From Salisapilia sapeloensis CBS 127946 (Eukaryota; Protista; Oomycota), in contig JAADVB010000045.1 in NCBI GenBank assembly GCA_023334545.1, forward strand, positions 32,173-96,172: a DNA stretch of 64,000 bases, written 5' to 3'. The position numbers and the translations under genes were made by a program. A model generated the notes under the pieces. It was not told the origin of the DNA. It made no database searches and worked only from the letters and a program-made list of their open reading frames with translations. Below are positions 1 to 64,000 of the stretch, piece by piece. Positions within the stretch are counted from its first letter, which is position 1, and each line of letters begins with the position of its first letter.

Positions 1-162
1 AAGAGTTTCTAGTATATGAGCTGTAGCAATGACCTTGCTCTGGCATATCAGGTAACTGCACCGCTCTTTTCCAAGTCAATTTGTATTTTTCTGGTAATCG
101 CACCTATAAAGTATCCGGTGAAATTACACGAAAACAACGAATAGTGGACACAAGTCACAGCG

Positions 163-1083
163 ATGGTTATTAAACGCAATCGGAAGCGCATTCAGGACGC
201 ACTCTCCAAGTGTGGACTGGATGATGCTTTGCAATCCATTGCAAAGTCATCCTCAGTCACGCGCTTCCTTGGATTAGACATTAATACCAATAGCACCGGC
301 TTTGCTGTTCTGAATGACCAAGGTGCGCATGCCATTGCATATTACTCCTCTTAAACTCTTTATAATAGCAGCATCGCACCACTGCATTAAAATGTAGGTA
401 AACTGCTGCAATGGGGCCATGTTGACACGAAGAAAATTCCAAGTGAAGACGTCTTAGCTGCGTCGAATACCATCCAGCAAGAGCTCGTCGATACGCTCCA
501 GCCAAACGCCCAGTCCAAGTCATGGCTAGTGGGCATTGAGGACTTCATGAGGCAGTACACTGCTGGCAAGTTCCAAACGCGTGGTCTATTCCACTTGGCT
601 CAGATCAACGGTATCGTAGGATTCGCTTGCTGGCAGCGTTTCGGTCGTAAACCAGTGCACACCCATCCAACGGCAGCGCGCTCTGCCCTTGGCATTTCCA
701 ATGGCGGCGTCGTGAAAGAGCAAGTGTACGACCTCGTAGCTCGGCAGGAACCAGAAGCTGTAGTCTCCCTCCCACGTACCAAAGCCGGGCGCTTAACCGA
801 CACGGCGTTCGACATGACAGACGCATACGTGATCGCAGCCTACACTCGCTTCCTACATCTGCAGCAGGGTCTCGTAGATAGTCCAGAGCTAGTCGAATCT
901 TTCCATACTACCTACTTCCAAATGAGTCAAGAGACCAAACTTCGATCGAATAAACCATCCGCTGAAGCACAGCAGCTACGTAGCATGACACCTACCGAAC
1001 GAAAACAAGAGCTCTATCGACTATACTGCAGCGGCGTCGATGAATGGATGAAGAATAAGCTAAAGCAAGACTTGGGGTTGTAA
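163..1083 (+). CDS. RuvC/RNase H-fold Holliday junction resolvase-like nuclease, 2 exons (intron 323-397)
   Basis: A GT..TAG intron at 323-397 joins ORFs 163..354 and 529..1083 in frame. RuvC-type acidic motifs are present: FLGLDINTNSTGFAVL, LVGIEDF, PTAARSALG, FDMTDAYVIA. An upstream exon cannot be excluded. Confidence 0.75.
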
Positions 1084-1130
1084 CTGTGAAACTAAACGGT
1101 ATCATGTTGTTGTTGTGACTATTCTAGAGC

Positions 1131-4100
1131 TTAGTGGAACTCGTGGACGTCCGTCCATGCCTTCTCCTCCCGGTTCTCGCGCTCATAATAATCAAAGAGG
1201 CTGTCAGCCTCGAGACCAAGCAACGGCTGGTGCTTGTGGCGCTCCATCGAGTCGACAAAGAGCTTGACGAGACTGATGTTCGTCAGCAGCGGGATGGAAA
1301 AGTCCACGGCTGTTCGTCGGATCATGTAGTTGTTCTTGGTCTGCTTGCTCTCGCTGTTCGGGAGGTTGACGACGAGGTCAATCTCGCCATCCTTGATGTA
1401 TCGCAAGACATTGTTGTCACTGTCATCATCCGACGGGAAGTCGACCTTGGTGGACGGAATGTCGTACTTTTGCAAAAACTCGTGCGTCTTCTCCGTCGTG
1501 TACAAGTTGTATCCGAGCTCGGTCATCTTGAACGCAGCGTGAACAAAGTCATCCGTGAACTTGTCTTGCATCGACAGCAAGATGTTCTTCTTGGGCAATC
1601 GGACATTGGAAGAGATGAGTGCCTTGAGGAAGGCCTCGTGCTCGTTCTTGCCAAAGCACGCGACTTCACCAGTCGACGCCATCTCAACACCCAACAGCGG
1701 GTCGGCACCACCCAATCGGGTGTAACTGAACATGGGCGACTTGATACCAACAAAGCCTTCCGGACGCTTCGGACCGTACAGTTCCGGCAAGTTGTCCTGC
1801 TCCGTCGGCTCTCCGACCATGACCTTGGTGGCAGCGTTGATAAAGTCCGATCCAGTCGTCTTGGACGAGAACGGGAACGATCGAGACGCACGGAGGTTGC
1901 ACTCAATGACACTGACGTCCGCTCCCTTGGCCAAGAACTGCGCATTGAACGGACCAGAGATGTTCAGAGCCGAAGCGATCTTCTCGGCGCACTTGCGGAC
2001 TTCGTTCTGGTAGAACGAACTGGCCTGCACAGGCGGGAGGATCATGGTCGCGTCACCAGAGTGGACACCAGCGTTCTCAATGTGCTCCGAGATGGCAGCA
2101 GCAATAACCTTGCCGTCCTTGGCAACAGCATCAAGCTCCAACTCCTTAGCACCTTCCACGAACTTGGTGATCACGACCGGGTGCTCCTTGGACACTTCCG
2201 CCGCTTCGCCAAGCACACGCTCCAAATCCTCGTGGTTGTGCGCAACGTTCATGGCAGCACCAGACAGCACGTAGGACGGACGGACGAGGCACGGGTAGCC
2301 AACGCGGTCGGCAAAGTCCCGCGCCTCCTGCATGCTCGTGAGCTCCTTCCACTCCGGCTGACGGACGCCAGCCTTGTCCATAAGCTGCGAGAACTTGTAT
2401 CGGTCTTCCGCACTGTCAATCATCGTAGGGTGCGTGCCGAGGACGTGGACGCCAGATTTGTGCAGCGGAAGAGCGAGGTTGTTCGGGATTTGACCACCGA
2501 CACTGACGACGACACCCTGCGGCTGCTCGACGTCGTTGACATCCATCACACGCTCCTTGGACAGCTCTTCAAAGTAGAGCTGGTCGCACTCGTCATAGTC
2601 CGTACTGACCGTCTCGGGGTTGTAGTTGAGCATCACCGATCGGTAGCCAAGCTTTCGAAGCGTACGGATGCAGCTCACAGCACACCAGTCGAACTCGACA
2701 CTCGATCCGATACGGTACGCACCGCTACCCAAGACCATGACACCATCGTTCTTCTCCTGCGCCTGGACATCGTTCTCCGCACCATTGTACGTCATGTAAA
2801 GGTAGTTGGTCTGAGCTGGGTACTCAGCCGCGAGCGTATCGATCTGCTTGACACTCGGGATGATACCCACCTCCTTTCGCTTCGCTCGCACATCATCGTC
2901 TGAGCATCCGAGCATACGCGAGAGCTGACGGTCCGAGAAACCGACCTTCTTGGCTTCCATCAGCTCTTCGCGACTCACTTCCTGAATGCTCTTCCCCGTG
3001 AGGTTGACATCCAAGTCAGCAATACCCTGGAGACGACTCAACCACCACGTATCGATCTTGGTGATATCATGCACCTCGTCGATCGTCAGCATACCTTCCT
3101 TGAGCGCCTGTGCGATCTGGTAAATCCGACGGTCCGTCGGACGGCTCAAAGCGCTCTTGAGCTCGTCCTTGGTCATACGGTCAAAGCGCGGCTCGAAGCC
3201 TTCGACGGCAGGGTCGACCATACGCATGGCCTTCTGGATACCTTCCTCGAAGTTTCTCGAGATAGCCATGACTTCCCCGACACTCTTCATGGCAGATCCG
3301 ATCTCCGTGCTGACGTTCTCGAACTTGGCGAGATCCCAGCGAGGGATCTTGGTCACACAGTAGTCGAGACTCGGCTCAAAGCACGCCGTGGTGCTCTTCG
3401 TGACAGAGTTCTTGAGCTCCGGAAGCGTGATACCAAGGGCAAGTTTCGCAGCAACGAATGCGAGGGGGTAGCCCGTCGCCTTGGACGCCAAGGCACTCGA
3501 ACGAGAGAGACGAGCGTTCACTTCGATGATACAGTACTCTTCCGAGTGCGGGTTCAGAGCGTACTGGATGTTACACTCACCAACGATACCCAAGTGTCGA
3601 ACGACCTTGAGCGCCGTCTCTCGCAGCATGTGGTACTCTCGGTTCGACAGCGTCTGGGATGGCGCAATCACGATCGAGTCACCCGTGTGAATACCAAGCG
3701 GATCAAAGTTCTCCATGTTGCACACCGTCAGACAGTTGTCGGCACTGTCTCGCACGACTTCGTACTCGACTTCCTTCCATCCCTTCATACTTCGCTCCAC
3801 AAGGATCTGAGGACTACCGGCAAACGCCTTCTTCGCCATTGATCGCAGCTCGGCTTCATCGTCGCATAGACCAGAGCCAAGACCTCCGAGAGCAAAGGCC
3901 GATCGGATCATGACAGGGAAACCAATCTCGTGGGCAGCAGTCACAGCATCGTCGACAGAGTTCACGGCGATACCCTTGGCAATACGTTCGTTGATCTCCT
4001 TGAGCTTCTCGTTAAACGAATCTCGGTCTTCCGTCGCTTCAATCACAGGGATCTGCGTACCAATGACTTCGACGCCGTACTTCTCCAAGACACCGTTCTT

Positions 4101-5669
4101 CGCGAGTTCGACACCACAGTTCAAAGCTGTCTGACCACCCATACTGATCAAGATACCATCCGGACGCTCACGCTTAATCACTTGCTCCACAAAGTCTGCG
4201 TTCACTGGTAAGTAGTACACGTTACTCGCCTGTGCTTCACTCGACTTGTCAATGTTCGTCTGGACGGAAGCGATGTTCGGGTTAATCAGAATTGTCTCAA
4301 TCGCTTCTTCCTTGAGCGCCTTGATCGCTTGCGAACCAGAGTAGTCGAACTCACCAGCTTGACCAATGGATAGACCTCCAGATCCGAGAACCAAGACCTT
4401 TTTCACTTGCGGACGAACGACAGGTGGACGCTGGACTAAGCTCGAGATCGGACCCTTCTCCTTTCGACGCACGGCGTCGAGGAAAACATCGAAGAGGAAC
4501 TCCGTGTCCGTCGGTCCGCCAGAGTGCTCCGGATGGAACTGCGCCGTGAAGAACGGCTTGCTCTTGTGGATAATGCCTTCGTTCGTACCGTCGTTACCGT
4601 TGACAAAGAGCTCTTCCCACTCACTCGGCAATGTCTTGCCGTCGAGAGCATACCCGTGGTTCTGAGCAGTGATGTAGCTCTGACCGGTCTTGAGGTTGTT
4701 CACAGGCTGGTTCTGACCTCGGTTACCGAACGGAAGCTTGTACGTCTGCGCACCGGCCGCACGACCGAGCAATTGGTTACCAAAGCAAATACCAAAGATC
4801 GGCTTGACACCATCGCCTTCGACACTGAGCGCCTTCTTCAGCTGCTCCGTCGTCTCCGTGAGCACAGCCGGATCTCCCGGACCGTTACTGATGAACAGAC
4901 CGTCGTACCAGTCGGCTTCCGACGCAATGTCGTGGTTCCACGGCACGAGCTTGACCTCGGCTCCGCGCGACACGAGGGATCGGATAATATTGTATTTGAT
5001 ACCACAGTCGACTGCAAGGATCTTGAGCGGATTGCCAGCGCCAAACGTACGCACTTCCTTCGTGGACACGAGGGCAGACAGGTTGGTCGCGTTCGGGTCG
5101 ATAAAGTCCGGCGTGTCACTACCTTCAACGACGATTCGGCCGCTCATGGCGCCCTTGGCACGGATCTTTTTCGTAATAGCACGCGTGTCGATGCCAGCAA
5201 TACCAGGGATACCTTCCCGAGCGAGCCAGTCGCTTAGGGAAGACGCAGCGTTCCAATGACTATGATGAGAAGAGTAATCTTGGACGATCATACCAGCGGC
5301 ATGGATCCGGTCGGACTCGATGAACTTGTTCAGACCGAACTCATCGATGGCAGTCGTGTCCGGGACACCGTAGTTTCCGATCATGGGGAAGGTCATGTTC
5401 AAGATCTGACCTTTAAAGGAAGCATCCGTGAGAGCTTCCGGGTAGCCGACCATGCCGGTCGTGAAGACGACTTCACCAGCCATGGACTTGGGGGCACCGA
5501 ACGAGACACCTTCAAAGCGAGAGCCGTCCTCGAACTCGAGGAAAGCTGGCGTCTGGAACTTGGGGGCATTTCGACGATCGACTTTCTCCCGAGCAGAGCC
5601 GAGGAGACGGCTACCACTGGACTTGTAAAGTGGTGTGCGTTTGCGAGCGGCGTTGGATAATCGAAGCAT
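1131..5669 (-). CDS. Mitochondrial glutamine-dependent carbamoyl-phosphate synthase (fused small+large subunits, CPS I/III-like)
   Basis: 1512 aa intronless ORF. Basic N-terminal presequence; GATase with GICFGNQ and FHPE; two ATP-grasp halves (GSGGLSIGQAGEFDYSGSQA, GSGAYRIGSSVEFDW); C-terminal MGS-like domain resembling metazoan CPS1 (DLVVNLPN...NYMIRRTAVDFSIPLLTN). Confidence 0.97.
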   Translation of the reverse strand: MLRLSNAARKRTPLYKSSGSRLLGSAREKVDRRNAPKFQTPAFLEFEDGSRFEGVSFGAPKSMAGEVVFTTGMVGYPEALTDASFKGQILNMTFPMIGNYGVPDTTAIDEFGLNKFIESDRIHAAGMIVQDYSSHHSHWNAASSLSDWLAREGIPGIAGIDTRAITKKIRAKGAMSGRIVVEGSDTPDFIDPNATNLSALVSTKEVRTFGAGNPLKILAVDCGIKYNIIRSLVSRGAEVKLVPWNHDIASEADWYDGLFISNGPGDPAVLTETTEQLKKALSVEGDGVKPIFGICFGNQLLGRAAGAQTYKLPFGNRGQNQPVNNLKTGQSYITAQNHGYALDGKTLPSEWEELFVNGNDGTNEGIIHKSKPFFTAQFHPEHSGGPTDTEFLFDVFLDAVRRKEKGPISSLVQRPPVVRPQVKKVLVLGSGGLSIGQAGEFDYSGSQAIKALKEEAIETILINPNIASVQTNIDKSSEAQASNVYYLPVNADFVEQVIKRERPDGILISMGGQTALNCGVELAKNGVLEKYGVEVIGTQIPVIEATEDRDSFNEKLKEINERIAKGIAVNSVDDAVTAAHEIGFPVMIRSAFALGGLGSGLCDDEAELRSMAKKAFAGSPQILVERSMKGWKEVEYEVVRDSADNCLTVCNMENFDPLGIHTGDSIVIAPSQTLSNREYHMLRETALKVVRHLGIVGECNIQYALNPHSEEYCIIEVNARLSRSSALASKATGYPLAFVAAKLALGITLPELKNSVTKSTTACFEPSLDYCVTKIPRWDLAKFENVSTEIGSAMKSVGEVMAISRNFEEGIQKAMRMVDPAVEGFEPRFDRMTKDELKSALSRPTDRRIYQIAQALKEGMLTIDEVHDITKIDTWWLSRLQGIADLDVNLTGKSIQEVSREELMEAKKVGFSDRQLSRMLGCSDDDVRAKRKEVGIIPSVKQIDTLAAEYPAQTNYLYMTYNGAENDVQAQEKNDGVMVLGSGAYRIGSSVEFDWCAVSCIRTLRKLGYRSVMLNYNPETVSTDYDECDQLYFEELSKERVMDVNDVEQPQGVVVSVGGQIPNNLALPLHKSGVHVLGTHPTMIDSAEDRYKFSQLMDKAGVRQPEWKELTSMQEARDFADRVGYPCLVRPSYVLSGAAMNVAHNHEDLERVLGEAAEVSKEHPVVITKFVEGAKELELDAVAKDGKVIAAAISEHIENAGVHSGDATMILPPVQASSFYQNEVRKCAEKIASALNISGPFNAQFLAKGADVSVIECNLRASRSFPFSSKTTGSDFINAATKVMVGEPTEQDNLPELYGPKRPEGFVGIKSPMFSYTRLGGADPLLGVEMASTGEVACFGKNEHEAFLKALISSNVRLPKKNILLSMQDKFTDDFVHAAFKMTELGYNLYTTEKTHEFLQKYDIPSTKVDFPSDDDSDNNVLRYIKDGEIDLVVNLPNSESKQTKNNYMIRRTAVDFSIPLLTNISLVKLFVDSMERHKHQPLLGLEADSLFDYYERENREEKAWTDVHEFH

Positions 5670-5727
5670 CGTGGATTAAATGTTAAACAGAAGGTGAGGC
5701 GTGCCAGGAGGCAGCTCGAGATGGCCG

Positions 5728-5743
5728 CAAATTCAGAAGTGCC
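5728..5743 (-). promoter_or_regulatory. Oomycete-type Inr+FPR core promoter of the CPS gene
   Basis: Minus strand reads GGCACTTCTGAATTTG, close to the YCAYTYYNNAWTTY consensus, about 60-70 nt upstream of the ATG. Confidence 0.55.
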
Positions 5744-6019
5744 GGGAAGAAGGGAGGCGGATCTCAAGTCGGAGCCACTGGTGAGGGGCGGATAGGGCTA
5801 CTATGAAACGGTTGAAGATCGCGTTAACATCACATACTTTCTTTTATATTAAATCTTGAACGGATGTATGGCGCAAACAAGTAGTTTGAAACGAGTGGCC
5901 CAAGCAGCTTCGAGGCCGTGGGATCGTTGTCTGGCCTTGCGCTGTTACCGCCAGCAGAACGTTCACCTGGCTCTCCTGATCTGTGTGGCATTAAGGCTGT
6001 TCAGACCATTTCTAGTAGG

Positions 6020-8023
6020 ATGTGGAAAAGAACACTACGGAGTCCGGTGAACGTGTCCAAGCGATGCCTGAGCACGACACCGCAGGCCGTATCCACGCGG
6101 CTCGCGCAGATCATGCAATCCAATGCTGATATCCAGCGCTATCGGGAAGTGTACGGTGTCCCGGGAGTACGGCGTTCCACAGTAATTAAGATTGGCGGTG
6201 ACGTCATTGAGCATGAGCTCGACACACTCGTCGACTCGCTTGTCTTTCTTAAGCATGCTGGTCTCTTCCCGATCCTAGTGCATGGCGCTGGTCCGCAGAT
6301 GAATGCCGAGCTCGAACGTGCCGGCGTAGAGCCGCAGTACGTCCAAGGCAATCGCGTCACGGACATAGAGACGCTTACGATCGCCAAGCGCATCTTCCTC
6401 CAAGCCAATCGCAAGCTCGTCGATGCACTTGCTGCTGTTGGTGCACCTGCTCGACCCATCACGAGCGGTGTCTTTGAAGCCAAATTCCGCGACATGGATA
6501 CCTTTGGGTACGTGGGTGAGATTAATCACATTCACAGCCAATTCGTCGAAGCAGCGCTCGACAGTGACCAGATCCCAGTCCTCTCATGTCTTGGTGAAAC
6601 TGCGTCCGGCCAGACGCTCAACATCAACGCTGATGTCGCGGCGAGGGAGCTTGCATTGAGCATGCAACCGGACAAGACAGTGTTTATCAACTCCAAAGGC
6701 GGATGGGTCGAAGACGATGGCACCAAGCTCAAGGAAATTAATATGAAACGAGACTACGCCGAGATGGCATCGAGAGACTACACTGGTCGTCAAGGCACGT
6801 TGCTTAAGCTAAACGAGATCAACGCTTTACTGCAAGGACTGCCATCCACTGCCACAGTCGCCTTGACCTCTGCAAAGGAGCTGTCCAAGGAAATTCTGAG
6901 CAACTGCAGTACCGGAACGATCTGCCGTCGTGGAGAGTCCGCTCCTGTCTCCAACTCCACTACCAAGAAGCGTGTGGGTATCCTCGGCGCTCGAGGCTAC
7001 GTCGGTCGAGAGGTCATCCGCTTAGTCGGTCAGCACCCAGAGCTAGAGCTCGTATGTGCTAGTTCCCGTGCGTTAGTCGGTCATAAAGTGTTGGACGTAG
7101 CCATGGCGCCTCCTGTGAACCCCCACACGAACCAACCTGCAAAGGACGCTTCTCGCCACCCAAAGCTCCACATCTCCGAGGACCTCGAGTTCTGTGAACT
7201 TGGTCTTGACGACCTCCCGACGTCAGAACTAGCTGAATCCGTCGACGTCTGGGTCCTCGCACTTCCCAACGGACATTGCCAGCAGTACGCATCTGTCCTC
7301 GACGGTCTCAAGAAGCAGAACAAGATCGTCGTGGACTTGAGTGCCGACCAGCGCTTCAACGACGACTGGGTGTACGGTCTGCCAGAGACGCCTGGCTGTC
7401 GTGATGCGCTCCACGGCGCCACGCACATCTCCAACCCCGGCTGCTACGCTACTGGCGCTCAGATCGGTCTCTTGCCGTTGCTAGGAGGCAAGCCGGAGGT
7501 GAGTGGCAAGCTCATTGACGAGAGCATCCCGCCCCATATCTTTGGTGTCTCGGGATACAGCGGTGCTGGCACGACTGCATCCAACGCCAATAACTTAAAG
7601 GTGTTGCAGGACAATTTGCTCGCGTACAAGTCAGTCAAGCACGTGCATGAGTACGAGGTGTCGCATCAGCTACAGACGCCTGTGCGCTTCATGCCGCACG
7701 TCGCGCCGTACTTCCAAGGCATCCACTTGACCCTGTCGGCGCAACTAGAAGATTCTTCCATCAAGGCAGCCGACATCCAGGAACTGTACAATGAGTTTTA
7801 TAGAGGCGAGAAACTCGCCAAGGTCGTGGATGGCATGCCCATGGTCAAGGACAATGCGTTCCAACACCACGTGAGCGTCGGTGGTTTCCAAATCGACGAA
7901 ACGACCGGTCGACTCGTCATCGTCTCCACCATCGACAACTTGCTCAAGGGTGCTGCAACCCAAGCCGTGCAGAACGTGAACGTTGCGCTCGGACTAGACG
8001 AATACACTGGTATCGACGCTTAA
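6020..8023 (+). CDS. ARG5,6: Bifunctional acetylglutamate kinase / N-acetyl-gamma-glutamyl-phosphate reductase (fungal-type ARG5,6), mitochondrial
   Basis: Likely start MWKRTLR at 6020, followed by a presequence. NAGK motifs VIKIGG, VHGAGPQ, LNINAD; ArgC motifs GARGYVG, NPGCYATG, GVSGYSGAG, DNLLKGAATQA. Confidence 0.95.
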   Translation: MWKRTLRSPVNVSKRCLSTTPQAVSTRLAQIMQSNADIQRYREVYGVPGVRRSTVIKIGGDVIEHELDTLVDSLVFLKHAGLFPILVHGAGPQMNAELERAGVEPQYVQGNRVTDIETLTIAKRIFLQANRKLVDALAAVGAPARPITSGVFEAKFRDMDTFGYVGEINHIHSQFVEAALDSDQIPVLSCLGETASGQTLNINADVAARELALSMQPDKTVFINSKGGWVEDDGTKLKEINMKRDYAEMASRDYTGRQGTLLKLNEINALLQGLPSTATVALTSAKELSKEILSNCSTGTICRRGESAPVSNSTTKKRVGILGARGYVGREVIRLVGQHPELELVCASSRALVGHKVLDVAMAPPVNPHTNQPAKDASRHPKLHISEDLEFCELGLDDLPTSELAESVDVWVLALPNGHCQQYASVLDGLKKQNKIVVDLSADQRFNDDWVYGLPETPGCRDALHGATHISNPGCYATGAQIGLLPLLGGKPEVSGKLIDESIPPHIFGVSGYSGAGTTASNANNLKVLQDNLLAYKSVKHVHEYEVSHQLQTPVRFMPHVAPYFQGIHLTLSAQLEDSSIKAADIQELYNEFYRGEKLAKVVDGMPMVKDNAFQHHVSVGGFQIDETTGRLVIVSTIDNLLKGAATQAVQNVNVALGLDEYTGIDA

Positions 8024-8099
8024 GAAGTTCAATAAAAATACGTTTGTGGCTCGTTCGTTCTAGCGATAGCCCATGCAAAAATGCGTAATATTTCTTTTC

Positions 8100-8922
8100 T
8101 TAGTATTGCAGGATCGGATCCCCGACCTTGTCGATCATGGACACGGTGCATTTGAGGTCAAAGACTTTGCTTAAGACGACCTTGAAGAGTTTCTGGACAT
8201 TGATCGAGTGAGACGCAGAGGTGAAGATGAGTGGAGCTTTCATCGCTTTCGCAAACTTGCGTGCTTGCTTGGTAATGTCCTCCTGTTCTTTGGCTGAGAA
8301 CTCGGTGAATTGATCGTACTTGGTTCCGATCAAGAACGGAAACGCATTCTATAAGATACGTGAGCATGGTCGGTATAGTCGAGGTAGGACGAGTGTGACC
8401 TTGTTGATCGTCCGAACTTGGCGGTACCATTCCTTAACACTCATGAGCGTCGCCTTCCGCGTGAGGTCGAACATGAAGAGGATGGCGACGGCATCGTTGC
8501 ATACGAGTGGGAGCATGCTGATAAACTCCCGATGACCTGTCTCACGCGATTAGAATCATCTACTAGCGTCGAAAGATGTTAATGGATGCCAACCGCCAAG
8601 ATCCCAAATGCTAAAGGTGATCTCGGTATTCCGCAATGCAATCGTCTTCTCCATAAAATTTACACCTACGTGCCATAAGCCACTATCCTCTGTACAGTCT
8701 ACAATGACACATACCTAGCGTGTGGATGTAGTCTTCATCAAACTTGCCTTCGACGTACTTGACCATGAGACTCGTCTTCCCGACCTGAGCATCCCCAACC
8801 ATCCCGACTTTGACCACGACATTATTCCTCCCGCCTCGACCACTCGTCGCCTCCTTCTTATCCGTCACATCCTTCACCTCCTCTCCACTCGCACTCGCAG
8901 CAGCCTTCTCCTCCATCTCCAC
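8100..8922 (-). CDS. SPG1: Spg1/Tem1-family small GTPase, 4 exons
   Basis: Spliced product reads [64 protein letters not shown], with three introns of about 50 nt. Confidence 0.92.
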
Positions 8923-9151
8923 TCGGAAAATCTCTTTTGCAATTGAAAATTCTTTTTATTTCGCTTCTCAACTTGCAATTTCATCGATTAATCATACAAT
9001 ACCACTTCAACCCGACATGGCAACCATTACTCACAACAAGCACATGCGCCAATCCGTGGGCAGGGGTCTGATATACAAAAAAATAGTCAGCCACAGCCGA
9101 CCATACTCAAATTGAGACATTCTCACATTCGCCTCCACTGACGTAAGGAGC

Positions 9152-12100
9152 ATGCGACTGCACTACGCGCTGCTCGTATCGGCCATCGCGGTACACGCCG
9201 CGGATGCTGCCACGCAATGCGCTTTCAATCTACAGACAAAACTACTGTCGACGTTGCAGGACCCACCGACGGATGTCGTCGTCGAAGGAAGCAGTCAGAG
9301 TCTAGACGTCTTCGTCGGCTCCACATCCTTTGATGGCAGCGTTGGAGACTTGCTAGACCACTACGACGACGCCATTACCGCGTCTACATCTACCAGTGGA
9401 TCTGGCTTGCTCACCAACGACTCCTCTCTGGATGGAGTAGACCTACCGAATATCTCGACGCCAGTGCCCGTCGACGGGAGCTTGGACTTGCTACCAGGCG
9501 AATCAGGTTCCAAGGCCAAAGACAAGGGAAGTGGCAGCAGCACGTCTGCACCCACTACTCTCATCCCTGACTCTGGCAGCTCTGGCAGCTCTGCCAAGTC
9601 GGAAAAGGAAGATAAAGGCGGTAAATCAGACAGTGGCAGCACCAACTCCCCCGCGCCGACCACTACGGCGCCGAGTCCCAGCCCCGACAGCAAAGGCTCG
9701 CTGGACGCTGCCGTCCCATTAGACGATCTAACGAGACGACTGCAAGTAAACGCTGGCAGCTTGGCTGGCCTCGAGAACGTCGCCGGTGTCGATCGCGTCG
9801 GAAGCACCATCGGCTCTGCTTCTGTGAGCGCAGACGTGTTGTCATCTGGAGGTAGTGGCTCTACTTCGGATGGGAACATGGCCTGTGATGAAGGTTTCTA
9901 TGAGAAATGGAATACTCTCGGTATTAAGTGTCTCGGAGAAGACATCGACGTCGAGAAAGCAGTCGATGCAGCCGCTTGTGTAATCTACAGCGGTAACCTC
10001 GGCGTACTCTCCGGTCATTCCTGCGTCTCGATCTGTTCCTTCCCTGGTTGCACCAACGACGGATGGGACTATAGCGTTTCCAACGGCTTTGCTTCTCCCG
10101 TCTATCGTGACTATCAACTCTCGGACTTTATGTCCCCGGACATGACTGCTCGGATGTCGACGCAGAAGCAAGCGCCTACTATCATGTCCAACACGAGCAT
10201 GACGAGCTCTCAACAGTGTTCCTACGACGACGAAGACTCGTTCTCGTCGTGCGACTGCTCCAGTCTTCTCGTCTCTGGCACGGAAGAAGACGCGCAGAGA
10301 GATCGGATCAAGGACTGGGCACAAGGCATCATCCCAGACGACGACACGAGTCTCACAGGCAAGATCCTCGCGCCAGTGTCCAAGAGTCTCGCCGGTGCAG
10401 CCGTCGCCATGAGCGGTATCGCCGTCGTCGCAAGTTCCGTCGTGAGCTCTGCTTCTGCCGCTGCTGGAGCTGCAGGTGCAGGCGCTGGGTCCGTCGGTAT
10501 CTACACGATCGACATCTGTGGCTTTGGCGTCATGATCAATCAATTAGATCTCCAAGGTCGCTCAGCTGTCTTGACCAACTTTGGCGAGTCGCTTGCTCCT
10601 GCGACCTTTATCTTCATGCCGTTCGGTAAGATCCATGACGACGATAAGGACGAGGGTACGAGTGATGCGGATCGAACGACACGCCGACTTATGGACGGGA
10701 GTGAGACGCTACCAGACTCTGGTATCGCCAAGTACGCTCGTATCGCAGGCTTTCGAGAAGACATGCTTTTCGTCGTGACACTCGCAGGTGTCGTCGTGAT
10801 TATGGCAGGTATCCTCGCAGCTTTCTTCGTCGCCTACTTGATTGCTGGCTTCTTCATGTCAAGAGAAACGTTCATGGATAAGTTTTTTGATAAAATGGTT
10901 AGTCTACAAGTACTTGTAGCTATCCTCTCGCAGTACACGATCGGTGTCACGGGAACTTATCAAATCTATCACTCGATCGAATCCAAGGGAGAGGTAGATG
11001 CCAAGTGCATCTTGGCGTTCGCAGCTATCATCTTCCTTGCTCTTGGTATCATGGTCTTTGGTCTCGTGGTCATTAAACGCAATGAAGACAAGATCCAGGA
11101 CGTCGGGCAGCCTTCGCATATCAACAAGTGGATTTGCAAACGCTACGGACCGCTCTATGACGAGTACACGTACGACAATCGATTCTTCTTTGCTTCGAAG
11201 ATGCTCCTAGCTCTTGCGACTGGTGTCATCACAGGCTTTGTCGGCCTTAGCTCGACACTCCAAGTGTCGCTCTTACTCGGTTGCCAAGTCATCTTCTTCT
11301 TCTACCTCGAATACAGGTCTCCGCATCACTCCAAGTTCATCCAACGCGCCACGAGCTTTGTTAGTGTCATGAAGATCACCGTCCTTATCCTCACTTTCTT
11401 CCTCATCAGTGCTGCGACGGCGGATGGACTCCCGAGTGACGTCCAGAACGGTATCTCTTTAGCCATCGTCGGTCTTAACGTCTTCGTCCTCCTCCTCATG
11501 CTCCTACGCTCCGTCTACAACTTCTGGAACAAGTTCCAGATGCAGCGTAAGGGACAGGAGTATGAGAATGAGGCACAGAGCGCTCGAGATTACTTTAAGG
11601 ATGAAACGCCGCAGAAGGAGACTTCACAGACAAATCAAGGTTCCTCCTACTTTGATACATCGGAGCCGGCGCCGGAAGGAGAAGACATTCGTCTACGCTC
11701 CGGCACGCATCTTAATGACTCGAATAACTATGCCAACTACCAGCCACAGGCGAGCGGTGCTGGACAGACCGGGTCGTCTAGATACCTCGCGGATGATATT
11801 GGACAGCAAGGATATCGTCAGAATCCGTACGACGTCGAGACATCCATGGAAGACGACGTGATGAATCCGTACCAACGAGCTGATAGCAATGATGCTTTCC
11901 GTCCGAATAACGCGACGCAGCCGCTGAATCCGTACAACTCGAGTCAGTCGATGGATACGTACCAGCCGAGTCGACCGATGAAACCGAAGGACTTGAGCCA
12001 ATCCACGAGTGGCTACGAGTCTTCTCGACCGAATCCGTACACTGCACATGGATCAATGGATACCAGTCAAGGGTATCAGCAGACGGAAAGATATGGTGCT

Positions 12101-12202
12101 CCACCGGCACCGACAGAAACGCACATGCCACCGAACAATCGTCAGGCACGTGACAGTGTGAACGAGTACAACCAGCGTCGAGATGACGTGATTGAGCTTT
12201 AA
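9152..12202 (+). CDS. Secreted-ectodomain multi-pass membrane protein, TRP/PKD2(FLC)-like
   Basis: Signal peptide, Ser/Thr/Gly-rich stalk, Cys-rich domain, about 8-9 hydrophobic helices, the motif YGPLYDEY..RFFF typical of fungal FLC/TRP-like domains, and a Q/N/Y-rich tail. Confidence 0.7.
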   Translation: MRLHYALLVSAIAVHAADAATQCAFNLQTKLLSTLQDPPTDVVVEGSSQSLDVFVGSTSFDGSVGDLLDHYDDAITASTSTSGSGLLTNDSSLDGVDLPNISTPVPVDGSLDLLPGESGSKAKDKGSGSSTSAPTTLIPDSGSSGSSAKSEKEDKGGKSDSGSTNSPAPTTTAPSPSPDSKGSLDAAVPLDDLTRRLQVNAGSLAGLENVAGVDRVGSTIGSASVSADVLSSGGSGSTSDGNMACDEGFYEKWNTLGIKCLGEDIDVEKAVDAAACVIYSGNLGVLSGHSCVSICSFPGCTNDGWDYSVSNGFASPVYRDYQLSDFMSPDMTARMSTQKQAPTIMSNTSMTSSQQCSYDDEDSFSSCDCSSLLVSGTEEDAQRDRIKDWAQGIIPDDDTSLTGKILAPVSKSLAGAAVAMSGIAVVASSVVSSASAAAGAAGAGAGSVGIYTIDICGFGVMINQLDLQGRSAVLTNFGESLAPATFIFMPFGKIHDDDKDEGTSDADRTTRRLMDGSETLPDSGIAKYARIAGFREDMLFVVTLAGVVVIMAGILAAFFVAYLIAGFFMSRETFMDKFFDKMVSLQVLVAILSQYTIGVTGTYQIYHSIESKGEVDAKCILAFAAIIFLALGIMVFGLVVIKRNEDKIQDVGQPSHINKWICKRYGPLYDEYTYDNRFFFASKMLLALATGVITGFVGLSSTLQVSLLLGCQVIFFFYLEYRSPHHSKFIQRATSFVSVMKITVLILTFFLISAATADGLPSDVQNGISLAIVGLNVFVLLLMLLRSVYNFWNKFQMQRKGQEYENEAQSARDYFKDETPQKETSQTNQGSSYFDTSEPAPEGEDIRLRSGTHLNDSNNYANYQPQASGAGQTGSSRYLADDIGQQGYRQNPYDVETSMEDDVMNPYQRADSNDAFRPNNATQPLNPYNSSQSMDTYQPSRPMKPKDLSQSTSGYESSRPNPYTAHGSMDTSQGYQQTERYGAPPAPTETHMPPNNRQARDSVNEYNQRRDDVIEL
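11819..12063 (+). repeat. Four degenerate NPY repeats (two followed by SMDT) in the cytoplasmic tail
   Basis: QNPYDVET, MNPYQRAD, LNPYNSSQSMDT, PNPYTAHGSMDT; the DNA core aatccgtac recurs four times. Confidence 0.75.
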
Positions 12203-12247
12203 GCTTTTTCGACACTGCCATCGACCGAGGTGGATTTCTTTGACAAT

Positions 12248-12709
12248 TTATTTTCTTTTGCTTTCGGAACTAGACCTTCGGGCTAGTGCATTTGAACATA
12301 CTAGTGGATCTTTTGTAAGCAATATACCACTTACTATTGGAAGCTCTTTGTTTGTATTTGATATCCTCTTGGAGATGAGCAAGTAGCTGCTCGATGCAGC
12401 TTGATAGAGAATTTGGATAAGAATCTGATTCTGATGATCAAGTCCTTGTAGAAGTGCAGATGCAATGGAATAGTGATGGAAGGAAGCTTCCAACCACGAA
12501 AGTGGATGTCTCTAGACAGCAATACGAGGTACGTGTATCCACGAAAGGCAGTCGAAGAATCCATGCAAGATCCATCGGCAGATGTGGAGGAAGGCTGCAT
12601 ACTTTACCCCAATAAAACTATTGTACCAACGACGTAAATGGTACCATTGGGAGTGTACCACCCGGATAATCAGACGAAAATCCATTTGATCGAGCTCGAT
12701 CCAAGTCAT
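12248..12709 (-). CDS. Possible small spliced gene, unknown function
   Basis: ATG at 12709; plausible introns join MTWIELDQMDF.. to LPPHLPMDLAWILRLPF and possibly to the 12248..12493 frame. Several alternative models fit. Confidence 0.3.
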
Positions 12710-12738
12710 TCGATCGAGTCGCTACGTACGTCTAGACG

Positions 12739-13275
12739 ATGGCGACGTCCGAGTTGACTCAAGGACTACTCGACTTGCAAGAACGACCGGATGACATCGG
12801 ACGCCAAGTGACAAAACTGTATGCGTTAGACGAAGAACTACAAGCCGCCCATCAGAAAGCCAAACAAGACGATGAGCATGGCGAACAGGTCGTCGCACTG
12901 TACAGCGACTTTTTAACCGAGCGACAGAAACTCATCGATTTACTCCAAGCCGAAGGTATCGCTGTGCCATGGCAATTACGCATGCGTGTCGATGTCTTGG
13001 AGCGAACTGTACGCTACTTTATTCCTACCATCCTCATGTATGTGAAGCTCATTCCTACGTAGATCCGAGAGAGAAAGAAAGCTGGGGAGCCGATTAAGCA
13101 AGTGCAAAAGCAACCGACAAAAGCTTCTCTGGAAGAAGAAGACAGGGCAGCGTTAGGACCTGTGTCGAGAAAAGAGCGCGTGGTCGTCACAAGTCTCATC
13201 AGTGCCATCGTCGTCGCCATTCTCGCCGTCCTCTACGTCATGTACTTTGGCTATACTCCTCCTTCCAACACATAA
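12739..13275 (+). CDS. Helical/coiled-coil protein with a C-terminal tail anchor, 2 exons (intron 13009-13062)
   Basis: A 54 nt GT..TAG intron joins the ORF to IRERKKAG...VVVTSLISAIVVAILAVLYVMYFGYTPPSNT*. Confidence 0.65.
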
Positions 13276-13321
13276 CTCGAAAAAAGCGAAAAAAAGAAAT
13301 GTTTAGTCATGAAAAAAGCAT

Positions 13322-14524
13322 CTACTCGATCTGGAAGTAGTACGTCGTTGGTTTCTCCGCCATCATGCCCTCATCTTCACTCTCGTCATTACGCTTAAGC
13401 TGCAGATCGAAACGTACTTTCAACAACCTCTGGTTATCCTCACGTCTCGCAAGCGACATGTTGCCTTGGAAGACGTCGCCTTCGCACACTTGGACGCACG
13501 GATAGATAGGGAACGCCTGCTGCCCCCAGTGCGTCGGCTGGACGAATGGAGATGTCGTCAGCGTAATCTCATGGGACGCAGGACGATCTTCCGAGCCCTT
13601 GAAGTCGACATCAAACCATCCAGCAATACCTCCGAGCCGAGAGGTCGCGACGATCTGGAATTGGAAGTCGCTCTTGACCGTCATGACATCCTCCAGCGTG
13701 CACGTCTTCAAGTCCCATCGCGCGACTTCCACTTCATCTCCGAGTAAATCACTCGTACTCAGCTCCACCCAGGAGGATGTTCTTAGCGAGTATTGATCCT
13801 GCTCTTTACGGAATGCATTCGTCAGACAGCTCATGTCGACACCCCACGACCGTTGCGTCGACTCGACAAACGTACGCCAACTGTCCATGGCGTTGGCAAA
13901 TTCTGCATAGCGCTTCGTGCTGTCTCCTTCTAGGCACGCAGGAGCAACGTACATGGACGCGTGGGACGGGAAGAGCGCGCCATCGGTCTTGAGGTACTTG
14001 TCTCGAGCCACGAGGACCGAGTCGAGCATCGATTCACGCAGGAGGAAGTAGCCCATCCACTCGGAGATGATCGTATCCACTTGCTCCGGCAAGTCCACAT
14101 CCTCCACCTTACTCTGGATGACCGTCACAATATCCTCCACGTTGTTCGCCTTGACCAACTTGCGAGCTTGTTGCGCAATATCCGTCGCCTACGTCCCTTG
14201 TTATTAATATATACATGATAATCATCAATAATAAAGGAGAGCTACCTCGACAGCGTAAACCTTCTTCGCACCAGCCTGTGCAGCCCAGATCGCTAGGATA
14301 CCGCTGCCAGTACCTACGTCGAGGACGACCTTGTCTTTAAAGTGTCCGACGGCGTTATCAAAGATCGCGTCGTGGTAGTTTTGCATGCGCAAGTCATCAC
14401 TGAGCATCTGCTTCTGATGGTAGATGTAGCCATAGGTAATAAAGTAGTTGGCAAAGTCCGAGCTACTCTCGAACGCTTTCTTTTGCTCCGGCGCGGCGTC
14501 CATCTTTGATCCACTAGTGTCCAT
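13322..14524 (-). CDS. Type I protein arginine methyltransferase, PRMT10-like, 2 exons (intron 14189-14245)
   Basis: YHQKQMLSD..RM, VLDVGTGSGILAIW, VYAVEAT, IISEWMGYFLLRESM (double-E loop), PTHWGQQ (THW loop). Confidence 0.92.
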
Positions 14525-14615
14525 CTTGGGGTGTCTCGAGACCGAAATGACTGGTGCTGAGTATTGCGCATGTGAAACGTCGTACACCAAGATACGTCAT
14601 CACACGCATTTCATC

Positions 14616-15537
14616 ATGTTCCGTCGATTCCTCCATTCCGGTCGAACGCCCGTGCGTCCTGGCAAAGTCAGTCCACGACGATCGGTGCCGTCACATATCC
14701 AGCATCCACACTATGCTCAGAATGGAGGCATGTCTCGCCCTCCACCGTTCATACCGCTACTAGACAAGGACGGACAGCAGCGTCTCACAGCCGCGTGTGC
14801 CGTCGCGAAAGAGATCCTGACATTCGCAGGCACACAGATCGAGGTTGGACGTCCGACGGATGACATTGACGCCGTCGTGCATGACGAGATCATCCGACGA
14901 GGAGCATACCCTTCGCCACTCAACTACGGCGGGTTCTCCAAGTCCCTCTGCTCGTCCGTGAACGAAGTGGTCGTTCACGGCATCCCCGATAGCCGTCCAC
15001 TTGAAGACGGAGACATTGTCAACATCGACATCTCCGTCTTCTACGACGGCTATCACGGCGACACGTCCGCTACCTTTATGGTCGGTGACGTGGACGACCG
15101 TGGCCAGGCGCTCATCCACCTCACGAACGAAGCTTTACATGCCGCCATCACCGAATGCTGCTATCCTCGCAGTGACTTCACCTCCATCGGTGCGTTATGT
15201 GAGAAACTAGCTACTCGCCATGGCTTTAGCGTCGTGAGGGAGTACACTGGCCATGGCATCGGCCAGGAGTTCCATACCCTTCCGTACGTCCTCCACCACC
15301 GGAACAATGAGCGACAGGAGATGCTCCCAGGCATGGCTTTCACCGTCGAGCCTGCGATTTGTGAAGGAAGCGCAGAGGTATGTCCATAATTAGTGAAGAA
15401 GAGGTAGAAACTAAATGTCCATCTAGATTGAGCATTGGGATGACAACTGGACGGTCGTGACGAAAGACGGAGGACGGAGTGCACAGGCAGAACATACTGT
15501 TCTCATCACAGACGATGGTGTCCAAGTCTTGACCTGA
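14616..15537 (+). CDS. Methionine aminopeptidase type I, probably mitochondrial, 2 exons (intron 15378-15426)
   Basis: Presequence MFRRFLHS; motifs [48 protein letters not shown]. Confidence 0.93.
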
Positions 15538-15572
15538 TGAATACAATCTTGTCTTTGTTTTCCTTTCTTTTT

Positions 15573-16861
15573 CTATCGAAACGCTGGGATCTGTAGCTTG
15601 GTATCCAACGGCAAGAGCTCATCGTCACTCGGATGCTGCGTCTGATTCGCAGCAATACTCAACCACGCGAGACTATAGTACGAATGCATCACATCCGGCA
15701 CCGTGTCGGGGTACTTGCAGAAACCTCCATAAGTAAATTGGCACGACAGGACAAAGTCTCGACAGCTTCCGACGTCTACAAGATGATGCTTCCCCATCAA
15801 ATCCAACGTCGCGCCGTCCCAGAATGCATAGCACGAGTCGGGGTCTTTGTTGCAACGACCTTGGAAGCCGTCATGCTGTCGATAGAGCAGCCATCGAACG
15901 AGGTCGGAGGGATCGCATTGGAGCTGGAGCATCCGTCCGGATAGAGCGAGGGATCCTATGGCACAGAAGATAGCTCCACCTTGTGATTCAGCTCCAGGCG
16001 AGATGCCAATACCTCCGTCAAAGCTCTAGTCGATCGTTAATTACTTGTTCTTGGGGGATGTAAGGGAGAATGTACCAAGCACGAGTTGATGTACTCCACA
16101 ACGCCTGCGCCATCGACTCCGGACCAGTCGTTTAAGAGGTGGGAGATGGCACAGGCGCAGTAGACAAAGCGCATGTCTTGTTCCGAGCCGTATCGGACGG
16201 AGCAAAAGCTAGTATCGTCTTTAGTAGACCTCTTAGACGCTCTTGATATACATAGCTACCTTCCTGTGTCTGGATTCTGAAGCTGACGTAAGGAACGGAT
16301 GATAGCTGGTTTATTCACACGACCCAAGTCGTCTCCGAGTGTCTTGAGGATGCACAGCGCAGAGTACGTCGCGGCAATGTTGCTCGTATCAAATACCTGA
16401 CTTTCATATTGATCCTACAAACTTCTATGAGTTGCTATATTGGTAAAGATAATGTAATATAGCTTACGTGTGGAAGATGGAACTTGGTACCCATCCACGT
16501 CCCGCCTCGAAAGCCACAATCGCCGTCATTCACAGCTACATCCCATGTCGTTAGAGCGTACGAGGATACTACGCAAGTAACATACATTTGTCGTTGCAAT
16601 CTGGAGGGATCTGGAGAGCATAGACCCAGTCGATGACCTGCTTCTTATCCACGCGATCCAACTCGCCCAAGATCGCAAGGCCATGGACACAGAAGAATGC
16701 CTATTGAGCAGATTTTTACGTCGTATGATGCATCTTTCTATTAGATGACATAAAAGACGTACGAGTACGACTCGATTGACATCTTGGGATGCGTATGGTT
16801 CTGGTAGCGACTGGAGGTTGTGCAGAAAGTAGCGCGTATGGAGCTCTCGCTCCAACTTCAT
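15573..16861 (-). CDS. PGGT1B: Geranylgeranyl transferase type I beta subunit, multi-exon
   Basis: LHTRYFLHNLQSLP..RVVLAFFCVHGLAILGEL..IDWVYALQ; GFQGRCNKDPDSCYAFW; GGFCKYPDTVPDVMHSYYSLAWLS. Confidence 0.88.
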
Positions 16862-17007
16862 CTTTTGTGGGAAATGGGGTACTAGGACCGTATACAAAGC
16901 GCTAGTCAAATGCATGTCCTTGAAGTTACTAGAAGAGCAGTTGGGTTGCTTTCTGATAGTCTCTTGCGAGGGTATCGATTAAGTATTTAAGCGTAAACGT
17001 CGGTCGA

Positions 17008-17756
17008 CTATGCAATTCGAATGTGAGTAGATGCTTCTTTTACGAGGTCTGGGCTAGAATGGATATGGAGTGCACAGAATTGTAGGCTAGTTGATTGCTC
17101 TTCCTCGAGCAATTCGATGAGAATGACTCTGTAGCAATGGATGCGGTGTTGAGCCTTATGTTGGGCTGAAAAGCAAATATGCTTGTGATCCTACAGTCAG
17201 CCAAGTGCATATATTGACTATACTTTGCCATACATGTGTCTCTACTTTGAGAAGCTATGGAAGTGTACGAATGGAATGACGATGTGTAGCTAGAGTCAGC
17301 ATGTATCATGACTTTCGCAGCATTGTTATAAGAATGGAAGCACATGACAGTATACTGTGGTCACTTCGTATCCCTTGGACTAACTGCATACTTTACCCTC
17401 AAGCGATGAAGGTGTCTTCTTTGGAGTATGCCTAAACCTTGCTCATTCTTACCTGTCCTAAGGACGCCAATGGTTCAAATTGATAAAGACCGATTGCTTT
17501 CTCCAGCCACGCTACGCACAATATGCAAATACATTCGCTTCGTACAGCCAAAGTAGTCAAGGGAAGGTAGTAACTTCGGATCCAGATTGACACTCTTTTG
17601 CATGCAAATCTTAGGATGAAGCTACATGCTGCTAAACTAATATTATCTGCCACCACCTTCTTTGATATTAATCGCTCGCTACCATCTTCAAAGCTATCTA
17701 ACGCCAAAGACGGACCTCCATTCCCCGACTACTGCATCCGACGCTTCAAGATCCAT
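17008..17756 (-). other. Possible spliced gene or decayed gene, unresolved
   Basis: Protein-like fragments (SERLISKKVVADNISLAACSF, VAWLEKAIGLYQFEPLASLGQ followed by GTAAG, RVILIELLEEEQ) but no consistent model. Confidence 0.2.
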
Positions 17757-18056
17757 CTCCCTCCAACACCTCAAAACTTTTCTCCACTTCATCTACCTCC
17801 TTTTATGCAGCATTATCCTCCACCCTACTTATCTGGCTTCCAGTCCCTCCGTCCACCTCCAAACTTCCACAGACACTCGAACGCCATGTACACCAGTCGC
17901 GTCCTCTCGAAGTCACTTTGATTGGCCAATATTCCAGTTCAGACACCATCGATCTTTACCAACACCAAGGCCTTTTTTCACTTGATTAAAGTATGTTGGT
18001 ACAAATTCCTAGTCGACCCAAATCCAAAAACTCGGAGAAGAGAGGAATAGATCGAT

Positions 18057-20933
18057 ATGAAGGACGAGTCGGCGCCACTGGAGGTGCCCAAGACGGACGA
18101 ACAGGAGAAGAAGGAGAATGAAGACATGGAGCCTGCATCTGCTGCGGGGGTCGTCCCAGCGAATGAAGATGAACCGGAAGAATTGGTACGTTAGTAGGAT
18201 ATTTTCTTCCAAAGGAATTGAAATCCTCATCCTGCATCTATATTATCTAGTCGGAGGAAGACCAGAAACTCAAGGAAGACTTGGAGACTTCTGTCCAACG
18301 ACTTATTAGTGACAGCGAAGATGAGGGCGTCAAGAAACTTGCGCTCGAAATGCTTCGTCGTGAAATCCGGACAGCCACGTCGTCCATGACGTCCGTCCCG
18401 AAGCCACTCAAATTCCTACGACCGTGGTATGATAAGCTCACAGCTACTTTCCAGGTACCATCTACTCCATCAAACCACTCGAATCTTCCTAAAGTATACT
18501 TGATACGCCCATAGAACTGTCAGAACAGTCAGATCAAGGCCGAATTAGCCGACATTCTGGCTGTCTTGGCCATGACCATGGCCAAGGAAGAGTCTCGTGC
18601 CAGTCTCGGATTCAAGCTGCAGGGTCATCGGACGGAACTTGGCGCGTGGGGCCACGAATTCGTCCGTTCGCTCGCTGGTGAAGTCGGCGAAGAATATAAT
18701 GCTCGTTTTACGTCCGAGACGATCGATCCGGATGTGTCGGACCTCATGGAGCTCGTGGACGCCATCGTGCCATTCCACATGCAGCACAACGCCGAGCCGG
18801 AAGCCATTGACATTCTGATCGAAGTGCAGCAGCTCCATAAACTCCTCTCGTCACCGCATATTGACGATAAAAACTACCAACGCCTATGTCTCTACTTGCT
18901 CGCGTGTGCTGACTACATGTCCGACACGGAGGATCTCGTCAACGTACTCGATACTGCGTACGCGATTTTCCTACAAGTGCATCAGTACCCCGACGCTCTC
19001 CGCGTCGCCCTGCGTCTCAACAGCTCGGACAAGGTCACGGAAGTCTTCCAAAAGTGCCAGACACCAGCCATTCGTAACCAACTGGCCTTCATCCTCGCTC
19101 GCCAGCGCTTCTTCCATGAAGAAGACAATGACGACGACTTGAACGCCATCATCGGCAACGCGGATCTAAGCGACAAATTTCAGCTCCTCGCGAGAGAACT
19201 CGATGTCGTGGAAGCCAAGACACCTGAGGATATCTACAAGAGCCACTTGTCCGAGACCGGCAGCCTTGCGCGTAGTCGAGATGCTGGTCCTCCAGCCGAC
19301 TCTGCGCGTCATAACCTCGCGTCGACGTTTGTCAATGCGTTCGTGAACGCTGGATACAATGACGATAAGCTCATGACAGACGAGAGCTCGACGTGGTTGT
19401 ATAAGAACAAGAAGCATGGTATGATGAGTGCCGCGGCGTCGCTCGGGATGGTCATGATGTGGAACGTCGAGGAAGGCATCACGCAGATCGACAAGTACCT
19501 CTACTCTGGCGACGAGTACGTCAAGGCCGGTGCCATCCTCGGCGTCGGTGTCGTTAGCGCAGGCATCCGGAACGAGATCGATCCGGCCCTCGCACTCCTC
19601 TCCGAGCACATTGACTCGGGCAATTGCTCCATCCGATGCGCTTCTTGCCTCGGTCTCGGCATCGCATACGCTGGTTCGGCGAGAGAAGACGTGTCGGAGC
19701 TACTGCTGCCGGTGGCATCTCAGACGGACGAGAACGCGGACATCCAGGAGGTTTCGTACGCGGCCTTGGCACTAGGTATGGTCGAGGTCGGCACGTGTGA
19801 CGAAGAGGCCGGCAACGCCCTCATGCAACGACTGATGGACAGCACCGAGACGGAGCTCGACTCTGCGTGTGCCAAGTTCCTCGCGCTTGGTCTTGGCCTG
19901 CTCTACCTCGGTCGGCAGGAGCAAGCTGACGCGATGCTCGAGGCAGCTAAGACCATTGAGCACAAGATCGGACAGTACCTCACCTTGACGCTCGAGACGT
20001 GTGCGTACGCCGGCTCGGGCAACGTGCTCAAGATTCAGCAGCTCCTACGCACCTGTGCGGAACATATTGAAGACACGAACTCTGCGCGTCATCAAGGCGT
20101 CGCGGTGCTTGGTATCGCTCTCATTGCCATGGGCGAAAGCGTCGGGAGTGACATGGCCATGCGATCCTTTGACCATCTCCTGCAGTACGGAGAAGTAGGT
20201 GTCCGTGCAGCTGTGCCACTCGCCTTGTCGCTGCTGAGTGTCTCGAACCCAGAGTTTGCTCTCGTGGACACGCTCTCTCGTCTGACGCATGACGTCGAAG
20301 CGAGTGTGGCACAGAGTGCGATCCTGGCACTCGGACTGGCGTCGGCAGGGACGAACAACTCGCGTGTTGCAGGACTGTTGCGCCAGTTGTCCGAGTTTTA
20401 TGCTAGGGAAGCGGATCACTTGTTCATGGTGCGTATCGCCCAGGGATTGCTGCACATGGGCAAGGGACTCATGACGCTCCATCCATACCACTCGGACCGA
20501 CTGCTGCTATCTCCGGTGGCGTTGAGTGGTATCCTGACAGTCCTCCATGCTGGATTGGACTTGGAACATACGCTCTTGGATAGCTCCCACTATCTCTTGT
20601 ATACTCTGGCGACGGCCATGCAGCCTCGTATGCTCATCACGCTCGATGAAGAGCTCAACCCGCTGCCAGTATCCGTCCGCGTCGGCCAAGCGGTATTTCT
20701 TTTTCTTTATTCTTTTCCTTTTCTTAGATACTAAAGGTTGTCTGCAGGTGGATGTCGTCGGACAAGCAGGTCGACCTAAGACGATTACGGGTTTCCAGAC
20801 GCACACGACGCCTGTGCTCTTAAACGTCAAGGACCGCGCAGAGCTCGCGAGTGACGAATACTTGCCACTCTCGAATGTGCTTGAAGGGCTGGTCATTCTA
20901 AGGAAAAATCCTGACTTTGAGCCAGAAACTTAG
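18057..20933 (+). CDS. RPN1: 26S proteasome regulatory subunit RPN1/PSMD2, 4 exons
   Basis: [48 protein letters not shown] repeats, [31 protein letters not shown]. Confidence 0.97.
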
Positions 20934-21058
20934 GATGATCGGGATAAGTTGAATACAAGGTTCGGATTCGACCCCACTCGGCATTTGGTCTCGTCTATCT
21001 GTTTCGAACTCCTTTTATAACACTTTTCAAACAAAGATCGAAACGACGAACAGGACGA

Positions 21059-22581
21059 ATGCAGCCAGGAGGTAGCTCTCGACGCGTACATGTCGACTAC
21101 TAGAGCTAACGTTGCATGCACAAGTAGATCAGTTTCATCAGGTGAACCAAGGGTTCCGACCTCCACAGCAGAGGCAACGACCCATGCAGCCTCGACCGCA
21201 GCAGCCTCCGTTCCCACCGCAGCAGCCTGGCTATAGCCCATTCCAGCAGCAACAACAGCCTCCAGCGCCGCAATTCCACCATCGACAGCCGCAGCATAGT
21301 CCTCCCAACAATGACTTTTACTCGCCCTCTCCCCAAGAGGTTCCTTCTGTCCTATGTCATATACATCCTTGTGCTTACATCGTCTAGTTCCAGCAGGGCT
21401 ATCCGCCACAGCAAGGCTATCCGCCACAGCAGGCTCCTGGTCCATACGGCCAGCATCAGGGGTTCCAAGGACCTTCACCTCCGCGTAGCAACAACTCCCA
21501 GCAAGGCTATAACCAGCCGATGCAGCCTGACTTTATCAACCAGATCTCCCAGTACTATCCTCTTCTCTCCACTTCCTTCCTTCCAATACTCACTCTTGTC
21601 ACATAGGAACCCGATGGCTGGTCTAGCGATGAACCAAGCCCAGCAGTTCATCGACAACCAAAAGCAGCTATATCTACCTGGTGCCCAAGGCGTATGGGGT
21701 GGTCTCAAGTACTACTTCACAGTCAACAACAGCTACGTCAAGAGTCGACTTAAAGTATATTCGCATCATCCTATCTCTTCCTCTTTTCCTAACACCAGAG
21801 TAGATGCTCCTGCTTCCATTCTGGCATCGAGACTGGAGACGTATCAGCTCTTCGGAACAAGATGAAGCCAAATCCGTACGTCAATCCTCTTCCTCTCGCG
21901 ATAGAAACATCCTCATTGCCTTCCTAGAGTCGATACGCGCCTCCAACTCGAGACATCAACGCCCCGGACCTCTACATTCCACTCATGGGTTTCCTCACCT
22001 ATATCCTCATCGTTGGCTACAGCAAAGGCGCTTCCAACCAGTACATTCCTTCCTCCTCTCCTCTCCTCTTCTTCTCTTTCTCATTCAAATCAATAGATTC
22101 AGTCCAGATGTGATCGGGAAAGACGCGAGCTACTGCCTCGTGCTGCAGCTAGTAGAGATCGGCGTCTTGGCGTCCTGCCTCTACCTACTTAACAGCTCCA
22201 TCTCGTTCCTCGACCTCGCCTCCTTTTCCGGATACAAGTATGTTCCTCTGGTCGTGAACACGGTAGTCTTCCAGCTCCTAGGCTCTCTAGCCTACTACGC
22301 CTCTCTCCTCTACACTGGCGTCGCACTCTCCTTCTTCACCGTAAGACCCACTTGTCCACCTAGACAGACGATAAGCTAACACTCGACGTAGCTGAACTGC
22401 ATGAAAGGAAGCGCTCCGGAACCGACGCCCGAGACGAGAACCTTTCGCAACTATCTCCTATTCAGGTACACTCCCTCCCTCTCTCTTCTTTCTGATCGAG
22501 ACTGACAAGAAGCCTAGTGTGTCGTGCCTCCAACTCATCCTCGTGTCCTGGATCTCGTACACGACGGCGCCTCGAGAGTAA
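21059..22581 (+). CDS. YIF1: YIF1/Hrf1-family ER-Golgi membrane protein with P/Q-rich N-terminus, multi-exon
   Basis: LKYYFTVNNSYVKSRLK..LLLPF.H, RDINAPDLYIPLMGFLTYILI, FSPDVIG, LDLASFSGYKYV; start exon MQPG at 21059. Confidence 0.9.
21394..21429 (+). repeat. Two 18-nt tandem repeats encoding QGYPPQ
   Basis: cagggctatccgccacag followed by caaggctatccgccacag. Confidence 0.85.
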
Positions 22582-22692
22582 GCAACATGAACAAACGCAC
22601 CTGGTGTCCAACACCCTCGAGCTTCCATTCCATCCTCCTTGCTCTTCCATCGGAGCAAGTCGCACTGCTCTATGATACACTCGCTCTCGTAC

Positions 22693-23772
22693 CTAGGTCA
22701 TGACTGCCATAATCTCTTTCGTATCAAACCGAAACGTCGAACTCTCATTTGCTTTCGCAGACTCTCGTCGAAGCATCTGCACTGGCACCTCAGGACGTTT
22801 GCCAAAGTCATTCGGATTCCCATCGTACTCGAATTTCACACCTGTCAAACGCTCATTCACTTTGAACATCTCATCGACACTGAAACCTTTTGCGTCACCA
22901 AACGTCTCCGAGTTCACCACATCCGAAGACGTGAACGTCTCTGCCTCTGTCCCAAAGTGTCCTCTCGTCCTCCGTCCACTCTGCGGTGTCGATGCAGAGG
23001 ACGTCGGAGGTGTCTTCTTCGTCGGCGTGCTGTAAGCATCATTCTTCTTCTTTCGCTTCTCTGCCTTGCTCTTCTTCTGCTTGGTTAACCAACGACGGAC
23101 TCGTGCCATGAACGGCAGGACGCACCACGTCTTCTTCGGGAGATTGTCCACATCAAACCACTGGACGAGACTGATCTCCTTGCGTGTCTGTGGTGCAAAA
23201 GAAAAGTCCTCCGGCACACCTTTTGCGAGGAACATGCGCACACGCTGCTGCTTCTGCGCAAAGTCGAGGAAGAGACCGTCTTGGACATGGTCCTGGACGT
23301 CAAAGCCACATTCTTCCAAGACCTCTCGACGAGCACACTCGCGATCAGTCTCGCCTTCATTCACTTTTCCACGAGGAAAACTCCAGGACGTACCTCGCCA
23401 GTTCCGGACGAGCAAGACTTTGGTCCCCGCAGCATTCGCCATGATACAGCCGACGACCGGTACTTGGCTCTGATATGCCTTAAAGTCCGCGAAAAGGTCT
23501 TGGCAGCGAGGAGCTAGTGGCTGGAGGAGTGGACAGTGCGCAAACATTCGGTCGGCAAACTCTGGGAGACGCAAATGAGGCAAATGGCCGTGCTCATCGG
23601 CGTAAAAGTCTTCATAGAACCAATAGCACTGTTCGATTTGGAAGAAGAGACGGTCGCCAGAAGCAAATTCGGTAGCAGGGAGATTAACGAGGAAGCGACT
23701 CTGGAGTTCGTCCATCACTTCTTCGAGCGTAGGACCGGATACGGCCGTCGACTTCTTCTGGGAGCTCTTCAT
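22693..23772 (-). CDS. DCP2: mRNA decapping enzyme DCP2
   Basis: Box A ELQSRFLVNLP..RLFFQIEQCYWFYEDF; Nudix box FPRGKVNEGETDRECARREVLEECG. Confidence 0.95.
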   Translation of the reverse strand: MKSSQKKSTAVSGPTLEEVMDELQSRFLVNLPATEFASGDRLFFQIEQCYWFYEDFYADEHGHLPHLRLPEFADRMFAHCPLLQPLAPRCQDLFADFKAYQSQVPVVGCIMANAAGTKVLLVRNWRGTSWSFPRGKVNEGETDRECARREVLEECGFDVQDHVQDGLFLDFAQKQQRVRMFLAKGVPEDFSFAPQTRKEISLVQWFDVDNLPKKTWCVLPFMARVRRWLTKQKKSKAEKRKKKNDAYSTPTKKTPPTSSASTPQSGRRTRGHFGTEAETFTSSDVVNSETFGDAKGFSVDEMFKVNERLTGVKFEYDGNPNDFGKRPEVPVQMLRRESAKANESSTFRFDTKEIMAVMT

Positions 23773-24019
23773 GATCTTGGTACGTGGTGCGAGATTTTAG
23801 TATGGAAGAAGCTGGGAGAAAGTATGCTTCCGATCAAGTACGACTTCTATATTTACACCTGTAGAGGTTAAAAACACGCTTTTCTTATGATTTGTATTTA
23901 TAGAGTAGGGAGAATGTAGCCAGTAGGGTGTGTATCTTTCTAAAAACGTCGTGTCCCAGATTTTAAAGTCGTGAGACGGTACCTCTGCATCCTTCGGACT
24001 ACACGGAACGAAGGAAGAC

Positions 24020-25657
24020 ATGGCCGAGACGTCAACTTCACGTTCGTCTAAGCGCAAGTCTCGCTTCAGTGATGCACCAGAACATACGCCATCCAATACT
24101 TCTTCTACCAATACTTCCAACGATACCAATTATCCGAACAAAGCTGCCAAATTAGACCCAGCAGAGGCAGCCAAAGCTGCAGCGGCTAGACTACGATCGC
24201 AGACATCTGCACCGCCAAAGCAAGGCGATGCGCTTCAGACGCGCATGAGTCAGCTCACAAAGTCGGTGCAGGAGCAGCTGAACTCGATCAAGGGCATCCA
24301 ACGGCCGAATAAGTCGTTCCAGCCTGCTCCTCTTCTACTGGACGCCCAAGGTCGTCAGATCGATGAGCATGGGAATCCGATCGAGGACAAGTACAAGCCA
24401 AAGACAAAGAAGAACAAGGCAGCTAATCCCTACTTATCTCATCGTGTCGATGAACAGGATAAAGTCGACGGTCTAGATCCACGTCTAAAGCTCCCGAAGC
24501 GCGAGACGAGAGGCAAGAAGGGACTCCACTTTGTTAAGCAAGGCACATTCGTTAAACAAGGCGCAGAGGTGCGTGCAAAGGAAGCTCAAAAAGTCCTCGA
24601 CGGCTTCAAGTCTGGACGTAACCCTCGCGGCTATCACAAGGAAGAGATCGCTACAGTCGACGAGGAAGAGACGAAAGAACCAGCAGCTCCATCCGCCATC
24701 CAGGTCCCTCCGAAAGCTGATGCAGAGGATCCTACGCCCGAGATTGAATGGTGGGACGTCGATCTCTTACCAAAGGACCAGAAGCCTCATTTCGACCGCT
24801 TTGGACATGTCAAAGCGCAGAGTCGGAAGCAAAATCCCGACTGGCGCGTCGACTTGACCGACCTCAAGCTCAAGCACTGCGGCACGGCTCATTTGATCGA
24901 ACATCCGTCTCGAGTGAAGCTATATCGAAAGCAGGAGGAAGAGGTGGCGGTGCCTCTGATGCTGACGCCAGCCGAGCGGAAGAAGATGAATCGTCAGATC
25001 CGACTGGAACGAGAGAAGGAGAAGCAGAGTAATATCGCACTAGGTCTCCTCCCACCTCCAGAACCTAAAGTCAAGCTATCGAACATGATGCGTGTACTCT
25101 CTGAGCAAGCAGTCGCTGATCCATCGACCATTGAAAAGAAAGTAAGGGAGCAAATGGCGCAACGAGAGCAGAACCACGAGATGCGGAACCTCGCACGGAA
25201 ACTCACGCCGGAGGAACGACGAGAGAAGAAGCTGAGGAAGATAAAAGAGGATGCAGCCAAAGACATCCACGTAGCTGTCTTTAAAGTACCTGAACTAGAG
25301 AACCCGCAGCATAGGTTTAAAGTAGATGTAAATGCGCAGCAGCACCACTTGACTGGCGGCGCGTTGATCTGTAAGGATGCAGGGCTCAACCTCGTGGTGG
25401 TGGAAGGAGGTCCGAAGGCCGTGAGGAGCTATAAGAAGCTCATGATGCGTCGGATCAAGTGGAATGAGGAGGAGGAAGAGGAAGAGGAAGAGAAAGAAGG
25501 GAACGGATGCTTGCTGCTATGGGAAGGCATCGTCCATAAGCGTGCTTTTAATAACTTTCGCTTCCAAGAGTGCCGATCTCCCGCCACGGCGAGGAAGGTC
25601 ATGGCTGCGAAGGGAGTAGAGCAGTATTGGGATCTGTGTGAGAAAGCATCAATATAA
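24020..25657 (+). CDS. PRP3: U4/U6 snRNP protein Prp3
   Basis: PLLLDAQGR, PEIEWWD, IEHP, LMLTPAERKK, LPPPEPKVKLSNMMRVL, HRFKVDVNAQQHHLTG, VVEGGPKAV..YKKLMMRRIKW. Confidence 0.96.
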   Translation: MAETSTSRSSKRKSRFSDAPEHTPSNTSSTNTSNDTNYPNKAAKLDPAEAAKAAAARLRSQTSAPPKQGDALQTRMSQLTKSVQEQLNSIKGIQRPNKSFQPAPLLLDAQGRQIDEHGNPIEDKYKPKTKKNKAANPYLSHRVDEQDKVDGLDPRLKLPKRETRGKKGLHFVKQGTFVKQGAEVRAKEAQKVLDGFKSGRNPRGYHKEEIATVDEEETKEPAAPSAIQVPPKADAEDPTPEIEWWDVDLLPKDQKPHFDRFGHVKAQSRKQNPDWRVDLTDLKLKHCGTAHLIEHPSRVKLYRKQEEEVAVPLMLTPAERKKMNRQIRLEREKEKQSNIALGLLPPPEPKVKLSNMMRVLSEQAVADPSTIEKKVREQMAQREQNHEMRNLARKLTPEERREKKLRKIKEDAAKDIHVAVFKVPELENPQHRFKVDVNAQQHHLTGGALICKDAGLNLVVVEGGPKAVRSYKKLMMRRIKWNEEEEEEEEEKEGNGCLLLWEGIVHKRAFNNFRFQECRSPATARKVMAAKGVEQYWDLCEKASI

Positions 25658-25756
25658 GCACTTTTGCTAGTACATGTTCGTTTTCTTATACGAGACTATC
25701 CTTCCGTCGACAAGAGAGACAGGAACATCGACACTGGTCTAGAGGAGCATCTCGTC

Positions 25757-27846
25757 ATGGAAGAGACCGTCGAGACTGCTAGGAAGCAGGTGGACCGATC
25801 TCCGGAAGATCCCGAGGCGTATGTAGAGCTAGGGAAGGCGCTGCATGCTGCGGGACGTAGTGAAGATGCTGTCACGTGGTTTAAACGAGGTGATGTCGAT
25901 GTTGCTTCTTCCTACATCCACGATCAATAGCTGTGTTTCATAGGTTTGGAGAAGGCACCAGGGAACCAGGAGCTCGAGGCTGGACTTGGAGCTGCTCGCT
26001 TGACAGTGCTCGAAGCGCTGCTGGACGAGAGTGACGAGGACGAGGAGCCACCTCCGACAGCTACTAGGAAGAAGAGTAAACCACACTTACACCATCGTAC
26101 ATCTAGTGGAGTAGGCCCGCTCTTCCCATCTACAGAGGAGTCGGAAGCGTATACTCTCTTTCCATCGAAATCCACTTCGTCCACGGACGTCCAGCGCATT
26201 GAGAGCAAAGCACTCGCGACGACGCAGCACACGGAGCTGTCTGAATTCGATGAGCAGGTGAGTAAAATCTTTGAGCACTTGGATGTCCTCCAGCTCTTTC
26301 GACTCGGTGCAGTCCACTTGATCACCGAGATCGCTCGCGTACGCAAAGTCTCGCTCGGTCTCACTCTCTTTTCCCTCGGGCTCTTTGCCCATTGTGTTTC
26401 TCATCACCAAAAGCTCATGATATTATCTATGGTTCTCCTCTGTTTCTATCGTTCTACCCTCTGGGTTAAAGCCCACAAGTACGTCCATGCATGGGCTGCG
26501 ACGGCGGAAGACCGCTTTCACCTTTTAAAGTGGATCCCACGAGCCTTTGTCGCCGTCCCGATCGTCATGAAGATCGTGGGCGAAGTCAAGTTCACGCTCT
26601 TCCTCCTCCAAGACCATTCCTTGACCATCGTCGTCTCCTGCTGCACCGGTGGTCTCGTTGCCATGGCCATGCAGGCAGAAGACACGAGTGCTAGGAAGCG
26701 ATGGGCGAACGCCAAGCGCCTGAAAGTCGTCGCGTACGCAGTAACGATCCTGTACTGGGCCGTCCTCTGCGGCCACTGGGCAGACTGCTTCCGTCTGGTG
26801 GCGCCTGCACTCATGGACTCTGGGTCCATGGTCCTTGGCTCGCTCACATCGGATGAAGTGCGGGAGGTGTGTCGACAGGCATGGCTAGACCTATACAAAG
26901 ACGTGTGCGAAGGTATCCAGAAGGACGTGGATGTTGACGCTTGGTTTTTCCTAGGACTGAGTAACTGGGCGATCGAGTACTGGCAACAGCCCACGACTTT
27001 CTCCTTCTCCATGCTCCAGGCGATGCTCGTGGAAGGATTTGGTAACTTGGAGCAGATGACTGGCAACGTCCTTCGACCAGAGTTACGGCAGATGCGAAGG
27101 AAGATGCAGCACTTGGCACAGGACAGTAACTTTGCCTTGCTGGTAGAGTACATCAAGCAGACAGCGAACGCCGTGCCTCCGTCCAAGAAAGTTGGAACTA
27201 TCGGTACGATCTCTTCCATCTCTTGTCTGATGTAAAGACTAACGCTTAGGATACGGGCAGGTCTGGCAGCCAAGAAGTGTGCTTCTATGATCTCTTGTAC
27301 CATCACCTTGCTCCTGTTCGCCAAGTTACCACTGCCGTTACTTCCGTTTGCAGCACTGGAAGTCCAGGACGCCCAGTGGGTCTACCGCCTGCATACAGAA
27401 GGTGAGCTAGATAAGATGGACGATGGACTAGACATCCTCTTGCTCGGCTCTCCGATGGTACGCGTGTGGCTCAACATCAAGGCAGCGCTCTACTGCCTCG
27501 AAGCGAGCATTACGGTTGGGAAGGCTGTTAACACAGGTGCCAACATCGCCAGGAACGCTGGTCGACTAGGTCGACTCGCAGCGTTCGCAGCCAAAGTACG
27601 TAGCCAAGGGTTTGCACCGAATGCGCATGAAGTGCCAGAGCACATCACGAACGTTTTCTTAGCATCGAAAGACTCCAAGTATGTTTCTAGTTATATCTTT
27701 AAAGCATGATACTAATCGCTTGGACTAGTGCCATCGTGGAAGGAGTAAAGAGCGTAGTAGCGAGTCCACATCTCCAGGATGTGGCTCGGACGGTCGGATC
27801 GTGGTGGAAAGGCACCAAGCATCATGGTCCGCAGTCGACTAGCTAA
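25757..27846 (+). CDS. TPR-containing multi-pass membrane protein of unknown function, 4 exons
   Basis: N-terminal TPR-like PEDPEAYVELGKALHAAGRSEDAVTWFKRGLEKAPGN. Introns link the 429 aa and 140 aa ORFs; several hydrophobic segments. Confidence 0.65.
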
Positions 27847-27916
27847 ACTTTTACTTAATATAAAAACGACATGGACTATTAATATCTCCTTTTATCTTCT
27901 TCACGGACAAGTCGAT

Positions 27917-28586
27917 ATGTCTGCCAAGAAAGGAAAGAAGGGGAAGAAAGGAAAAGATGCCAAGACCAAAGGTACGTTTACTCATGCTAGATGACGTATT
28001 CCTGACATAATGTCGAGTGTCCACAGACGATGGTGCGGAGACTGGAGGACCTTTAACGCCAGAGGATCAGCTCAAGCTCTTTGCATCTGCAAACAAGTCG
28101 TTGCAGATGCAGCTAGCAGAACGTCAGGAGCTGACGATGCAGGCGATGGAGTCCAAGCGGGAGCTGCAGGGCAAGGTAGCGGATCTCCAACGAGACTTTG
28201 AACGTGAGCGGCAGGAGACTGTCGGCATCACACAGGACATGACGCGTCAGTACAAGAGTATGCAGGAAGAGCTGCTGAATCGTATAAGTACGTTGGAGAC
28301 AGCTAATAGCGACTTACGAGATCAATTGGAAGTTGGGCGTGTGCGGTATGAGGAGATGACAAAGGATAAGGACCGACAGCTTGCTGTGAAAGACGTTGAG
28401 ATCCAACGCCTGCAGGTCAAGATGGAGGAAATGGCAGTTGAGTTCGGTGACATGCTACGGGAGACGCTGGACAAGATGCGAGAGCGTATCGAGATCACGA
28501 GCACGAGCTTTGATAATGACGGAGGCATGCCCATGATGCGGAGGCTGGAGGAATTTAATCTAGGCACAACAACCGAGACCAAGTAA
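27917..28586 (+). CDS. CCDC153: CCDC153/DRC12-like flagellar coiled-coil protein, 2 exons
   Basis: MSAKKGKKGKKG start, then a coiled coil with DMTRQYKSMQEEL and MAVEFGDMLRETLDKM, matching the family pattern as I remember it. Confidence 0.7.
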
Positions 28587-28684
28587 ATATAAAACACGTT
28601 TCTTAGTAAGCTTATTACAGTCGTAAAAGGATGACTTTCAAACTGTTTGTGGTGAACTGTGGCAGTATACAGTCGTGACGTTAT

Positions 28685-29650
28685 TTAAATGGAGCTCAAG
28701 GTCGTGTACTCGACCTTTTGGTCGCCTAAGCACCACGTACACTGCCAATGGTGGACTGTATACGTCTTGTTCGTATACTTCCTATGCGGATACTTGTCTA
28801 CCCGAGCACAAGCTTCCTTTGCAGCCTTATCTTTCCTGCTTTTAGAGGTCTTTTGGAAAGCTGCTATGTTCCGTGTCGCTATCTCTGGGTAAAAGTGCCT
28901 TGACGGAAGCACATGCACACTCACGTTTATTTCCATGTCGTACATCTCCTTCACGACTCTCGGACCTGTAAAGGACACTAGGTCCAAGTTACCACATTTG
29001 TGCTTAAACTTGTGTGCGATGCGATCAAGGACGTGGATATAATACGCAAACTGCGTCTTGGACATCATGATGGCGTTACAGAGAGGAGTATCATGAGAGC
29101 TTCCAAACAAAATGTACACAAAAAGTTCCAGTGCTAGGAACGCGTTATAGAAGGATGAAAGCAAAGGACGGAAACTCTGGGCGGCTTCGACATCCACGTC
29201 GGCATAGACACCGCCAATGAGATGCAGCAAAGTATACTACGCCATGCCAGCGCGGGCGATTTTTCCAACGGGTGCTGCTACATTCAAGTGCTGAGAGTAG
29301 CCATACTCGAAGAAACATAAGCTGTCGACATCAGTCCAAAAGACGCACTGATGCGTCGGATGTCGTTTCATCTAGGACTGCATCCACGGCACCAGATGAG
29401 GAGGAATATTATCCGTCGACTTCCACGATTGATAAGTGATACATGAAAATCTGCTTCCCAAGCATAACAAATCATCCTGTTGATCTACCGTGAACATGAC
29501 GAATGTATCCGCTATCTCATCCATCGGATCATTTCGTAACGCCTGTAGATCGTTCCCTCGTGCGAACATCACAAGTAAGCTCACGGTGCATATAATCGTC
29601 AATGGACCTAGCATATACACCATTTGTCTCGTCCACCTTCCCGAACGCAT
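28685..29650 (-). pseudogene. GT32 (OCH1/SUR1-like mannosyltransferase) gene with two in-frame TAG stops
   Basis: One continuous frame: signal anchor, YQSWKS, WMQS*MKRHP..FWTD, RAGMA*YTLLHLIGGVYADVDVE, FTGP. Stops at 29374-29372 and 29239-29237. Confidence 0.75.
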
Positions 29651-29897
29651 CCTCCTCTTTCTTGGCTAGTAGCGCATCAAGTTGTTTCCATGTGGTCTGT
29701 ATCTCAATTACCAAATCTTCCATGGCTACTTTTGATATTACTCTTCCAAAGCCGAGCATCCTATGAATTCCGAGGTGAAGCTGAGAAAATAAATCACCAG
29801 GTGCTCCATCGGCCTCGCTCGACCGCACTCGTGCATCCCCACGTCCGTCCTCCATCTTGATCACGATCGTCGATCCACACTGGCGAACGAAAGCAAC

Positions 29898-31211
29898 ATG
29901 GCCGATCTCAAAGGTAGTATTAACAGTTTTACATGTCACCTCGGAGTACTGACCTAGTGCGCTTTGGCATTCGACTCTAGCGCCACCGCTCTCGGCGTTC
30001 TTCCGACCGGAGGAAGAGCACTTGGTTACGCAAGGCCTAGCTGACGTCAATGGCATCCCAATGTTCCACTCGCTCTATGAAGTCGGCGACCTTATCGGAC
30101 GGTACGTCCAGTCGACATTTATACCGCGATCATGTTTAAACCTCATCTAGCGGCGCCTTCTCCATGGTCTATTTGTGCCGGAGGAAGACGACGCAGCAGG
30201 TCTTTGCCGTCAAAGTCATTGACAAGCGTCTGTGCGTCAAGAAGAAGACATTGAGAGACGAAATTACCGTCCTCGCGCGTATTAAACACCCGAACATCAT
30301 CTCTCTCGAAGAAATCTACGAAGGTGACCAAGAGCTCCTACTCATCATGGAGAGGTACGCCCATCCAGTCCATCACACATTCAGAGTCTTATCTAGTAAC
30401 TAGAGTGACTGGGGGTGAGCTCTTCGACCGGATCGCACAAGTCGGCGTGTACTCGGAGCGTCAGGCAGCTGCGATCGTTGGCAACGTCCTCCAGGCGCTG
30501 CACTACCTTCACTCGTGCCACATCCTCCATCGAGACATTAAGCCAGAGAACATCTTGCTCGCATCTCATAACAGCACGGACGTCAAGCTAAGTGACTTTG
30601 GTATCGCCAAGATCATCGATGACGATGGAGAAGACTCGTTACGTCGAGGAAGAGCTTACACGAGCTGTGGGACGGACTATTACGTCGGTAGGATCTTTTA
30701 TCTATACTCCTAGTAGGTATATGCGTCGCTAAAGGGTATCGATAGCTCCTGAAGTGCTGAATGGCAATGGATACGACAGCAAAGTGGACCTCTGGAGCCT
30801 CGGCGTCGTCGTCTACATCATGTACGTCTCTAGTATATCAAGCAGCCACTCGTATCCTCATCCTGTACGTAGGCTCTGTGGCTTTCCGCCGTTCGTCGAG
30901 GACGAGACAGGCATGGACTCGGTCTACCTCAAGATCCGGTCGGGAGTCATCGAGTTCCCCCACCCGTACTGGACGAACATCTCAGACGCTGGTATCATCC
31001 TTGCTCTTTCTATTCCATCCAGACACTCACCCTCTGTCTAGCCAAGGACTTGATCTGCAATCTCTTAAACCTCGTTCCGACCGAGAGGTTCAGTGCGGCC
31101 GAAGCACTGGAACATCCATGGATCAAGGGTCAAGTGACTCCAAGTGAAGAGCCGCTGACGTCTGCGATTCATGAGATGAAGCGATTCAACTACAAGCGTC
31201 GTTTGAACTAA
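29898..31211 (+). CDS. CAMK-family Ser/Thr kinase (CaMK1-like), 7 exons
   Basis: IGRGAFSMV, FAVKVID, HPNII, TGGELFDRI, HRDIKPEN, SDFGIAK, CGTDYYVAPE, DLWSLGV, LCGFPPF. All six introns resolve as GT..TAG. Confidence 0.93.
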
Positions 31212-31363
31212 CTCGTGTCACGTTCCTCCCCACGTCTCCTTTTCTCTTTTTTCTTATGCATGTCCACATGGAGCAAGTAGGAACATGAGTTGTATAGATC
31301 AGACAAGGAAACAAATACAAATTGCACGTTGGAAAAGAAAGATTTGGTGGATATATGGGGGTC

Positions 31364-33420
31364 TTAGAGACTAGTAGCAAAGGTGATGAGCACGAGAGAC
31401 ACGCCAGAGAGTGTGAAGGTCAGGTAGAGCCAAGCAGAGCTCGAGAATGGACTGGCGTATGGATTGTGGACACGCAGCTCTCGCTTCTCCTTTGCGGCGA
31501 GACGCTCTTCGTCACGTAGACGCTGGCGGAGGGAGTAGACGAGGCATGCGGGGACGAGCCACTACAAGACACGTGAGTACGAGCTAGATAGGAGAGAAGG
31601 ACAAGAGGTACCTGGATGCCGAGACCGGCGTAGGAACCGGTGTACCCGACGAGCATGGACACGTCTTCAGTGAAGAAGGCGACTGTTAAAGGGGGCATGA
31701 TGGCAAATAGGGCGTATGAGTGTCGCTTGATGAACGCCAGGACGGAAGAGGAGCTGTAGGAACTGTCTACAGGAGCAGTGCCACGCCCGTGGATGTTGCT
31801 CGCCAACGTCTTCAAGTTCTCTCGGAGCGTAATGGCAATTAGAGGGAAGCTCGCACTAGATGGACAGAGTCAGGACGTCGCTAGTGATGCTGTAGAGATA
31901 GATACTACCTAAGGGTGCAGACGGGGAAGAGACTGAGAAAGTAGGCGACGGCACGCACTGGATACTGCTGAAAGTTGAGCGTATACACGTCCTACATGCA
32001 AGTTTCCATGAGTCTCCAGAAAGAACTACCGGGGTAGTACATATACCTCAATGTCCTTTGGCTGGAAGCGAAAGGTAGCAGAGTAGCAGAGCACCAAGTA
32101 GACAGCAAAGACCGCCTAGACAAGCATTAAGACACTACACATGAACCTTCATCCAAGTTTCCATACGGCAAAGGCATAGGCGATGACCGAGTTCACTTTG
32201 CTCTTGTCCGTAATAGGTGCCACGAGGCCAGGGACACTAGCATCACAAGAGCCTCAGCCTCGTTACGATCTATCTAGAGGAATGAAAGGTACCTGTGATG
32301 ACACATGAAAGAGTAGATGCAGGAACCAAAGAACAATGCGACACTTGAGGCGTGTTCATCCGCCACCACTTCCTTGACTGGTCGTCCATGTCCCTCGATA
32401 ATCCCCTTGAGAGCCAGGACGATCATAAGGGCAAAGGAAACGTGTCGAACGACAGTCGTCGCGAGCTGTAGTCCTCGTGTCTTTTGGACGTGACCGAACG
32501 TAAAGGGTCCGAGCAAGAGACCAAAGAGGATGACGAACAAACGATAGAGCTCGTTGCTCGTCAGATGCGATGAGCACTGCCATACAAGGTCTCCGGGAGA
32601 TGGACGAGGACATACGATCTCACGCATGGACTTGGGGACGGCTGTCAAGTAGCATACAGTCATCTACTCTGCTTGTACATGAGAAAGAAGAGATCTTACC
32701 GACGGCGTAGATGGCCAGGTCGCCGTACAGATACACGATGGTGCAGATGTAGAAGGCGATGGTTCCCTTCTGACTAAAGAGCAGCTGCGCCATCTGCGCT
32801 AGCTCCATCTAGTCCAGCCTATTGTTACTAGCCTACGACATAAAGAGAGACCTATCTAGGTACCTTTTTCGACAGATCAAAGTCCAGCGTATCGTCTCGT
32901 GCATCCACACGGTCCTCTGCACCTCTCTCCGTCTAGACATATGCCTAAGATACGTTCTGTTATACTTGAGAGAGAGATAGCTACCCGCTTGGAGGCAGAT
33001 GGCGCCTCTGCCTTCATCAACGGGATCACTTCCGTCCGTCTCTCCTCTGCTTCTCCTTCCTCATGCTCCTTGTCGCCGGTAAAGATCCCATCGTCTCGGT
33101 TTAACACCTCTCCATGTTCTATCTCCACATCCTGCGCTCGCTTCTGGAGTGCATTCGCCCCCGCGATGCACTCGACCATGAACGTCGCCGTCATGTAGCT
33201 CGTGACGGCCAATATCCCGAGCGCCAAGGTCGCGTAGATGACACCAAACTATCATACTCGATATCAATTCCTATTTGTCTTTATTCTCTTCCGACCGTCT
33301 TACATGGGAAAAGGCATGTGGGATCGTGAGTGCACCTGCCCCAACGATGAGGTTAAAGATAAAGACAAAGCCAGTCGTGGGCGAGTAGCTCCCAATCGGT
33401 CCATCCGGTCCGCCGGCCAT
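31364..33420 (-). CDS. TMEM104: TMEM104-like amino acid transporter-family protein, multi-exon
   Basis: YSPTTGFVFIFNLIVGAGALTIPHAF, IVYLYGDLAIYAV, GPFTFGHVQKT, YSFMCHH, VGYTGSYAGLGIQ. Confidence 0.85.
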
Positions 33421-33462
33421 TCTCGCACGTGTTGATTAAAAGTACTGTGAAGAGACGTGCCA

Positions 33463-33874
33463 ATGCTGTCCGTTGGCGAGATGCATGCAACGACCGTCTT
33501 CCTCTCCTTAGGACACTTGACGACGCTCGGGATCGCATCATGCAACATGCAACTACCTCTCCTACCTCACGTACGTACATACACATCCCTACCTTTTCAT
33601 CTACACTAGCTACAGCAACAGCCTAGATACTCTTGTACCTCGCAACGAGTCTGGAGCTCTTGCTAGTCGTCGACGGCGTCGGCTTCCACCATCCACAGGT
33701 CTATCTATGTCTCCAACCTCCCTGCCTACGCTCCTAACATCCAGACAGAAAGCTGCCATCCACAGCGTCAGCCATACCGCTGCGACCCTGCTCCTGTCCA
33801 CCCACGACCTCTCTCTCCTATGGCACCTCGTCCCCCTCCACCTCGTCCTCCTGTCCAACCTCCAACGCCAATAG
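33463..33874 (+). CDS. Candidate 101-aa Leu/His-rich hydrophobic protein, 3 exons, absent from the ORF track
   Basis: Introns 33571-33626 and 33699-33748 (GT..AG, 56 and 50 nt, ctaac branch site in the second) give an open frame that ends at TAG 33874. Confidence 0.4.
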
Positions 33875-33930
33875 AAAGCACTAGTAGCAACGTGTCTTAT
33901 TTACTTATCCAGTCCCAAGCAATCTACCAT

Positions 33931-36285
33931 CTAGATCTTGCCCTCGTTGACCTTCTTCATCATGTTCAACGCACTCCCGTGCTTGAACCACTCGATCTGC
34001 TCGTGGTTGAAGGAGTGCTTGACCGTCACGTCGAACGCAGCGCTGCCGTCCGCCGGCTGCACACGCAGCGTCAAGTCCTTCCCAGGCGCAAAGTCCTTCA
34101 GTCCGACGATCGACACCTTGTCCTTGCCGCTGATACGGTCATAGTCCTTCGGGTCGGCAAACGTCAGCGGGAGCATGCCCTGCTTCTTCAAGTTAGTCTC
34201 GTGGATACGTGCGAACGACTTGGTGATGACCGCGCGGCCGCCGAGGTGACGCGGCTCCAACGCTGCGTGCTCACGGGATGAACCTTCGCCGTAGTTGTCG
34301 TCTCCGATGACCACCCAGCTGATGCCGTCCGCCTTGTACTGTCGCGCCACGTTCGGCACCTTGTCAAAGGCACCCGTGAACTGGTTCTCGACGCTGTTGA
34401 TCTCACCCGTCTCGGCGTTCTCGGCGCCGATGAGCAAGTTGTTCGAGATGTTGTCCAGATGGCCGCGGTACTTGAGCCACGGGCCGGCCATACTGATGTG
34501 GTCCGTCGTGCACTTGCCCTTGGCCTTGATGAGCACCGGCATGTCCTCCAGGTCCTGTCCATTCCACTCGTCGAACGCTTCCAACAAGCTCAGACGCTCG
34601 CTGTTCGGGTCCACCTGCACCTCGAGGCCAGTCGAGTCCTCTGGCGGCGGCTGGAACGTGTTCTCGCCATGGTCAAATCCGGCCTTCGGGAGCTCTTCGC
34701 CGAAGGGAGACGAGAAACGGAACTCCTTGCCGTCCGGAGTCGTGATCGAGTCCGTCTCCGGGTTGAACGTCGTCGAACCGGCGAGCGTGCAGGCCGTCAC
34801 GATCTCCGGAGACGTCACGAACGCGTGCGTCATCGGGTTGCCGTCGTTACGCTTGGCAAAGTTACGGTTGTACGACGTGAAGATCGAGTTCTTGTCGCCC
34901 ATCTCAATGTCCGTACGGTTCCACTGACCAATGCACGGGCCACACGCGTTGGCGAGGGTGGTACCGCCAGCTTCCATGAACGTATCCAAGAGACCGTCAC
35001 GCTTGATGGTCGCGCGCACTTGCTCCGAACCAGGCGTGACGTAGTACGGGACTGGGAACTTAATACCAGCCGCACGCGCCTCCTTGACCAGACCGGCGCA
35101 TCGGGAGATGTCCTCGTAACTAGAGTTGGTGCAGGAACCGATGAGACCGGCACTGAGCTTAGTCGGCCAGTCGTTCTCCTTGCTTGCTTCCGCCATGTGC
35201 TCTCCGACCGTGTGGCCGAGATCCGGCGTGAACGGACCGTTGACCATGGGCTTGAGCTCGTCCAAGTTGATCTCGATCACCTCGTCGTACTCACAGCCTT
35301 CGTCGGCCTGGAGATTCGCCTTGAACTTCTCCGCAGCATCCGCCAGACCAGAACGCTCCGTCGCACGGAGGTAGTCGCCCATACGGTGCGTGAACGGGAA
35401 CGTGGAGCACGTGGCACCGATCTCGGCACCCATGTTACAGATCGTGCCCATACCCGTGCACGAGATGCTCTCGACACCCGGACCGTGGTACTCGACGATG
35501 GCACCAGTGCCGCCCTTGACCGTCAAGATGTCAGCGACCTTGAGGATAACGTCCTTAGGAGACGTCCAGCCAGACAACTTGCCCGTAAGCTTGACGCCAA
35601 TGACCTTAGGCGCCTTGAGCTCCCACGGCATACCAGCCATGACATCCACGGCGTCTGCACCACCGACACCGACGGCGCACATGCCGAGACCACCGGCGTT
35701 GGGCGTGTGCGAGTCCGTACCGATCATGAGACCTCCGGGGAAGGCATAGTTCTCCAAGACGATCTGGTGGATGATTCCGCTGCCAGGCTTCCAGAAGCCA
35801 ATGCCGAACTTGGCACCAGCACTCGACAAAAAGTCGTACACTTCCTTGTTCACGATGTTGGCTTGCGACAGATCCTCGTCCGATCCCTTCTCGGCCGTGA
35901 TCAAGTGGTCACAGTGGATCGTCGTCGGGACGGCCGTCTGCGGCAGACCGGACGAAATGAACTGCAGCACCGCCATCTGCGCCGTGGCGTCTTGCATCGC
36001 GACACGGTCCGGACGGAGCTTGAGGTACGTTTCACCACGCACAGGCGTCTGGTTGGGGTCATCCAAGTGGCCGTAGACAATCTTCTCTGCCAACGTCAAT
36101 GGCTTGTTTAGGTTCTTGCGGACGACCGCGAGGTTGGCGTCCATCTTGGCGTACGTCTGTTCAATGGACGGGCTGCCAGTCGGGTCGAGCACCGACAGTG
36201 GGGTTTCAGACTGGGAAGACATGGATCGACGGGCGACCGCGGCCGATCGCGCCTGCATGCGCGACGTCCGACGGAAAGCGAGCAT
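33931..36285 (-). CDS. ACO2: Mitochondrial aconitate hydratase
   Basis: 784 aa; presequence; [59 protein letters not shown]. Confidence 0.98.
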
Positions 36286-36325
36286 TCTTATCGGCAGAGC
36301 GAGAGGGAGGTGATCGTCGACGGAT

Positions 36326-36341
36326 CAAATTCGAAAATGAG
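36326..36341 (-). promoter_or_regulatory. Oomycete-type Inr+FPR core promoter of aconitase
   Basis: Minus strand CTCATTTTCGAATTTG matches YCATTYYNNAWTTY, about 40-55 nt upstream of the ATG. Confidence 0.7.
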
Positions 36342-37409
36342 AGCCCTACGTTCCTTCCACTTGGCTTTTGTATGCACATGCCCTGGACCACCTAAATCTT
36401 GCGTCTGGCAAGACGATTGGTGGAAACTGGTTGATGAAACACTTCGGATTGGTACGTTGGAAGGGGAGGGGCGTCGGACCTGTGAAACGCAATATCCAAA
36501 GATGCTTGGAGCAATCATTGTGAGCATGATTATGAATGGGAAGAGGAGGTGGGGAGTGGAGGTGTCGATACGTGCTTGTCATCCGCTCGAGTAGAGTGGA
36601 GAGAGGAGAGGAATGTAGTGGGTAGATTAGACGAGAGTAGGATAGGAGGGAGCGATGGGTCGACGGAGACTATCTTGAGGAGGTGGAGGGAATGGATGGT
36701 CCTAGGAGACGCGAGTAGGACGAGATGGCAATGTGCATTTCCATTTGACGTGCTGTCAAGTCAGATGAACTGACTGCGGTACCTCCGACCTACACTTTGG
36801 TTTGATTCGCACAAGTGCGAGGATGCATGCTTAGCAGACGCTGACTGACGCTAGTAGATACGGACGAGACGCTTGTGTACCGGCTGCATCAGCATATCTT
36901 TGAAGCGACTGATGTTTAACGTGCAAAGTGTACCTCGTCACCGGCTACTGCTTCAACTTGGACAAGACCACCAGAATGCTGCCGAGCCATAGGGATGGGT
37001 CGGGCTCGTCCACTGCAGTCGTCATCTATCCGGAACCCGCCTACGTGTCTTAACACTTGCCTACTGGACCTCGAAATGTCCACAAAGACTTCTGTTCATG
37101 ACGTCTGCAACACACATCACAGTCGATTGATAACTACTATTAAGCTTGTACTTGTTAAATATGTCTTTCATGCATACGCCATGCTCATACATATTCTCTT
37201 GAAAGCGTACTCGATTTGAAATGCACAAGAGAACTCTTAGCAACGAACAACAAATTTTTATTTCAGCTGGTCGGTTTCTACTTTCTATGTGTGCTCCGTG
37301 CCTATTTCCGTCGATATTATAAAGATACGTCCTGCGTAAACGGAGCTGTGCAAGGTTCAGAGCCATTTATTCTATGCTCTACCGGAATAATGTGGAGGAG
37401 GAGTCGTGG

Positions 37410-38316
37410 TTAAGGCCGCGCTCGATGCTGTCTGCACCATCTCCCTTGGAGTATACACAAAACGTTGTGTAGTCGTGCACTTCCAATCTTTTCGTATATC
37501 CCATCCTGTGCTTGACATCCTATGGATATTACTCCACGGTTGTAGCAGATCAGAGCGTCCTTCCGTCGGTCGTAATGCCGTGAAATATGCAAGCAGGAGG
37601 CTATCGTCTCCATATCTTGCCAGCATGTTCTTTCGTCATTCCCATTCTCAGTTAAAGAGTTTGACCTTACCTAAAAACGTTCTACTCTTACTCATGTGTC
37701 TCTATCATGCTCCTCATCCTAATACGATTAAACTAGAGCTGCTGGAGTACATGAGAGTGGAGACGTCCGAAAGAAAAGAAAAGCATGCTTTATGTTATTC
37801 ATTTACGATTAAATATCGTCTACTTTATGAGCGTTCACACATCACTGTTCTACCACCATAGATAGACTCACATCATAATCAAGCTTTGATCACAATTTCG
37901 ATACCACCAGCATGATGGTCACATGGCACGTCCTCCGCATCATGGTAGGCGACCATGCATGACGAAATGCTGGTCTTTGTACAGTCAAGCACATTGGAAT
38001 CACTTTGAGTGGCAGTTTGGTTCCATGACCCTTGTGCTAGGTATGGTGATGGGTGTGCCCAAATCTTCGTTTCTTTCGGCATGTCTTCATCACCTTGCTC
38101 GGAAACTTCGTCCGTCCCTCCTGGCGTCGACACCAAGATAGAACGTGTAGGGTGTGCGTTATTGATATCGTCTTCAAGGTAATGTTCGTACTTTCTTGAC
38201 TTTATCGGATAGCCACATGTGTCTGAGAAGAGCTGAGCTGAGGCAGACGAGGCATGAGCCCACGGGCGAACGAAGCTAGTCTGATGCTCAGGAATGTCAG
38301 GATCAATATCCTTCAT
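37410..38316 (-). pseudogene. Possible decayed or orphan gene (145-aa ORF plus a downstream TPR-like fragment)
   Basis: ORF 37879..38316 looks protein-like and fragment 37410..37613 has KDALICYNRGV, but stops between them occur in all frames. Confidence 0.25.
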
Positions 38317-38530
38317 GACAGTCTAATGATGTTCATGCTAAATACTGATCCGCCATAGTTGGGAATTTACCTCTTATAATTCTATTCATGATAATCGAAT
38401 CGGGCAATTTCGCGTTCGTTGAGAATGGTCGATTTCGTCTTGCCACTCGCGATTGAAAACCCAAGGTAGCACTTAAATATAACTTTCCAATGAAACTAGG
38501 AGTACAAAAGCAAGTGATCGTTTATCTTTG

Positions 38531-38750
38531 ATGCAATCAGGAGTAAACGATCTTCGAGGAGACTCCAAGTCACGTCTGGGCCTCGACATGTGCAAATTTG
38601 AAAAAGCGCGCGAAAGGATTGGTAAACTTTTCGATTTACTTACGCTATTGAGCTCTTCGCTATTATTTCGGAACAGGAGATGTACAAGGTGGACGGAATA
38701 ATTGGGCGACTTTGCGACGCGCACTGTACCCTGTCCCACTGAAATGGTGA
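38531..38750 (+). CDS. Candidate 54-aa microprotein, 2 exons (intron 38622-38676)
   Basis: A GTAAAC..CAG 55 nt intron gives MQSGVNDLRGDSKSRLGLDMCKFEKARERIGDVQGGRNNWATLRRALYPVPLKW*. Confidence 0.35.
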
Positions 38751-39119
38751 AGAGCTCAATAGCGCAAATAAACCGAATGCAACTTCGACCTGAATGACTT
38801 CTGATGATACGCTCGACACTATGCCCCGCCAAAGCATGACAGAGGAGCGGACGATACGCGTGGATAGAAAAGGAAATGTGAAAAACGACGCAAGAGTAGA
38901 ACGAGCCGCCAGAGACTTGGGCATTGGTTCGCACTACATTTTTACGTTTTGTTCACAAAGTGCCTATAATTCCTTGCATAATACTCGATTACCCGCTCAA
39001 CGAACACAGCCTAGATAAACAATAGAAACCAAGCTACGAGTTAAGTGCTCATGCCATTTATTTTTTTTTTTGCTTTACGACTTTTACTTGCGCAGTCAAA
39101 AGCATCGAGATGCCGCAGT

Positions 39120-39419
39120 CTAGCAGTAGTAGTAGCCACCGATCACGCGGCCGAAGGGGCAATTGTTTCCGTAAATGTTCTGACCAGCGTTGTACCAGAA
39201 GTTCACCGGGTAACGATAGCCCGTGAAGAACTGACCTCCATTGTTGTAGCGATACTGATACCGCGTAGTCGTCACACTTCCAACCGAAATCGGTTGCGGG
39301 TCTCCAGTGATAATCTGTTCTTCAACTCCGGTCAGCTCCAGTCCTTCGGGCAAGTCCTCCGCGTACGTCGTCAAAGTGAAAGTGGCTAATGTGATGAAAA
39401 GGAGCGAGTGAGACAGCAT
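39120..39419 (-). CDS. Small secreted Tyr/Gly/Asn-rich peptide with 2 Cys
   Basis: Hydrophobic signal peptide MLSHSLLFITLATFTLTTYA, an acidic spacer, then an aromatic core ending NCPFGRVIGGYYYC. Confidence 0.75.
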   Translation of the reverse strand: MLSHSLLFITLATFTLTTYAEDLPEGLELTGVEEQIITGDPQPISVGSVTTTRYQYRYNNGGQFFTGYRYPVNFWYNAGQNIYGNNCPFGRVIGGYYYC

Positions 39420-39770
39420 TGTAGTAGAAGGAGTAGGGAAGTCTTGGTAGTACGCAGCGAATTGCTTAATGGGCAGGAGGAGGCTCTCGGTGTCGAACCT
39501 GTGGAGAGGTCAGAACGCAGGCATTTCAATGAAATACTCGGGATGTTTCCTGATGGCAACCTGCATCTAGATAGCAGTCCGGGTGGTCGGAGGAAAGTCT
39601 CTCTCGTCCAAACCGATCGATAAAGCTTTTCCACACTGTCATATACTACAGCTTAAAACGATATTCTTTGAGCACACTTTTGGGAGATACAAACAACATC
39701 TTTGGTGTCCCTTTTCAATAGCCTTCCAACCCCTTTACTCTCATAAACGAAAAAGAAGCTCCAAGTACAA

Positions 39771-40130
39771 ATGCCGGGTAAGCAGATGATTGCTTGCTTC
39801 TATCGCAGCACCAAGATCGAAACAGGAGATCATGTGCAATGGACTGTGGACGAGTCCAGCGATCGCAGTTTCTTTCGACTCATCGATGGGCAGTTCATCG
39901 AAATCCGTAAGCGTAGCGCCTATCTGTTGGACTGGACGGCCGAGAGTGAGGACGCGATGAAGAAAGTGAATATCAAGACATTTCCTCGTACATTCATTCA
40001 ACACATGATGACGAATGGCGGTCGGCATTTTCACTTAAAGCAGTTCGATACGATTGCGGCGTCCATTGCGGAAGGTGAGGACCCACCAGCTTTCTTGAGA
40101 CTTGTGATTAGAAAAACAGAAGTGGACTAG
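39771..40130 (+). other. Orphan 119-aa ORF, possibly a gene fragment
   Basis: Balanced protein-like composition; the upstream frames carry stops; no certain family. Confidence 0.35.
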
Positions 40131-41658
40131 CGTTCTGTCGTCTGGGCGTAGACAAGAGAGAATAGCAATAATAAGTCAATGGAATGAGCCTTTTAACCAC
40201 ATGTGTCTTCACCTACTTATTCCAAGTGCTCAGAAAACCAAGGCTACGGTCCATTTCTTAGAAAATGTCATCTTTGCTTCTATTTAGTGTGGTAGAAGCG
40301 TATCAAGACGGTCAATGTCGCCGGTACATAGCCCTAGTGTAGGCTTCGACTCGTCTTCGTCTGTCACTTTAGCAGCCACACCAGAGTTATTCGAAGCGCT
40401 AAAAGAGATGGACTTGAAGACAAAAGAGATGGCATTGATGCCGTCCGTTTCATCGGCAAAGTAGTCATTAAGCATCATGATGGAATCGACCTCCAATTTG
40501 GCTTTTTTGATGCAAACGGCAAAGAAATGAAGGGGTCAGTCGGATAGAAGTCTAGACATATGAGTATCCATCGAATTTATCTACAGTATGCTTTTGATTC
40601 TTGTTATATTCAGTAGAGATGAAGGGTACTGTGTGCTTGAAGTTTCCAGAGCGTACGTGCTGTCGAGAAACGTCAGCACATAGATGCTATTATATCTAAG
40701 CTGATGATGTTGGGATTTACACTAGGCTAATAGATTATGAGAGCGTCAAGTGGACTAGGGCTATCATTGCCACCGTGCATATTGGAGAGAAAGCAGTGAA
40801 CGTATAGGTGAACGCTCTACGAACCCTTGGTCAAGTGATCCTCTGACCGAAATCGATATCCGAATCAGTCTGAAACCCGATCCAATGCAGTGGTAAATAC
40901 ACAAGACGTCGTAGTGCATACGATAGCAATAGTATTTGTCTTCATGACTAGCGCTACTGGCAATGATAGAGAGGACCAGCAAAGTTTTCAGAGTCCTCCT
41001 CTAACTAGACAAGCAAAGTAAAGACGGAACGTGACCAATATATCCATGCCAGCAATTGTAAAGGAGACATGAGCCTATGTTGATCCCTCGTTCCGCTATG
41101 CTAACGGATTTAATACCGCTGAAGCTGATGCTAAAGGTACACACAACACCAACTCCTTATAATTTCTGTAATCAACAGAACTCTACGCATCCCCAAGACT
41201 GCACTGTAGCCATCACATTCTGATTGCACAAAAGGAGCCATCTCTACCTAGTATCTGAATATAGAATGTCCTAGCAAACGCGATCGATTTCTTCAGCACA
41301 CCTATATCATGATAGATCCAAAATCTGTAAACAACACAACAGAACTGCTACGCTCAGCACCGACCATACTTTACGCATGCTCATTATGGTCACCTCGCCA
41401 ACAAGCACTTATATCTCCATCCTATCTACTACACCACACATCCATCCATGCAACGTCCACCTCCATCCCACCCCTCCTTCCCTTCTACATCCAATATTCA
41501 GAACCAACTATATAACCACTTCAACAAGACGCACTATTCCGAGACGATTTGACTGGAGGGCAACCGAATGGACGAGTACTGGTGTCCAGGAGCTCATTTC
41601 CGAACAAGTCAAGCAGTGATCCTATTGTCGTGAGCTTCTTCGTACCTTCACTTCTACA

Positions 41659-42045
41659 ATGTCCGAATCCGCAGTCAACCCCAAGGCCTACCCGCTCGCG
41701 GATGCCAAGCTCACCGTGAGCATCCTCGACCTCGTCCAGCAGGCGTCCAACTACAAGCAGATCAAGAAGGGCGCCAACGAGGCCACCAAGACGCTCAACC
41801 GCGGTATCTCCGAGTTCATCGTCATGGCCGCCGACACAGAGCCGCTCGAGATCCTGCTCCACTTGCCGCTGCTCTGCGAAGACAAGAACGTGCCGTACGT
41901 CTTCGTGCCGTCCAAGGTCGCTTTGGGCCGTGCCTGCGGCGTCTCTCGCCCGGTCATTTCGGCTTCGATCACTTCGAACGAGGCGTCGCAGCTAAGTCCG
42001 CAGATCCAGTCGATGCGTGACCAGATCGAGCAGCTTCTAATTTAA
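41659..42045 (+). CDS. SNU13: Snu13/15.5K (NHP2L1) K-turn binding protein
   Basis: [68 protein letters not shown]. Confidence 0.98.
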
Positions 42046-42110
42046 ACGTGCTGCAACGCAAAAGCTCAATACAACAAGATTCCTTGTGCTCTGTATGTTT
42101 TTTATCTTTC

Positions 42111-42911
42111 CTACGACGTTGCGTTCATTAAAACGTACTCCCGTGTGCTTTCACCGAAACGCAGAATGTCCTTCTCCTTAAGCTCAATGTAGCGAGAAGC
42201 GTCGATCTGCTTGCCATTGAGAAACGTCCCGTTCGTGCTCTCCAAGTCCATGATGTACGGCCGAACATCCTGCTCGTAGCTCATACCGTCTTCGCTCGGA
42301 CGCTGGTAGAGCCGGTATTGCAGAACGGCATGCTGCTTGGAGCAAGACGCGTGCTCCGTCAGGATGTCCGCCACGGCCTTGTCTCTCCCAGCCAGGAACG
42401 CGCTCTTCCGATGGACATGCAGCGTCGCTACGTGGCTATGAGTAGCTGTTGTTTAAAAGCTTATTAGAGACGTACCGATGTGCTCGTCCTTCTTAAAGAC
42501 GTAGAGCCGGAAGCGGTGCGTCGGAACGCGCGCCTCTGGCGGCTCAGAGAATTTGAGCACGACGCCGTTCTGGAGGTTCCCCGTCTGCTTGTCCTTGGCG
42601 AGGGCACCGCTGAGGCCAAAGTTAGGCTTTTCCATCGGCACATCCTCCTCCTCTTCTTCTTCCTCTTCCTCCTTCTTACCCCACCTACATACTCCTTAGT
42701 CCATGTCTCTCTACCGTTCCCATCCGCCGTACTCGATGAGATGCGTAAAGTCCTGAGCCTTCTTCTCTTTGTTCTCCGGACTCGCGCGAGGTCGCGGCGA
42801 CGGCGATCGTGACCGGTGCTTCACCCGGTGCGACGCCCCTCGTGGCGACCTCGAGCGAGAACGGCCGCGACTACGCCCGTGACTCGAAGATCTCGACCTC
42901 GATCGCGGCAT
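42111..42911 (-). CDS. SNIP1: SNIP1/Pml1/DAWDLE FHA-domain protein, 3 exons
   Basis: RS-rich N-terminus; PNFGLSGALAKD, LKFSEPPEAR, RLYVFK, LHVHRKSAFL, HASCSKQHAVLQYR, PYIMDLESTNGTFLN. Confidence 0.93.
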
Positions 42912-42937
42912 TTTTGTCTCAATTTGAAAAGTGGGCC

Positions 42938-43548
42938 ATGGACGAGCTTCGAGCAGCGTTTCAGCAACTATGTGGCGACTATGACGACATGCTGGATGAG
43001 ATAGCGGGGGTCACGCAGCCCGTGGATGAGCGTGTGGGCTTGGCGCTCTTTAAAATCGATGAAGCAGCCGCACTCGCGGACGTCGTTCGGACGGATGCAG
43101 CCGAAGGCCATGGCGAGCTTATGCAGTGCCTGCTGGCCAATTGCGACGAGCTGGAGAGCATCTTCCTCCGCCTCGATATCATGCACCAGTACGTCGATAG
43201 AGTGCAGGACACGGCCAAGGAGCTCGAGAAGCGGACGGTGGCCGCCACGCGTGCCGCCAACGCTGTCTTTCGTGAGGAGAGCCCGATGCCCAACGTGACC
43301 AGCATGTTTCGGTCCTTCTCCACCAAGGTAGCATGTACAATCTCTGATAACTACAGCGATTGCTAACGCACGAGTACTAGAAAGGAGGTGAGGACGATGG
43401 CAAGTTGCATTGGGAGCCGATGGAGATGGATATCGATGCCGACAAGGTCATGGAGAGGCTTGACAATGCCGATCCTCGGCAGCTAGATGTCCCCAAAGCA
43501 GAGGATAGTGGAGAAGAGGTGGATGTGCAGGAACAAGCTTCTTCCTAG
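42938..43548 (+). CDS. BLOC-1 subunit 4 (Cappuccino)-like coiled-coil protein, 2 exons
   Basis: IDEAAALADVVRTD...ELESIFLRLDIMHQYV..V....ELE aligns by eye with the BLOC1S4 core; intron 43328-43380. Confidence 0.65.
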
Positions 43549-43651
43549 TCTCTTTATATGTAGCGAATGCCTAAGCAACAACGTTTTCATTCCGTTCAGC
43601 TCTTAGTAGTCAGATGCATCCTACGCTTCCTACTAGTACTCGTGCTAAGCT

Positions 43652-44173
43652 CTACTTGCGTCCAAGCGGAGAAACGTATGTCCGACGCTCGAGCTCTTCA
43701 TCGACACGCGCGAGCTCTTGCTCGACCTTGGCCTTCCGCTCCTCCAATTCCCGCAGCGACACCACTACGTGCACATATATGAACACGAAAATAGTGAAGG
43801 TAAACGCTCGCACGTACAGGATGTAGCGATGGATTTGGGCGTGTGGCTACTCTTGGACTTGGATGAACGAGTGGAACGTCGACAGAGACTGCATTCCTCC
43901 GTGCGGCAGCAAGTGGAGCATGATGTAGTCGATCGGCTCTTTGCCCAGAGATAAGTATACGAAATGCTTATAGAGGATGGCATAAGGGCGTACCGAGACG
44001 GTGGATGCAGTTTCGGAATCTTCTAGATAGCGGTAACTGCTCCTGTCAGACCGAGACGATGGGGCATAGTGTCTATCTCTTTGTTTACGTCCACATGTAA
44101 GGCGTAATGGACTGCCGTAACAACTTGGCACGTACCGAGACTGATGGCTATCGACTGTCCTTGCCGTATCCAT
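43652..44173 (-). CDS. Small Ser/Arg-rich protein with a CxxC-x4-CxxC cluster and a C-terminal coiled coil, 4 exons
   Basis: Three plausible introns give ...SCSTCCRTEECSLCRR...LVSLRELEERKAKVEQELARVDEELERR...GRK*. The start is uncertain. Confidence 0.45.
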
Positions 44174-44315
44174 CTTTCAAAGCACTACGTGAGACTTGTC
44201 GCTCCGACAAATTCTCTTCCAAGATGAAACGGACAGTATCTCTTGTCGCGACTGTTCCTGTGGAGGCGATTTGGCACATCGGCCATTCGAACGGTTGCTG
44301 CATGACACAGCAGTC

Positions 44316-47300
44316 ATGGCAGATCCTCGACCTCGACTGGTACCCTCCACATCCCTCATCTTGTTCTCTTATCCTCACCCGTTTGCATTAGAGACCTAGT
44401 GAGGTGCTGCATGCGTTTGCAATCGCTAAGGAGAACGCAGCCAAGAGAGGATCCAAGATCATCGGTTTTATCAACACAGAGGACCATACGTCCAACGTGA
44501 ACAGTAGTGTACCGATAGACTGTCCTCTATTCGAAGCGTTACCAAACGAAGTCTGGATTGAAGACTACACGCCATTCCATCCGCACAAGACCAAGCTGTC
44601 GTTTCGGAATCGAGATAAAGTCACCCGGAGACTCATGTTAGAGCCTCCAGCCTCTCCTTTCTTCAAAGTGCTATCTCATGGCAGTGTGAATAAAGTAGAT
44701 GGTAGAGTAGCTGCCGGTATGGTCTTAACTTTCCAACTCGAGTTCTATCCGCAAGAGGTAGATGACTACGCCGTTGACATCATCTGCTGCACGGAGCGAG
44801 AGAGGTTCGTGCTGCCGGTGAGAGCAAGAGGCAAGTTTGCAGCACTCGATATCCCGGACGAAGTCACGTTCGACTCTTGTCCTGTGAAGACGAGTGTCCA
44901 AAAAGCCTTCTCTGTGCGCAATGTCGGCTCGAAACTCGGTAAATTTACGTTCCAGCCAAGTGCGTTCTTCTCGATACACCCCACAAGCATCCAGCTTCCT
45001 CATGGTGAAGCTACTCAGCTCGTCATGACCTTTGAACCACGGACACTGGATGATGAGAATGGAGAAATGATTATAGTAGATGATAGCGGACAAGAGTGTA
45101 TTGTTCGATTAAGAGGAGATGTCGAGACAGTGCCTATCTACCTCAGCCATCCACTTGTCGAGTCCAAACGGACGTACACTTCTCTGACATCTCGAAAGAC
45201 CATTCGGATATGTAATGAAAGCGAGTATGCTCTAGAGTACTCGTGGAAGGCATTTGCAGAATTGAGAGGAGAAGAGAATGAGCGTCATCGTCTACTGAAT
45301 GAACTGAGTCACATGGAGCAGCTAGAAATGGAGCAAGCTCAAAAGGAACATGCCGATGACAATGCGCTCATGGCGATCATGAAAGCGCTGGAAACAAAAT
45401 ACAGGTACCTTCGTAAAGCAGTTGCAGAAGACGAGATGCAATTCGCTAGTGACGCCTTCTCCATCTCACCCATGTCCGGCAAGATCTTTCCACACGCAGA
45501 AGTCGCTGTCACGGTCGCTTTCTTCCCCACAACCGCACTTCGCTACAGTACCTCTGCCTTCTTGGACGTCGGTGGACAAGAGATGCGTCTACCTCTTCAG
45601 ATACGAGGTCTCGGAATCGGACCGAAGGCAAAAGTCATTTACAATGAGCTACTCGATTTTGGTGATATCTTCGTCAGTGACTCTCGAACGCTCGACTTTA
45701 CAATCCAGAACAAGGGAGAGATCCCAGCTCAGTACGAACTGGATCGTATCTCCCTACCGGAAGGCACTACCATTGAAGTGACACCCAGCAGTGGGACGTT
45801 ATTCGTGTCGGAGACTCAGAAGATCGACTTGACGTTCAGCTCGTGTAACCTAGGTGAAGCCTTGCACCACATCCACTTCCATCTCGAAGGGTCTGAAGAT
45901 GCGATGGAAGTGAGGGTAAAGGCGAATGTGGTCCCTCCAGTGCTTCACTTTGATGTCGATCAGCTTGACTTTGGAGCTATCTCGTACTCATTCTCTCGAA
46001 CAAAAGACCTGCAGCTCGTCAATGCATCCAAAATCGGTGTCACGTTCTCTCTTTGTATTCCAGAAGAAGCCAACTACAGAGCGAAAGAGTTTGAGATCAC
46101 ACCTTCCAGCGGACGACTGGAGCCATACGGGAGCCTCCCGATCACCGTGACATTGACTGCTTTTAGTGTCCGGACATTTGACTACCGGCTCGTGGTCAAT
46201 GTTATGGGTGTCGGGTCCGAACTCATCAGCATCCCTGTGAAAGGAACTTGTCAAGTCCCGGACGTCGTCATTCGCGAACCAGAGCTAGACTTTGACCTTT
46301 GCTACCTACGATATCCACACAAGCAAACGTTTGTGATTGAAAACACGTCTGCTAATCTCCAAGCGAGGTACGACGTCGGAGAGCAAGACGACCACTCTCG
46401 AGTGATCGCTAGCTACAGCACAAGCGAAACGGGTGGAGTGATTTCACCAAAGCAAAGTATCTCTATTGACGTTTACTTGCGGTGTGAAAAGATTGGGAAT
46501 ATTCGACTTCCGCTACTTATCAATGTCGCTGGAAGTACTGATCTCCCGCTTGCTCTGACGCTAAGTGCAGTTGGCAGTGGACCCAAGGTGGAAGTGGATC
46601 AGTCGGAGATCCATTGGGGGAATGCCTCTTGTCTCGTAGATCATCCACGACAGCTTTCTCTGTACAACAAGTCGTTGATCCCAGCATACTTCAAGACGCT
46701 CATCCGGAACCCTCGATCGAAGTTTCAGATCGATCAAAAGGAGGGTGTCGTTCCTCCTGGTGAGTCCACTACTTTTACTTTAATTGCGAATTTGGATGAC
46801 ACGATCCTCTTCAAGGATCAGCTCCACATTTTGATCGATGAAGGAGACAACATCGTCGTCCCTCTGTCGATCAAAGGCACAGGCACGACAATGTGGTGTC
46901 CAAGCGAACTCCAGACCGTCGACTTTGGCTTCCAAATGACTGCGATCGAGTGTGAATGGAGCTGTACGTTAGAGAACAAAGGTAAGCGGTCACAAACCAT
47001 CACGTGGATCAACAAGAGCGCTGAGAAAGCAAAAATGGTGGCAGCTGCTGCAGCACGAAGAGGAGATGATAAAGCGCAAAAACCACGAAGTAAGAGCAAT
47101 GGGAATGGAAGAAAGAGGAAGGCAGGTGGAAACCAGCAAGAAGGCGAAGCATCTATCAGTTTAACGCCAGTGTTCTCTGTCTTCCCAGGGTCTGTAGAAC
47201 TCAAGCCACGCACGGCCTGTGTCTTTGTATTCAAAGGTCTTTCCTTGCACTCAGGTGAGATGGAGGAAGAGCTCGTTTGCGAGACGCGAGTGGGGAAAGA

Positions 47301-50300
47301 AAAGAACTCCAAGGTCGCTTTTGCGACGAAAGCGAGAGGTAGCTTTATCATTCCAAAAATCACTCCTTCCTCACCGCTGCTGCGATACGAATACACGCAT
47401 GTACCAGGAGAAGAGATCTTCCCTCAATCCCAATCGCTAACACTCACCAACACATGTGCGCTACCAATCTCCTTTACGCTGAAAACCCAAGCTCCATTCG
47501 CATTGGACTCGTGGGAAGCGGCGTTAGAACCGAATGAGTCTATGTGTCTAAGCGTAGAGTTCCATCCTGGACACAAGAATGATCAGACTTGCCGCATTCT
47601 CAACGGCAAGGTCATGGTGGCCTACACAAACCATCCGCAAAAGGATACTATCGATCTCGTTGGCGACATTAGCTTCCCCAACCTCTCATTCGAGATCACC
47701 AAGATCGACTTCGGATGCGTCCTCAACGACACGCAAAAGTCCATCTTTGTATCAGCGACCAACGTGTCTCGAGTGGATACGACCTATCGGTGGGTCTTCA
47801 TTGAAAACGAAAAGGAAGTTGGGACGAAGAAAGCTCACATCCCGGTCAACCGAGTGTTTGATATCTTACCCACGAGAGGGGTGCTCAAGCCTGGAGAGAG
47901 TGAAAAGATCGAAGTCGTCTTCTTCGGCCATGCCAATCGAAAGTTTAGAAACATAGTCGTTTGTGAAGTAGAAGGTGGACCAGAGTATGAGCTAGTATTA
48001 TCTGGTGAAGCGTCGTCGCTGGTATATAAACTGGACAAGCACAGTCTAGACTTTGGTTCCATCCTCTTTGACAAGGTGGAGGAACGAGACGTTACGATCC
48101 AAAACACTGGTAAAGTAGCTCTTGCATTTAGTATTTCCGTTGAAAAGCTCGGATGCGGTCGATTCATCGACATCGTTCCAGCAAGTGGGAAAATGGCGCC
48201 TGGAGAGAAGCAGCGCATCGTAGTTCGTTTGCGACCTGGTATCCCGGAGAAATTTACTGAGACGCTGATCTTTGAAATCGCTCATTTCCAGCCGTTCGAG
48301 TTCATGGTCTTTGGGAACGGAACGTTCTCCTCCGTCTCGACCAACTTGCCTAGAGAGGCACATACTGCATGTAGCGTTCAAGGCTTGCAGCCAGTCTGGA
48401 AGGAGATGAAGGCAAGAGCGAAAGACAGGCTCATTGCATCCTTATCTTCTCTATCAGATAACTCTGTGCACAAGCCAATAGACAGTAAGGTGGGAGGCAT
48501 GGGCCACAACGGAGCGGATAGAAACGCTGTCCCACCTTCTGTTGCGGGTTCTCCAACCAAGTCCATGTATCGAGGTACAAGCCAGGGCAGTCCAAAGAAA
48601 GGTGAAGTGTCTCTATTCGACGATGTTGACGTCGAGATGGAGGCTTGCAGGCGGTTCTTTGCAGAGTACTTGACTGCAGAGAGCGCTAACAAACAAAAGC
48701 CTCAAGAAACCGACAATGGTGGAGTGCGTAACAAAGACCGAAAAGTGAGTAAGAAAGAGTCTTTGGCTAGTATTAAGCAGATGAAGATGTCTAAGGAGAA
48801 CTTAGTGGAAACCCTGCCTTTCCTCTTGTCTCACTTTGTCTTGGACTTTGGCAGCATCGTACTTGGCTCTCACAAAGTCAGAAAGTTTAGTGTTACGAAT
48901 TTGAGCCGCGTCCCAGCTTCCTTCCAGCTTGATAAGAACCTCGCAGCAGCAGGAGGTTTTCAGATTGAACCCGAGCGTGTCGTTCGACTTCCTGAGAAAC
49001 AGTCGATCGAATTCACAGTAACGTTCCAGGCGAAGAAGACTTTGCCCATGGGTCCACGTGAAACGCAGCTCCCTATCATCGTCAAGAATGGTCCTCCATG
49101 CGTCGTCACGATCCGCGCTATCGTGACTGTCCCGGACGTTACGCTCTCAGTCGATACGTTTGACTTTGGCAAGATGGCTGTCGGGACTTGCCATTCCATG
49201 TTCACACAGCTCCATAATCCTTCCATCGTCCCTGCCGAGTGGTCCATCAAGAAACCCATGGGCTCTACCAAAGACCTATCGTTCTTCCACATGTCCCCAC
49301 TTAGTGGATCCCTCGCTCCAGGAGATAAAGTGAACGTTCAAATTGATTTCGTGCCTAATGAAAGTCGATCCTTCTCTCTTAAGGTTCCTGTCAAAGTGGT
49401 GGATAATCCCAAGACACGATCCATTGTCTGCAGAGGAGAGGGTTCTGAGTTGCGTATATCCTTCGATCCACCTCTACTGGACTTTGGACCGTTGTTGCCT
49501 TGTGTCGAATGTGAAGAGAGAGTTACGACGATTCAGAACGACTCGGAGTACCCGGTGGAAATCTTTTCATTAGATTTTGACAAGGAATATGAGCTAGCTG
49601 ATCAATTACTACGCGACGCGAATGGTTATAACAATGATGGCCTATTGCATCTGCCGATTCGTCCTCCTGGGAAGAGCATGCAGGACTATTTACTCGAGAA
49701 TGGATTGATTACTCTCGTGGATACAAATGCGATGGAAGGAGCAGGCGACTTGACGGAAGGTGGGACGAGAGAAGACAGTCGCTCTGGAGTGGACTATGTC
49801 GTCTTAGGTCCTCCGAAGTGTGGCGTGACGACACAGGCAGAGCTATTAGCTCAGAAGGAAGGACTGACGTTATGGTCTATCGATGAGGCCATCAAAGGAG
49901 CGTGTTCAAGCGAAAGTGTGCTTGGCAATGAACTGCGTATTGCCCTCGGCCTTGCACCAGACGCAGACAAGGAAGAAAATGAAGACGTTACAGAGGGCAC
50001 AGATCCAATGACCAACCACGGTTCGGACAAAATTGAGATGGAGAAGTCTGTCCGTGATACTCATCAGTCGGATGCACCTGCAACCGATATGAATACGCAG
50101 AAACCTTCCGACAAAATTTCTTCCGATGTAGAAACTAATCCCTTTACGCCCTATCTTGACCGTATCATTCGATGGCGCTTGGAACAACCTGACATGCGGT
50201 GTGGAAGCGTGTTGGATGGATTCAATAGTGCTTATGTGCCGACAGAAGCAGTGCTTAAAGCATGCCAACGTATTCTTCTATCCACACGTATCATTCGACT

Positions 50301-53300
50301 CGTGATGGATGACGAAACCTATGCTGCATTGCATGGAAACTTGGAGATGAGCGTGAAATATGAGCCACTAGAAGTGCCAAAGTCTTTGGTGTCTCCTTCC
50401 GTCGAGTCCATCCATTCCACAGTTGAAGAGCCTGCGAATGATGTCCATGTTGATGATGCCGAAGTAGAGATCGATCCAAGCAACCAGAGTGCTGTAGAAT
50501 CCGATGAAGTGGATAATGATCCCCATGAAGCCTCGCAGGAAGTACCTCAGGAGACAGAAGTCGAGGAGTCTGAACCTGTAGAGCAAGAGACACAAAAGGT
50601 AGAAATTACTCAAGAAGATATCGACAAGTACATGGAGTCAGCTGCACGAATATCAAGTATTTCGATTGAAGAGTATCGTCAGATGGAAGCGACGTACAAA
50701 TCACAGATCATGGACGTCTTCTATCGTTCATCTCAACCCATAGTCAATGCAGAAAATCCTTCACCAACTACTTCCAACCAAGAAGATGACTCTTCCAATG
50801 AAGCGAACATGACGCACGATCATTTCTTCCTAGACATTCCGATCCTAGCTGCTGAACCTTCACTCGCCTTACACAACGCCGTCTGGTCTGCTATCGACCA
50901 TTTCATCCACGCACTCGAGAATGACAAGATGACTGTACCACCAGCTAAAAAGGTTCAGATCTTTCGTCGACCTATGCAGCGATACACGCGAAAGCCAACA
51001 AAGTATTTCTCCTTCAAGTCTTCACAACCACAGGAACTACCAGTTCCAGACACCACAGAAGAAACAGAGGTCACAGGAGAGCCAACTGATGGCGATGAAG
51101 GTAGCGTCGATGAAAAGCCCTCGGAGGTTGTTCCATCCACTCCACCAATCCCGACGCGTTGGGTCCTGCAACCACATGAATCGACAGAAGTGATCGTCCA
51201 ATTCGCAGCACAAAGACCTGGTTCGTTTGACGCTGCTCTTGGCTTTGAGATCGTAGGTCTTCAACGCGAATTCTCCTTGCTCTGTCGTGGCGTGAGTGCT
51301 GTGCCGATGATCAACTCGGACTGTCGAAACGTCTTTATGCATCGAGTGAAGCATTGTCCCGAAGGAGCGTTCGTCAAAAAGAAGTTTGTCATGTCCAAAA
51401 ACCAATTCGAGTTCGGTCCTCTCATCCTTGACAACAGCATCTCGACGCCGGAGAGCAAAGAAGAGTTCGAGTCCAGTGTGAAGCTCTATCCAGATAATGT
51501 GGAAACCTTCCGGCTTAGTAACTTGGCACGAGCACCTCTACAGGTTCATCTGTCGTTTAAAGAGAACGAGTCGAGCATGTTTGCTATTCACCCATCGACA
51601 CTAGTCATCGGAGAAGGAGATACGAGTAATGTATTGGTATGGTCGAATCCAACGGCTGAAGGCTTGCATACCAACGCTCTCATCGTGTGTGTGGAGGACA
51701 ACCCAGAGCCAGTTGTCTTTGACATCACTTGCTACGGATGCCTACCATCGCTCGAGCTAGGAGGTGGACTCACGCCTGCTTCCAGTCTCATGGAAGAAGA
51801 AGCTCTTCGTCCAACGTCACCTAAGGCCGGACGAGAACCTGCATCTACTCGAAATGGCAAACAGGAGGTAGCCACCACACCCGCCGAGTCACCTGTTCTC
51901 GATGCACTCTCACTCGACTTTGGTCAGCTCCTACTCGGTCGAGAGTCTGATAAACACTTTGACCTTCAAAACACTTCCGCCTTGCCTGTCAAGTGGCGAA
52001 TCATGACGCAAGATCTACCGGAATCCTTCCGTCTATTCCCTCTGGAAGGCGTCGTCAAACCCATGCAAAAAGACACGATTGTCGCCATGTTCTCATCTTT
52101 GACCGAAGTGAAGCACAAGTACGAGCTCTCGATAGAGTACTCGGATGCAAGTAGTGATCTGCAAAACCCAGATCGAGTGCAGACACTGTCCCTCTTCTTG
52201 GAAGCAGAGGCCTACAAGGTAGATGTCCGATCGTTCCATACGTCAGAAGAAGCAAAGGACCAAGCGTCTGCATCGGGAAGAGCTCACGATGGGTCGCTCG
52301 ACTTTGGTCTTGTGCGTGTCGGAGAAGCTCATGTGCGGTCGTTCCCGATTGAAAACCGAGGCAAGTACGACGTCAAGTACATCCTATCGATCCGAACAGT
52401 TTCGTCTCGAAAGGTATTCACGATCGAGCCAAGCGAAACGATACTAGGACCGAACGAAAGCGCAGAGATAAACGTGACTTTCCAATCCGATGCCGAAGTC
52501 GTGCTACGAGATTGTAAGGACCTACGCTGCTCTGTCATGGAAATGAAGTCAGGAGAAGTGTGCCAAGACTTTATCATCTTCACTTCCGTCCGAGCCGTCT
52601 TTAGCGTCCTTCGCGTCCAGCCCAGTCGCGGCGTCAACTTTGGTCCGCTCAAGTACAGCGACCAGCCGAAAGTCAAGCAGATCGAGATCCGGAACGAAGG
52701 TGAATTTGTGTTTAAATACCGTCTACGTCCATTTTCAGACGAAGCAGAGGATGCACTTACACTCGAAACAGAGCTCCAGCCTAATACGTTGACAGTTGGG
52801 CAGTTTACGATCTCTCCTGACTGTGGTAGCATCGACCCTGGAGTGTCTGCTACTATCGACATCGCATTCACTCCTCTCGACTGCGCCATCTACCGACAGA
52901 TCATCCAGGTGGAAGTGTCTGGTCAGAACCCCACAAGCGCTTTAGGACAAGAGCTGCTGCATTATGAATTAATCGGAGAAAGCTGCTACCCTTCCATCAA
53001 CACAAATGACTACGACAGTATCTTTGAAGAGCAGATCGTCGTGCGCTCTTTAGCCGAGAACTCTGGTATGGACACGAAGCAGGCAGAGAACGGTCTTAGT
53101 CAAGCGATGTGGCACATGGTTTTGTTTGCCGAGACAGAGAAAGTGTTTTCATTTGGTGCGATCATTGCCGTCGCGAATACAAAAGGCGTGATGGAGCGAT
53201 TCAAGATCTCCAATCCGACCAAAGTCCCCACGACAGTCGATTTCCAGATACTCCCGACACCTAGTGGTGGTAGCAATGATGCTGGAGCAACGAAAGCACA

Positions 53301-56300
53301 GGAAATGATCCTCCAAGCGTTTGTTATTCAGCCGACTACGTGGGAGATCCCACCACTAGAGTACCGATATGTAAATGTGTACTTCCGACCGTCGGCTATT
53401 CTATCCTACCGAGCTCTCTTCTCAGCTCAGGTTGCTGGAGGTCCAGATACCTTGCCGACAGAAGACAAGCTTCTATCGTTTGAAGTGAGAGGAGAAGGCA
53501 CAATGCCTTGCGTCACAGTCATCACTCCAATCGAACGTGATGCTGCTGGAGCCATCCCACTAGACTTTGGCAACGTCCGTGTGTCCAAGACCAAGACACA
53601 GTCTGTTGTGATACGAAACGATGGACTACTGCCTGCGACGGTGCTCTTCTGGATGCCGAAGAACGCCAACTTTATCTTTGCAGCAGGCAATAGCTCCATG
53701 GTTCTAGCGCCAGCAACATCCGAGACGCTCGAGATTCAGTTCAAGCCACGCAGAGTACACAGTGAGCCGAGCAAGTCGGTGCTCAAGATCAGTGTTCAGA
53801 ACAATCCCTTCGACGAAACAGTAGTCACGTTGACAGGATCTGGATACAACGAAGACGTTGTGTTCGAAGAGCTGCCAATGGATCACATAGATGAGCTTCA
53901 TTTCGGTCACTTGGTGCTGCCAAAGACAAGTGAAGAGGAGGAAACGCCAGTAGAGCCAACACAGACACAGCAGATCTTTTCTATTTCCAACACTTGCTCC
54001 TCGACCGTCCGGTTCGAGTGGTCAAGTCCATCGCCTTTTACATTTTCTCCAGCACTTGGTCACCTCCCTCCGCACTCGAGTAAAGCTATCACAGCAACGT
54101 TCATTACCTCGGAGCCAATCGTGTGTACAGACATTGCAGCGACACTAAACACGCAGACGATCGAGTACCCTGCAGACGAGGAACAGGCTGCAGACGGATG
54201 GGATGATCTATCTCGCGTCGTGTCTTTCGATGGCGACGACAGTAACACTGCAGAGGAAACGACATCACCGGAACCAACGTACGAAGCGATCGGTTCTCCA
54301 TCGTCTTCTACGCTCAAGTGCTTTGCCAATGCGGACACTCCGACATTCAAGTGTGAAACGACAGTCGTCCTCTTTAAACAAGCGTTCATGCTCCAAGTCT
54401 ATACGCACACGATCTCCATTCGTAACAGTAGCAAGATAGATCTAGAGTTCTCTTGGCGATGGGAAGCAGCATATGACGCTCTTCTCGTTCTCGATGAAGA
54501 CTTCCCCTTTGACATATCTCCATCCTCCGGTACTATCCATCCAGACCAGGAACAGTCATTCGTCATCAAATTCGCTCCTGTAGAAGTGAATGAAACACAC
54601 TGCACGCTCTTCTTCGACATACTCGGCTCAAGCGATGAATCACTCTTCCATCGCATACACGTTCGAGGCAGCTCCCTCCGTCCAGCCTGCCACTTTGACC
54701 TGGAACGCAGTGATTACCCGCAGCATCGTGCACCACATCTCCCTGGCCCAACAGGTGAGATCGGACCACTGGACTCTTCTATCCGGATCATTGAGATGGA
54801 ATCCCTTGGCGTTCGTGTCAAAAACACGCGTCGATTCTACGTCGTGAACCCTACGAACGTATCGTACGAGTTCTCTTGGACACCTGAAGGAGAAGTCAAC
54901 TCGAGCTTCCGATGCGTCACACCCAGAGGTCTCATGCTCGGAGGGAAACGATGCGAAATGGTCTTCGAGTTCATTCCTCAGCAGCTATCGATTCAAGAAA
55001 TGTTCTATCGCTTCCGTATTCCTCACTTCCAAATCAACCAGCTCTTCCTAGTCGTTGGGAAAACTACTGAGCCTCGAGTCATGTTGGATCGTGGTAACCT
55101 CAACTTTAATTCGCTCTTGCTAGGGTCCAAAGCAACGCAGAGCTTGACGCTTGTCAACCAAGAGCATCTTCCGTTCCACTTTGTCTTTGATAAGTCATCT
55201 CTGGACTTTGCAGGGGAAGCTCCAGCGTTGCTGGTGCATCCGTTGAGTGGTGTCGTACCACCGAATGGACGCTGTAGCATCGGCATTGAGTTCATGCCGA
55301 CAGAAGAAAAGCAGTACAACTTTAACGTGAACTGTATCGTCAAGCGAAAACCTACTCGACTCTCGCTTAACGTCAAAGGAGAGGGCTATGCTGTCCATGA
55401 CTCTCTGCGTATCCTCTCAACCGACAGAGAAGACAGCACGGATGTTGTATATGGGGCTGACAACGTACTCGACTTTGGTGTCGTGCCTGTGAACGAAATG
55501 TGCGTCCGGTCGATCGAGATCCAGAACGGAGGCAAGTTTAATTTCGACTTCAGTTGGAACGAAGCTAGGCTTCCTAGCGCTCTGTCCATCGACCCAACCC
55601 AAGGGACAGTCAAGAAGACAGGCACCACAATCTGTGAAGTTCGCTTCAGTCCGACCGCACAGACGTCCCTCGATGGCGCCCAACTCATCTGCACCATCGC
55701 TGGCCATCGCAACTATACATTCCACCTACGTGGCTCTGGTGTCCCACCTTCCTTGCATCTCTCCTTCTCCCACCACGACTTTGGCTCGTGCTTTATCGCA
55801 GAGCCGAATGCCAATCCTATCACTCAGACAACAGCTCTGACGATTGTGAATATGGACTTGGAAATGTCTGTAGACCTAGACTGTACGTTTGAGAATAAGC
55901 CCCACTTACGTGTCGAGTGTCCGCCGACAGTACTCGGTCCAAGAGATAGCGTCAACGTTCCAATAACCTTTATAGCGAGACAAGAAGCAGAGTATCTAGA
56001 AGCAGTCATGTTTGTCGTGAATGGAACGACGACGATGAGCGTCACCATTCGAGGCGAAGGCGTTGTGCCAAAGGTAGATCTCGTAAACAGCGCCATGCAG
56101 AATGTCGCATTTGGAAACGTTCCTGTCGGCCAGCAAGTCACTCGGACCATTCGTCTCATCAATCGAAGCAAACGCACAGCAGACATCGAGGTCTCTGGTA
56201 GTCCCTCTGCATCCGGATTATCCGTACTCGACAGCATCGGTGTCGCTGTCTTACCACAGCACGAGGTGAGCTTACGACCGAAGGAGACGATGGATCTAGA

Positions 56301-58272
56301 AGCTCGCTTTACTCCGACAGAAAGAGTGCCTATGTTTGACGAAAGTGTTTTCATCCGCGTAGCTGGTAGTACAAAGCGCTTATTCACAGTGTCTGGAAGT
56401 AGCCAAGGCATGGACGTATCTCTCGAAGCAGATCTCATATCCTTCGGAACTGTCTGTCTCGGCAGTCAGCTCGTGCGTCAGGTGCGAATGCAGAATAGAG
56501 GAGACTTGCCGGCGAAATACCGCTGGAACTCGATATCCTTCGCGCCAGACTTTTCCATCTCACCTGCAGATGGTACCGTCATGCCCAACAGCCACAAGAC
56601 GTTCGACATTGTCCTTAAGCCACAGACAGTCAATCCAGACATTCGATATAACAACCTCTTGTGTACCATCGACGGGCAAGTTTCTCCTCTAAAGATATCG
56701 CTCACTGCTTCTTGCATCGAGCAAGACGTTCAGTCGATCCAAGAAGTCCGATTCGATGCAAAGGTCCGAGAAGAATCGACAGAGAAGATCATTCTGGACA
56801 ATCCGAGCGATATGTCGTGGAACCTCGTGCCGGTTGTGCAGGGAGAGTACTGGAGGTGCGTCCACAGTATCGCCGTTCCAGCCAAAGGGTCAGCTACGCT
56901 TGAAGTCATCTACCAGCCACTCCGGATGACGAGTCAGAATGAGTCGGATGATGAAGCGTATAACCGACCAGCAGAGCATGTAGGCTCCATCTTCTTTGCC
57001 ATACCGGACGGAAGTGCTCGTAGGTATAATCTCATCGGTGTCGCACGTCCGCCGGACACTGCTGGAAGTCTCAGCATGAGCACCCCGGCGAAAAAGCCTC
57101 TGGCCATTGCGATTCCGGTGAAGAATTGGCTCAAGAGTGCCCAGTCGTTCAGCGTGGACATTGAAAAGCCACCTCCAGAGGAAGGAGTAGTTGCACAAGG
57201 ACCGTCAGTGCTTACAGTTCAAGGCAGTTCGCAACGGAACTACGTCCTCAAGTTCCAGTGTTATGTAGAGAAACAAGTGGCCTTACAAGTTCGTTTCGTG
57301 AATGCCGAGACAGGAGAATATGTTGTCTGTCAAGTGAATGTGGAGGTAACACAGGCGATGGAAGTCGATACATTGTCCTTTGATGCTCCTGTCCGACAGT
57401 CTGTGAAGAAGATCATTACGATTGAAAACCCTCTTCCGGACACCTGCGACGTCAACTTTGCGAATGGTGAAAACTGGTGGAAGTGTACGCATCCTACGGT
57501 GCGAGTGTCGGAGTTACGCAGTATGTCTCGACGACCAGAAGGTAGCTACGAAGTCGAGTTCCGGCCTATATTGTATTCGGCTGACGTACAAGAAGCTGAG
57601 CTCACGATATCTTTCCAAGAACTTGGAGACTACACGTACAAGCTACTGCTAAAGACGCAACCTGCATCCACAGACCGGACACTTACGTTCTCTGCACCTC
57701 TGGGCGGTCGAGACACACAGACGTTTACCTTCACCAGCTACTCTTCGACTGCAGACGATCTCGCTTGCTCTGTCTCTCCCAACCAATTCTTCAGTACTCC
57801 TGCATCATGTCGAGTGGAGGGGTCTACTGACTGGGACGGTCGAGAATCCTCTGTTCAGATTCAGTTCGAACCGGAAGCACTAGGAGAAGTCCACGACACG
57901 CTGACTGTTCGCTCTGATCGTGTTGGTGAGTTCAAGTGTGCTCTCATTGGCCATGCAACAGCCCCACTCCCGAGAGGTCCATTCGTCTTCTCTGGTAGTC
58001 ACGAAGTATCGTTCCGGAACGTCTATTCATCCGCGACAAACTTTGTTTGCTCCGTGGACAACCCGCGCTTCGTTCTCTCAGCTAAGAGTCTGTCGATTCC
58101 AGCGAAAGCATCCAAGAGTGTCAACGTCAAGTACGATCGATCCATCACGGTGGAGGGGCAAGAGAAGTCTGGACCGACTGCTGGTGGGGATACGTGCAAG
58201 CTCTTTATCTCTTGTCCGGAGAAAGAGAACACACCGACATGGATCTACTACCTTCAATCGCCAGAATCATAA
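44316..58272 (+). CDS. HYDIN: Hydin, flagellar central-pair protein (short first exon, intron 44340-44391)
   Basis: More than 4600 aa; MADPRPRLRPSEVL start; CCTERERFVLPVRARG..LDIPD.V.F..CPVK; many ASH/Ig-like repeats (LDFG..NxG); central adenylate-kinase-like domain. Confidence 0.96.
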
Positions 58273-58289
58273 CGAGAATAGAAATTGTA

Positions 58290-59647
58290 TTATGTTAACC
58301 GAAACCGGTGGCAAGTCTTGCTCTGTGTGATGCTGCCTTCACGCAGCATGCACTTGACCGATAGCTCAATCCATTGCGGTCGAAGGTTCTTCCACACCTT
58401 TTGGAAGAGAATGCTGTCTCGAATTTCTCCCATTGAAAGACCGTTGGCACCTGTTAATACGCTTCAGTGGGGAGAGGAGTCATGATCTATATGCTAAGGA
58501 TAGATACTTTGCTCTAGCGTCCGTGTGATGACGAGGATGACCGAGCGGATCGTCACAAACTCGTGCTCATCAGTCGCTTCGTTCTTTAGTGAGAGCAGCC
58601 CGGTGGATCTGAGGGTTGAGAATACACGACGCAGATCCCGACTTGTAAGGTTGTCTCTTCCTGTCGTGCTTAATTTCTACTCCCAAGTCATGACTTATTC
58701 TTCCTGTAGCTGTACGCTTCGAAAGCACTAGAGTACCTCTCTTTCGATGGCAAAGGAGGTTCGGACAGAGACAGCACAGACGGTATCTGCCACCTCTTGT
58801 TCCTCGAGTACCCAAAATTGCTCCAGTAGAGACTGCAGAATGGCAACAAGAAGTCGATCGCTGCGTTCCGCTTCTGGCCGATTCACATATTCATCCGTCA
58901 GTTCGTCATCAAGATCGAGCGTCTTGAAGGCTCTCTCTGCAATCTGAGTCCACAGTTCACTCTCATCAGCTAATGCCCCGGCACTTGGTCCATAGGCATC
59001 GCAAGGATGAGAATATATTGTTTCCGACAGCTCCTGCACTCGCAGCCAGTGCAAAATCTCTTCATTCGGATCCTCCACCTTGGTCATTCGAATCAGTCGG
59101 ATCTCTCGCGACCTGTTCTGTCGATCAGCCCAGCCAACATACATCTATGTAAAATAAACGTACGCGTTCGTATCGCCAAAAGACCGAGTGTCCATATTAA
59201 GTTTCCCTTCCACGCGGACGAGGTCTCCGAGATAAACCTCGCTCTTGGCGTTCGGATCCCATCGAACCACTTGCACCAACGCAGTTCCGTCGTCAATGAG
59301 ATACTCCACTACATCCATCCGTCTTAGACGCTCGGCTAGCTAACGAGTTTCATGTACTGGTCGCACCTCGTTCCGAACGAACAACAATGGACGTGACGAT
59401 GCCAACGACCTGGGCTTTTGTCAAGAGTCTCGACCGGTAGAACCACCCGTCAGCCCACGTCCACGCATGCGTGCAAGGCAGGTCTTCAAACGTCGATATA
59501 CGTGTATTCAATTGCTGTCCGAAGACCGATACAAAAGCCTATTTCCTACCCTCGTCAGCTCCCCCTTTACCGTTTATCTCTTCCTGCACGTACCCACGTG
59601 AGCGGGTCCTCGTTCACACGTCGTCCTGCCGCTTCTACGTCGTCCAT
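58290..59647 (-). CDS. STN1: CST complex subunit STN1 (OB fold plus winged-helix C-terminus), multi-exon
   Basis: EDPLTWAFV..KAQVVGIV..VEYLIDDGT..LGDLVRVEGKL..VEDPNEEILHW. Confidence 0.85.
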
Positions 59648-59684
59648 TTTCGTCCAGTCAAAATCTCTTCCTGCTTCCTAGACG

Positions 59685-61519
59685 ATGTGGTCGGTGCAGA
59701 GATCTCTCGGCCGTCAGGTCGTCGATAGGCGACTTCGATGGCTCAGTACACGCGCAGACGTTGTCCGAATGCTCATTGATACGCACGAGACGCCACAGCT
59801 ACAGCCAGCACAAGAGGAAGCTATAAACGCTGCGGTGGATGGCTACTCGATCTTCCTTCATCAGCGCACGGGGGCAGGCAAGAGCCTGGCGTTCCAAGCG
59901 CCTGCCTTACTAGACTCTACAGACCGACCTACGATCGTCATCTCTCCTCTCGTGGCTCTCATTCATGTATGAATCGTCTACTTGTATCCATCGACCATCA
60001 AATGAGTAGCTCCTGTAGGACCAAGTAGATGCGCTACGACGTAAGGGGGTCGAGGCGGAGAAGCTCATGGGAGACCGTGTCAAGAGCATCACCCACCTAA
60101 GACGCCGACTGGAGGGCACAAGGCTCATTTACACGACACCTGAGTTCCTGCTACTAAACACAGCGATGCAGACGTGGATCCAGGAAGCTTCTCGTGCTAA
60201 TCACGTCGCTCGCATCGTCTTGGACGAAGCGCATTGCGTTTTAGAATGGGGAACGAGCTTCCGACCTTCGTATCTGGAGCTATGTCGATGGAGAGACCGA
60301 TACTTTAGCAACGTTCCTGTGACCTTGACGACCGCCACGATCACAGACGACGACATCCACACCCTCGCATCTCGCTTCCATCTGCAGATACTTTGGAATG
60401 AACGGACCATGAGATCCGAGAGGTATGGATACATGAAGCTCATTCAGCACTTTTCTGACCGGCCAAATCTCCGTCTGGAGGTGGTGAAGAAGACTTCGAC
60501 AGTCGCAGCCAAGTACATTGCCAGTCGCATCCAGTCGAAACCTACGATCGTCTACTGTCTCACCAAGAACGAAGCAGAGAAAGTCAGTGCAGAGCTCCAG
60601 GCGAACGGATGCAGCGCTGGCGTCTACCACAGCGGCATGCCTCGATCCAAGCGAGAATTCGTCCGGAAGCGCTGGATGGGCGGACAGCTCTCGGTCATTT
60701 GTGCCACCAGTGCCTTTGGCGTGCGTTTATATCTCATGAGTCTCGTAAATAAATGCTAAGGAGGCCAGTAGATGGGCATCGACCGACCGGACGTCCGCTT
60801 CATCGTCCACTACTCTCTCCCTCTCTCCCTCTCCTTGTATCATCAGCAGTCGGTACGTCCACATCGTAGTGATCTAGTATCTAGTAGTAACGAGTGACTA
60901 CAGGGGAGGGCCGGACGCGACGGTCAGAGTGCTGTCTGTCTCCTGCTGTACAATGACCAGGACCGACAGAGAGCTGGGTACGTCGCGAGAGACGTGAGTC
61001 TATCAGACGCTAGCACTCCATCGTCTGGTGGAGGTAGTCGAGCAGACATCGAGGACGTGGCAGCCTTGTGCGAGACGACTGGGTGTCGGAAGGAAATTCT
61101 GTATCAGCACTTTGGCTTCCGCTTCCAGTCGCGAGAGTGCAACCGAAACTGTAACTGTGGCAGCATGCCTCTGCTGGATGCAGAGGAGAGTGCGTTGATA
61201 GAGAAAGAGTCCGACAGTTCTGTCGGTGGAAGACAAAAGGGGCTGAAGACACGAGTGCCGGATGCGCAGATTGAGATTCTGTACCACCGACTGAAGATCA
61301 AGGGAGACAAGCATGGACTGGCCAGAAGAGAGCGCCTATCTCGAAAGACCATCGCTGTATGTATTGAGAGAAAGTATTGTATCACATAGACTGAAGACTT
61401 GGATGTAGACGATACTGGAGCATCAGCCACAGACCAGGGAGGAGATGGGGGCGATTCGAGGCGTGGATAGGAAAGCAGTAGACGTGTTCTTTGATGAGTT
61501 TTATTTTACGAGAAAATAA
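59685..61519 (+). CDS. Compact RecQ-family helicase with Zn-binding and HRDC domains and a putative mitochondrial presequence, 5 exons
   Basis: QRTGAGKSLAFQ, VISPLVALIHDQV, LDEAHCVLEWGTSFRPSY, DRPNL, SAFGMGIDRPDVR, QQSGRAGRDG, CRK..HF..CNRNCNC; last exon ILEHQPQTREEMGAIRGV (HRDC). Confidence 0.9.
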
Positions 61520-61521
61520 AG

Positions 61522-63176
61522 TCATACGTTTCTGTCTCTATGCGTCCCTAGTCGAAGACGGATGACGTCGTGGTAGAGCAGGGGGAGGAGGAAGACACAC
61601 GCCATGCACACTCCTACCTCCAACAGCACGAAGACTGGTCCCCACGAGCACACTTCTACGCAGTGTGGGTCCCGAGGATCGCATCCTGCTGGTTCCCGAT
61701 GGCAGTTCGACAGATACCCCACGAGGTACTGGACGAGAGCTGCTCCGATACTACCTGTGCCGTCGATGATGCCAGTGACAGTCGCAAGAGCAGCCGAATC
61801 TCCACGGATGCTCTTGTGTGTTCCTAAGTCGGCCGAGATGGCGGTACTGATGAGGTTGGCAGGTCCTCCAAGCATGAATCCAGAGGAGAAGAGGAGGAAA
61901 CCAGTGGCGCCATAGGTGGATGTATGGAGAGAGTAGATGGTGAAGAAGGAGCAGAGAAGCATGCCTACTAGAACAGGTGCTCGTACGCCCATGTAGTCTG
62001 AGATGTATCCACCTATGAAACCTCCTACGATCTGCCCAGCATCGTAGAGCATCTACTTGGTAGAGATGAGTGGTGATAAGTAGAGAGCAGAGAGGATACG
62101 TACGGAGAAAGCATCGGCCTTGGAGTTTTCCATGTGAAAGTTGGCGGTGAGGTAGAATGGAAGCCAGAAGAAGAGAGCGTAGTTGACGCTCTTGAGGCAG
62201 GCATACGACAGCGAGTACGGAATCACCTACTCGTACGACAAATGTACTTTTATACTCTGCATCAAAGACACGAGTAAGAGAATAGCTACCCCAGGAACAA
62301 GCCACGCCTCGCAGAATGAGATGCCGCGTTGGGGAATAGAAGGTCTTGGACTCACTCCTTCCTCCTCCGTCCCGGCCGTTTCTACGCTAGGTGATACTGG
62401 TTCCTCTACATCTAGCTTTTGATGGCGATATGGAGCATCGGCAGGACTCGGGACGAGATAAACGTGCATGAGTAGGCCGTGGAGACCAACGCAAACGGCA
62501 GTTAGTACGATCCCAGCTTTCCATGCCACCGACCTGTCCATCAGCTCGAACATCATGGCGACCATGGCCGTCCCCAAGATGTTACCCAAACAAGCATTTC
62601 CACTCCAAAGTCCAAACGCAGCTGATAGCACAAAGAGTTTATGCATTTGATAGATAGTTTAGCGTATTGATATTGTTCGTACCCCCTCGTTCGTCATGAC
62701 CAAACCATTTGCCCATGACGGCGACGTTTGCTGGCAAGCCAGACGACTGAACCAACCCATTGGCAGCCCATAGCGTAGCGTAGAAACTCAAGGCGTGAAT
62801 ATCTACGAAGGCACCTAATCCGAAAGCAAGCACAATAGCCGCTGTCAGACCCATACCACCCGACAGAATCTTCCGGAGATCCCACTCGTCCGCTAGCATT
62901 CCACTTTTGCAAAGATAAAATCATACTCCGAAGCGAACGAGCAATTAACTAAGTCTACCTGACGTAGAGACCCATGGCGTAGAGAGCGAGGAAGAGCGTG
63001 TCAAGAACTCCCGCCATCTTGGCTTGCTGCGAATGATCGTAGAGAGAGGATTCGAACCACCCCTCGCGACTCATCTCGCTCTTGACGGCAGAAAAGCTCT
63101 TTCGACAGGCATGGAGCAGTGCAAAGCTCCAGAAAGTGAGGAAGAATGCCCCGCTTTTGCTCGCGAAGGTCGCCAT
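61522..63176 (-). CDS. MFS sugar-phosphate/glycerol-3-phosphate exchanger (SLC37/G3Pp-like), multi-exon
   Basis: HACRKSFSAVK, LDTLFLALYAMGLY, NGLVQSSGLP, KWFG, GLWSGNACLGNILG, LYDAGQIVGG, GGPANLISTAISADLG, TVTGIIDGTGSIGAA. Confidence 0.93.
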
Positions 63177-64000
63177 CCCGATGCCTTCACCTTTGTAAAT
63201 GTTTGTGTAATGGGTATTGAAGTTGGGCCGAACGGATAGATCAGGAGCTAGAGGATTGCCATCTGTTCAGGCTATAGTCTCATCACCCATTAACGAGACT
63301 CGCATGAAAGTACTTTCACGGGACCCAACTCTATTTTACGTTGCCGAGACCGGCATCAAAACAATTCATATACTGCGTTGCATCTAGCCACTGTCCGAGC
63401 GCTATGAAAATCGCATCTGGAAAACAAAGCATTAATGCCATGAAGCTTCATTAATATCAGAAATTAACCTGGCACTGGCGAGATTGTTTAATTAATAGCT
63501 GTCTATCCACTTCAATGGTACATTGTATGCTCTTACATCCACGGTCCAGACTTCACAAGCATCTGATTGTAGCCCAAACGAACAGAAAACCTTGCCTACG
63601 AAACCCAGAAAACCTCGTCAACGCTTTCACTGGATAAAAATAGAGTAATCATAATATCGCAAAACCTCGAGAGCTTATGAACTAAAGACATTACTTTTCA
63701 ATCACGTTCGTTGTTGCTTACGTATTGGTCCTATGGCAAATAAGCCTGACTACTAAATGGAAAACAAAATCTAATCAAATCTCTAACTATTGAATTTGTT
63801 CTCTGAGATTTAAAGACGATAGCAAGCTATACTGCTTCAACAAAGCGGTTAATTCACCGAATAGCATATTTTTTGCGCATGAGGGCTCAGCTCATGCATG
63901 TTGTTTGTTTGAAGTTGCCAATGACGACAACAAGCTCTACGAAGAAAGTTACGTCGACGATGTGGCTCGAAGCTGCGAATGCAAACAAGACATGATAGAC

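What the first reader, a model, noticed from the sequence alone, without database searches (positions are those of the whole stretch)
163..1083. Spliced nuclear gene for a phage-like RuvC Holliday-junction resolvase
Seen: once the 75-nt intron is removed, a roughly 281-aa protein carries all four RuvC acidic residues (GLD, IED, DMTD) and an extra C-terminal helical extension. Known: eukaryotic RuvC-fold resolvases described so far are mostly organellar (fungal Cce1/Ydc2, plant and algal MOC1) or poxviral. Inference: the middle motifs (IEDF..G..T..L..NGIV..G..P..P..AR..LG..K..V..TKAG..DM.DA.VIA) resemble tailed-phage RuvC-like proteins as I remember them, more than MOC1 or Cce1. This may be a domesticated viral or bacterial resolvase serving the mitochondrial genome (large inverted repeats are reported in Pythium and Saprolegniales mtDNA) or the nucleus. 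The N-terminus is basic (KRNRKR).
Basis: partly seen in the sequence, partly recalled or inferred. Interest (0 to 1): 0.75.

Follow-up and report, generated by a model that had tools for sequence, protein, structure and literature searches.

The report
Phage-type DNA-junction cutter in an oomycete
This is a real, spliced and expressed nuclear gene for an enzyme built like the bacterial and phage scissors (RuvC) that cut crossed DNA strands apart. It belongs to an unstudied family found in many protists whose nearest relatives are in large marine phages, so it is a candidate for the unidentified junction cutter of non-fungal mitochondria.

Summary
Exon 1 (163-322), a 75-nt GT..AG intron (323-397) and exon 2 (398-1083) give a 281-aa protein. 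Contigs from three public runs skip exactly those 75 nt. The intron sits at the same codon and phase in Pythium oligandrum and Saprolegnia diclina.

The protein has a RuvC resolvase fold. The ortholog model has pLDDT 93, and its top structural hits are phage bIL67 RuvC, MOC1 and bacterial RuvC (Z 17-18.5). YqgF and IS110 transposase score much lower. The four acidic residues (D39, E101, D192, D195) are near-invariant across the family, and a RuvC-like homodimer is predicted.

The "phage-like" reading holds. Profile-profile E is 1e-38 to a clade of ~185-aa proteins from uncultured tailed phages, against 5e-4 to canonical RuvC. MOC1 and Ydc2 give no sequence hit.

The family is not confined to oomycetes. 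It occurs in all sampled oomycetes, brown algae, Phaeothamnion, Picozoa, a cyanidialean red alga and Naegleria/Willaertia. It has no Pfam model and I found no paper on it. UniProt auto-names some members "Ydc2 catalytic domain-containing", which I could not reproduce.

Mitochondrial action is inferred, not shown. This same stretch was noted twice by the scan.

The parts
163..322 (+). Exon 1. It encodes residues 1-53 plus the first base of Gly54: the basic N-terminus (KRNRKR, residues 4-9), an N-terminal helical segment, and strands beta1-beta2 with the first catalytic Asp (D39, nt 277-279, motif FLGLDINTNSTG).
   Evidence: Exon 1 alone aligns to orthologs at 45-59% identity. It hits phrog_159 positions 80-107 (E 0.085) and the Cas9 RuvC-I motif (E 0.016), both weakly.
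323..397 (+). Intron of 75 nt, GT..AG, phase 1, inside a Gly codon.
   Evidence: Contigs of X1, X2 and X4 skip exactly these 75 nt. An intron lies at the same codon and phase in Pythium oligandrum (65 nt) and Saprolegnia diclina (43 nt). In the ~95%-identical relative X5, most listed differences and both small deletions lie inside the intron.
398..1083 (+). Exon 2. It encodes residues 54-281 plus the TAA stop: the rest of the RuvC core and the C-terminal helices.
   Evidence: Orthologs have E 2e-40. The AF2 model of this part has pLDDT 93.4 and pTM 0.86. Its top structural matches are ZmMOC1 Z 13.2, phage bIL67 RuvC 12.3 and E. coli RuvC 11.5.
538..543 (+). E101-D102 (motif VGIEDF). E101 is the second catalytic acid.
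   Evidence: Glu is invariant in 137/137 family rows.
577..642 (+). Long helix carrying the LFHLAQINGIV motif (exon-2 residues 60-81). It is the predicted homodimer interface, equivalent to RuvC helix alpha-B.
   Evidence: Helix 60-81 is seen in the model. L and N are nearly invariant (131/139 and 134/139). In the ortholog dimer prediction the interface residues are 127-142 of P0008, which is the same helix.
811..822 (+). D192-M-T-D195 (motif FDMTDAYVIA). These are the third and fourth catalytic acids, at the start of the last core helix.
   Evidence: D 126/128 and D 125/127 in the family. The motif aligns with the D..DA motif of E. coli and Pseudomonas RuvC in the profile hits.
877..1080 (+). 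C-terminal extension of about 68 aa made of three helices. It is absent from phage and bacterial RuvC but conserved among oomycete orthologs. Its function is unknown.
   Evidence: Helices at exon-2 residues 162-182, 188-195 and 198-224 have pLDDT 90-97. There is no meaningful structural match (best Z 5.2). Conserved columns are seen in A1. Phage relatives end about 10-20 aa after the D..D motif.

Best explanation
The gene encodes an active, metal-dependent, homodimeric RuvC-type structure-selective endonuclease.

Proposed mechanism: two subunits pair through the long alpha-B helix (LAQxNGIV motif). Each active site (D39, E101, D192, D195) holds the divalent metal ions. The dimer binds a four-way (Holliday or cruciform) DNA junction and nicks two strands of like polarity, releasing two ligatable duplexes.

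It is a long-resident nuclear gene of an oomycete on the Pythium/Phytophthora side of the group. It belongs to an uncharacterised eukaryotic family whose closest non-eukaryotic relatives are RuvC-like resolvases of large uncultured tailed phages, not cellular RuvC, MOC1 or Cce1/Ydc2.

Its most likely place of work is the mitochondrion, where it would resolve recombination and replication intermediates of mtDNA.

Shown here: gene structure, splicing, expression, fold, conserved catalytic tetrad, phage kinship and eukaryotic distribution.

Inferred: junction cleavage (my confidence about 0.8), the dimer (in silico only) and mitochondrial localisation (about 0.5-0.55). The overall confidence of 0.6 is for the whole statement, including the organellar part.
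For: Gene and transcript
- Spliced contigs are found in three runs from two samples.
- The genome holds a single copy.
- The intron position and phase are shared with Pythium and Saprolegnia.
- The resolvase lies next to the carbamoyl-phosphate synthase (CPS) and ARG5,6 genes in Pythium oligandrum as it does here.

Fold
- AF2 of ortholog P0008: pLDDT 93.1, pTM 0.90.
- VIA-align: 4ktw phage RuvC Z 18.5 (rmsd 2.2, 153 aa), ZmMOC1 17.3, Pseudomonas RuvC 17.0.
- The window's own exon-2 model gives the same families.
- The BFVD and ESM Atlas nearest neighbours are Caudovirales/Uroviricota RuvC-like proteins.

Catalytic residues
- The four acids are conserved in at least 96% of rows, and N124, R148 and K160 likewise.

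Dimer
- ipSAE is 0.63 against a best control of 0.00.
- That mark was reached by 21 of 30 proteins solved as one-chain pairs and by 0 of 23 solved as single chains. On eukaryotes it was 17 of 29, but only 1 of 7 without an older solved relative, so the pass may come from memory of RuvC dimers.
- The runs agree in at least 90% of contacts, and partner pLDDT is at least 82.
- The interface is symmetric, on helices 81-86 and 127-142.

Phage kinship
- phrog_159 is hit by 67 of 150 members.
- hhalign gives E 1.2e-38 to the phage clade against 4.9e-4 to canonical RuvC.
- The short members lie on phage contigs: one of 158 kb with a terminase and a T4-type portal, and 73 IMG/VR contigs. Only one hit was found in 185,579 bacterial and archaeal species genomes.
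- In the tree rooted on bacterial RuvC, phage plus eukaryote rows form a 100* clade, and the eukaryote rows sit on one side of a branch (SH-aLRT 86).

Organelle reading
- Eukaryotic members carry N-terminal extensions (median 43 aa, against 4 aa in phage). These are Arg/Ser/Ala-rich and acid-poor in Picozoa, Willaertia, Cyanidiococcus and Discosporangium.
- The genome also has the usual nuclear junction nucleases: 5 XPG_I and 2 ERCC4 loci.
- Picozoa, oomycetes and Naegleria lack plastids (my own background knowledge, not tested here), which would make the mitochondrion the only DNA-holding organelle common to all carriers.
Against: - No biochemical or localisation data exist for any member.
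- The window protein has only 38 residues before D39, and in the ortholog model residues 16-38 are packed helices. That leaves about 8-15 free residues, which is short for a cleavable presequence. The segment also contains D12, D20 and D21.
- KRNRKR also looks like a nuclear localisation signal.
- No targeting predictor was available.
- The assembly holds no cox1, so the mtDNA and any inverted repeat could not be examined.
- Structure does not rank phage RuvC above MOC1 with any margin.
- Most rows labelled 'eukaryote' in the trees are unnamed metagenome or transcriptome proteins. Only about 20 are named, and two more were checked by their eukaryotic gene neighbours.
- The joined 281-aa protein itself was not searched or folded.
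Confidence: 0.6

Rival explanations
1. It has the same enzyme activity but works in the nucleus. It would be a RuvC-type resolvase imported through the basic KRNRKR patch, acting on chromosomal recombination or replication intermediates alongside GEN1 and MUS81.
For: The N-terminus is short, basic and partly structured. The (L)RRNxxR motif is conserved among oomycete orthologs, which suggests a functional element rather than a disposable presequence.
Against: Non-oomycete members carry long N-terminal extensions that look like organellar presequences. The genome already has XPG- and ERCC4-family nucleases. All other known eukaryotic cellular RuvC-fold resolvases (Cce1/Ydc2, MOC1) are organellar; this last point is background knowledge and PMC6981420.
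Confidence: 0.2
2. It is simply a divergent member of the fungal Cce1/Ydc2 mitochondrial resolvase family, as UniProt's automatic name for several orthologs says. On this reading the phage likeness is only shared RuvC-superfamily ancestry.
For: UniRef gives the name 'Mitochondrial resolvase Ydc2 catalytic domain-containing protein' to Globisporangium, Saprolegnia, Aphanomyces, Peronospora, Phytophthora and Naegleria members. The Foldseek hit to 1kcf has E 2.8e-5 and is the longest alignment, 256 columns including the N-terminal helices.
Against: Pfam PF09159 (Ydc2-catalyt) matched none of 150 members at E <= 0.01. It also matched none of 15 proteins scanned at E <= 10, which include the UniRef-named orthologs. 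The family profile finds no Ydc2 chain in the PDB at E <= 10. The VIA Z to Ydc2 is 12.9 at rmsd 5.6, well below phage RuvC, MOC1 and RuvC. ESM Atlas feature scores are 0.81-0.85 for Ydc2 clusters and 0.91 for phage clusters.
Confidence: 0.12
3. The RuvC fold has been recruited for a non-resolvase role. One example is a mitochondrial transcription or nucleoid factor like human TEFM. Another is an RNA-processing nuclease like YqgF/RuvX.
For: The C-terminal domain of TEFM is a clear structural match (Z 14.8, 170 aa aligned). The extra N- and C-terminal helices have no assigned role.
Against: From my own background knowledge, not checked here, TEFM is a pseudo-nuclease that has lost the catalytic acids. 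In this family all four are at least 96% conserved across phage and eukaryote members. YqgF/RuvX score far lower (Z 10 for the ortholog model, about 5 for the window model).
Confidence: 0.07
4. It is not a resident host gene at all. It would be a recent viral or bacterial insertion, a contaminant or a mobile element.
For: The nearest non-eukaryotic relatives are phage proteins.
Against: It has a spliceosomal intron at a position shared across oomycetes. Its synteny with CPS and ARG5,6 is conserved. It is single-copy. Orthologs exist in every sampled oomycete genus. Identity to phage proteins is only about 25-30%.
Confidence: 0.01

Closest known systems
RuvC-like Holliday junction resolvases of tailed phages (PHROG phrog_159; solved example Lactococcus phage bIL67 RuvC, PDB 4ktw)
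   Same: It shares the RNase H-like RuvC core and the D-E-D-D tetrad. The motif order is the same: GLDxST..TG, IE(D/E), LAxFNGIV, P...AR..G, K..V, R.GN....D.ADAYVIA. This is the best structural match (Z 18.5). Profile-profile E to the nearest phage clade is 1.2e-38.
   Different: The phage proteins are about 176-195 aa with no extensions. They lie in phage replication/recombination modules beside a fused Mre11-Rad50 nuclease gene. The window protein has a ~38-aa basic N-terminal segment, a ~68-aa C-terminal helical extension and an intron, and it is a conserved nuclear gene. No hit was found in cultured-phage GenBank records by tblastn, so the close phage clade is known only from metagenomes.
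Bacterial RuvC (Pfam PF02075; PDB 1hjr, 6lw3, 4ld0)
   Same: It shares the fold (Z 15.4-17.0), the catalytic tetrad D-E-D-D as in E. coli RuvC, and a predicted dimer through helix alpha-B.
   Different: The sequence relation is only marginal. PF02075 does not hit the window exons. Only 15 of 150 family members hit it at E <= 0.01 (best 1.3e-5); the five oomycete, red-alga hits shown individually score 12-15 bits against the 22.2-bit cut-off. hhalign gives E 4.9e-4 and probability 32%. A long branch separates the two in the tree.
MOC1, the chloroplast Holliday junction resolvase of green plants (PDB 6is8, 6jrf, 6kvo)
   Same: It is a nuclear-encoded organellar RuvC-fold resolvase, and the structural similarity is as good as to phage RuvC (Z 17.3 for the ortholog model; 13.2, the top hit, for the window exon-2 model).
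   Different: There is no sequence-profile hit at E <= 10. The PDB entry titles name an H253A mutant of ZmMOC1 alongside D115N and K229A; whether His253 occupies the position that is Asp in this family (126/128 rows) was not checked here. The carriers here are mostly plastid-free organisms.
Cce1/Ydc2, the fungal mitochondrial cruciform-cutting endonuclease (Pfam PF09159; PDB 1kcf)
   Same: It is a nuclear-encoded RuvC-fold resolvase with extra helical elements. It probably shares the cellular role (mtDNA junction resolution), and some database entries carry its name.
   Different: PF09159 is not matched. The structural Z is lower (12.9, rmsd 5.6). No profile hit was found in the PDB.
Poxvirus/NCLDV A22 resolvase (Pfam PF04848; PDB 6p7a, 5e6f)
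   Same: It has the RuvC fold and is a viral resolvase (Z 13.3-14.3). After RuvC, these are the next-nearest named clusters in the ESM Atlas (0.86).
   Different: There is no sequence hit, identity in structural alignments is 8-9%, and the scores are lower than for phage RuvC.

Membership tests
RuvC superfamily of junction resolvases (RNase H-like fold) | RNase H-like alpha/beta core with RuvC topology | tested here: met
   AF2 models have pLDDT 93. The top matches are RuvC-type resolvases at Z 15-18.5 and rmsd 2.2-2.7 over about 150 aa. The window's own exon-2 part gives Z 11-13.
RuvC superfamily of junction resolvases (RNase H-like fold) | Four catalytic acidic residues (D, E, D/H, D) at the ends of beta1 and beta4 and on the last helix | tested here: met
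   D39, E101, D192 and D195 are present in the window protein. The family columns are conserved at 96-100%. They align to the RuvC motifs in the PDB profile hits.
RuvC superfamily of junction resolvases (RNase H-like fold) | Homodimer that places two active sites across the junction | tested here: inconclusive
   Prediction only, and on ortholog P0008: ipSAE 0.63 against a best control of 0.00, with a symmetric alpha-B interface. The tool warns that such a pass may reflect memory of solved RuvC dimers.
RuvC superfamily of junction resolvases (RNase H-like fold) | Metal-dependent symmetric cleavage of four-way junctions | not testable with these tools
   This needs a biochemical assay.
Pfam RuvC (PF02075), canonical cellular RuvC | Score above the curated cut-off (22.2 bits) | tested here: not met
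   The window exons give no hit at E <= 10. Orthologs score 12-15 bits. 15 of 150 family members match at E <= 0.01.
PHROG phrog_159, phage RuvC-like Holliday junction resolvase | Significant match to the family profile, colinear over the core | tested here: met
   Exon 1 has E 0.085 (profile positions 80-107) and exon 2 has E 0.0059 (profile positions 163-258); both are weak but colinear. Full-length orthologs score 2e-6 to 8e-4. 67 of 150 members match, best 1.8e-17. hhalign to the phage clade gives E 1.2e-38. The joined window protein itself was not scanned.
Cce1/Ydc2 (Pfam PF09159 Ydc2-catalyt) | Match to PF09159 above its cut-off (23 bits) | tested here: not met
   No match for either window exon. 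No match in 150 members at E <= 0.01. No match in 15 proteins scanned at E <= 10, including those that UniRef names after Ydc2. No match in the six-frame search of the genome, though that control rang nowhere.
MOC1 (green-plant chloroplast resolvase) | Sequence relationship to solved MOC1 chains closer than to other RuvC-fold proteins | tested here: not met
   Profiles A1 and A3 find no MOC1 chain in the PDB at E <= 10, while bacterial RuvC appears at 6e-4. Structural Z is tied with phage and bacterial RuvC. No MOC1 sequences were available for a tree.
   YqgF/RuvX score Z 10.2-10.7 and IS621/IS110 score 11.6, against 17-18.5 for the resolvases. With the window model YqgF scores 5.4 and RuvX 4.7.

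The most novel reading that the evidence does not exclude
This family is the ancestral phage-derived mitochondrial Holliday-junction resolvase of eukaryotes. It would have been acquired early, near the origin of mitochondria, together with the phage-type RNA polymerase, Twinkle helicase and DNA polymerase. It would be retained in many protist lineages (stramenopiles, red algae, Heterolobosea, Picozoa). Fungal Cce1/Ydc2, and possibly MOC1 and the pseudo-nuclease domain of TEFM, would be fast-evolving offshoots of it.
Probability: 0.2. Interest if true: 0.8.

Novelty: new variant of a known kind. Interest (0 to 1): 0.58.

Why it matters
Outside fungi (Cce1/Ydc2), and in some green plants (MOC1), the enzyme that resolves Holliday junctions in mitochondria is unknown. 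A review of plant mtDNA repair says plainly that no mitochondrial resolvase has been identified there (PMC6981420).

This gene gives a concrete, testable candidate for oomycetes, which include major crop and fish pathogens, and for brown and red algae, Naegleria and other protists. The family has no Pfam model, and my searches of the open literature found no paper on it.

Its closest relatives are resolvases of large marine tailed phages. If it proves to be mitochondrial, it would add a recombination enzyme to the known set of phage-derived mitochondrial DNA machinery.

It is also a compact (~280 aa), well-folded junction-specific nuclease that could be characterised easily.

Tried and rejected
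Searches that gave nothing useful:
- Pfam and NCBIfam scans of the two exons gave no family beyond a weak Cas9 RuvC-I motif hit.
- A single-sequence search of exon 2 and an oomycete-profile search against PDB sequences found nothing.
- tblastn of exon 2 and of phage-clade member P0131 against 50,697 GenBank phage records found no match. The close phage clade is therefore known only from metagenomes.
It was redone with the single protein P0152.
- PF09159 in the own genome found nothing, and its control rang nowhere, so that result is uninformative.
- COX1 in the own genome found nothing, so the mtDNA is not in the assembly.
- The word search with the non-oomycete alignment A6 added only two Naegleria species.
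- Pfam scans of genes next to the phage homologs found only the fused Mre11-Rad50 nuclease.
- Five literature searches found no description of this family.

Readings considered and rejected:
- A contaminant, recent insertion or mobile element, because of the intron, synteny and single copy.
- A TEFM-like pseudo-nuclease, because the catalytic tetrad is intact.
- YqgF or a transposase, because of the lower structural scores.

Exons were used by reference, and full-length orthologs were used for whole-protein questions.

Full report
**Gene model**

The ATG at 163 opens a frame that runs into a stop at 352-354 if read straight through. Removing 323-397 (75 nt, GT..AG) joins base 322 to bases 398-399 as a Gly codon and continues to TAA at 1081-1083. 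That gives 53 + 1 + 227 = 281 aa.

Following the operators' rule, I handled the two exons only by reference (window:163-321:+ and window:400-1080:+). I never searched or folded the joined protein.

**Expression and splicing**

One search for sequencing runs found four small (~15 Mb) assemblies from one study and two samples that hold 77-83% of the sampled words. I laid three of them on the window. Each has a contig with zero mismatches that skips exactly 75 nt with GT..AG ends.

The genome (22.4 Mb, 1365 contigs) holds one copy, and that copy has the intron. The joined form therefore comes from RNA.

A fourth run (X5), from a ~95%-identical relative, keeps the intron at low depth. Most of its listed differences and both small deletions lie inside the intron.

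The transcript contigs run on into the convergent carbamoyl-phosphate synthase (CPS) gene. Its stop codon lies only 47 nt beyond the resolvase stop, so the two 3' ends must overlap.

**Long residency in the nucleus**

- In Pythium oligandrum the ortholog lies in the same order (resolvase, then convergent CPS, then ARG5,6). It has a 65-nt intron in the same Gly codon and the same phase.
- Saprolegnia diclina has a 43-nt intron at that same codon and phase.
- The intron is therefore shared by a saprolegnialean and by the Pythium side of the group, so it is probably old within oomycetes.
- Orthologs were found in Phytophthora, Peronospora, Bremia, Plasmopara, Nothophytophthora, Pythium, Globisporangium, Lagenidium, Albugo, Saprolegnia and Aphanomyces.
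- The window protein is only 36-44% identical to any of them.
- In trees it sits inside the oomycete clade (SH-aLRT 96). It groups with Pythium, Globisporangium and Phytophthora and lies outside Albugo plus Saprolegniales.

**What the protein is**

Curated sequence libraries say little:
- Pfam and NCBIfam give nothing for the exons.
- PDB sequences give nothing.
- PHROGs gives weak but colinear hits of both exons to phrog_159, 'RuvC-like Holliday junction resolvase' (E 0.085 and 0.0059).
- The five full-length Globisporangium orthologs hit the same family at 2e-6 to 8e-4.

An exhaustive HMM search of 1.84 billion representatives with the oomycete profile found 427 relatives at E <= 1e-3, of which 144 are at E <= 1e-10. 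Of the best 150:
- 67 match phrog_159, down to 1.8e-17.
- 15 match Pfam RuvC weakly.
- None match Ydc2-catalyt.

A profile of 139 members finds Pseudomonas and E. coli RuvC in the PDB (E 6e-4 and 1.7e-3), with the GLD and D..DA motifs aligned. It also finds the RuvC-I motif of Cas9. It finds no MOC1, Ydc2 or poxvirus chain at E <= 10.

**Structure**

The Pythium oligandrum ortholog, modelled with the 139-row alignment, has pLDDT 93.1 and pTM 0.90. Foldseek puts bacterial RuvC, Ydc2, phage bIL67 RuvC, TEFM and MOC1 on top. VIA-align gives these Z scores:

| Structure | Z |
|---|---|
| Phage bIL67 RuvC (rmsd 2.2, 153 aa) | 18.5 |
| ZmMOC1 | 17.3 |
| Bacterial RuvC | 15.4-17.0 |
| TEFM | 14.8 |
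| Fowlpox resolvase | 14.3 |
| Ydc2 | 12.9 |
| IS621 transposase | 11.6 |
| YqgF/RuvX | 10.2-10.7 |

The window's own exon-2 product was modelled alone (pLDDT 93.4). It gives the same families: ZmMOC1 13.2, bIL67 RuvC 12.3, E. coli RuvC 11.5, YqgF 5.4.

The fold is therefore that of a RuvC-type resolvase. Structure alone does not choose between the phage, plant and bacterial branches.

In BFVD and the ESM Atlas the nearest models are Caudovirales/Uroviricota RuvC-like proteins, with TM up to 0.86-0.88 on the target's length. Pox_A22 and Ydc2 clusters come later, at feature scores of 0.81-0.86 against 0.91 for the phage clusters.

**Active site and dimer**

D39, E101, D192 and D195 correspond to family columns that are D 109/113, E 137/137, D 126/128 and D 125/127. 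N124, R148 and K160 are conserved at 96% or more.

A two-copy prediction of the ortholog passes the tool's mark:
- ipSAE is 0.63 and the best control is 0.00.
- The mark was reached by 21 of 30 proteins solved as one-chain pairs and by 0 of 23 solved as single chains.
- On eukaryotes it was reached by 17 of 29, but by only 1 of 7 with no older solved relative.
- The runs agree in at least 90% of contacts, and partner pLDDT is at least 82.
- The interface is symmetric, on the start of helix 81-99 and on helix 127-142. The latter carries the near-invariant LAQxNGIV motif.

From my background knowledge, helix alpha-B also forms the dimer interface in RuvC. The pass may reflect the model's memory of RuvC dimers.

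**Kinship**

The ~176-195-aa members of the family are viral:
- One lies on a 158-kb scaffold next to a primase-like gene, a fused Mre11-Rad50 nuclease gene, a large terminase and an intein-bearing T4-type portal.
- A single member finds relatives on 73 IMG/VR contigs. The four loci I inspected share a conserved gene order, and the one downstream ~1045-aa ORF I scanned is the same fused nuclease.
- Only one hit, on a 4.4-kb MAG contig, was found among 185,579 bacterial and archaeal species genomes.

These phage proteins share the whole motif series with the oomycete proteins. hhalign of the oomycete profile against the phage profile gives probability 100%, E 1.2e-38 and 172 columns. Against a profile of 11 canonical bacterial RuvCs it gives probability 32% and E 4.9e-4.

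In the unrooted 166-row tree, a 99* branch separates the 30 short phage rows from 136 longer rows that contain every named eukaryote.

When the tree is rooted with bacterial RuvC:
- Phage plus eukaryote rows form a 100* clade on a long branch.
- The eukaryote rows sit on one side of a branch (SH-aLRT 86).
- The phage rows form an unresolved base; their monophyly has support of only 5.

The eukaryotic family is thus either sister to, or derived from within, this phage group. The direction is not proven. The outgroup comes from a single bacterial phylum, and the tree method was 'quick'.

**Distribution in eukaryotes**

Named members beyond oomycetes:
- Ectocarpus and Discosporangium (brown algae), Phaeothamnion, and a Picozoa single-cell genome.
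- Cyanidiococcus (a red alga) and Willaertia.
- Naegleria fowleri and N. lovaniensis.

Two unnamed sub-clades lie on 0.5-Mb contigs among exportin, actin, HSP70, HMG-box and Fra10Ac1 genes that are broken up by introns. The Willaertia gene sits beside a tubulin gene.

Most other 'eukaryote' rows are unnamed. I label them eukaryotic only because of where they fall in the tree and because of their extensions.

**Where it acts**

This part is inferred. For the mitochondrion:
- Eukaryotic members have N-terminal extensions (median 43 aa, against 4 aa in phage).
- In Picozoa, Willaertia, Cyanidiococcus and Discosporangium these are Arg/Ser/Ala-rich with few acids, like organellar presequences.
- Several carriers have no plastid (my own background knowledge).
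- The genome has the normal nuclear junction nucleases: five XPG_I and two ERCC4 loci.

Against it:
- The window protein has only 38 residues before D39.
- About 23 of the equivalent residues in the ortholog model are packed helices.
- KRNRKR could be a nuclear localisation signal.

**Comparison with what is known, and novelty**

The protein works like RuvC, Cce1 or MOC1. It fails the membership tests for Pfam RuvC, Ydc2-catalyt and MOC1. It meets the test for the phage family phrog_159.

Some orthologs carry the UniRef name 'Mitochondrial resolvase Ydc2 catalytic domain-containing protein'. I could not reproduce that with PF09159. I suspect it is a machine-predicted name, but that is my conjecture.

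Five literature searches found no description of the family. A review states that no mitochondrial resolvase is known in plants (PMC6981420).

I class this as a new variant of a known kind: a third, phage-related family of nuclear-encoded RuvC-fold resolvases, with its own N- and C-terminal helical additions.

The scan's first stage noted this same stretch twice (s1-282330 and s1-307754).

Noticed in passing
window 1081-1133: The stop codon of the resolvase gene (1081-1083) and the stop codon of the convergent 1512-aa carbamoyl-phosphate synthase gene (starting at 1131, minus strand) are only 47 nt apart. Transcript contigs of X1 and X4 run through both genes, so the two mRNAs must overlap at their 3' ends.
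   Followed up: partly
L077 (Pythium oligandrum SPLM01000108.1) 4149-12965: The micro-synteny BRAP2-like gene, resolvase, CPS (convergent), ARG5,6 is shared with the window for the last three genes. Several database 'fusion' proteins look like gene-model mergers of the resolvase with its upstream neighbour. These are Lagenidium at 806 aa with BRAP2/zf-UBP, P0194 at 606 aa with zf-UBP, and P0200 at 618 aa with small-GTPase domains.
   Followed up: partly
L001 8568-16558; L005, L010, L016, L070 around 6000-11000: The phage relatives sit in a conserved module. An ORF of about 800 aa comes first, then the resolvase, then a ~320-aa primase-like ORF, then a ~1045-aa single-chain fusion of Mre11/SbcD (Metallophos) with Rad50/SbcC. 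In L001 a terminase and a T4-type portal interrupted by an intein follow. Most neighbouring ORFs have no Pfam family.
   Followed up: partly
window 168-529, run X5 (organism B): A ~95%-identical relative shows this gene with the intron retained at depth about 5, while the neighbouring CPS gene has depth about 83. One contig end carries Illumina adapter sequence at position 168. Whether this is unspliced RNA, DNA carry-over or a real 5' end near the ATG was not resolved. All contigs of X1 and X2 also begin at 169, six bases after the ATG.
   Followed up: no
G000 whole assembly: No COX1 match was found anywhere in the 22.4-Mb, 1365-contig assembly, so the mitochondrial genome seems to have been left out of it. 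The assembly is small for an oomycete.
   Followed up: no
alignment A2 members: One eukaryote-type family member carries a SAP domain (E 2.4e-4). The ESM Atlas lists a chlorophyte cluster of SAP-domain proteins, and Ydc2 clusters with SAP, among the more distant neighbours of this family. That is a possible link to Cce1/Ydc2-type architectures.
   Followed up: no
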